Origin: a virus
Lineage: Duplodnaviria; Caudoviricetes
Strand: one strand, 5' to 3'
Length of the DNA stretch: 35,473 nt
IMG/VR virus record: IMGVR_UViG_3300042363_000337
Span: 1-35,473 of that record
Shown: positions 1 to 35,473 of the stretch, piece by piece
How positions within the stretch are numbered: the first letter of the stretch is position 1
How the letters are laid out: every line of letters begins with the position of its first letter
Translations under genes and position numbers: made by a program
Notes under the pieces: generated by a model
Databases searched by the model: none
What the model saw: only the letters and a program-made list of their open reading frames with translations
What the model was told of the DNA's origin: nothing

Positions 1-3000
1 ATGCCCTTGGGCTTTTCACCTGGCTTGTCCTTCTTGGGCTTGGCCCTCTCAAAGATCCTGTAAAGCTCCTCGTCGTATTCGTTGGAGAGGTATTTCTCTA
101 ACTGCTCGTCGATCATGCGGACACGATCACGGAAGAAGTTGGCGAGGAATGTGTCACCAGTTCCCCCACGGGCTAGGACTCCAAACCCTCCCACCTTGCC
201 TCTCACCTCTGCCGGCAACTGGCGCAAGATGACCTCAAGCTCGGCAATGCCTTGGATGAGCTTCGCCCTGCGGATCTTCTCCGGGGCAGCGCCACCCTCC
301 TTGAGTGCGTCTAGGATGTCCTTATTCTCTGCGAGGACTGCCTTAAAGCGTTCCTTGGCCCTCTCGTAGAGTGCCATGCGCCCCTCGGCAAACTGCGTTG
401 TGTCTGCGACTGCCTTGTTGACGCGATCAATTTGCGATTGGGATTGGATGGAGAAGGACTTGATTTGCTCTGTGGCAATGCGTTGGGCAACGGCAACAAG
501 GTTTTCAAATGCGTTGTCATCTGATCCACCTCGTTCCCCGTACATCTCCATTTCATCACGCCGAGCATCTCGGTACTCCCTGACGGCATCCTCTAGCTCT
601 TGGTTGTCCAATTCACCAGCAAGCCCGTCTAGTTCGTTTACTACATCGGCAGGGGTGGCAACCGATTCATCCCCGTCATTGTATCGGTCTAGGACATCTT
701 GAATGGGGCTTTTTGGTTCGGCCTTTTTCTTGGTGGCTCCCTTTTTGCCCTTGGGGGCATAGAATGACTTCCACTCGGCAAGTTGCTTTTCAATTTGGGC
801 AACATCATCAGGGTTAATCTTCTGATCCTTGAAATAGGCATTCCAGAACTCGGCAGAACCTCTTGCCTGATTGATTTTGCCAAACTCCTCGATTGATCCA
901 AAGAAGCGCTCCTTGTCCTTATCGGAAAGCTCGGACGCCTTTTCTTGAAGGTCGGGGTTTTCCCGAATCGAAAACCTTATGTCGTTGCTCTCTGGGTTGA
1001 ACCTCTGCGAAAGCGGGATGACGTTGCCGGCATCGTCGCGGGTGATCGGGTCTGCGGATTTAATTTGGGATGGGTCTGCTACTGCATAGATTGTAGATGG
1101 GCGTGTATTCCCGCCCTCAAAGGATGGGTCAACTGCGTTTTTAACCACTACAACATCATGCCCAGACTCAATCAAATCATTGACCTTGGGGTTAATGTGT
1201 ATCTGGTCAATTCTTCCAGCATCAATTTCAGCTTTGTTATTTCCCTTGATGGCAACATTAAAAACTTTGGCAGCACCATCTTGCCTGATACCCACCCCTT
1301 CGTATTGGTCTGCCTCCTCCAGCAGTTCTATTGCTTTTTCAAGGTCTCCATATTCCTTCTTGGGGATTTTGAGTTTCTGAAGCTCCTCGTTAGCAAAAAA
1401 GAACTTTCTAGGATTGGAGTTTGGAACTGAATCCAAAAACCCATTCAAGGCGGCATTTACTTTATCGTATGCTTCGTCGTACCCTCGCAACAACTCCATG
1501 CCTCGTGGCCCATATCTGGTTTCAGAATACTCGCCAGCAAGTTCTTTGTCTGAAGTGAAATAGATTGGGCCATGCTCAACGTCAGCAATAGTCCAATCTG
1601 CTTTTGTGCCGTGGTATGCACGAAGATCATACCCCGCCTCCTTTGCAGCCTCGTCAACAAGCCTCTGCTGCTCTGCCTCGTCGCCTGACTTGACTGCCGC
1701 ATCGTATGCCTCGTCGCGGGCGCGGATGGAGAAGGAGCTTGCACCCTGTTCTCCCTCAATCCTGTTGACCTCACGTTCAATCATGGTGGCGTCACTCAAG
1801 CCGATCTTGCCCATGAGGTATCGTTCAAACTCTGCGTCAATCTTGCCGTCGGCAAATGCCTGATCTAGCAGCTTGGCCCTACGCATGAACTCCACAAACT
1901 CGGTGTAGAGCTTCTTGAGGAATGCAACGAAAGAGGAGGGGAGGTTGGTCTGGTCTATCTTGTTCCGAGCGAAATCCTGGGCAATCTGCGCCATGCTCTC
2001 CCTGACCTCGGCATCGGTTCCAAACTTGTATCCTGCAACGCCGGCGGCGGCAGTCTGACTGACCCACTCACGGGCCTGCTCCTTGGTGATGCGACCCTCG
2101 GCAATATCGATGTCAAAGATGTTGTGGGCAAGCTCCTCAAAGGCAACTTCTACGTTGTGGCCTTCGTTCAGCTTCACAAAAGCCTTGTATTGCCCCTCGG
2201 CGTATCGAGTGATCCAACTCTCTCCGTGAATGCGCAGCTTCGCTATCTCGGCGGGATCGTTGCCGTGCGCCTTGATGCTGGCCTCTATTGCTTCAACCAT
2301 CTTGGTGTCGCCTCTAGCCTTTGCGTCATTGAGCAACTGCTCCGGGGTCACCTCTCCCCCAAAGATAGCCTCAAAGTTGGGGAGCTTGGCTTTCCTCCAA
2401 TCGGAGTCCAGAAGGTCGGCAACGAGGTTTGCCTCATTCTTGATCTCGGCCTCGCCTCTATCGGCAATGATGGTGACTGCTTCCAGTTCACTTGCTACAC
2501 GGGCTACCTCCTTGCCGGCAGGGTCACGCACGATCCATTCGTTACTGCCGTCTGCCTTGGTGCTTACTTCAACTGTGTCACGGGGTCTATTGGCCTTTGC
2601 CTCTTCAATGCTGGATTCGTAGAGGCTCTTGCCTGCGGCAATATCGGACTCCTTGCGCTTGCTCCATTCCTGTTCAACACGGGTAGCCTTCTCCTCAAGT
2701 GAGGATGCCTGATTGATGTAGTCCCTCTGTGCAGGCCCGAATCCTGCCATTGCAAGTTGCCTGTCTGCCAACTGCATAGCGGGGTTCTTGAGGTCACGAT
2801 AGGTGCCGATACCTCCACCGATGAGGGCGAGGGGAAGCACGGCAAAGAAGGTCTCGGCCCTGCTCCCCACATAATCCTTCATCAGTTCACCGAAATCCTT
2901 GTCGGGCATATCCTCGCGGAGTGCTGCCGCCATCGTCTCGGTGAGGGGGGCAATAAGATCCTGCGCTCCCTCCTGCAAGTTCTGCTCAAGTATCTCAACT

Positions 3001-4496
3001 CCAACCGTGGTCAGCACCCTGCGGATGCCGTTGTTCTTGATGCCATTCAGTAGCCCACCAAAGACGGGGAGCTTTCCGTTGATCGCTCCCAACTGGAGGC
3101 GATCCAAGGCGGCATTGCCGGCACCTTCAAAGAGGGCAAGACCCTTTGCGGCGTTGCGTTGCATTTCTGGATTCTCAAGCATGATGCGGTCAAACTCTTG
3201 AGCCTGGTATGCCATCATTCCCAAGACGGGATTGATTGCCACAGGCACCATGATGCCGATTGATCCTGCTAGGCCATAAGCTCCACGTTCTGCCGCCCCC
3301 ATGATTCCCCCTTCATAGACCGGCCTGATGGGGTCAACTTGGGCTTTAGCTGCGTTGCGAAGCTCGCGGATGACTCCGAAGGTCTTGAGATCCTTCTCGG
3401 CCTCTGCCTTGAGGGTTGCCACCTCTTCGGGCGTGGCCTGCCGTCCCGTCATGTCAATGTTGATCGCGGACCCCACAACTGCCTGCGAGGGGCGGAAGAC
3501 ATCGTTGAGAGCAGGGGTTCCCTCCCTCCTGCGTAACCATACCTTGCCCGTGGCGAGGGTGTCGCGCATCTCAATAAATGCGTCCTCTTGAAGTTGCAGG
3601 CTTCCTTGGGGAATGAAGTCAAAGGTTCGGGCTAGGGAGTTACCCATGTTGATCGCAAACTGCTCAATCCCTGCCCTGTCAATGTGACCGGCCTCTGCCG
3701 CAAGCCCAATGTAGGAGTAGACTTTCTGCCTCTCCTCCGGGGTCGAGGAGGACAGATGCTCGGCAACTTGGGCGATGCGCTCGTCATCGGCCTTCCCCTG
3801 CGTGAAATCCATGAGGGCGGAGAATGTTTCAGCACCCCTGCCTCTAATGCTTTCGATGTCCTTGAGGGTCTGGTTGTAGACCCTGTTAGCCTGTGCGTGG
3901 AAGCCGGCATCACCTCCGATGAGGTCTTTGTGCTGCTCCTCCCATTGCTTCACATACTCGGTGGGAAGCCCGACCAATGCGCGGTTCTTGCCCATTCCCG
4001 TGTCTTGGAAAGCCTTCAAGACCACATTGCCGTAGAGTTCGTTGAGTGCGGTTTGCTTGGAATCCTCAACCTTGAACTCCTCTTGGAACTTGGATCGCAT
4101 TCCAGACTCGCTGATGGTTGCATCCCATCCCTTGTTCCTTGCGTAGCCGGTCTTGTATTGCTCATAGTTCCGCATCACATCATCCAAGGGTCTTCCCATC
4201 CTGTAGGCTAGGTTGAGCATGACGGATGCCGTGTCGCTTGTACCTGGGGCTAGGTCGTCGGAGTCTTGCAGGGCAGGGTAGAGTTTATACAACTCCTTCT
4301 GGTCTAGGGAGTTTTTTGCCAAGACTCGCTCTTGCTTCCGCTTGCTCTCAATGGACTGCTCATCTGCCACCTTTGCCGCCCCCATGTTTGAGGTGCTTTC
4401 GATGGCATTCAACTGCTGCATCGAAGCATCATCCGCTAGGTGGGCATCTCCCATAGGGGAGGGGTCTTGTGATGTTAGGGAGTCAATATCAGACAT
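1..4496 (-). CDS. Large internal virion/ejection polyvalent protein (3' truncated, >1,490 aa) with a degenerate zincin-like motif and an ART-PolyVal-like domain
   Basis: Translated by hand from ATG 4496 (MSDIDSLTSQDP...); no stop before the window edge, so absent from the ORF track. Contains EELAH (~2124-2138) and AYHGT...IYFTS...DPSQIKSADPITRDDAGNVIPLSQRFNPESNDIRFS (~965-1650). Position matches the last internal virion gene. Confidence 0.85.
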   Translation of the reverse strand, partial: MSDIDSLTSQDPSPMGDAHLADDASMQQLNAIESTSNMGAAKVADEQSIESKRKQERVLAKNSLDQKELYKLYPALQDSDDLAPGTSDTASVMLNLAYRMGRPLDDVMRNYEQYKTGYARNKGWDATISESGMRSKFQEEFKVEDSKQTALNELYGNVVLKAFQDTGMGKNRALVGLPTEYVKQWEEQHKDLIGGDAGFHAQANRVYNQTLKDIESIRGRGAETFSALMDFTQGKADDERIAQVAEHLSSSTPEERQKVYSYIGLAAEAGHIDRAGIEQFAINMGNSLARTFDFIPQGSLQLQEDAFIEMRDTLATGKVWLRRREGTPALNDVFRPSQAVVGSAINIDMTGRQATPEEVATLKAEAEKDLKTFGVIRELRNAAKAQVDPIRPVYEGGIMGAAERGAYGLAGSIGIMVPVAINPVLGMMAYQAQEFDRIMLENPEMQRNAAKGLALFEGAGNAALDRLQLGAINGKLPVFGGLLNGIKNNGIRRVLTTVGVEILEQNLQEGAQDLIAPLTETMAAALREDMPDKDFGELMKDYVGSRAETFFAVLPLALIGGGIGTYRDLKNPAMQLADRQLAMAGFGPAQRDYINQASSLEEKATRVEQEWSKRKESDIAAGKSLYESSIEEAKANRPRDTVEVSTKADGSNEWIVRDPAGKEVARVASELEAVTIIADRGEAEIKNEANLVADLLDSDWRKAKLPNFEAIFGGEVTPEQLLNDAKARGDTKMVEAIEASIKAHGNDPAEIAKLRIHGESWITRYAEGQYKAFVKLNEGHNVEVAFEELAHNIFDIDIAEGRITKEQAREWVSQTAAAGVAGYKFGTDAEVRESMAQIAQDFARNKIDQTNLPSSFVAFLKKLYTEFVEFMRRAKLLDQAFADGKIDAEFERYLMGKIGLSDATMIEREVNRIEGEQGASSFSIRARDEAYDAAVKSGDEAEQQRLVDEAAKEAGYDLRAYHGTKADWTIADVEHGPIYFTSDKELAGEYSETRYGPRGMELLRGYDEAYDKVNAALNGFLDSVPNSNPRKFFFANEELQKLKIPKKEYGDLEKAIELLEEADQYEGVGIRQDGAAKVFNVAIKGNNKAEIDAGRIDQIHINPKVNDLIESGHDVVVVKNAVDPSFEGGNTRPSTIYAVADPSQIKSADPITRDDAGNVIPLSQRFNPESNDIRFSIRENPDLQEKASELSDKDKERFFGSIEEFGKINQARGSAEFWNAYFKDQKINPDDVAQIEKQLAEWKSFYAPKGKKGATKKKAEPKSPIQDVLDRYNDGDESVATPADVVNELDGLAGELDNQELEDAVREYRDARRDEMEMYGERGGSDDNAFENLVAVAQRIATEQIKSFSIQSQSQIDRVNKAVADTTQFAEGRMALYERAKERFKAVLAENKDILDALKEGGAAPEKIRRAKLIQGIAELEVILRQLPAEVRGKVGGFGVLARGGTGDTFLANFFRDRVRMIDEQLEKYLSNEYDEELYRIFERAKPKKDKPGEKPKG

Positions 4497-4510
4497 GAAG
4501 GTAGGCGCTA

Positions 4511-4539
4511 AACCTAAAACCCAGCGTAAATTAAATCAA
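4511..4539 (-). promoter_or_regulatory. Sigma70-like promoter for the large internal protein gene
   Basis: TTGATT-N17-TAGGTT, 14 nt upstream of ATG 4496. Confidence 0.5.
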
Positions 4540-4559
4540 TCGGAAAAGGGTTATTTCTG

Positions 4560-4587
4560 TTGACGATATAACCCGGCGTGTTATTTT
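4560..4587 (+). promoter_or_regulatory. Sigma70-like promoter driving a small structured RNA
   Basis: TTGACG-N16-TATTTT with TGn extended -10. Confidence 0.55.
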
Positions 4588-4593
4588 TCCAAC

Positions 4594-4687
4594 AGTTCTG
4601 AACGTCGCACCGTTCCAACGACATTTTCTCTAGTTAGAGAAAGGGCCTGTTCCGAGGGTGCGACTTCGGGGCAGGCCCTTTTACTTT
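4594..4687 (+). ncRNA. Small RNA/attenuator with kissing-loop potential, ending in an intrinsic terminator
   Basis: Hairpin GAACG-TCGCAC-CGTTC (4600-4615); terminator AAAGGGCCTGTTCCGA-GGGTGCGACT-TCGGGGCAGGCCCTTT (4640-4681) then TACTTT; GTCGCACC/GGTGCGAC are complementary. Confidence 0.6.
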
Positions 4688-5003
4688 GGTAAATCCTGCC
4701 AAGAACTTGACCAATTAGGAATCGAGATTGTGTCGGCCTTTTTGGAAGAAGTCAGGCTATGGTGAACCAAAACTCCACACCCTGTAGTTAAGCCACAAGG
4801 GGAAACACCCTGACTCCATTTTCGGGGGTCAGCAGTTTCTTCTTTCTTTGGCTCTCTCTTTCTCAAGGAAAACCTTGGGGGGATCAGGGGGGTGTTTCTC
4901 TCTGTCTTTGGTTTCTTCTTTACGGTTGGGACTGCAAAAACCGCACAAGCCCTCAAAAAAAACACGGTTGACACCATGCCGTTAGCGGAGCGATGTTCAT
5001 CCC

Positions 5004-5267
5004 ATGAAGACCATGCCGATACTCATTGCGTTGCTTCTCGTTGGAAATGCGTTTGGTTGGGAGGCTGTTGAAAGATCGGATGAAACAATCGCAAGATTGC
5101 ATCCAAGGCCCGCTGTTCCGGGTGGGATTGAAATGGCGGAAAAGGCCGCTAAAGCACAGACACCCTATGTGCCTACCCCCGAAAAGCCCCCCTCTCCCTC
5201 CTCAACTTCCTATAGCCTTATCACGCTTCCTGACGGAAAGACTGCCTCGGTGCTGACCTTCAAGTAG
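5004..5267 (+). CDS. Small exported protein, moron-like (only convincing plus-strand CDS)
   Basis: Signal-peptide-like N-terminus (MKTMPILIALLLVGNAFG); TTGACA at 4968-4973; fills the gap and converges on the next gene's stop. Confidence 0.65.
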   Translation: MKTMPILIALLLVGNAFGWEAVERSDETIARLHPRPAVPGGIEMAEKAAKAQTPYVPTPEKPPSPSSTSYSLITLPDGKTASVLTFK

Positions 5268-5268
5268 G

Positions 5269-7101
5269 TTATCCCTGCCCGTCCTCGGTGTATTTCTCCA
5301 CCTTGGCGACCTTCACCCCGTCGAGGGGTTGGTTGCCGTCTGGTGAGTAGATGTCCACGCGACCCTTGAGGCGGCTGCTGGTACGGTCATCGAACCTCTT
5401 CACCATCTTCTCTCCGTTGGCAAGGGTGACTACTACCTTATCCCCGATCTTGGCGCCGGTGGACTTCTCTAGGTCAGGGGAGAGGGCAATGCTCTCACCT
5501 GGGATTAGCTGATTGTCTGCGGCTCCAATCCCACGGGCAGAGTTGGAGTCATAGTCAGCTTGCCCCGGCTTTTCGTATCCGTACTTGGTGATCTTTCCGG
5601 CGGAGTCTCCCGCATCATTGGAAGCCTGTGGTTTTCCACCATCCATCCAATCCATAGCCCTCTTGATCCACCCCTTCGGCTTGGTGTCATTAAGAAGCAC
5701 GGCAGCAGATGACTCCTTGCGGTATTGCATTAAAAACTCTTTCTTGGCCTCATTAAGAGTCCCTTGGTTCCTTCCAGAGATTGTTCTCCAATCGGTCTCC
5801 GCTTGCTTGAAGGCTTCGACGGCACCTTTTGTTTCTGGAGATCCAAAGACGCCCCCTTTGTACCAGTTATAAAGTGTACTGCTCATCTCGTAGCGTTGCT
5901 TAATCTCGTCAGGAAGCTCTCCCTTGTTATCCTTCCTGCTATTGCGAATCTGTTTGGCCTCTTTAAGGAACCTCTCTGAATCTGCCGCCGGCAGGGTTCC
6001 AGCCATCCTTGTGAGTTTTTCGTAATCAAAATTGAGATTGCCTGCTTCTCCTTTTGCAAAAGAAGCAAGCATCCCCAAAGAATCACCAACGGCCCTGTTC
6101 CCATCTGGGGTGTCGGCAAGCACCTCATTGACCAATTTGCTTTCTGTGGCCTGCTTCCACTCCGGGGAGAGCTTCTGGTAGGATTGCAACTTCTTCAACT
6201 GTGCAACGGTCTTGATTTCTCCAGAGTTAATCAGGTCGTAGACTGCTGTGCCTTCTTCGGCCTGATTGTACTTCACGACATTCTCTGCAATCTTGGCCTT
6301 GTTGGCGTATTCTTTTGATGAAAGGCTTTCCAAGCCTGGGACAACACCACCTGTATCTGCGGCTTTCTTAAACTCTGATGCTGCCAATTCTGGGTTCTCT
6401 TGGATTTTTAGATTGGCAAAGTTGTTGGCCTTGGTTGCCTCAATCGTCGCAAAAATCTCTTCCTTCTGCTTGGGGTTGAAAAGTCCTGCTTGGGTAGCCT
6501 TTTCTGCATCGGCATAGGCTCCCCCTGAATCCCATTGCTTCGCCTTCTGCACGATCCCATCCCATGCCGTGACAAACTTGTTGGAAAGATCCTGCTGGTG
6601 TGCGACATGACTCGCATCGGCAAATCCCTTGTTTCTGGCGTGTGAGTAATCAAGGTAGATGCTCTGCTGAACAGATGTAGGTTGCGATTTGTAAAAAGCA
6701 CCAACCTCCTCATCATACCTCTTGGTGTATTGGCTTCCGAGGGTCTGGTAGTTGGAATAATCTGCCGATGACCAGAAATTGCTGTTAAACTCTGCGACCC
6801 TAGTTCCGAGGTCTATCTTGGCGACATCGGTTTCCAACTTCTGCTGCTTGTCCATGTAGGAGTCAGCAAGTTTGAATGCTCCCTGCCCCACTTGAGCGAC
6901 TGCCGAGCCGATAGCGCCTGCGGCCCTGACATCCTCATTGGCGGCGCGGTTACTCCTGATGACGGAATCATACCCACGGGCGACTGCCGCCCTCTCTCCG
7001 CTGAAGTCCACTTTTGGGACGTTGACGTTGTTGACTTGGGGCGCCGACATCGAAGAGAGGTCGGGAGCGTTGGGGATCTGGGAAAGGGGTATCTGTGCCA
7101 T
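5269..7101 (-). CDS. Internal virion protein with C-terminal 3D (double-psi beta-barrel) peptidoglycan-active domain
   Basis: Helical body; C-terminus KITKYG...IALSPD...IGDKVVV...DDRTSSRLKGRVDIY fits the 3D pattern; synteny. Confidence 0.75.
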   Translation of the reverse strand: MAQIPLSQIPNAPDLSSMSAPQVNNVNVPKVDFSGERAAVARGYDSVIRSNRAANEDVRAAGAIGSAVAQVGQGAFKLADSYMDKQQKLETDVAKIDLGTRVAEFNSNFWSSADYSNYQTLGSQYTKRYDEEVGAFYKSQPTSVQQSIYLDYSHARNKGFADASHVAHQQDLSNKFVTAWDGIVQKAKQWDSGGAYADAEKATQAGLFNPKQKEEIFATIEATKANNFANLKIQENPELAASEFKKAADTGGVVPGLESLSSKEYANKAKIAENVVKYNQAEEGTAVYDLINSGEIKTVAQLKKLQSYQKLSPEWKQATESKLVNEVLADTPDGNRAVGDSLGMLASFAKGEAGNLNFDYEKLTRMAGTLPAADSERFLKEAKQIRNSRKDNKGELPDEIKQRYEMSSTLYNWYKGGVFGSPETKGAVEAFKQAETDWRTISGRNQGTLNEAKKEFLMQYRKESSAAVLLNDTKPKGWIKRAMDWMDGGKPQASNDAGDSAGKITKYGYEKPGQADYDSNSARGIGAADNQLIPGESIALSPDLEKSTGAKIGDKVVVTLANGEKMVKRFDDRTSSRLKGRVDIYSPDGNQPLDGVKVAKVEKYTEDGQG

Positions 7102-7107
7102 AATGAT

Positions 7108-7923
7108 TTACTTAATTCCGAGGAAACCCATTTTCCCCTTGTATTTCCCATCAACGGCAAGCTGACCAACGGAACCCAAGAGGCTTCCTGTTGCGCTGAT
7201 ATACCCTGCCGTTGCCGTGTCATTTGCGGCTTGAATGGAGTTATTGTAGGAGGCGTTGGCAAAGCTCACGTTGTTGTCATAGGCGAGGTTGCTCATCTTC
7301 TTGTTCCAATCCGCCATCTGCATCCCGTATTCGTACTGCTTGGAAAGCTCCATCTGCACCTGACCCTGGTAGGCTTGAAGGCTTCCCTTCCAATCGGTGT
7401 CGAGGGCGGCAAGGTTGGTCTTGTAAGCGGCATCCATTCGGGCGAGTTGTGCGGCCCCTGCATTGTGGGCCTCCACCATGAGAGGGCTTCCCGTGTCGGC
7501 GGCAATCCCGCTTGCCCCGTACTGCGCCTCTACTGCACTCGCAACCATCTCTTCCTGCTGGTAGGATCGGTTAATCTGCTCAAACCCCTGACGTTCCTGT
7601 GAACGGGCGTACTGGTGCAGGATCTTGGCGTTATCAGAGTATTGCTGGGCCTGCGCCCTTGCGGTCTTGAGGTTTAACTCGTTCTGGTAGCGGGAGATTT
7701 GAGCTTGGGCCTGCGCGGATGCTCGTTCGTATGAGGCATTGGCAAGGGCTGCGCTTCTGTTCGCGGAGGCATTGCGCTTCTTCGCCTCGCTAGAGGAGTA
7801 GGCGGAGTATGCCATTCCTCCTGCCGTGACAACTGTAGCCGCTGTTGCCGCCCATACCTCATACACCGGGAAGTGCCGGTGTCTGGCCTCTGCTAGAGTC
7901 TGGGGAGGAATTAGGAAGCGCAT
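7108..7923 (-). CDS. Internal virion protein (T7 gp14-like position)
   Basis: Ala/Gln-rich, with AQYGASGIAADTGSPLMV motif; ATG 7923 preferred over the upstream start. Confidence 0.75.
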   Translation of the reverse strand: MRFLIPPQTLAEARHRHFPVYEVWAATAATVVTAGGMAYSAYSSSEAKKRNASANRSAALANASYERASAQAQAQISRYQNELNLKTARAQAQQYSDNAKILHQYARSQERQGFEQINRSYQQEEMVASAVEAQYGASGIAADTGSPLMVEAHNAGAAQLARMDAAYKTNLAALDTDWKGSLQAYQGQVQMELSKQYEYGMQMADWNKKMSNLAYDNNVSFANASYNNSIQAANDTATAGYISATGSLLGSVGQLAVDGKYKGKMGFLGIK

Positions 7924-8360
7924 GGGAGTGACTTCCTTTCGTAGCAAGCCTGCTGAAATCCCTCTGGCAGAAGGCTCTCATCGGCGGCATCGGTGAACAT
8001 ATCGGTGATCTTGTCAGGGTCGGTCTCCTGCGTGACGAAGCAACCGGCCCAAACCGTGTTCTCATGGACAAGGATCGTCCGCCTTGTGCCGGCCTTGGTG
8101 ACTCCGATGTGAGGGGCGACCAGTTCTTCCCTGTTGCCTTCGTGGTCAACCAAGGAGCATTTGCCTTCCAGAAGAAAGAAAGGTGAGTCGTATTTGTGGA
8201 CTCGGCTACAGACAATCGTACCCGCCGGCATCTGGATAACCCTAGTGTAGAGGCTAGGCGTAAAGATGTGCTTGAGAGGCAGTTCCACTTGCGGACAACG
8301 GGAAACAATCGACTCCACGAAGTCCTGCGCCTCCCTGTTGGTGATATTAGCAAGTTCCAT
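7911..8360 (-). CDS. Cupin-fold virion-module protein
   Basis: HIFTPSLYTRVIQMPAGT...RVHK...LLEGK...KAGTRR cupin-like pattern; lies between tail tubular B and internal proteins. Confidence 0.65.
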   Translation of the reverse strand: MELANITNREAQDFVESIVSRCPQVELPLKHIFTPSLYTRVIQMPAGTIVCSRVHKYDSPFFLLEGKCSLVDHEGNREELVAPHIGVTKAGTRRTILVHENTVWAGCFVTQETDPDKITDMFTDAADESLLPEGFQQACYERKSLPCAS

Positions 8361-8405
8361 TTAAGAGTGATTTCGTATGCGAATTAAAGAGAAAAAGCAA
8401 GTAAG

Positions 8406-10781
8406 TTAGTTCTGCGTGGCCTCGCTCACCTCAAAGTTGACTACAAGGGCGGCAACCGTGAAGGGAACGGGTTGGGTCTGGCGCACATAGAGATCCACCC
8501 CATCGGCCCAATTCGATGAAGCGTATGCCCTCTCGTAGCCATTCAGCACGGGGGGAGAGGAATCCATGTTGTCGGTCAAGACTCGGCTCACCAGAGGGAA
8601 CCAATTCACTCCATCGGTGGAGAGTTCCCCGCCGGTGGACTGATAGACCTTGATATTCATCCTCGGAATCCTCATGCGCCGGCCTTGGCTTGTGCCGTCC
8701 TGTAGGTTGGTGTCCACCCTCTGCGGGACTAGCGTCGAGGTGAAGGGGAGGCCGACAAGCACCCGTGAGGCAGGGATCTGTAAAGTAATCTGTCCACCCA
8801 CTACGGTAGGCTGCGAGACGATCAGCGACCCTACGGCATTGTCAGCCCAGACGGAGACTGCCTTGCCCTCAAGATGTGAAAGACCCGTGATGGTGGCGGT
8901 GGGTGTGCCGAATGTTCGAAGCACCCCGCTATCCACATACCACCAGTTGCTCTTATCTGCGGTGTCCAAGGCATCACGCAATCCGAGCTTGAGTCGTTCG
9001 ACGTAGCGGACTGCTGCCCCGTTGATGGTGCGTCTGACCAGTAGCCAGACTTCATCCTCGGCATTGGTGCCGTTGATCGTGGCGACACTCTCCACCACTC
9101 CATCGGTGATGTGACGGGCGAATCCGACGACTTGCTGTTCACGTTCGTAGGTCATGGAGACCAACTGCCCATCTCCTCTCACGAACCAGAGGATCGCGTC
9201 AGGCACCCTCTGGTAGGCATTCTCAACGATGCCTGTCCGGGTCGTATGCTCGGCTAAAGCGGTGATATCATTGGATACCCAACTCTCCGAGGCCCATGTG
9301 TAGATGAGTTCCCTGATCTTGCGATTCATGCGCTGGATATACAGCACCGTGTCGTTGATGATCTGCGCCCCAAGGCTAGATGACCCGTAGTGGGACTGCT
9401 GGCGCACATTGACATTGGTCGGGGTGATCGGGCGAGTCTGGTCACTCGCCTGCATCGACCACTCGTCAAGGGTCGTGCCAATCAGGAGGGCCGACTTGGA
9501 AACAAGCCATTGGATCTGACCACCCGTGGTGGAGGCCAAGGTGAAGAACCATGAGTCGGCGTCATAGGCTCCCTGCTTGAAGTTCTGGAAGTCGTTGCTG
9601 TAGCTGCCCCAGAGCGAGGAGGGATTGCTTCCTGTGCCGGCATAGATGATGCGACTATCGTGCAGGGCAACTGCGGCGGGGTAGCCTTGGACTGCGGAGA
9701 AAGCTCCCTCCCGCCATTGCGAGGTTGCGGCGGTGCCTCCAAGGGGTTTCAGTACCCGTGCCGTGACGGTGGTCGAGTTGGTGAATCCCGTAATCCTGAC
9801 CAATCCCCGTAGAGTCGGGTCAAGGGGGGTGAGCATGACACGGGGTGCCGTGCTGCTGGTGCCTGCGCTGAACCCGCTGACACGGAGTCGGAAAAGGGTC
9901 TCCACGTTCTCTTCCCCGCTGGAGGTGGCATTGTAGTCGCCATTGCTCCTGTAGGTTCTGACCGTATTCCAAGTCGTGCCGCTATCGGTGGATGCCTGTA
10001 AGTCCACGGTGGCCGTCCATGTGCCGAAGGTCTGGAGACTCCACTTGCCCAGAACGGTGATCGTGCCGCTGGTGGCATTGGTCGAGTCAATGTTCTGGGA
10101 GATGAAGGTCGTCGGGTTGGGATGCGCTAGTTCAAAGTAGCTCCCGACATGACCGGCTTGAAAGATGCCTGTGGATGCGGTCAGGGTGATTGACGTTCCC
10201 GTGGTCGCAGAAGGCGTGAGCGTCGTCGTGCTGGTGTTCTGATCGAGCATCGGCGCCCAATTATTCTTGATGGAGGGATCTCCAAAAGGAACCTCACCAA
10301 TCTGCCAAGAAGTATCTGACAGGCGGCGGAGACGCTGCGGCGGGTAGGAGGGGTGGGAAAGATAGACAAGGTTGTTGATCTGGCAGACTTGGACGGCACG
10401 GAGGTCTGCCTCTTGGTAAGGGTGGACGGGGGCAAGGCCGGTTGTGTTGTTGAGGTAATCGACTTGGACTGCCTCGACGGGAGAACCGCTGGAGGTAATC
10501 AGCGCCCCGTTCTTCCAGAAGCGGATGTAGCCCACCCCCAACTCCATGACGATGTGATTGGTATCGCTGATGTCGAGACCGATCAGCCGGCAACGGGTAG
10601 CCGATGTCTTTGCCGATCCAAGGTACTCTGTGCCTGCGCGACGATTCGCCGGCCCGTAGGGGGTGATGATGAAGTTCTCCAGCGTCTTGCAGGAGTTGCG
10701 GTATTTTTCGAGGTTCGTCCTCGCCTCCAAGTACGGGCTGAACTCGCCAGCGTTGAACGACGAAATTAAGGCGGAAATCAT
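8406..10781 (-). CDS. Tail tubular protein B (nozzle)
   Basis: SFNAGEFSP...ENFIITPYGPANRRAGT N-terminus, GYPAAVALHDSR; TGATG coupling to tubular A. Confidence 0.9.
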   Translation of the reverse strand: MISALISSFNAGEFSPYLEARTNLEKYRNSCKTLENFIITPYGPANRRAGTEYLGSAKTSATRCRLIGLDISDTNHIVMELGVGYIRFWKNGALITSSGSPVEAVQVDYLNNTTGLAPVHPYQEADLRAVQVCQINNLVYLSHPSYPPQRLRRLSDTSWQIGEVPFGDPSIKNNWAPMLDQNTSTTTLTPSATTGTSITLTASTGIFQAGHVGSYFELAHPNPTTFISQNIDSTNATSGTITVLGKWSLQTFGTWTATVDLQASTDSGTTWNTVRTYRSNGDYNATSSGEENVETLFRLRVSGFSAGTSSTAPRVMLTPLDPTLRGLVRITGFTNSTTVTARVLKPLGGTAATSQWREGAFSAVQGYPAAVALHDSRIIYAGTGSNPSSLWGSYSNDFQNFKQGAYDADSWFFTLASTTGGQIQWLVSKSALLIGTTLDEWSMQASDQTRPITPTNVNVRQQSHYGSSSLGAQIINDTVLYIQRMNRKIRELIYTWASESWVSNDITALAEHTTRTGIVENAYQRVPDAILWFVRGDGQLVSMTYEREQQVVGFARHITDGVVESVATINGTNAEDEVWLLVRRTINGAAVRYVERLKLGLRDALDTADKSNWWYVDSGVLRTFGTPTATITGLSHLEGKAVSVWADNAVGSLIVSQPTVVGGQITLQIPASRVLVGLPFTSTLVPQRVDTNLQDGTSQGRRMRIPRMNIKVYQSTGGELSTDGVNWFPLVSRVLTDNMDSSPPVLNGYERAYASSNWADGVDLYVRQTQPVPFTVAALVVNFEVSEATQN

Positions 10782-11371
10782 CAGTAGATGCCGTTGTATC
10801 TGGACTGAACGAGGTCGCTGTTCAACCACATCGGTTTGCGGCGAGGATAGGAATCCTGTGCGTCAATCCTCCGGGCTTCCCCAAGCATCTGCTTGAAGTC
10901 CTGTTCAAGCCTCTGCTTGATGTCCATAGACCCTCCGAGGGGTTTGGCGAGCTTCGCGGCAATGGCAAGCGCCAGTAGCTCCACGAACATCGGGTCAAAG
11001 AGATTTGGGTCAACGGCACTCTTGACGTAGGTAATGTATGCCGTGCTTTCGTCGGTCATCAGCTTGTCGCCAATGATGTCAAACTGGCAGTAAGGCTCGT
11101 TGGCTTGGAAGGCATTGAGCGTCAGGATACGGGCGAAATCAGAGGGCAACTGGTAGGAGTAATCCCAATCAAAGGGGGGAGGCGTCGAAAGCTGGGCAAG
11201 CTGGGTCATCCCCACGGCCCAATTCCAGTCGTGCATCCGAAGAAGAGAGGCAAGCGTGGTCGAGTAGTGCAGCTTGCAGAACCGAGCTTCAATGCTCGGA
11301 TCATCCAACGACATGATCATCTGATCGCCAATTTTCGAGAGGGCAAGGTTGCAGATGGTCGTGGAATCCAT
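10781..11371 (-). CDS. Tail tubular protein A (adaptor)
   Basis: ICNLALSKIG...HDWNWA...YQLPSDF; follows the capsid gene. Confidence 0.9.
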   Translation of the reverse strand: MDSTTICNLALSKIGDQMIMSLDDPSIEARFCKLHYSTTLASLLRMHDWNWAVGMTQLAQLSTPPPFDWDYSYQLPSDFARILTLNAFQANEPYCQFDIIGDKLMTDESTAYITYVKSAVDPNLFDPMFVELLALAIAAKLAKPLGGSMDIKQRLEQDFKQMLGEARRIDAQDSYPRRKPMWLNSDLVQSRYNGIY

Positions 11372-11387
11372 TGTCTTTTTAGAGTTG

Positions 11388-11430
11388 TAAAAGAAAGGGG
11401 TGAGGCCGCCTTTAGTGCAGCCCCACCCCC
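11388..11430 (-). terminator. Intrinsic terminator after major capsid gene
   Basis: GGGGTGGGGCTGC-ACTAAAG-GCGGCCTCACCCC followed by TTTCTTTT. Confidence 0.8.
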
Positions 11431-11443
11431 GACTTGTGATTAC

Positions 11444-12364
11444 TTACTTGGTGGTGTCAGCCAGGATGCTCACGACGCCGTTCTCAAGGAGACGGGTCGC
11501 ACCGAGAACCGCTGTGCTGCGGATCTGGAGGGCATGGGACTGGGTGGGCAGAACGTCCATGTAGGACTTCTTGCCGCCATCCACGACGACTGCCGCATTC
11601 TTGTGGTAGGCCACGCAAGTGCGGACATTCGAGGCGACTCCAAGCTGCTCGGAGCGAACCACCTTGAAGCCGAGGAACTGGTCCACATCGCCGTCCACAA
11701 GGGCGCGGACGCTGTTGAACAGATTGCTCGTGACCTCGGTGGTGCCGAGAAGATCGCTGATCTCCTTGGCGCTCACGATGAGAACGCGATCCTCTGCGGG
11801 GGCTTCGTTCGCATCAAGGATGCGCTTGGCCTCGCGGAGCTTGCCGATGGTGAGACCGCTGTTGGTAGCGGTTCCGCCGGCAGGGACGTAGTTCACGGCG
11901 ACCTGCTGTCCTGCGGGGAGGGCAACGGTGGTCGTGGTGTTGTTCAGACCAAACCCAGCGGAGGTGTTGGCTGTGTTGGTGATCGTCGCGGATGCGGTGA
12001 GGGCATCAATGAGGATCTTGTCCACCAGACGACCGTAGGCTGCGGCCTGCGACTGCATGCACTCCGAGGTGGGCAGGACAACGCTTCCGAGGAAGAGGTT
12101 GTCGAACTCGCTGAAGCGATTGGCGATGTCGAAGGGGACGGGGTAGGCCCAACGGGTCGGAAGGTCGCTGTTTGCCGTAGGGGTTGTGGCATTGCGGGTC
12201 GTGACCTGGGACATGGAGGCGAGTCCATACTGGTTGAAACGGACGGCGGCGCCATTCGCGGAGACGAACTTGGTCTTCTCCTTGAGGCGGCTCTCCATCT
12301 GTTGCAGCAGGTGCTGCCAGTTGGTCTCGTACTGGATAACGTAGTGATCGGGGATCTGAAGCAT
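11444..12364 (-). CDS. Major capsid protein
   Basis: LLQQMESRL, AAAYGRLVDKILIDA, ALVDGDVDQFLGFK, GATRL motifs of podovirus-type capsids. Confidence 0.92.
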   Translation of the reverse strand: MLQIPDHYVIQYETNWQHLLQQMESRLKEKTKFVSANGAAVRFNQYGLASMSQVTTRNATTPTANSDLPTRWAYPVPFDIANRFSEFDNLFLGSVVLPTSECMQSQAAAYGRLVDKILIDALTASATITNTANTSAGFGLNNTTTTVALPAGQQVAVNYVPAGGTATNSGLTIGKLREAKRILDANEAPAEDRVLIVSAKEISDLLGTTEVTSNLFNSVRALVDGDVDQFLGFKVVRSEQLGVASNVRTCVAYHKNAAVVVDGGKKSYMDVLPTQSHALQIRSTAVLGATRLLENGVVSILADTTK

Positions 12365-12495
12365 AATGTTAGGGTGTTGAGTAGGGTTTTACTTGCATCC
12401 GATCAAATGGTTGCCTCTTTCGAGACCACTTAACATCGGGGATGTCCACTCTACTCGGATCTGCTACTGGCAATCGCCAGAGAGGTTGTCCCTCA
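12365..12495 (-). promoter_or_regulatory. Structured 5' leader of the capsid gene
   Basis: Three GG(A)CA(A/T)CC motifs, a GAAA-tetraloop hairpin and GAGTAG/CTACTC pairing; upstream TTGACG at 12534-12539. Confidence 0.5.
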
Positions 12496-12559
12496 AGTTG
12501 ACAATTTAACCACCTAACATCCCTCACCTAACCCGTCAACGATAATTCGCACAAAAAGA

Positions 12560-12587
12560 TTGCGGTTTCTGAGATGATTTGTAGAGT
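12560..12587 (+). promoter_or_regulatory. Sigma70-like promoter for the plus-strand ncRNA
   Basis: TTGCGG-N16-TAGAGT, 7 nt before the first stem at 12595. Confidence 0.5.
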
Positions 12588-12594
12588 CCTACTT

Positions 12595-12905
12595 GGAATC
12601 AGGCGAAGCCCGTAACACGGACAAGCATGGTTCATTATCTCGCCTACCAAAGAGGGCTTCATGCTCCGTGTAGGAGGAGTTACGGGATCGCCTCGGCGGT
12701 TCCAGCGCGGGAGTCGGTGCCGTATGGCATTCCTATCCCAGCATAAATCGGGGGAGGCAATGAGGGGCGAAACTGGTTGGCTTTTCGGCCATATCGGGAG
12801 TAGTAGCGACCTGATCCTCCTCCGACCATTTTTGTCGGATGATCTAAAGGGGGCAAGATCCTTCCCAATGGAGGGTATGGGGGTTCAAATCCCCCTCCGA
12901 CTTAC
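12595..12905 (+). ncRNA. Large structured RNA: ~110 nt rod plus multibranch domain ending in a tRNA-like T-arm
   Basis: Nested stems GGAATC/GGTTCC, AGGCGA/TCGCCT, CCCGTAAC/GTTACGGG, ACGGA/TCCGT, AGCATG/CATGCT; GAGTCGG/CCGACTT closes several hairpins and GGGGG-TTCAAAT-CCCCC. Confidence 0.65.
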
Positions 12906-12922
12906 ACATTTGCCGCCTGCCA

Positions 12923-13241
12923 ATCTTTAACAACTCTGTTAGCTGTTAAAGATACCGATGCGTTTCTTTAACAAGTAAGGTTTCCTATAGGAGACATTAA
13001 GGCCGGCAATGGGAGCTATAGCTGACATTACCTAGTCAAGTTACTATTCAAAAATAGTATAAGCCGCTTACTACCAATGAGTAGTGCGCAAGCAAGAGTA
13101 TTCGATGGTTCGCATTTAATAGGAACTGGGTCGGAACTGGGTCGTGGGTTTTTCCTAGCGTTTCTCCTAGCGTTTCTCCTGCACTATGCCGGCGTCTGTC
13201 CTTCCGAAAGGGACGCATTGCAAGAATTGTGTCCTCCGCAA
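12923..13241. repeat. Array of heterogeneous operator-like inverted and tandem repeats
   Basis: About ten adjacent 16-35 bp units, e.g. ATCTTTAACA-N11-TGTTAAAGAT, TACTATT-N4-AATAGTA, (GGAACTGGGTC)x2, (GTTTYTCCTAGC)x~3. Confidence 0.7.
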
Positions 13242-13276
13242 AAGCAAAACCCCCACCAGTTTCCCGGTGAGGGCTT
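13238..13276 (-). terminator. Intrinsic terminator after the SSB-like gene
   Basis: GCCCTCACCGG-GAAA-CTGGTGGGGGT then TTTGCTTTT. Confidence 0.75.
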
Positions 13277-13299
13277 CTTGCGTCCAACCAAGCTAAAGA

Positions 13300-13620
13300 T
13301 CAGAACGGGATGGAATCTCCATCTTCTTCATACTGCTTCTGGTAGCCGTTGGCCTTGGCCTTGTTGTGAGCGACCAGAGCAGGCGATGGAGGGTAGTCAT
13401 CACGCCTTGGGGAGTTGGCATAGCTTCCTCCTGCCGGCTTGTCGGTGATGGAGATAGTCAGCATCTCCTTGCCCGACTTGCTCATCTTTTCCCATGCGGC
13501 GATCTGGTACTCGATGCCTCCGAGGGTCATCTTGCCCGACCACTTGGGGGCTTTCGGGTTCTCGCTTCCCTTGAGGAAGAGGACGCCCTTGCGCTCGTTG
13601 TCGTAGGGTTGATTATCCAT
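13300..13620 (-). CDS. Single-stranded DNA-binding protein (DUF736-like)
   Basis: GVLF...KAPKWSG...IAAW...SGK...LTISI core and acidic DGDSIPF tail. Confidence 0.75.
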   Translation of the reverse strand: MDNQPYDNERKGVLFLKGSENPKAPKWSGKMTLGGIEYQIAAWEKMSKSGKEMLTISITDKPAGGSYANSPRRDDYPPSPALVAHNKAKANGYQKQYEEDGDSIPF

Positions 13621-14521
13621 TTTTCAGAAGGTCTGCGACCAGGGTTGCGGTTTCCTTGTCTCCCGACTTGTAACGGGTGTAGAGGGAGTTTTGTGGGTTG
13701 GTCATAATGTCCATCGCACGGGCCTTGCCTGCCATCATGGTTCCTGCTGTGTCCGAGTTCACGATCTTGTCGTCACTCATCATGCGAGCGAGTCGGTTGA
13801 ATGCGAGGACGACAGAGGGATCAGAGAACCCCTTGCTGTTGACATCGACGCCTGCGACTTGGGCGGCTCGACGGGCAACCGATAGCTCCACATCGTACTT
13901 GTCGCCCCATGCTTCAGCGAGAGTCTTGCGGCCTGCTTCCATCTCGGCTTTCTGCTGGGAGGCTGCGGCTTCGGCCTTCTGCGCTTCAAATGCCGCATAG
14001 CGGGACATGAGGGCGTCCATCTGCTTCGGGGTGATCCCGTTCTGGTGAGCGAGGGTGTTGAACTCCTTGGCAATGTTGTCGTCCCACTCGTAGCCGGCAG
14101 GGAGATCCTTCGGGCGGAGTTGGTATGCTTCGGGTGATTCGGGCACTCCGAGCTTCTTGAGGAATGCGGCCTTCTCTTCGGGAGTGGCCTTCTCGTCAGG
14201 GATCAGGATGGCATCGGCTTTCTTGCCCAGCATTTTCTGCTGCGAAACAAGGGTCTTGAGCGCCCCGTCAATGTCCTTGAATTGACCGAGGATCTGCTTG
14301 TGTTCGGCAAGTTCCTTGGGGAGCCGGTCAAGCCACCCTTCGGAGAACTCACCCTTGTCGTTGACCCAAGGCGAATTAGAGGCGGGTGCCTCTGGTGCCG
14401 GGGTCGAGAGGAGGTTATCACCTACAGGGGTAGGGGTGCTAGGGGGCGGGGTGTTAGCCTGCTGACTCAAGAGGGCGTTTCCGTCCACGGGGTCTGCGGC
14501 AATGGCGTCAGATGTTATCAT
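13613..14521 (-). CDS. Capsid scaffolding protein
   Basis: KLGVPESPEAY, AHQNGITPKQ, LAEAWGDKYD; between portal and capsid. Confidence 0.85.
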   Translation of the reverse strand: MITSDAIAADPVDGNALLSQQANTPPPSTPTPVGDNLLSTPAPEAPASNSPWVNDKGEFSEGWLDRLPKELAEHKQILGQFKDIDGALKTLVSQQKMLGKKADAILIPDEKATPEEKAAFLKKLGVPESPEAYQLRPKDLPAGYEWDDNIAKEFNTLAHQNGITPKQMDALMSRYAAFEAQKAEAAASQQKAEMEAGRKTLAEAWGDKYDVELSVARRAAQVAGVDVNSKGFSDPSVVLAFNRLARMMSDDKIVNSDTAGTMMAGKARAMDIMTNPQNSLYTRYKSGDKETATLVADLLKNG

Positions 14522-14713
14522 TTAGTCGATTTGATGGGTTGTTGGGTAGTCGGTCGGGATGCGTTCGGAATATCTTTCAATGAACTCCTCGCGGGAGTGC
14601 GTCTGCTTGAACCAGAGGACGTATTCGGGTGTCAGGTCTCCCAGTAGGGGGGATTGCTCTGGTTCTGGAAGGTCAGTCTCGTTTGGTGTCGGGTTTTTTC
14701 GTGGTCTCGCCAT
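14522..14713 (-). CDS. Small hypothetical protein
   Basis: Tightly packed ORF in the head module. Confidence 0.6.
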   Translation of the reverse strand: MARPRKNPTPNETDLPEPEQSPLLGDLTPEYVLWFKQTHSREEFIERYSERIPTDYPTTHQID

Positions 14714-14948
14714 TGTTGTGTTTGGTTGCGACGGCCCTCATGTGGAGGAGAACGCTCCTCTGACCATCGCGGATAGCTGCGTGAATTGGGTCGTATGCCC
14801 TATCGCCTTGGGGAAGGAAGGCCGGCACATTGATGCCAAAGGCTTTCTCAAGGTCGGAGATGACCAGTTTGCCGGGGTCGGTCTCAAAATAACCGTAGGC
14901 GGCGGCAATGCGTTGGATTTCTAGGTCTCTGTCAGTAAGTGTCGGCAT
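14673..14948 (-). CDS. Bbp19-like head-module protein
   Basis: FETDPGKLVISDL...AIRDGQRSVLLH; directly downstream of portal. Confidence 0.7.
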   Translation of the reverse strand: MPTLTDRDLEIQRIAAAYGYFETDPGKLVISDLEKAFGINVPAFLPQGDRAYDPIHAAIRDGQRSVLLHMRAVATKHNNGETTKKPDTKRD

Positions 14949-14970
14949 GGTCGGAATGGTTTTGGGGTCG

Positions 14971-16728
14971 TTACATCATGGCTCCCATTTGGGCTTGGAC
15001 TCCTTGGACAAGGGCGGAGTCACCACGGATACCTCCCACCTTGGCGGCGACTTCTGCGGCGTGTTGTTGGGCCTGCATCTCCTGCATCTGCTGCTGGGCC
15101 TGCACCCTCTGCTGGCGCATCTGGGCAACTTGTTCCTGCGGTCGGAGGTATTCGCTATCCATGCCAGAGGCCAAGGCGCTCTCCCTGACCATCTTATCGG
15201 TGTCGAAGTTGTCGAACACGGAAGGGTCTTGGGTCACAGAGGCAAGTGCCGCTGCCCTCTGCACCGTGGCATCGGTTGCGCCTTGCTCCATGTTCTTCAC
15301 GGCAAGGGCAATGCGTGAGTTGAAGTTGACCTTGGGTTCGGGGATGAAGAGTTCCCCCGTTGGCCCTTGTTGAATGAGGGCTTCCGGGGGTGGGGGGAAT
15401 GCACCGTTCCTTGCCAAGATGCCGTAGACCCGCTGAAGGAGAGGGGTAAGCAGTTCGGTCGTGAGACGGGAGAAGGTGGGCGAGAACTGGGCAAGGCGCT
15501 CGGCATTACGGGCGTTGACTTCCGTTGCTGTCATGCGATTCGGTGCCGCTGACTCCTCGGCGCTAAACATTTGGAAGAGGGGAACGCTGAAGGCTTCCTT
15601 GATGTCGTTCTGCTTCTGTGCGACACGCTCAAGACCGATGTCATAGCGTCCCTGCGTAGCCCATTCGATAGGACGGGCATTGGGATCTGCTGCGTTGAAG
15701 TAGGTCACTCCGCCGGCTCGGAGGTCGATGGAAGACTCCAAGGAATCGGGAGCGAGAATGCGTGGGAAGGCGGCAAGCTCTGCCAAGGCATCCATTTGTT
15801 TCTGGAGGAAGTTGAGTTGACGAAGGTCAGGCATGGCGACCCATGAGGGAGACCATCCGTAGGCACTCTTCTGCCATTTGAGGTAACGGGTAGCCATGAA
15901 GGGCAACTCGTCATATCCAGACTCGCGGAGAACGTGCTTGCTCTTCTCCTCGACATAGCAGGATGCGATAGGCTTGTTCGGCCCGTCATATTTCTTCTTG
16001 TCACGCTTGCCTTCCTCGCGTGGATAGACTCCGTGGATGATGTGCCACTTCTCGTCCATGCCCTTGCCGTTGGCATCGTTGTAGCACTTGCGGACGGCAT
16101 CGCTGACGTTCTCAATCCCGAACTGCTGGACAATCTGGCGGGTGGTCATCTCCATGCGCCTAAAGAGAGTGTCCACATATCCCTCGTAGTTCTCGCTGAT
16201 GCAGAAGGTACCGACATCGACGTTGGTGAAGGTCAGGGGCAGCTTTTCACCGGGTTCCACAAAGAGGACTGCGGTGCCGAAGCACCCCCTATCCAAATAC
16301 AATTCATGGATCGCCTGGTGGAAGTTGGAGCGAGCAAGCGTCTCCATGACGATTTCCGTCACCTCGGCGAAGTATTCCTGCACACCGTCCCCGTCCTCGA
16401 TCTCGCTAGGAGCATCAAAGGAACACCAGCGGCTATCAGCCGGCGTGATGTAGCTCATACACCCTGCGGCAAGGACTTGGTTGGCGCGGACTCCCGTGGA
16501 ATCGTAAAGACGGGCCTCGCGTTCGCTGTTGGGGGTGACGGTCGTCGAGAGGATGTAGCTCTTGCGGGGCATGACTAGCTCCGCAATCTGCTGCCATTGG
16601 GACATCCAGTAGTTGCGATCCGCCTCCAGCTTGCTCCAACGGGAGACGATCCCGGCGGCAAGCTCACTCTTGCTGTTCTCTTTTTTGGGAACAGCTAACT
16701 CGGCAACGGCATCGGATGTCTTCGCCAT
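14971..16728 (-). CDS. Portal (head-tail connector) protein
   Basis: LYDSTG, SNFHQAIHELYLD..FGTA, MTATEV..RN motifs; 585 aa. Confidence 0.95.
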   Translation of the reverse strand: MAKTSDAVAELAVPKKENSKSELAAGIVSRWSKLEADRNYWMSQWQQIAELVMPRKSYILSTTVTPNSEREARLYDSTGVRANQVLAAGCMSYITPADSRWCSFDAPSEIEDGDGVQEYFAEVTEIVMETLARSNFHQAIHELYLDRGCFGTAVLFVEPGEKLPLTFTNVDVGTFCISENYEGYVDTLFRRMEMTTRQIVQQFGIENVSDAVRKCYNDANGKGMDEKWHIIHGVYPREEGKRDKKKYDGPNKPIASCYVEEKSKHVLRESGYDELPFMATRYLKWQKSAYGWSPSWVAMPDLRQLNFLQKQMDALAELAAFPRILAPDSLESSIDLRAGGVTYFNAADPNARPIEWATQGRYDIGLERVAQKQNDIKEAFSVPLFQMFSAEESAAPNRMTATEVNARNAERLAQFSPTFSRLTTELLTPLLQRVYGILARNGAFPPPPEALIQQGPTGELFIPEPKVNFNSRIALAVKNMEQGATDATVQRAAALASVTQDPSVFDNFDTDKMVRESALASGMDSEYLRPQEQVAQMRQQRVQAQQQMQEMQAQQHAAEVAAKVGGIRGDSALVQGVQAQMGAMM

Positions 16729-16734
16729 GCGTGA

Positions 16735-17127
16735 TTAGGAACCAAGCAGGGAACCGCTACCCGTGGCGCTGTTGGAGGACTCGGCTTTCTGCCCATCTTT
16801 GAGCAGGGAAGCCTTGAACCCAAAGCGACCGGCGTTGTTCTGAAGGGCTGACTGCTGCTGTGCCGCTACGTCAGCAGAGGAAGCAGTCGGAGGTGGTGGC
16901 GGGGGTGGGGGAGGCGGAGGAGGAGCAGGGATATTGATGACGGGGGCAGGAGGAGGTGGAGGCGGTGCAGGAGCAGGAGCCGGTGCCTTCCCTCCCCCCT
17001 TGTGGAGCGCCAGAGAGGGCTTGTTATCGTACTTCTCCTTGGGGAACGGAATGCCGCCGGCAACTGCCAATTCGGGCGTGAGAGCCGAAACTAATTCATC
17101 GAAAAACGATTCAATCTTGGAAAGCAT
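16735..17127 (-). CDS. Small Pro-rich virion protein upstream of portal
   Basis: GGGKAPAPAP, poly-Pro, GRFGFKASLL and C-terminal SLLG. Confidence 0.7.
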   Translation of the reverse strand: MLSKIESFFDELVSALTPELAVAGGIPFPKEKYDNKPSLALHKGGGKAPAPAPAPPPPPPAPVINIPAPPPPPPPPPPPPTASSADVAAQQQSALQNNAGRFGFKASLLKDGQKAESSNSATGSGSLLGS

Positions 17128-17168
17128 TAAGCGGAATTAACATCCGCGTACTAACTTGGCAAGAGGAA

Positions 17169-17519
17169 TTATGCAAAGAATCGCTTGGTTCTTTTATGGA
17201 TTTCTTCCCATGTGTAGAACTTTAGGCGATTTCTTTTCTCGAAACAGACAAAAGGAAGTCGGACATCTGCCGCTTCAAAGGCCCTTCGTATATTGCCGGC
17301 GTGTAAGTAGACTAACCAGCAATCAGGGTTCTCATGTTTAACCCAGGGATTCACGATGTCGGCGTGAGGTGCGTCACGCCTAACTTTGCGCCCCATGATG
17401 AAATACTGATCGGTGGAGTGAACGTGTCCATTGAGCAAGTGAGCCTCTAGGTCTTCCTTGAATGACCTAGCGCAATGCTCCTTGCTGTAGACTGCCGCTG
17501 CTACTTCAACGGGGGTCAT
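17169..17519 (-). CDS. Hypothetical protein, possibly GNAT-like fold
   Basis: ORF in operon; GHVHSTDQYFIMGR...CWLVYLHAGN; fold is inference. Confidence 0.55.
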   Translation of the reverse strand: MTPVEVAAAVYSKEHCARSFKEDLEAHLLNGHVHSTDQYFIMGRKVRRDAPHADIVNPWVKHENPDCWLVYLHAGNIRRAFEAADVRLPFVCFEKRNRLKFYTWEEIHKRTKRFFA

Positions 17520-17581
17520 AGCCTACGGTCTAATTGTGTAAAGCCGGCTTTAGACTATAGCCGTTGTCTAAAGTGAGGAAA

Positions 17582-17758
17582 CTACTCCCTATCGACCAAA
17601 GTCCCAAGCCATTTGCCCCTTGCAGTCGTTCCCCTGCGACGATCCACCTTGTCCCATTGAGCGGACAACATGGAGATAGATTTGCTCTCGGACTTCCTTC
17701 CCGTGGCCTTGCGGCCTGATCCCTTGCGCTTGCCGCCATGAGTCTTCTTCGTTGCCAT
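17582..17758 (-). CDS. 58 aa GGxRxGxGRK / ribbon-helix-helix-like DNA-binding protein (not in ORF track)
   Basis: AGGAGG SD, then MATKKTHGGKRKGSGRKATGRKSESKSISMLSAQWDKVDRRRGTTARGKWLGTLVDRE; resembles the C-terminus of 28285-28734. Confidence 0.7.
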   Translation of the reverse strand: MATKKTHGGKRKGSGRKATGRKSESKSISMLSAQWDKVDRRRGTTARGKWLGTLVDRE

Positions 17759-17942
17759 TGCCTCCTATATGCCAGCGGAGGTCTATGTTTGCAACCCAAG
17801 CCCGACATGATGGCTTGTTGTCTCCTTGGAGTTTTTGGAGATGGGCGATGCGGTTCAGCTTTTTGACTGTGCGTATCATCGGAATGTTTTCTGGGTGGGT
17901 TGCCAGAATATGCCGGCCATCTTGAAAAAGGAAACATTTTTT

Positions 17943-19253
17943 TCAAGTTCCTCGGAATCCCATGATGACATCCGGGCGACCCATCGGCCTCGGACGCCTT
18001 GCGATGGCAGTCCTGTCAACGACAAGCCCTGCCTTGATTGCCTGATGCGCTAGTGAGAAGGAGTCAGCACTATGGGAAGACCAATCATGCAAGGGTACAT
18101 TCTTGATGGACACACCGTCCCTCTCTTCCTTGCTGCAATATGCGTCGAGCGAGTCGATCCCGTCCCGGCATCCTTCCTCGTTGAAGTAGATCCTTGGAAA
18201 AGCATCAAGGGCAAGCCCAATGCCATCCCACACGCTCATCTGCCTTGGTACAGGAACAACATTGGCTAGCCCTCCGAGCTTGAGAGCCTCCTGCCAGAGT
18301 CCTCCGTTTTCCTGTGCGGCATCATGGGGAATGAAGTGCGCCCCGTATCGGTATTGCTTCTGTGTAAGCCGGCCTGCCCAATCCGCCGGCGTCTTGCAGT
18401 CATCACCTCCTGACAATGCCTCTAGGAAGTTGATGCGGTCTCCCACCATCTGCCATATCCAGCATCGTTGATTGAGGGGAGCGCCTACGTCGAACGAGGT
18501 ATAGACGGGCGCCTCCTTGAACCACAGGACATCATTGCTGATGCGCTTGGAGTCTCTAGCCTCTGAAATGCTCTTGGAGTAAATTGCCCCAGGGCGACCA
18601 ATATCAAAAGATGTCTCGTACTCCTGCTCAAAGATATGCTTTGGGGTGCCTCGCTTGATGTCGGCAAGCTCTTGGGGATCAAGGATGCCCGACTCACTTG
18701 CCTTGAGTCGCAATGTGAACCATGAGGGGTCTAGCAGGGCAGCTTTGTAGAGACGCCAGAAATTGTCGCGGCCTTTGGGGGTTCCAATCATGGTAGCCCA
18801 TCCTTGATAATCAGATAAGCAGGGGCGAATGACCGCATACCATGCCTGCGGGTCAATATCGGCAAACTCGTCAATCACTACCCCGTCTAGGTAGATGCCT
18901 CGGAGACGTTCGTATGCTTCCCCGGAGTAGAGTCGGATCGTCGCCTTGTTCGGCAGAGTCACTTGAAGGTCGGCCTCGTTGACCTTGACCTCTGGGATCT
19001 GTGCCGTGAACGACTTCAGATACCCCCATGCAATGTCTTTGGTCTGGTCACGGGTCGGAGCAAGGTAGGCATAGCGAAGCGCCGGTCCTTCACGCTTATG
19101 GGTCAATGCCCTGTGCAGGAGGTCTTGGATGCAGCCAAAGGTCTTGCCGCCTCGTCGATGGACAACGAGACAAGCCCACCTCTCCTTGCGCTCAAGGTAG
19201 CCTAGGAACTGATCCCTAGGTTCCAGTTCAATGATGATTTTGGGCTTTGCCAC
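17943..19253 (-). CDS. terL: Terminase large subunit
   Basis: HRRGGKT Walker A, LRGIYLDGVVIDE Walker B, GTPKG, HDWSSHSADSF nuclease motif. Confidence 0.95.
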   Translation of the reverse strand: MAKPKIIIELEPRDQFLGYLERKERWACLVVHRRGGKTFGCIQDLLHRALTHKREGPALRYAYLAPTRDQTKDIAWGYLKSFTAQIPEVKVNEADLQVTLPNKATIRLYSGEAYERLRGIYLDGVVIDEFADIDPQAWYAVIRPCLSDYQGWATMIGTPKGRDNFWRLYKAALLDPSWFTLRLKASESGILDPQELADIKRGTPKHIFEQEYETSFDIGRPGAIYSKSISEARDSKRISNDVLWFKEAPVYTSFDVGAPLNQRCWIWQMVGDRINFLEALSGGDDCKTPADWAGRLTQKQYRYGAHFIPHDAAQENGGLWQEALKLGGLANVVPVPRQMSVWDGIGLALDAFPRIYFNEEGCRDGIDSLDAYCSKEERDGVSIKNVPLHDWSSHSADSFSLAHQAIKAGLVVDRTAIARRPRPMGRPDVIMGFRGT

Positions 19254-19614
19254 CTATTTTAACGATGATGTCCATGCCTCCGTTGATCTCTACCTTGTCG
19301 GGTTCGTTGAATCCGCAAGCCTTTGCCGTGAGATCAGCAATACGAGGCCAATTACTGTGATCTTTGGGAAGATTTCGCAGTCCATCAACCAGTTCTGAAA
19401 GATATTCAGCGCGAGTAATCCCTGACTTGATAGCAAGTCTGGCTTGGATTTCCTGCACCCGTGCCTTGACACTAGCATTGCCTAGCAGTCGAGAAGCGGA
19501 GACATCGGCACCTTTTTCAGAGTAACCGGCCTCCTTGTACGCCTCTGTCGCGGATTTGCCTAAAGCAACTCCTTGGGCAAATGATTCGTGCCTAGCATTG
19601 TCGAGTGCGCTCAT
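19228..19614 (-). CDS. terS: Terminase small subunit
   Basis: HESFAQ...SATEAYKEAGYS...ASRLL HTH; upstream of terL. Confidence 0.88.
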   Translation of the reverse strand: MSALDNARHESFAQGVALGKSATEAYKEAGYSEKGADVSASRLLGNASVKARVQEIQARLAIKSGITRAEYLSELVDGLRNLPKDHSNWPRIADLTAKACGFNEPDKVEINGGMDIIVKIGGKAQNHH

Positions 19615-20126
19615 GTTGCAAAAGAGGATTCAAGTCCAACTTCAAGGAACTGATTGGCAAGATTCCATGCTTCTTCGCTTGTCAGTTGTGTAAATGGGTC
19701 GCTTTTGTTCCAATGACAGAGTTTTTTGCAATTTCGGATCTTGGCAAAATCATCTTGATCTAAAACAAACCATTCCCCGCTAGAGTGTTTTGACTCAAAG
19801 AATTTATGGAGGCGTCGTTCAAGTAAAAACGCCAGGTCTTCTTCTCCAGCATAAAAGAGTCTAAACTTTTGGATTTTTATTGGGCACCCAACTTGAAGTT
19901 CTTGAACTCTTTTGTCTGGATTGGTTGCCAATCCAATTTTGGTAAATGGGCCGGCGTTAATGAAATACAAAAAATAATCGCGCTTCACCACAGCATCTTG
20001 GGTTTTATCCACCTCAAGGGCGTGTTCAAGTGATGAATAGCCTCTTGCGTTAGTCCATCCCATTGCGTTTGCAACAGTCAATCCGCACAGCATCCTGTGT
20101 TTCCATGTATATCTTTTATCGCTCAT
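19611..20126 (-). CDS. GIY-YIG superfamily (T5orf172/MUG113-like) nuclease
   Basis: LYFI...TKIG...RVQELQVGCP...LERRLHKFF...GEWF; visibly AT-richer. Confidence 0.8.
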   Translation of the reverse strand: MSDKRYTWKHRMLCGLTVANAMGWTNARGYSSLEHALEVDKTQDAVVKRDYFLYFINAGPFTKIGLATNPDKRVQELQVGCPIKIQKFRLFYAGEEDLAFLLERRLHKFFESKHSSGEWFVLDQDDFAKIRNCKKLCHWNKSDPFTQLTSEEAWNLANQFLEVGLESSFAT

Positions 20127-20284
20127 GGATATTTAACCACAGTTCGGTTGTTTTTCTTGAGGAAGACCTTTCCTGTGAGTGGGTTGTCTCGACGCTGAAT
20201 AGCGGCTATTCCTTCGGAAAACGCCTTGAAGTTATCGCGGCGACCATCGCCCTTTCCTTGTGATCTTGGACGGCGGCAGCTCAA
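20123..20284 (-). CDS. 53 aa basic hypothetical protein (not in ORF track)
   Basis: TTG start, GKGDGRRDNF motif, stop overlaps the next ATG (ATGA). Confidence 0.5.
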   Translation of the reverse strand: MSCRRPRSQGKGDGRRDNFKAFSEGIAAIQRRDNPLTGKVFLKKNNRTVVKYP

Positions 20285-20332
20285 CTGATGAAATTGGCTA
20301 GAGGTTTAATAACTCCCATAATTGCGGTAATT

Positions 20333-20851
20333 TTACTGGTTGGTTTTGTCGGGTGTCAAGGATATTAGTGCGTTTCTTACAATAAGCTCCACGTTGTCAC
20401 AGGCGCGAACGTAGTTCCCATCATAGCAGTTGGTGATATGGAGGCAGGAAAGCATGGCTTCCTTTAGCCTCTCGACCTCAGCCTCTGCCTTCTCTGCTCG
20501 TTTTTGCTCTCGTTCTGCGCGGGTTCCGTAGTCCCAAGCGGCTAACTCTTTTTTTAGCCTCTCGACCTCGGCCTGTGATGCGGCGAGTTCTTGATCTAAG
20601 AGATTCCTGTCTTCAATCATGGTGTCCCTAGACATTCTGGTATTCTCCAAGATGTTGTTGAGCCTTGCGACCTCGGCCTCGGCTCTCTTCCTCGTCTCGC
20701 GTTCCTGCCGCAGTTCTTCAGCATTGCAAGTTGCGTCTAGCTCATTCTGGAGTCGGGCGACCTCGGCTTTAGATGCCTTTAGCTCACGCTCTAGCTCCTG
20801 CCCAAGCTTCAATCTTGCGGCATCGGTTCGTGGTGTGTCGGTGGTTTTCAT
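20333..20851 (-). CDS. Coiled-coil DTPRT/AEVERL-repeat protein
   Basis: ATGA-coupled start at 20851; four (A/Q)AEV(A/E)RL-type repeats. Confidence 0.65.
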   Translation of the reverse strand: MKTTDTPRTDAARLKLGQELERELKASKAEVARLQNELDATCNAEELRQERETRKRAEAEVARLNNILENTRMSRDTMIEDRNLLDQELAASQAEVERLKKELAAWDYGTRAEREQKRAEKAEAEVERLKEAMLSCLHITNCYDGNYVRACDNVELIVRNALISLTPDKTNQ

Positions 20852-21141
20852 TTTTGGTTGGGGAAGATCACTTTTTTCAATGGCACTCCCGCTAGGCTCC
20901 CTTCGCAGGGGAAAGCGTGGTTGTATTTGCATCGCGAGCAATAGGGCTGTTCTCCTTCCTGCTTTGGCAACGGGCGGCGGGTGCGGTATCTGAACGCCTC
21001 ATGGTCTATAGGCATTGCACCCACCTCGTATGGGAAAACATCAAGCCATACTCCGTGTAGCCTATCGTGGTGCTTTGCTTGGACTTGATCCCCTGTGTGG
21101 AGTTCCTCGTCTGGCCCAAGCTCTCGCCATTCGGGGATCAT
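20848..21141 (-). CDS. Hypothetical protein
   Basis: ATGA-coupled at both ends; CxxC near the C-terminus. Confidence 0.6.
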   Translation of the reverse strand: MIPEWRELGPDEELHTGDQVQAKHHDRLHGVWLDVFPYEVGAMPIDHEAFRYRTRRPLPKQEGEQPYCSRCKYNHAFPCEGSLAGVPLKKVIFPNQK

Positions 21142-21338
21142 TTTGTTGACTGTTCTCTGAAGGCTATTTCTTTACGGAGCCTCTCGACCTCGGCCTTTGA
21201 TGCGTTTAGTTCGCGTTCGATCTGAGCGCAGACCTCTGCGTGAACGTAGTTCTCATAGACGGAGCAATCTTTCTCCGAAAGCTCTTCGTTTTTCTTGAGA
21301 GACATAGCGGAAACAGTTCGTGGTGTGTCGGGGTTCAT
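21138..21338 (-). CDS. Small DTPRT/ERELN protein
   Basis: ATGA coupling; motifs shared with neighbours. Confidence 0.6.
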   Translation of the reverse strand: MNPDTPRTVSAMSLKKNEELSEKDCSVYENYVHAEVCAQIERELNASKAEVERLRKEIAFREQSTK

Positions 21339-21517
21339 TTAATCAGTTTTTCGTATTTTTCTCTTACATCTAAAATCAGCGGGTAATCTGCTGGCCTTTT
21401 GCAAATTTGAATTAGAAGGCGTTCAAGCTCTCGCACCATGTAGGCCGGCACCCAGTCGGTGTTCGGCTCTGGCACCCAGGGGGAGGCGTGTTTGTCTGTA
21501 TAGGGGGTGTCGGTCAT
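21335..21517 (-). CDS. Small DTP/RELER protein
   Basis: ATGA coupling to dnaB; motifs shared with neighbours. Confidence 0.55.
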   Translation of the reverse strand: MTDTPYTDKHASPWVPEPNTDWVPAYMVRELERLLIQICKRPADYPLILDVREKYEKLIK

Positions 21518-22848
21518 CTCTCGTAATCGCTGAAGGTTGTGGTTGGGCCATCAAACCAGAGAGTCTTAACCTCGTTGGCTACACCTGATCGGTTCTTGGC
21601 AACTAGGATCTCTGCGTCCTCGGATGCCTTCTCTTTCTTTCGGTGAAGCAGCATGACGATATCTGCGTCCTGTTCAATGGCACCTGACTCACGAAGGTCG
21701 GAGAGCATGGGCTTACCTCCCTTTCTCTTTTCGATCTCTCGGTTGAGTTGGGACAGGGCAATGACCGGGATGTTCAGTTCCTTGGCGAGTTCCTTGAGAC
21801 CTCCCGTAATTTCAGCGATCTCAAGGTGCCGGTTCTGTTCTGATCTCTTGGTGGTTCCCTTCATCAGTTGGAGGTAATCAATGAAGAGGATGTCCAGTTT
21901 CCCCTGCTTCTTGTAGATTCGCGCCTGGGATCGAAGGTCAGCGATGGAAACATTCTCCTTTTCGCTGATGATGATAGAATCGCTTAAAATGCCCGTAGAT
22001 TGCATGATCTTGTTCATTGCCCCTCTCTCCGCAATTCCTGTTCTGATGATTTCTAGGGGCATCCTCGCTTCACCAAGGAGGATTCTGCGACCGACTTCCA
22101 ATGCTGGCATCTCTAGGGTGAAGAGAACCGGCTTGTGACCGGCCTTGAGTGCCGAGACCGCCATGTTGGTAGCCAAGGCACTTTTGCCAATGGAGGGACG
22201 GGCGGCGAGGATGATGAGTTGACCGCCTCGGAAACCGTTGAAAACCTCGTCGAGTTTCTTGAACCCGGAGGTGATCCCAAGGAGTTCCCCTTTGTTCCTG
22301 ACGGCATACTCCAAGCTGTCAATGATCGGATTGGCTAGATCCTTCAAGGTCATGGAGTGCTTGGGTAGGTGGCGCTTGCCCTTGATGTCGGCCCAGATGG
22401 ACTCCACCTCTGCCATGAGTTCATCGACGGGTTGGTTGCCTGACCTTCTGGCCTCGACCAAGATTTGCTCTGCCGCTTGAATGACTGCCCGTTTGGTTGC
22501 CTTGTCCTTGAGGATGTCGGCGTGTTCCTTGGCAATCAGGTGGGTGGGGCAGAAGTCGGTGATCTCAATGAGGGTGTTAAAGCCCCCGATGTCCTCCATC
22601 GTTTTGTCCTCGGACATCCTCTGCGCTACCGAAGCGGTTGCCGTGGAGGAACCCTTGGCGTTTAGGGCAAGGATGGTTCTCCAGATGATCGCATGGGATG
22701 GGTGGAAGAAGTGGGCTTCCGTCAGGTCGGTTAGCTCGTCCACGCAGGGAGCCTTCATGACTGCACCCAGGACGATCTTTTCAGACTCAAGGGATGCCGG
22801 CATGGAGTTCATGGGGATTAGCTGCTGGGGTGGGGAAGTGAAGTTCAT
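21514..22848 (-). CDS. dnaB: Replicative DNA helicase, DnaB family
   Basis: AARPSIGKS, IDYLQL, LSQLNR, SDLRESGAIEQDAD, VAKNRSG. Confidence 0.96.
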   Translation of the reverse strand: MNFTSPPQQLIPMNSMPASLESEKIVLGAVMKAPCVDELTDLTEAHFFHPSHAIIWRTILALNAKGSSTATASVAQRMSEDKTMEDIGGFNTLIEITDFCPTHLIAKEHADILKDKATKRAVIQAAEQILVEARRSGNQPVDELMAEVESIWADIKGKRHLPKHSMTLKDLANPIIDSLEYAVRNKGELLGITSGFKKLDEVFNGFRGGQLIILAARPSIGKSALATNMAVSALKAGHKPVLFTLEMPALEVGRRILLGEARMPLEIIRTGIAERGAMNKIMQSTGILSDSIIISEKENVSIADLRSQARIYKKQGKLDILFIDYLQLMKGTTKRSEQNRHLEIAEITGGLKELAKELNIPVIALSQLNREIEKRKGGKPMLSDLRESGAIEQDADIVMLLHRKKEKASEDAEILVAKNRSGVANEVKTLWFDGPTTTFSDYER

Positions 22849-22851
22849 GGT

Positions 22852-23550
22852 TTAGCTCCTTGGAAATGCGGCCCACTCGTCCTGCTCCTCTGGAATCGAC
22901 ACCTCGTCATTCCAGCAACCGGCCTTGATCCACCTTTCGGGGTCTTTCCATGACGGGATAAACTCTCCCTCCGCAGGGTTTTCCCTCCATGCCTTCTGAC
23001 GGGATAGGGATTGCAGGACTGATTCGATGTCTGGGGAAGCCTTCTTCCACTCCTTGAGGGCATTGGCCTTGCCGACCTTTTTGGGGTATGCAGACCAGAA
23101 TCGCTCAAACGACTCGCCCGATGGCGACCTTTTATCGTCTTCGTCTACGGATACGTCTCCGTCTAGGTGAGCATTTGATATCATATGCGTAGCATCTGCT
23201 ATGCACGTGCTATGCAGCTGCTCATCATATGCTGGGAACTTGCTAGTATTTGACCGCACTTGCTGCCGAAAATCCAAGATTTCCAAGTATCGCTTCCCGT
23301 CCTTTGCCGGGTACACCCTTACAAGAGCCGAGTTCACGCAGGCGGTGAGCCACTTCTCAATGTCCGAGTCGGATACTTTCTGCAACAATAGCGGGTAGCA
23401 AGCAGCCCGGAGTAATGCCGGTTTAGCGTAGTACCTTCCGTAGTCATCGACTACCGACATGATGCGCCGGTAGAATATCTCCTCCGCCCAGCCGAGTCTT
23501 TCAAACTTCTCGCTGGTAAGGATGCCTTCTCTGATGATCCTGTTTGGCAT
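22852..23550 (-). CDS. Phage replication initiator protein
   Basis: MPNRIIREGILTSE...DDYGR N-domain and FERFWSAYPKKVGK C-domain; upstream of dnaB. Confidence 0.85.
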   Translation of the reverse strand: MPNRIIREGILTSEKFERLGWAEEIFYRRIMSVVDDYGRYYAKPALLRAACYPLLLQKVSDSDIEKWLTACVNSALVRVYPAKDGKRYLEILDFRQQVRSNTSKFPAYDEQLHSTCIADATHMISNAHLDGDVSVDEDDKRSPSGESFERFWSAYPKKVGKANALKEWKKASPDIESVLQSLSRQKAWRENPAEGEFIPSWKDPERWIKAGCWNDEVSIPEEQDEWAAFPRS

Positions 23551-23551
23551 A

Positions 23552-23737
23552 CTAGAGGACGGGGAGGATCTTGTTGATGTCCTGTTGAATGGACATGATT
23601 GCCCTTTGGATGATCTCCATCTTATCTCTATCAGGGTCGTGCTTTAGGCTTTCCGCTGCCCTAGTCTGAAGCGCCTTTAATTCAAGGAGCTTAATCATAT
23701 CGCCCCTAGTGATGGTTAATAAGTCATTCTTGTTCAT
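23552..23737 (-). CDS. Hypothetical protein
   Basis: ORF between the structured leader and the initiator. Confidence 0.55.
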   Translation of the reverse strand: MNKNDLLTITRGDMIKLLELKALQTRAAESLKHDPDRDKMEIIQRAIMSIQQDINKILPVL

Positions 23738-23741
23738 ATAA

Positions 23742-23889
23742 TCAAAAAGAAATCCCTGTTCCGATAGTGGTGAAGATTGCCGTGAAAATGCGGCTCACTA
23801 CAGGAACAGGGATATAAATTTCTCTTTTCATAATTGGCTCTTCACAGCCGTTTTTTTGTGAAATTAGTTTAGTGAAGTTAGTTGGTCAA
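23742..23889 (-). promoter_or_regulatory. Promoter plus kissing-loop leader/terminator upstream of the replication operon
   Basis: TTGACC-N17-TAATTT; GGCT-GTGAAG-AGCC hairpin; 11-bp stem ATCCCTGTTCC/GGAACAGGGAT enclosing TCTTCAC; U-tract. Confidence 0.65.
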
Positions 23890-23896
23890 GCGGATA

Positions 23897-24274
23897 TTAA
23901 ATCGACTCAATAGCTTTCTTGTAATCTTCCACCGTGGTAATGACGTTAGACTCGCAAAGGTCTGACCTCCTTAAAATGTCTAGGAAATGTCCAGCTTCAA
24001 GGATGACAAGCCACCTCCTGCCATTGCGCTTGTGAGCAACAACGGGAATCTTCTTGCCGGCGTCACACTTGGCTTGGTCATGCCAGTTGTAGGGATTGCC
24101 TGCCTCTACCCTCTTCACTTCAAAGTGGACATCTGGCAGTTCTGGGCAGACCACATCGGGGGAGTCGGTGCCACCAGAGAATTGCTGCCCTCTCCGGGCC
24201 TTTAGGAAGCCGGCTTCCCGTAACTGGTCGCGCCATTCCCTCTCTCCGCGACATCCTTTGGCTCGGCTGTTCAT
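23897..24274 (-). CDS. Holliday junction resolvase (Hjc-like PD-(D/E)XK)
   Basis: SRAKGCRGERE...RRGQQFSGG..SPDV...HFEVKR. Confidence 0.85.
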   Translation of the reverse strand: MNSRAKGCRGEREWRDQLREAGFLKARRGQQFSGGTDSPDVVCPELPDVHFEVKRVEAGNPYNWHDQAKCDAGKKIPVVAHKRNGRRWLVILEAGHFLDILRRSDLCESNVITTVEDYKKAIESI

Positions 24275-24528
24275 TCCCGTTCCTCCTCATTGATAAGCTC
24301 GACTGCCGCAATGTAGGAAGCCCCTGGGGGTAGCTCCCACTCCTGCTGTGCGGATTTCACGCCCTCAAGGAAGCCTAGCTCAAAGGCTTGCTTCCAGCGG
24401 TCGAGGTGGTCGATATGACCAGTTCCATTCTGTCCGAGGTATCTTATGCCTTCCTGTTTCCAGCGTTGTAGCCAGAGGGGATCTTGTTCGGTGTTATTGC
24501 TCATGGTTTTAGTTGCTTCTTGGGTCAT
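24271..24528 (-). CDS. Hypothetical protein
   Basis: Coupled ORF; start may be 24504. Confidence 0.55.
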   Translation of the reverse strand: MTQEATKTMSNNTEQDPLWLQRWKQEGIRYLGQNGTGHIDHLDRWKQAFELGFLEGVKSAQQEWELPPGASYIAAVELINEEERE

Positions 24529-24820
24529 CTGCGCGGGTTAAGGCTGTCTTTTCGGGGTATCCGAGTTCTACAAGTGCTTCTACGAGAGGCCCGTAAGGGG
24601 CTTCCTCGTTGGTGAACTTGAGGTAAGTGTCTAGGTGGGGCCACCTGTCTCCGACCGTTCGGAGGGCGAAGTAGTCCCACCAGACAAGCCTTGCGGCGAA
24701 CTCCCTGATAGATTCGGGGAGGGCGTTGATACGCTCCACCCACTCATCCGGGGATCGGTCTCGCAGGGTGCGGAGTTTTTCTAACTCCTCCTTGGGTAAC
24801 TTGTTGATGTTCGATGCCAT
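24509..24820 (-). CDS. Hypothetical protein
   Basis: Packed ORF in the early operon. Confidence 0.6.
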   Translation of the reverse strand: MASNINKLPKEELEKLRTLRDRSPDEWVERINALPESIREFAARLVWWDYFALRTVGDRWPHLDTYLKFTNEEAPYGPLVEALVELGYPEKTALTRADDPRSN

Positions 24821-24821
24821 A

Positions 24822-25037
24822 CTATTTCCCGTTTAAGAGTTGGTTGAGTCTGATAACCTCGGCTTGGAGGGCTTCGTTATCAGATATAACCCCGTCGAGG
24901 GCTTCCTGTAGCTCTGCGCGGTCGGTGTCTAGGTCGCGGAGGTAATCCGAGAGGCGTCTTAACCTGTTCAAGTCATCCTCTGGAAAGCTCGGCGTTGCCG
25001 CCGGCCCGAATGAGATGCGTCCTACTTCCATGCTCAT
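24822..25037 (-). CDS. Small coiled-coil protein
   Basis: ATGA-coupled start at 25037. Confidence 0.55.
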   Translation of the reverse strand: MSMEVGRISFGPAATPSFPEDDLNRLRRLSDYLRDLDTDRAELQEALDGVISDNEALQAEVIRLNQLLNGK

Positions 25038-25366
25038 GCGGCCCTCCTGTGCCATTGACTTGATGTGCGCTGAACCCTCTCCAACATCCGTTTAATCTGC
25101 GACTCATAGCGTCCCCGCCATTCGCTGAACTCTTCGGGCGTGACGCGACTTGTCAGCTTGTATCCGTTATCCGTTCCGATGATCTTCCCGTCAGATGCCT
25201 CTGCCAGTTTGCGGATGTATCGGTCGGTCATATCAAGATCGACGCTGATGCTCTTGGCGGTGATCCAGTAATCGTGCCAGGTGAGGTATTCCATGAGCTG
25301 TGCCACATCCTCCTCGATGTGACGCTTTTCCTTGGAGGAGAGGGGGAGATCGAGTTGAGCGATCAC
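25034..25366 (-). CDS. Putative winged-HTH protein
   Basis: WITAKSI...DRYIRKL...IIGTDNGYKL. Confidence 0.6.
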   Translation of the reverse strand: MIAQLDLPLSSKEKRHIEEDVAQLMEYLTWHDYWITAKSISVDLDMTDRYIRKLAEASDGKIIGTDNGYKLTSRVTPEEFSEWRGRYESQIKRMLERVQRTSSQWHRRAA

Positions 25367-25785
25367 TTGGCACCTCCAATCCTTTGAGCTTCTAGAATCG
25401 GGAGATTCGCCTCGGTCGGGATATAGACCACGGTCTTTCCCTGATTCTGATTAGCGACTTCCGTTATCCATAGATACCGCAGATACGCTTCATTCTCACG
25501 AAGCGACTCCCCGATAATCTTGTTTGCTGCGGCTACACCTCTCGCCCTCTCTATTTCGGCTTGAGCAAGAAGGCTTGCGGCCTCCATCTTGGCTTTTGCC
25601 TCCGATACAGCTACTTGCTTCGATGATAGAGACTTGGCAAGTAAAGCCTCCCCGTCCATGCGTTGCGAATACACCGCATATTTTGGGCAACCAACCATAC
25701 CAAGGGTAACGAGGCCCGTGATTAGCATTACAACAAATCCAATCACAGACATGATGGACAAGGTGGACGGGTTGCTGTTGCTCAT
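25363..25785 (-). CDS. Membrane-anchored SPFH/prohibitin-like protein
   Basis: N-terminal TM helix; AEIERARGVA..NKIIGESL...YLRYLW...YIPTEANLPILE. Confidence 0.7.
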   Translation of the reverse strand: MSNSNPSTLSIMSVIGFVVMLITGLVTLGMVGCPKYAVYSQRMDGEALLAKSLSSKQVAVSEAKAKMEAASLLAQAEIERARGVAAANKIIGESLRENEAYLRYLWITEVANQNQGKTVVYIPTEANLPILEAQRIGGAK

Positions 25786-26834
25786 GCGGCCTCCTTTACG
25801 AGAACGGGTTCACCCTGCTTGCTCTCAATGATCCCAGATAGGGCAGATTCAAAGGCTTGCTTCGCCTCCTTACCCTTCAGCCCTTTGGCCTCTGCAAATG
25901 CCTTCTCTAGCTTCGGAACCGATACGGATACGGCACCCATGAAGAGTTGAGTGTCTATGTCACAGGCGGCAAATGCGGCCTCTGCATCCTCAATCTTCCG
26001 AGTCGTGCGACCATCCTTGAGCGTGTAGCCCTTGATGGTGATGCCACTCTTGAGCCTGCGTTCGGCCTCCATCTCCACGGCCTCAATGAATCCCTTCACG
26101 GCACCTCGGTTATTCAGCACCTCTAGGATCTGATCCTCTGACAGCGCCGGCACCTCAAGGGGAGTCTTGGTTGCCATCGTGAGGGCGGCAGACTTCACCT
26201 CTGGGCAGATGGCCTTTGCCCTGCACCACTTGCAAGCCTCGTTGCTAGGGATGCGGGGGGCATCCTTTGCGTAGACTGCCTTGATGATTCCGTGGATCTC
26301 GGCCTTTGCCAGAGCAAGAGCCTCGGAGTCGTATCGGGCAATCGTTGTCCCTCCTGCACGGGGGGCAATGACTGCCACGATGATGTTCTCAAGGTGGGGG
26401 AAGCGATGCTTGGCAAGCACGGCATAAGCCCTCATTTGAAGGTTGCTTTCTGCCGGGTCTACTTCGCCTCGTCCCGTCTTGTAATCCACCACCAGGGCAT
26501 CCGACTCTCCGATGAAGTCGATACGATCTAGTGACCCACTCCACTCTCCATCTACCCAGATGCGCTCCTCGGTCTTGGTAGTCACCGGCATAGTGCCGAT
26601 GAATTGTAGTGCGATCTCGTCGTAGGCGGCTCGGCATAGGCGGACAAGCTCCATGCCCTCCTCGGTCAAGTCTCCCTTGCCTCCTGCCAGTACCCAATGC
26701 ACATCGTTTCCTAGCTTGGCATATGAAGTCTCTTGGTCAGGTAGGCCACGCTGCATCTGCCATGATCCGGGGCAGAGGAAGTATTGCTTGGCGGCAGAAC
26801 CGCTTGGCTTTCCCTTGCGGATGTCGCTGCTCAT
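25782..26834 (-). CDS. PD-(D/E)XK exonuclease (DUF2800/Cas4-like)
   Basis: CPGS, GSLD, VVDYKTG, NLQMRAY, CKWCRAKAIC; adjacent to bet. Confidence 0.85.
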   Translation of the reverse strand: MSSDIRKGKPSGSAAKQYFLCPGSWQMQRGLPDQETSYAKLGNDVHWVLAGGKGDLTEEGMELVRLCRAAYDEIALQFIGTMPVTTKTEERIWVDGEWSGSLDRIDFIGESDALVVDYKTGRGEVDPAESNLQMRAYAVLAKHRFPHLENIIVAVIAPRAGGTTIARYDSEALALAKAEIHGIIKAVYAKDAPRIPSNEACKWCRAKAICPEVKSAALTMATKTPLEVPALSEDQILEVLNNRGAVKGFIEAVEMEAERRLKSGITIKGYTLKDGRTTRKIEDAEAAFAACDIDTQLFMGAVSVSVPKLEKAFAEAKGLKGKEAKQAFESALSGIIESKQGEPVLVKEAA

Positions 26835-27532
26835 GGTTGCACCTCCTCATTCCATTCGATGTCTTGAGTCTCTAGGGAGTCCTCGCGCATCTCTGGGAGG
26901 GGTTCCTCCTCGATGGGGGCGGGTTCGGGTTGCTTGAGCGCCTTCTTAAAGATGGGCTTGGAAACCACCGTGACCTTCTCGTTGTTACGGGCCACATCCT
27001 GCGCCTCGTCGATGTCCGTGATTCCAGACACACCAAAGGCAACACGGGCGGCTTCCTTCACGACCTTGTGGCGTAACATCCTACGGGGGAACTGCTTCCA
27101 AGGCTCCGTGTTGCGGGAGCATTCGCTGAAGTATTCCGTGACCTTGGTCGGGTGCGACCGATCCTTGCGATGCACGATTGCCGTGCAGGACACCGGCTTG
27201 CCTTGGGCATCATCGGCATACTCAAACTCCATGCCGTCGAATTGCGGCTGGCTATTGAGGATGTGCAGCCACCCATCCACGCTCACGACCGGCTGGATAC
27301 CTCCCTTGCTTGGGAATCCGAATATCTGACGGGTGAGGGGGTCGAGGTTGTATTTCTGACTGACTGCTACCAGGGTCAGAAGCTCCTCATTGGTTGCACC
27401 CTTAAAGACCGTGGCCTTGAGGGTGTTCATCAGCTTGTCAGGATCAACGCTCAAGCGTTGGGCCATGAGGGTGAGGGCGTTCGTCTTTCCCTCGTACTTG
27501 ACCGCGAGGGCGGTCTGGGATTGGTTACTCAT
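26831..27532 (-). CDS. bet: Single-strand annealing recombinase, lambda Red beta family
   Basis: YNLDPLTRQIFGFP.KGGIQPVVSVDGW...PWKQFPRRMLRHK. Confidence 0.92.
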   Translation of the reverse strand: MSNQSQTALAVKYEGKTNALTLMAQRLSVDPDKLMNTLKATVFKGATNEELLTLVAVSQKYNLDPLTRQIFGFPSKGGIQPVVSVDGWLHILNSQPQFDGMEFEYADDAQGKPVSCTAIVHRKDRSHPTKVTEYFSECSRNTEPWKQFPRRMLRHKVVKEAARVAFGVSGITDIDEAQDVARNNEKVTVVSKPIFKKALKQPEPAPIEEEPLPEMREDSLETQDIEWNEEVQP

Positions 27533-27565
27533 AGCTTCGGGGTTCTTTTAGAAGGGTTCTCCGGG

Positions 27566-27712
27566 CTACTTGAGGTCAGGGGACTGCAATCCCTTGGCCT
27601 CTCTCTCGTTGTAGGGTTCGTAGTCGTCACGGGCGGTGATGCGACCTAGGAAGAAGGCAATCAATCCTGACAGGAAGAAGCCTCCAGTTGTGATGTAGTC
27701 GGGTGTGTTCAT
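27566..27712 (-). CDS. 48 aa membrane peptide (not in ORF track)
   Basis: MNTPDYITTGGFFLSGLIAFFLGRITARDD...; one TM segment. Confidence 0.5.
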   Translation of the reverse strand: MNTPDYITTGGFFLSGLIAFFLGRITARDDYEPYNEREAKGLQSPDLK

Positions 27713-27975
27713 GGTGTCGGTATGTTTTCGGTTTGTTTTGTTTGGGTTGGACTAACTACTAACGCTGCAAAAAGGAGTTGAGCTTCATGTAGGAGGGGCG
27801 CTTGTCGGGTGACTGCGCATCCCACCAAGAGCGAAGGCTTGAGACGAATGCGCGGATCATTTGAAACGAGTTGCGCTGACGGTGAGGGCAAGAAGGCCGA
27901 ACAGGATTCCGCAGGCGATGATGTCGAGCTTGGTCATGGTTAAAAAAGCGTTGCCATTGATATGCTGTTCATCTA

Positions 27976-28137
27976 TCAATCCGCTTCCTCTTCGACTTGC
28001 TCCTGGTGGATCATCTTCAAGATGCCCCTGACGTAGTTGCTGATAGGCCGGTCGTGTACCGCAGCCTGCTCTTTAATTTGCTTAAACAGATCGGGGTCTA
28101 CGCTGACCGCGATGGTGATCTTTTTTGTTTTCGACAT
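27976..28137 (-). CDS. 53 aa Arc/CopG-like ribbon-helix-helix regulator (not in ORF track)
   Basis: MSKTKKITIAVSVDPDLFKQIKEQAAVHDRPISNYVRGILK; first gene after a promoter. Confidence 0.8.
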   Translation of the reverse strand: MSKTKKITIAVSVDPDLFKQIKEQAAVHDRPISNYVRGILKMIHQEQVEEEAD

Positions 28138-28225
28138 TGGGTTGCTGTTGAGGTTGGTAGCACCCGTTATTCATGACATATATTGCAGATGCAGTTTTGT
28201 CGTGGATAAGCGGATTGCTTATGCG

Positions 28226-28253
28226 AGACTACGCGTTTTAATTATGCCGTCAA
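28226..28253 (-). promoter_or_regulatory. Early-operon sigma70-like promoter
   Basis: TTGACG-N16-TAGTCT with an A-rich upstream tract. Confidence 0.6.
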
Positions 28254-28284
28254 CAACTTTTCTGAACTTTTTTTAAAAAAAGTT

Positions 28285-28734
28285 CTACTCTGACAAATTC
28301 AATGCTTTAGCAATGAAAGCACCCCTCGCTTCGTCTTTTCGGAGTTCGTCGAGCTTTTCCCAACTCGCTTTGTTCATGGCAACGGAACGGGTAATCATGG
28401 TGCGGCCTTTGCCACTACCAGATTTTCTGCCGGCGCCTGCCCTGCGCCCTCCTCTTGGCTTGCGGTAGAGGCGTAGACCAAGGGCCATTCCATTGACCAC
28501 CAATCCCCCTACGGACTCGCTCCCGTAGCTGTCATTTACGAGTCGTCGGATGGTTTTCTTTTTGGGATCTGGTTCGCCGGGAACCCACCTACCATCGGCC
28601 TCTACGGACAGCAGGGGCTTTAGCGTGATCCAATATCCCTGGCGGTTGGTGATGCGAAAATACAACCATGCTCTTGTGTCGTTTCCGATCTTGGCGACCA
28701 CCGTGTTTCCCCGCACAAATGCGTTGATATTCAT
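28285..28734 (-). CDS. Protein with unknown N-domain and C-terminal GGxRxGAGRK/RHH-like module
   Basis: GGRRAGAGRK...RSVAMNKASWEKLDELR...RGAFIAKAL. Confidence 0.65.
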   Translation of the reverse strand: MNINAFVRGNTVVAKIGNDTRAWLYFRITNRQGYWITLKPLLSVEADGRWVPGEPDPKKKTIRRLVNDSYGSESVGGLVVNGMALGLRLYRKPRGGRRAGAGRKSGSGKGRTMITRSVAMNKASWEKLDELRKDEARGAFIAKALNLSE

Positions 28735-28921
28735 GCTTCAACTTCTGCCCAAACATGATTCTTGCCAACTACTTTTTCTGTAGATGTAAACACAAGAGGA
28801 TACTGGACATCTTTAATCAATGTTAATTGCGTACCCCCCCCCCCCATAATGACTTACAAATATATCTTTATTTAATCTTCGTAAGTTCTGTGAATGTCTT
28901 ATGAAGTAATGTGAAAAGGTG

Positions 28922-29176
28922 TTATTTATGAATCCTTCGCCACCCGTCTGCCCACAGAACTGATGCCATGCGTTGAGCGATTTTCACGATGGTTTCTTCC
29001 GGGTATTCGGGCCAAATGCAATGGGCTACCTCATGTATGGTACTATCAAGCCTGTCCTTGGACTTCTGCCTTGGGTCTAGTTCAATATGCGGCACTTTTC
29101 CATGCCAGCACAATCCTAGGGCAGCTTCCTTGCCGAGCTTCCTCTCCGTCAAGCGGATGGTTTTCGGGAATTGCAT
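28922..29176 (-). CDS. Small HExxH zincin-like metallopeptidase
   Basis: LGLC...IELDP...TIHEVAHC...EE. Confidence 0.7.
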   Translation of the reverse strand: MQFPKTIRLTERKLGKEAALGLCWHGKVPHIELDPRQKSKDRLDSTIHEVAHCIWPEYPEETIVKIAQRMASVLWADGWRRIHK

Positions 29177-29427
29177 GGAAGGATGCGAAAATGCGGCACG
29201 GGGTAGAGCTTGTAGCCGGTGGTGATGACGAACTTGCGCCTTTCGACTAGGCCGAGCTTCACGGCCTCGCGGAGATGCTTGTTGGTTTGGCAGTTGGATT
29301 TGCCCGTTTCCTTGGCGATCTGGGCAACGGTCTTGAACCCTGGTGGCACCTCGTCGGCAGTTTTCTTGCCGGCGTGAGTCAGGACTTTTAGCCAGTCGTT
29401 TGCGGTTTTTACAGGGGCAGTCGCCAT
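29149..29427 (-). CDS. Winged-HTH protein
   Basis: PPGFKTVAQIAKETGKS...LREAVKLGLVERR; ATG 29427. Confidence 0.65.
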   Translation of the reverse strand: MATAPVKTANDWLKVLTHAGKKTADEVPPGFKTVAQIAKETGKSNCQTNKHLREAVKLGLVERRKFVITTGYKLYPVPHFRILPCNSRKPSA

Positions 29428-30158
29428 GTTTCGTTGTGGTTGCGTTGGGTGATGTGAAGCGATGATTGATTTAGTTCTTCGCAGTATTCCCCCCAGAGGA
29501 ATGCTTGCGTCCACGCTAGGGTGGCGCGGCGGGTATTGGCGTAGTCCATGCCGCCTCTCTGGGTAAGGGTGCCGATGTTGTAACCCGTGCCGCCGGTCAT
29601 GGTGCGCGACGATTGGACGCTGACTTTATGGGTATGACCGAACGCTACTTTGGTGCGCTTGCCGTTGCAGTAGGTCTCTGCCATGTCGCGGCTTGCCATC
29701 TCATTGAAGATGCTCCCGTGCGTGAACCCGATGTCGGCAATATCTACCATCTGGAAAATGCCATCGTAGGGAACGAGGCGGGCCTTGAGCTTCTGGCAAG
29801 TCTGCTCCATTGCCTCAACTATCTTGAAAGCTGCATACGCAACAGGGGCATTGGGTGATGACCTTGCCTTAAACGCTCTGACTTCATGGTTGCCGCATAG
29901 GACGATTTGAGGGCGCAACTCGCGGAGGTGTTGCAGGCCGGTGTCAATGTCGGGGATTAGCGGCTCGGCTTCCGAGACTCCCTTGGCGCCACTCATCAGG
30001 GAAGTGAGGTCTACGAAATCGCCTAGATGCAACGTGGTCGTCGGCTTGAATCGCTCCTTGAAGGTCAGGACGGCCTTCCACGCTTCTTTATCGACGTAAC
30101 GAGCATGGGAGCAGGAAACAGCCATCAGCCGCTTCCACTTGTGGGTGATGTTCGCCAT
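29409..30158 (-). CDS. Calcineurin-like metallophosphoesterase
   Basis: SCSH, LGDFVD, GNHE, THG, GHTH motifs. Confidence 0.9.
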   Translation of the reverse strand: MANITHKWKRLMAVSCSHARYVDKEAWKAVLTFKERFKPTTTLHLGDFVDLTSLMSGAKGVSEAEPLIPDIDTGLQHLRELRPQIVLCGNHEVRAFKARSSPNAPVAYAAFKIVEAMEQTCQKLKARLVPYDGIFQMVDIADIGFTHGSIFNEMASRDMAETYCNGKRTKVAFGHTHKVSVQSSRTMTGGTGYNIGTLTQRGGMDYANTRRATLAWTQAFLWGEYCEELNQSSLHITQRNHNETWRLPL

Positions 30159-30475
30159 CAGTCGTTTGATTGCTTGTGACGGTGCCTTGGAGGGTGGGAG
30201 TCGGTGAGGTCTTTAATCATGCCTGCCGCTTCGTGTAGGCCGACTTCATCGGTTGCCATGAGTTCGGCAACGGCGCGGATCGCTTTGAGGCGCTTGCGGA
30301 GGTGGTGAAAATAACTCACGAGGTCGAGTATTTCGTCTTCAAGCTGATCGGCATACCACTCGGCGCCGGCACTCCAGAATGCCGTGCGATGCTCTGCCTG
30401 CCCCCGTAGGTACTTGGCGATGCCTTTTTGGGATGCGTCACCCCATATGTCCTCTGCGTCTCGTTCTGGTGTCAT
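30158..30475 (-). CDS. Small helical protein, possibly MazG-like NTP pyrophosphatase fold
   Basis: KY..GQ.EH...LEDEILDLVSY resembles the EExxD motif. Confidence 0.5.
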   Translation of the reverse strand: MTPERDAEDIWGDASQKGIAKYLRGQAEHRTAFWSAGAEWYADQLEDEILDLVSYFHHLRKRLKAIRAVAELMATDEVGLHEAAGMIKDLTDSHPPRHRHKQSND

Positions 30476-30477
30476 GG

Positions 30478-30666
30478 CTAGAAGTAGTAGTAATCCTCGT
30501 CCTCGTTGGACTCGCGGGGACGGGACTTGGGCTTGAGCGTTTTGACTGCCTTGCGGATCGCGTCACGATTGGAGATTGCGGTAGCTCCGACCACACGGGG
30601 TTCAGCGCCGGCGTCAATCGCTTGCAGGATCTCGGCTAGGCAGTTGCTTGCGGTCTCGTTGTTCAT
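30478..30666 (-). CDS. Hypothetical protein
   Basis: ATGA-coupled to the endolysin. Confidence 0.55.
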   Translation of the reverse strand: MNNETASNCLAEILQAIDAGAEPRVVGATAISNRDAIRKAVKTLKPKSRPRESNEDEDYYYF

Positions 30667-31109
30667 ACGATTGGCTTGCCGGCTTTTACCCTCTCGCGCA
30701 TCTGGGCAAGCGTGAGGCCGGTCTTAAACTCGACATGGGGTTCATCCACGAATTTCCAAGAACCACCCCACTCCAGCGCAGGGAACTTGGCGACGATCTT
30801 CCCGATGTGATCGTAAAAGGGGGAGTCGCCCAGATACTTGCCGCCTACGAATAACCCAAGGTCGATTGCGAGGCCGAAATTATGTCGCGACTCTCCAGCT
30901 CTGGACTTCGTAACTATCTTCCCTGGCTTCGTGCGGCCTTGAGCGTAGATCGCGTCCTGCTCTGCGTAGGTACGGGTTCCGCAGATGACGATGCAATCCA
31001 CACCCTTCTCTTGGAAGTATTTCTTGGCCTCAAGGACAAAAGCCTCCATGACGGGCTTCACCTTGGGGAGCAAGGTGTCGAGGTTCTTCTGTGAGCGGGC
31101 GTCGATCAT
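30663..31109 (-). CDS. Endolysin, peptidase M15 (L-Ala-D-Glu peptidase-like)
   Basis: RTYAEQDAIYAQGRT, SRHNFGLAID, EWGGSW..DEPH; ATG 31109. Confidence 0.92.
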   Translation of the reverse strand: MIDARSQKNLDTLLPKVKPVMEAFVLEAKKYFQEKGVDCIVICGTRTYAEQDAIYAQGRTKPGKIVTKSRAGESRHNFGLAIDLGLFVGGKYLGDSPFYDHIGKIVAKFPALEWGGSWKFVDEPHVEFKTGLTLAQMRERVKAGKPIV

Positions 31110-31510
31110 TTGGAGACTCCCTTGACCTTTTCCCATGACCTAAAGCCTCCCAATCCAAGGAGGCCGAACAACACGGTATTCAGCGCATCATGGTCGAGGG
31201 CAACCACCGGCGCCGGCTGCTTCGTGTAGAGGGTGTAGGCGAACGAGAAGAAGGGTTGGATGACGAACTGCCATGCAAAGGCCGTGGCGCATACCCACCC
31301 GACACATGGTCGCCATCCTGCAACAAAGATGTTGGAAGAACCGGCCTCGACTTGATTGATCTCTGCCTGCGCTTTTGCGGCATCCGCTTCAATCTGGATC
31401 AACTGCTGTTGAAGCTCGGCTTGGATCTTGATCTGTGCATCCCGATCAGGGATGAACTTGTTCACGATGCCTCCTATCGTCGTGACCATTTGGGGAATAT
31501 CCCAAGTCAT
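31106..31510 (-). CDS. Holin, 3-TM (GTA-type) family
   Basis: FVAGWRPCVGWVC...LLGLGGFRSWEK; adjacent to the endolysin. Confidence 0.88.
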   Translation of the reverse strand: MTWDIPQMVTTIGGIVNKFIPDRDAQIKIQAELQQQLIQIEADAAKAQAEINQVEAGSSNIFVAGWRPCVGWVCATAFAWQFVIQPFFSFAYTLYTKQPAPVVALDHDALNTVLFGLLGLGGFRSWEKVKGVSK

Positions 31511-31516
31511 AAAAGT

Positions 31517-31795
31517 CTATTTTAGCAGCTTGTCCTCGATACGTTTAGTCCTCATGTCTATCTGCTGAAGGGTAGCGAGTGCCGCTGCTAACATCTCGCG
31601 CCTCTGGGCGTTGTCCTGTTGCATCTCGGCAATGCGGACATCCTGCAACTCGTTCGCCTTCTCTACCCGTTCCATGCGGCTTGGAAGGACTGCGTAGATG
31701 GTGAAGTAGGTTAGGCAGGCTACGATGCCGGCCCCTGCTCCGATGGCGGAGACGGCAATAGAAAAGGGGTGTGGAAGCGTTGCTGAACTACTCAT
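31517..31795 (-). CDS. Membrane-anchored coiled-coil protein in the lysis region
   Basis: N-terminal TM segment plus coiled coil. Confidence 0.6.
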   Translation of the reverse strand: MSSSATLPHPFSIAVSAIGAGAGIVACLTYFTIYAVLPSRMERVEKANELQDVRIAEMQQDNAQRREMLAAALATLQQIDMRTKRIEDKLLK

Positions 31796-31805
31796 TTAAC
31801 ATCGT

Positions 31806-32030
31806 CTACCTGACTGATGTTAAATAGGCAAGAGAAACCGCAATATAAATGACTGCGCCGGTGATGTTATCGTCTTTGTAGCCCTTTTTCAGAAGCTCGG
31901 TGCGAACCTCGTTGTAGCCGATTTGGGTCAACACTACCCCAGGATACTTTTCCTTTGAGAGCTTGAGAACCCGGCGCCTTGCGACAGGGTAGCAGCGGAT
32001 TAAAAGCCAGAGGTCGCGGAGGAGTTTCAT
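31806..32030 (-). CDS. Hypothetical protein
   Basis: Packed ORF with a hydrophobic C-terminus. Confidence 0.5.
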   Translation of the reverse strand: MKLLRDLWLLIRCYPVARRRVLKLSKEKYPGVVLTQIGYNEVRTELLKKGYKDDNITGAVIYIAVSLAYLTSVR

Positions 32031-32288
32031 CTAGGCCGAGTGCTGGGCAATCAGGTCGCGGAGTTGCTGTTGGACATCGGCGGGCAGGAGTGCTGCGGCA
32101 CGGAAGGCATCTTCGTTTTCCTGCATGACGCGCTGGATTTCTGCGGCATCGTAGGAGGCCAGTACTTCCTCCACCCTTGCAAGAAGGTAGGCTTCGGGGG
32201 TGGTCGGCTCGGCATCTTCGACGGCGTTGAGTCGGGCGACGATGGCGTTGAGGCCGGAGAGTTTGTCGGGGGAGATGATTAGTTGCAT
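32031..32288 (-). CDS. Hypothetical protein (tail-fibre region)
   Basis: Packed ORF. Confidence 0.6.
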   Translation of the reverse strand: MQLIISPDKLSGLNAIVARLNAVEDAEPTTPEAYLLARVEEVLASYDAAEIQRVMQENEDAFRAAALLPADVQQQLRDLIAQHSA

Positions 32289-32335
32289 GGGAATGGGAAA
32301 GTTATCGCGCAGGGACGCAGAGGCGCAGAGATGGG

Positions 32336-32518
32336 CTATTCATTTCCTGAGTTCTTGATTTCCTGATTATCTTCTCCGTCCTGCTTGATCGCGGCGGCGA
32401 GGACTTCGATGGCTTGCTGTATGGCGATGTAGCCAGCACGGGAAATCTGGCCTTGGGCTTTTGGCTCAAGAGCTTCGCTGAGGAGCTGGAGGGCTTCGGT
32501 TGGGGTCATGTTTTGCAT
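32336..32518 (-). CDS. Small hypothetical protein (possible fibre chaperone)
   Basis: ORF after a fibre-like gene. Confidence 0.55.
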   Translation of the reverse strand: MQNMTPTEALQLLSEALEPKAQGQISRAGYIAIQQAIEVLAAAIKQDGEDNQEIKNSGNE

Positions 32519-32546
32519 AGGTGTTTAGGCTGAAGGCTGAAGGCTG

Positions 32547-33413
32547 TTAGGATAGAGTCAGGGAGGCGGAGCGGGTCGTGCCGTCTGATCCGCGATAGCG
32601 GATGGTCAGGGAGGTGTTCGATGTCGCTTCAAAGGCAAGATCGCCATTCGTCGCCAGCGTCACCGAGGCGGCGGGGATCATGACAGGGGCGGTCAGCTTG
32701 AGGACATTGCCGCTTGCTCCCGTACCGTTGCCTGTTGCAGTGAGCGTGAAGACACCGCCTGTGGTGGAGGTAATGTCGAGGCGGCGGCCGTTATTTATGT
32801 CTGTGAACGTGTTGTAGAGACGGAATGCCTGTGCATTCGTGCCGTTGCGCAGGGCTAACGTGTTGGCGGCGTCTCTGGCGAGGATCGTGTCGATTGTTCC
32901 TTGCGCGTCATTTCCATTGGTGAAACAAAAAGATCCATCGGATCGAAGTCTGAACTGACTGCTATTGCTACAGTTAAAAAAGTTTAATCCAGAAACCTGA
33001 TAAGACAGTCCAGAGCTGCTAAACCGAAACCCCGTGTTGGCAGTTGAGAAGTATAAAGCTGGGTTTGTCCCATCCCCCGTGAATCTAGCCAAGCATTTCT
33101 TATCCACGCTGAACCGACTCGTTCCCGATGTCTGAAGATCCAGCAAGCAACTCGTTGCCGCACTCGCGGTGTCGGTGATGTTGAGCAAGATGCCCCTTGC
33201 AACACCCGTCGTGTTCCACGTTCCCGACAGATCCAGCAACGGGGTCGTGTTCGCGCCAGTCACCGAGTAGCTCGCAGTCAGGGCAGAGGTGTTCGCGGAT
33301 GCCGTGATCGTCTGGCCATCGGTGAAGGTATTAGCACCGAGAGTCGCGCCACCTCCACCACCCGATCCGACCAGATCCAGCTTTCCCGTGAGGGGGTTGA
33401 ATTGGTAGCCCAT
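32547..33413 (-). CDS. Tail fibre/appendage-like protein
   Basis: FNPLTGKLDL.GSGGGG N-terminus; Thr/Gly/Ser-rich beta-type body. Confidence 0.7.
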   Translation of the reverse strand: MGYQFNPLTGKLDLVGSGGGGGATLGANTFTDGQTITASANTSALTASYSVTGANTTPLLDLSGTWNTTGVARGILLNITDTASAATSCLLDLQTSGTSRFSVDKKCLARFTGDGTNPALYFSTANTGFRFSSSGLSYQVSGLNFFNCSNSSQFRLRSDGSFCFTNGNDAQGTIDTILARDAANTLALRNGTNAQAFRLYNTFTDINNGRRLDITSTTGGVFTLTATGNGTGASGNVLKLTAPVMIPAASVTLATNGDLAFEATSNTSLTIRYRGSDGTTRSASLTLS

Positions 33414-33415
33414 GA

Positions 33416-33835
33416 CTAGCTCTTGGTGACGCTGACGAGATCGCTGCCGCTATAGGCAAGCGTGAGGGTGGCAACCGTGGTGCCACTAGAACCACCCGTC
33501 TTATAGACCACACTCGTAAGGTTCCCCGATGTGTAGGAGAGGGAGATGTAATCATTCGGCGGAATCGCCATGCCTGCAATCGAGGCGGCACTTGCCTTCG
33601 TTGCTGCGACATCGGCAGCAGTCGTGGTCAGGAGGGCGTTGGTCGTGTCCTGCTTGTTCTCTATATCCGAGAGATCCGCAGTCAGATTGGCTTCCGTATC
33701 CACAAGCAACCTCCCCGTGGTTGCGTCCACCAGGAGGGGTGCTGCCGGCCCTGTCTGCTCAACGGCAGGGAGGGCATCGCCACTTGTCCATCGGACAGCG
33801 GGACGGGTCAGGTGCGGATTGAGGAAGTCGGACAT
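33416..33835 (-). CDS. Virion appendage/adaptor-like protein
   Basis: DYISLSYTSGNLTSVVYKTGG...VATLTLAY C-terminal domain. Confidence 0.6.
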   Translation of the reverse strand: MSDFLNPHLTRPAVRWTSGDALPAVEQTGPAAPLLVDATTGRLLVDTEANLTADLSDIENKQDTTNALLTTTAADVAATKASAASIAGMAIPPNDYISLSYTSGNLTSVVYKTGGSSGTTVATLTLAYSGSDLVSVTKS

Positions 33836-33838
33836 GGA

Positions 33839-33961
33839 CTACTTCTTTTTCTCGACGACAGGGGATTCCTCGACGGGAGCCTCAACGGGTTTCTCAACCT
33901 CGCTGAAGGTTTCGATGGTCAGGATGTCGGAAGTCTGGGGATGAGTTTCGAGTGAGGGCAT
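33839..33961 (-). CDS. 40 aa acidic peptide (not in ORF track)
   Basis: MPSLETHPQTSDILTIETFSEVEKPVEAPVEESPVVEKKK fills the gap between two genes. Confidence 0.4.
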   Translation of the reverse strand: MPSLETHPQTSDILTIETFSEVEKPVEAPVEESPVVEKKK

Positions 33962-33978
33962 GATCGTGGAGGTTGGGG

Positions 33979-34386
33979 TTAGTTGAGAATGTCGGGCCAA
34001 GTTTCCTTGATTTCAGGAAGCGTGTCGGGGAGGGGGAGCTTGGTCACGTCGCGAAGCTGTTGCTTTTTGACTGCGATGGCAGAGGCGGCAACGGAGTCTT
34101 CCACCTCAATCGCCTTCATGTAGTCCACATCCAGCTTGGAGAGGATCGGCTTCCTCGCCTCGCGGAACTTGTCCAAATGGAGGGACTTCGCCTTGTCGAT
34201 ATTGACCTCTGCTCCTGCTTCCTCGTTGAAGTCGTAGGCGTTGAAGTAGTCGTTCTCAATTTCGAGAACATCCACGATCTTGTATGGAACGCCTTCGGGA
34301 ACATCCTTGATGCAGTCTTCAATAGCTCCGCAGGGAATGATGACCGCGACTTGTCCGTTTTCTTGGGGGTAGGTGATGAAGGGCAT
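33979..34386 (-). CDS. Tail fibre assembly/chaperone protein
   Basis: KDVPEGVPY...REARKPIL..LD...KQQLRDVT; directly after the fibre gene. Confidence 0.7.
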   Translation of the reverse strand: MPFITYPQENGQVAVIIPCGAIEDCIKDVPEGVPYKIVDVLEIENDYFNAYDFNEEAGAEVNIDKAKSLHLDKFREARKPILSKLDVDYMKAIEVEDSVAASAIAVKKQQLRDVTKLPLPDTLPEIKETWPDILN

Positions 34387-34387
34387 A

Positions 34388-35473
34388 TTAGTTTCCGAAG
34401 ACTAGTACGGACGTTTGTGGATAATCTGAAAGAGTAAGCGCCCCCGTACCGTAACCTGTAGAAACACGCACCCCCGTGGTTGTTTGTCCATTTGTGTTGA
34501 TGTTTGCAAAAGCCGCATCAACTGAATTACTCGCTCCTTTTTGAGCGACTACCGTATAGCCTGCATCAGCCATAAGCGTCTGGAACGAAATTTGGTAATC
34601 CCCGGCGCCCAGTTTGGTGATGCTGGAGACGTTGTAGGAGGAGCGGATTCCCAATATGATTACTTGGAAACCAGATGCAGTTCCGTTGCCAGTAATCGTT
34701 TGGTTGCTGGTGGCGGCTCCGTTCAGTAGTCTGATTGCGTATTGGGTTCCGCTGTTTATACCTGTGATTTGAAAACCGCCTGTTGCAACTACAACCCCTC
34801 CAAGGGTTGCGTTTGCGACACCACCGATACTTGGTATTGTGTATATCTGCCCGACCACGGTGGAGGTTGTAGAAGATATATTCCATACGCCAGCAGAAGA
34901 CCCAGATGTGACAACGATTGTTTCGCCAGATACGCGATTTGTCGTTGTACCGATTGCATCTGCACCATTGAAATTCACAAACGCCTTACAAAGCTGAAGC
35001 CTCTCCGTGCTTCCGAGCTTCGCGGCGGTGACGGAGTTGTTAGGAACTGTCGCGGCAATCGTAGCATTTGCAGACCCGTCAAATGAGGCAGTTCCCGTCA
35101 CATCACCAGAGAGGGAAATCGTTCTTGCCGTGGCGAGTCTCGTAGCAGTCGAGGCATTACCCGTAACGGCTCCCGTTACAGGGCCAACAAACGAGGTTGC
35201 CGTCAGGTTGCCAGATGCATCCCATACCGGCCCACCCGTGGAGAGCTTGCCCGGAGTGATGCCACCCGCCAGCATGGTGTTGGTAATCGCACCAGCGGCG
35301 ATACCACCAGATGACTGCGGCACCCAAGCAGGGGTCGCGCCGGCAGAGGAGGCTTGAAGCACATAGGGGGCGGCTCCAGATGCGGTTGCTGTACCAGGGA
35401 TCGTCGTGGCCTCCTGCACAAGCATGGTGAGCTTGTCCAATGCCCTCTCGTGGGTCGTAGCAGGGAACCTATC
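34388..35473 (-). CDS. Tail fibre protein (5' truncated)
   Basis: Frame is open to the window edge (DRFPATTHERALDKLTMLVQE); GNASTATRL..ARTISLSGDVTG shaft; AFVNFNG...YNVSSIT..G.GDY C-terminal domain. Confidence 0.85.
   Translation of the reverse strand, partial: DRFPATTHERALDKLTMLVQEATTIPGTATASGAAPYVLQASSAGATPAWVPQSSGGIAAGAITNTMLAGGITPGKLSTGGPVWDASGNLTATSFVGPVTGAVTGNASTATRLATARTISLSGDVTGTASFDGSANATIAATVPNNSVTAAKLGSTERLQLCKAFVNFNGADAIGTTTNRVSGETIVVTSGSSAGVWNISSTTSTVVGQIYTIPSIGGVANATLGGVVVATGGFQITGINSGTQYAIRLLNGAATSNQTITGNGTASGFQVIILGIRSSYNVSSITKLGAGDYQISFQTLMADAGYTVVAQKGASNSVDAAFANINTNGQTTTGVRVSTGYGTGALTLSDYPQTSVLVFGN

Follow-up and report, generated by a model that had tools for sequence, protein, structure and literature searches.

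Counter-defences known from phages are proteins or RNAs, and a countermeasure of bare DNA would be invisible to gene-based screens. Decoy or mimic logic underlies the Racr RNAs, the Ocr DNA-mimic protein and the nucleotide sponge proteins, but these are RNAs or proteins, and the stoperators of mycobacteriophages, which are multiple DNA sites on the phage genome, serve the phage's own repressor. To our knowledge, none of them is a library of host defence-gene operators. Moreover, no description of phage arrays of host defence operators was found in the open-licence literature. SoFic has been reported as a widespread standalone anti-phage defence gene with activity against T5. T5 breaks down the DNA of its host.

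Binding to their own promoters is described for Fic-wHTH proteins in the reports on CccR (PMC9755527) and SoFic (10.64898/2026.07.09.737422); in the latter, promoter binding is shown for the Shewanella SoFic only. Pseudo-ToxI repeats of phage PhiTE are a non-coding phage sequence, a copy or a mimic of a host defence locus, with expandable repeats that acts against abortive infection (PMC3475682). Further comparison literature comprised 10.1101/2022.01.04.474952, PMC13373217, PMC12255303, 10.1101/2022.05.11.491447 and PMC11514479. Here we describe a packed array of operator-like sites in a podophage genome. As judged by sequence comparison, the array is real and widespread, and its units are traceable to host defence loci.

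Results

The window, that is, the whole stretch of DNA analysed (35,473 nucleotides), is a virus record of IMG/VR (IMGVR_UViG_3300042363_000337) estimated to be 96% complete; its genes, a podovirus set, lie on the - strand. The capsid shares 30-37% identity with those of HTVC010P-like pelagiphages among the best 25 matches listed, and the phage is an HTVC010P-like lake podophage. There is no integrase among the window proteins scanned; a close relative (G784, with locus L020; L and G numbers are labels of the individual loci and virus records compared) is classed as a provirus. No host taxon emerged from helicase and endolysin homologues, from cluster members or from the Atlas. The host-genome samples were taken from Pseudomonadota, Cyanobacteriota, Bacteroidota and the phylum of a Syntrophales genome, and the phage's own host may differ from these.

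The array (12923-13241) is situated in a 935-bp gap between the single-strand DNA binding protein (SSB) gene on its right (13300-13620, - strand, phrog_18154) and the major capsid protein gene on its left (11444-12364, - strand, phrog_3437, HTVC010P-like), and a separate IMG/VR contig (L001) is identical to the window across the entire gap. Together with a 5' half at 12594-12922, it makes up a non-coding cassette of variable content, in which it is the 3' half. The conserved left edge is a promoter-like stretch, TTGCGG-16-TAGAGT (12560-12587, + strand), beyond which conservation in the relatives stops at 12588; the right end is closed by a terminator-like hairpin after the SSB gene (13245-13282, - strand by its U-run), which is kept in the relatives. 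A consensus promoter and terminator scan of the window made no calls, including at 12560-12587 and 13245-13282. Elsewhere in the window, about 175 bp (4755-4931) are common, at 69% identity, to L664 and L666, both from otherwise unrelated phages.

The sequence-only reading had described about 320 bp with no credible ORF, filled with operator-like motifs of unrelated sequence. Much of this inventory was confirmed: none of the three ORFs over the array matches a PHROG, the two TATA-centred palindromes pair at 10/12 and 9/11 positions and the two TACTA-N8-TAGT sites at 7/9 and 6/9, the 11-bp tandem is exact in two copies (13122-13143) and the 12-bp tandem is present in three (13148-13183). Three looser sites bounded by (T)GC and GCA were not as written. 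The sites drawn at 13192-13217 and 13218-13241 pair at only 1/13 and 4/12 positions; the real unit in the former is 13197-13215 (unit F), and the latter contains the right half of unit E (13230-13240). For the one at 13085-13114, other phages suggest a better reading, a 9-bp linker and then a degenerate third TACTA-type site (13096-13113). The expected excess of palindromes over shuffled sequence held for strong palindromes (score >=7), of which there are 5 vs 0.64+/-0.76 in 300 dinucleotide shuffles (0/300 reach 5), but at looser thresholds it was not significant (22/300 and 24/300 shuffles). Since 5-6 strong palindromes are also present in a few other 319-bp segments of the genome, density alone fails to single out the array.

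Unit A (12925-12973) consists of CTTTAAYA-N11-TRTTAAAG (12925-12951) and a third half-site 14 bp further on (12966-12973). Its three CTTTAACA half-sites (12925-12932, 12944-12951 and 12966-12973) alternate in orientation with spacers of 11 and 14 bp, as noticed before. This 8-11-8 geometry with a 14-bp gap is that of sites upstream of SoFic (Fic_N-Fic-wHTH) genes. The link to Fic began from one motif-A match chosen for its phage-like spacer and was then tested family-first. At this seed locus, the match lies in two copies before a Fic_N-Fic gene, whose protein matches SoFic structures in the PDB. In the family-first test, 59 of 60 Fic_N loci were placeable, and sites with at most 3 mismatches to unit A were found upstream of 8/59 genes (the seed locus being one of the 8), vs 1/59 for the reversed motif and 0/57 far upstream. 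More generally, 8-bp palindromes with an 11-bp spacer are present at 15/59 Fic_N loci vs 1/59 in the control, and the 14-bp gap to a further half-site recurs, among others, at L334, L341, L360 and L373. All five of the Fic_N proteins tested are SoFic in PADLOC (E 1e-115 or better). Half-site length, 11-bp spacer and 14-bp tandem gap thus place unit A, on sequence grounds, as a putative SoFic-type operator. When 301 Pseudomonadota genomes were scanned for motif A with at most 1 mismatch, it was found in 45, no more than the control.

In IMG/VR, about 800 stretches are estimated to match motif A, a share of them by chance, and 120 were retrieved. Among the 108 distinct viral sites, a third half-site at exactly 14 bp was counted 23 times, with 9 for the next offset; the 23 counts correspond to 22 loci, 3 in the window's clade and 19 outside it. 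No Fic gene was found in the window genome, in 5 relatives or in 10 further virus records with motif A, most of these records being incomplete. T7-like cyanophages also have motif A with the 11/14 tandem geometry, in the interval between the capsid and tail-tube genes in L207 and L261 and near psbA in L208. In addition, a further motif (TGTATAGAAAA...TTTATCGACA) is located near motif matches in L711, L718 and L202, and is similar to the site found upstream in a second SoFic subgroup (L336, L338, L339, L350).

Unit B, a candidate HipB-type operator subtype of the form ATGTC-N-S-CTATAG-S-N-GACAT, is present in two copies (12978-12997 and 13009-13028) 31 bp apart. An exact-match scan of 185,579 species genomes gave 45 matches, of which 22 belong to one alphaproteobacterial repeat element and about 9 are inside ORFs. 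Two of the 45 are situated 33 and 42 bp before hipB-hipA operons (L125, L140) of a Pseudomonas and an Acidipropionibacterium, with weaker extra copies at each, and a third match precedes an HTH_3 protein gene. For two hipBA matches among 23, we roughly estimate chance odds of ~1e-6 or lower, at ~0.7 hipA per genome. Multiple copies directly upstream of hipB-hipA at L125 and L140 suggest that unit B belongs to the hipBA operators. It would be a minority HipB type: among 39 hipA loci, motif B with at most 4 mismatches was found in 2, one of which is L140 itself. At these 39 loci, two other palindrome types upstream of hipA match units (D) in the relatives of the window. The window genome encodes no HTH_3 (XRE) protein, and the phage has no hipB or hipA. 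The alphaproteobacterial repeat is a palindromic element with the motif-B consensus as its core (L118, L122, L127 and 19 other loci).

Only the right half of unit E (13230-13240) is present in the window; the full 29-bp palindrome, TGCG-N2-GAATA-N7-TATTC-N2-CGCA, is whole in the relatives L003, L004 and L020 and is also found upstream of DUF4172-Fic genes, 1-72 bp before them in 3 of 16 loci that were hand-picked for annotation. The full motif has 90 viral matches in 66 contexts with a GC content of 0.28-0.68, and its spacing is symmetric in 88 of the 90, where one in nine is expected. Some prophage-like records have motif E together with its DUF4172-Fic gene. Unit F (13197-13215) is a 19-bp palindrome of the TGTCC(TT)-N5-(AA)GGACA type, imperfect here and perfect in L473. 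It matches the sites upstream of AAA_14-DUF4143 genes (PDC-S01): in 151 Bacteroidota genomes, motif F gave 2 matches (control 5), and both are exactly 20 bp before AAA_14-DUF4143 genes, which are homologous to each other and identified as PDC-S01 by PADLOC. This fixed distance in 2/2 matches points to unit F as a member of these upstream sites, in one subfamily only, since the motif is missing from 54 other DUF4143 loci.

The 11-bp direct repeat (13122-13143) and the 12-bp direct repeat (13148-13183) are of a class found in or just after Schlafen/AlbA_2-HATPase_c_4-wHTH genes. Period-11/12 repeats of at least 3 copies are present at 12 of 30 HATPase_c_4 loci (two of them duplicates) vs 0, 1, 2 and 5 of 30 in four other sets, and are placed either at the stop codon or in the linker that leads to the wHTH. 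The 11-mer of the window also occurs in the phage arrays L711, L718 and L689; a close variant of it, in L688, L729 and L740, lies directly beside a tract with exact identity to a host gene (L437) over as much as 29 nt; the exact 29-nt word, inside that gene, is shared by L740, and the exact phage-host link by repeats runs through L740 and L437 only. No exact host copy of either repeat was found in the genome samples searched: the 11-mer pair was in 0/201 genomes, and the 12-mer was in 2/301, with viral matches nearly all in low-complexity coding sequence.

Unit C (13042-13113) consists of TACTA-N8-TAGT(A/G) sites at 13042-13059 and 13069-13086 and a probable degenerate third at 13096-13113 with a 27-bp period, as recognised by comparison with other phages. 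Its motif was found in 6 of 201 genomes, below the control; the best match in 39 hipA loci has 2 mismatches, and in 54 DUF4143 loci the best have 1 and 2 vs 2 for the control. Sites like ACTA-N8-TAGT lie upstream of the AAA_14-DUF4143 genes L769, L781 and L790, in threes in L790, and are a weak lead for unit C.

To compare the locus among phages, 14 relatives and L096 were used (15 in total), the latter being the one new array from a metagenome scan with the terminator pattern, in which 5 of 53 loci were from the window's clade. The gap edges are kept (to 12588; from about 13241) and the inside varies, the gap totalling 384-1385 bp. Unit A is present in 11 of the 15 relatives, the B pair in 5, full E in 3 and C in 1, and the 11-mer, 12-mer and unit F are in none (0/15). 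Four of the 15 are without unit A, and two are without every typed operator unit. Units therefore come and go singly, as the sequence-only reading had anticipated, and the array is not conserved as one co-varying RNA or a coding gene, which would have spoken against it. More distant relatives (capsid identity 43-76%) have no SSB gene and mostly a short gap.

Outside the clade, a virus record (G497; 15.5 kb, GC 0.435) that matches only 1 of 40 window proteins tested and has a different terminase carries A, B, C, the 11-mer, the 12-mers and F in window order at 78-93% identity (L664). Its cassette follows a tRNA cluster, and an endonuclease VII gene is inserted between B and C. Moreover, the C block is common to the phage fragments L711, L462, L457, L453 and L517 at 77-95%, and units A and E recur across dozens of unrelated phages. 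A blastn search with the array in plasmid and cultured-phage sequences gave only chance-level matches. Other multi-unit arrays in unrelated phages (L576, L580, L633, L246 (31% GC phage); L229; L280; L303; L604) combine E, A and HipB-type palindromes. Endonuclease-like ORFs lie in or next to the cassette: L006:2876-3349, in L007 and L012 beside the promoter-like stretch, and L664:13726-14232 (endonuclease VII type).

The 5' half of the cassette, with tRNA-like and other RNA-like units, had been overlooked. In the window it contains a tRNA-like unit whose anticodon loop is replaced by a loop of 4 nt (12833-12903, + strand; found by ARAGORN; Rfam tRNA 32.8 bits) and an RNA-like unit (12748-12825, + strand) with an outer helix conserved in relatives, what we read as a kink-turn-like joint, and a swappable inner hairpin, which belongs to no Rfam family. 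Relatives have a second tRNA-like element and a tRNA-Trp in this half. The operator-like half begins where an outer stem of the RNA-like half ends. In the window (12594-12922, +), L002-L020, L096 and L664, this half is a row of swappable RNA-like units antisense to all genes: two tRNA-like kinds with 4-6-nt loops for the anticodon loop, a short-armed tRNA-Trp and the kink-turn-like helix with its variable hairpin. A 61-bp RNA-like piece (window 12631-12691) is found at 92% identity in L664:10027-10087, away from the L664 array. It is possible that these units are decoys for tRNA-targeting toxins.

Discussion

Four unit types (A, B, E and F) were traced to host genes. The motifs match at hipBA, SoFic, DUF4172-Fic and AAA_14-DUF4143 genes and, by repeat class, at Schlafen/AlbA_2-ATPase-wHTH genes. 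All of the host proteins so matched are enzymes of a toxic or nuclease-like kind that are coupled to a DNA-binding module. In raw counts from the genome samples, motifs A, C and F and the repeats are no more frequent than the controls, and the support is from position, not abundance. The earlier proposal that the sites are operators of host autoregulated toxin or defence genes largely holds; that the array benefits the phage at all, and whether by titration or by self-mimicry, we infer.

Because the sites match host toxin or defence genes that the phage lacks and recur in unrelated phages, the array is likely a DNA decoy. We regard it as rather probable that it is an operator-decoy library against self-regulating toxic host defence proteins, which would blunt abortive infection. 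The cognate host proteins would bind the phage copies. These proteins appear to be toxic enzymes tied to a DNA-binding domain (fused or via HipB) and held low by autorepression, and with such a low level a phage could absorb the pool as it replicates, each genome copy bringing 2-3 sites. In the weakest step, the enzyme would be restrained while operator-bound and set free once host DNA is lost, with the phage copies taking the place of 'self'. The multiplying phage genome would then hold the defence proteins, most simply as a substitute for the restraining host operator. Some facts count against the decoy reading. For CccR, the regulatory and toxic activities are independent according to the authors (PMC9755527), and for SoFic, AMPylation is reported to require the same dimer that binds DNA (10.64898/2026.07.09.737422). 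In addition, a single-gene toxin should be expressed more strongly when its autorepressor is titrated, to the harm of the phage, unless binding also restrains the enzyme.

Host repressors may instead be borrowed as roadblocks or sensors that tune phage transcription of the capsid gene or the RNA cassette. In favour of this, the array precedes the capsid gene when read along the coding strand and lies where a likely + strand transcript ends, and motif A lies between the capsid and tail-tube genes in the T7-like cyanophages L207 and L261. However, the sites are more than 330 bp from the promoter-like stretch, while the host copies are within about 130 bp of the start codon; the array position varies between phages (after the tRNA cluster in L664), units are freely lost in relatives, and the host genes have a scattered distribution (Fic_N in 41 and 35 of 121 genomes), all of which makes such regulation unlikely. 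Derepression by titration could also be the goal itself, yielding more antitoxin from hipBA or switching on host defences against competitor phages. HipB is labile and degraded by Lon (PMC3376134), so extra hipBA transcription could keep HipA neutral, and expression of CccR rose on operator mutation (PMC9755527). Yet most matched systems are single genes without a separate antitoxin, so more toxin would result, and there is no integrase among the proteins scanned, though one relative is classed as a provirus; we consider this goal distinctly unlikely.

The units could also be neutral scars or recombination debris of Fic, hipBA and similar cassettes formerly carried, as the prophage-like records with motif E and a DUF4172-Fic gene, the mere half-site of unit E in the window and the homing endonucleases inserting in the gap might suggest. 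Against such debris, which we consider very unlikely, there are no coding remnants, the packing is tight with its order kept in an unrelated phage, and half-sites are preserved while spacers vary. Similarly, the palindromes might be RNA hairpins of a non-coding transcript, such as an antitoxin or CRISPR-repeat mimic, in line with the RNA-like + strand units of the 5' half and with one motif-E arm position that pairs above independence (0.78 vs 0.59 expected). But the folding of the array is near shuffle level (z-scores -1.69 and -1.60; 7/100 shuffles as good), other variable arm positions are independent (pairing 0.39 vs 0.38 and 0.62 vs 0.60), which fits DNA sites because these would not covary, the TATA-centred sites leave no space for a loop, and the array matches no Rfam family. 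The view that the arms are not RNA hairpins is borne out at most positions, and the hairpin explanation is highly improbable. That the array serves regulators of the phage itself, or is an origin, is scarcely credible: small RHH- or HTH-like ORFs are seen by eye on the phage, but motifs B and C and the repeats are found nowhere else in its genome, the motifs move between phages of different gene sets, and host gene families are matched.

Returning to the operator-decoy library, a broader and more tentative possibility is that many phage lineages maintain, and exchange with one another, non-coding libraries of operators from host defence genes. On this somewhat doubtful reading, the libraries would be kept because a broad class of single-gene defences (SoFic, other Fic-wHTH, Schlafen-ATPase-wHTH, AAA-DUF4143 and HipBA) is restrained by its own DNA site and fires on loss of host DNA. 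If so, the arrays would be a new type of anti-defence consisting only of DNA, which in this phage is combined with tRNA-like RNA decoys, and each unmatched unit, for example unit C, would point to an undiscovered defence protein, so that tracing array units to hosts would be a route to new defence genes. It would also account for conserved intergenic palindromes in many phages (including the estimated IMG/VR stretches with motif A, some by chance) and make testable how single-gene systems such as SoFic sense infection.

Comparison with known systems

The host counterparts of units A and E are placed like the binding regions of Fic-wHTH proteins, about 100 bp or less from the start codon of SoFic-like genes, as described in PMC9755527 and 10.64898/2026.07.09.737422. 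Unlike the operators of SoFic and CccR, the window sites are on a phage without a Fic gene and away from a promoter, and the CccR site given in PMC9755527 is 10-26-10, a geometry other than that of unit A. The CapS and RptR operators were set aside as candidates, for they need TTAA half-sites 1 or 10 bp apart and three TAGCTA repeats, respectively, and the TTAA of unit A are 15 and 18 bp apart.

The hipBA operators resemble unit B and the D units of the relatives as palindromes upstream of hipB-hipA; the window phage is without hipB or hipA. Unit B is also similar to the boxes of C.Esp1396I in its central TATA and outer TG/CA, but its triad is AGC/GCT or TCC/GGA, not GAC/GTC, and its copies are 31 bp apart, not a 35-bp double box (PMC3488213, PMC2632904). 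The C-protein alternative offered for the TATA sites had to be dropped, as the triad of C.Esp1396I is missing; an RM C-box of this type was a rejected candidate in general, its GAC-TATA-GTC core being absent from these sites. An RNA mimic of the pseudo-ToxI or Racr kind and a CRISPR mini-array were also rejected, the array having no repeated or covarying RNA unit.

The RNA mimicry by pseudo-ToxI (PMC3475682) is the nearest precedent, and the array would be like it in the features given at the outset. Pseudo-ToxI is an expressed RNA antitoxin for one system, whereas the units of the window behave like sites in duplex DNA that would serve several protein families unrelated to each other.
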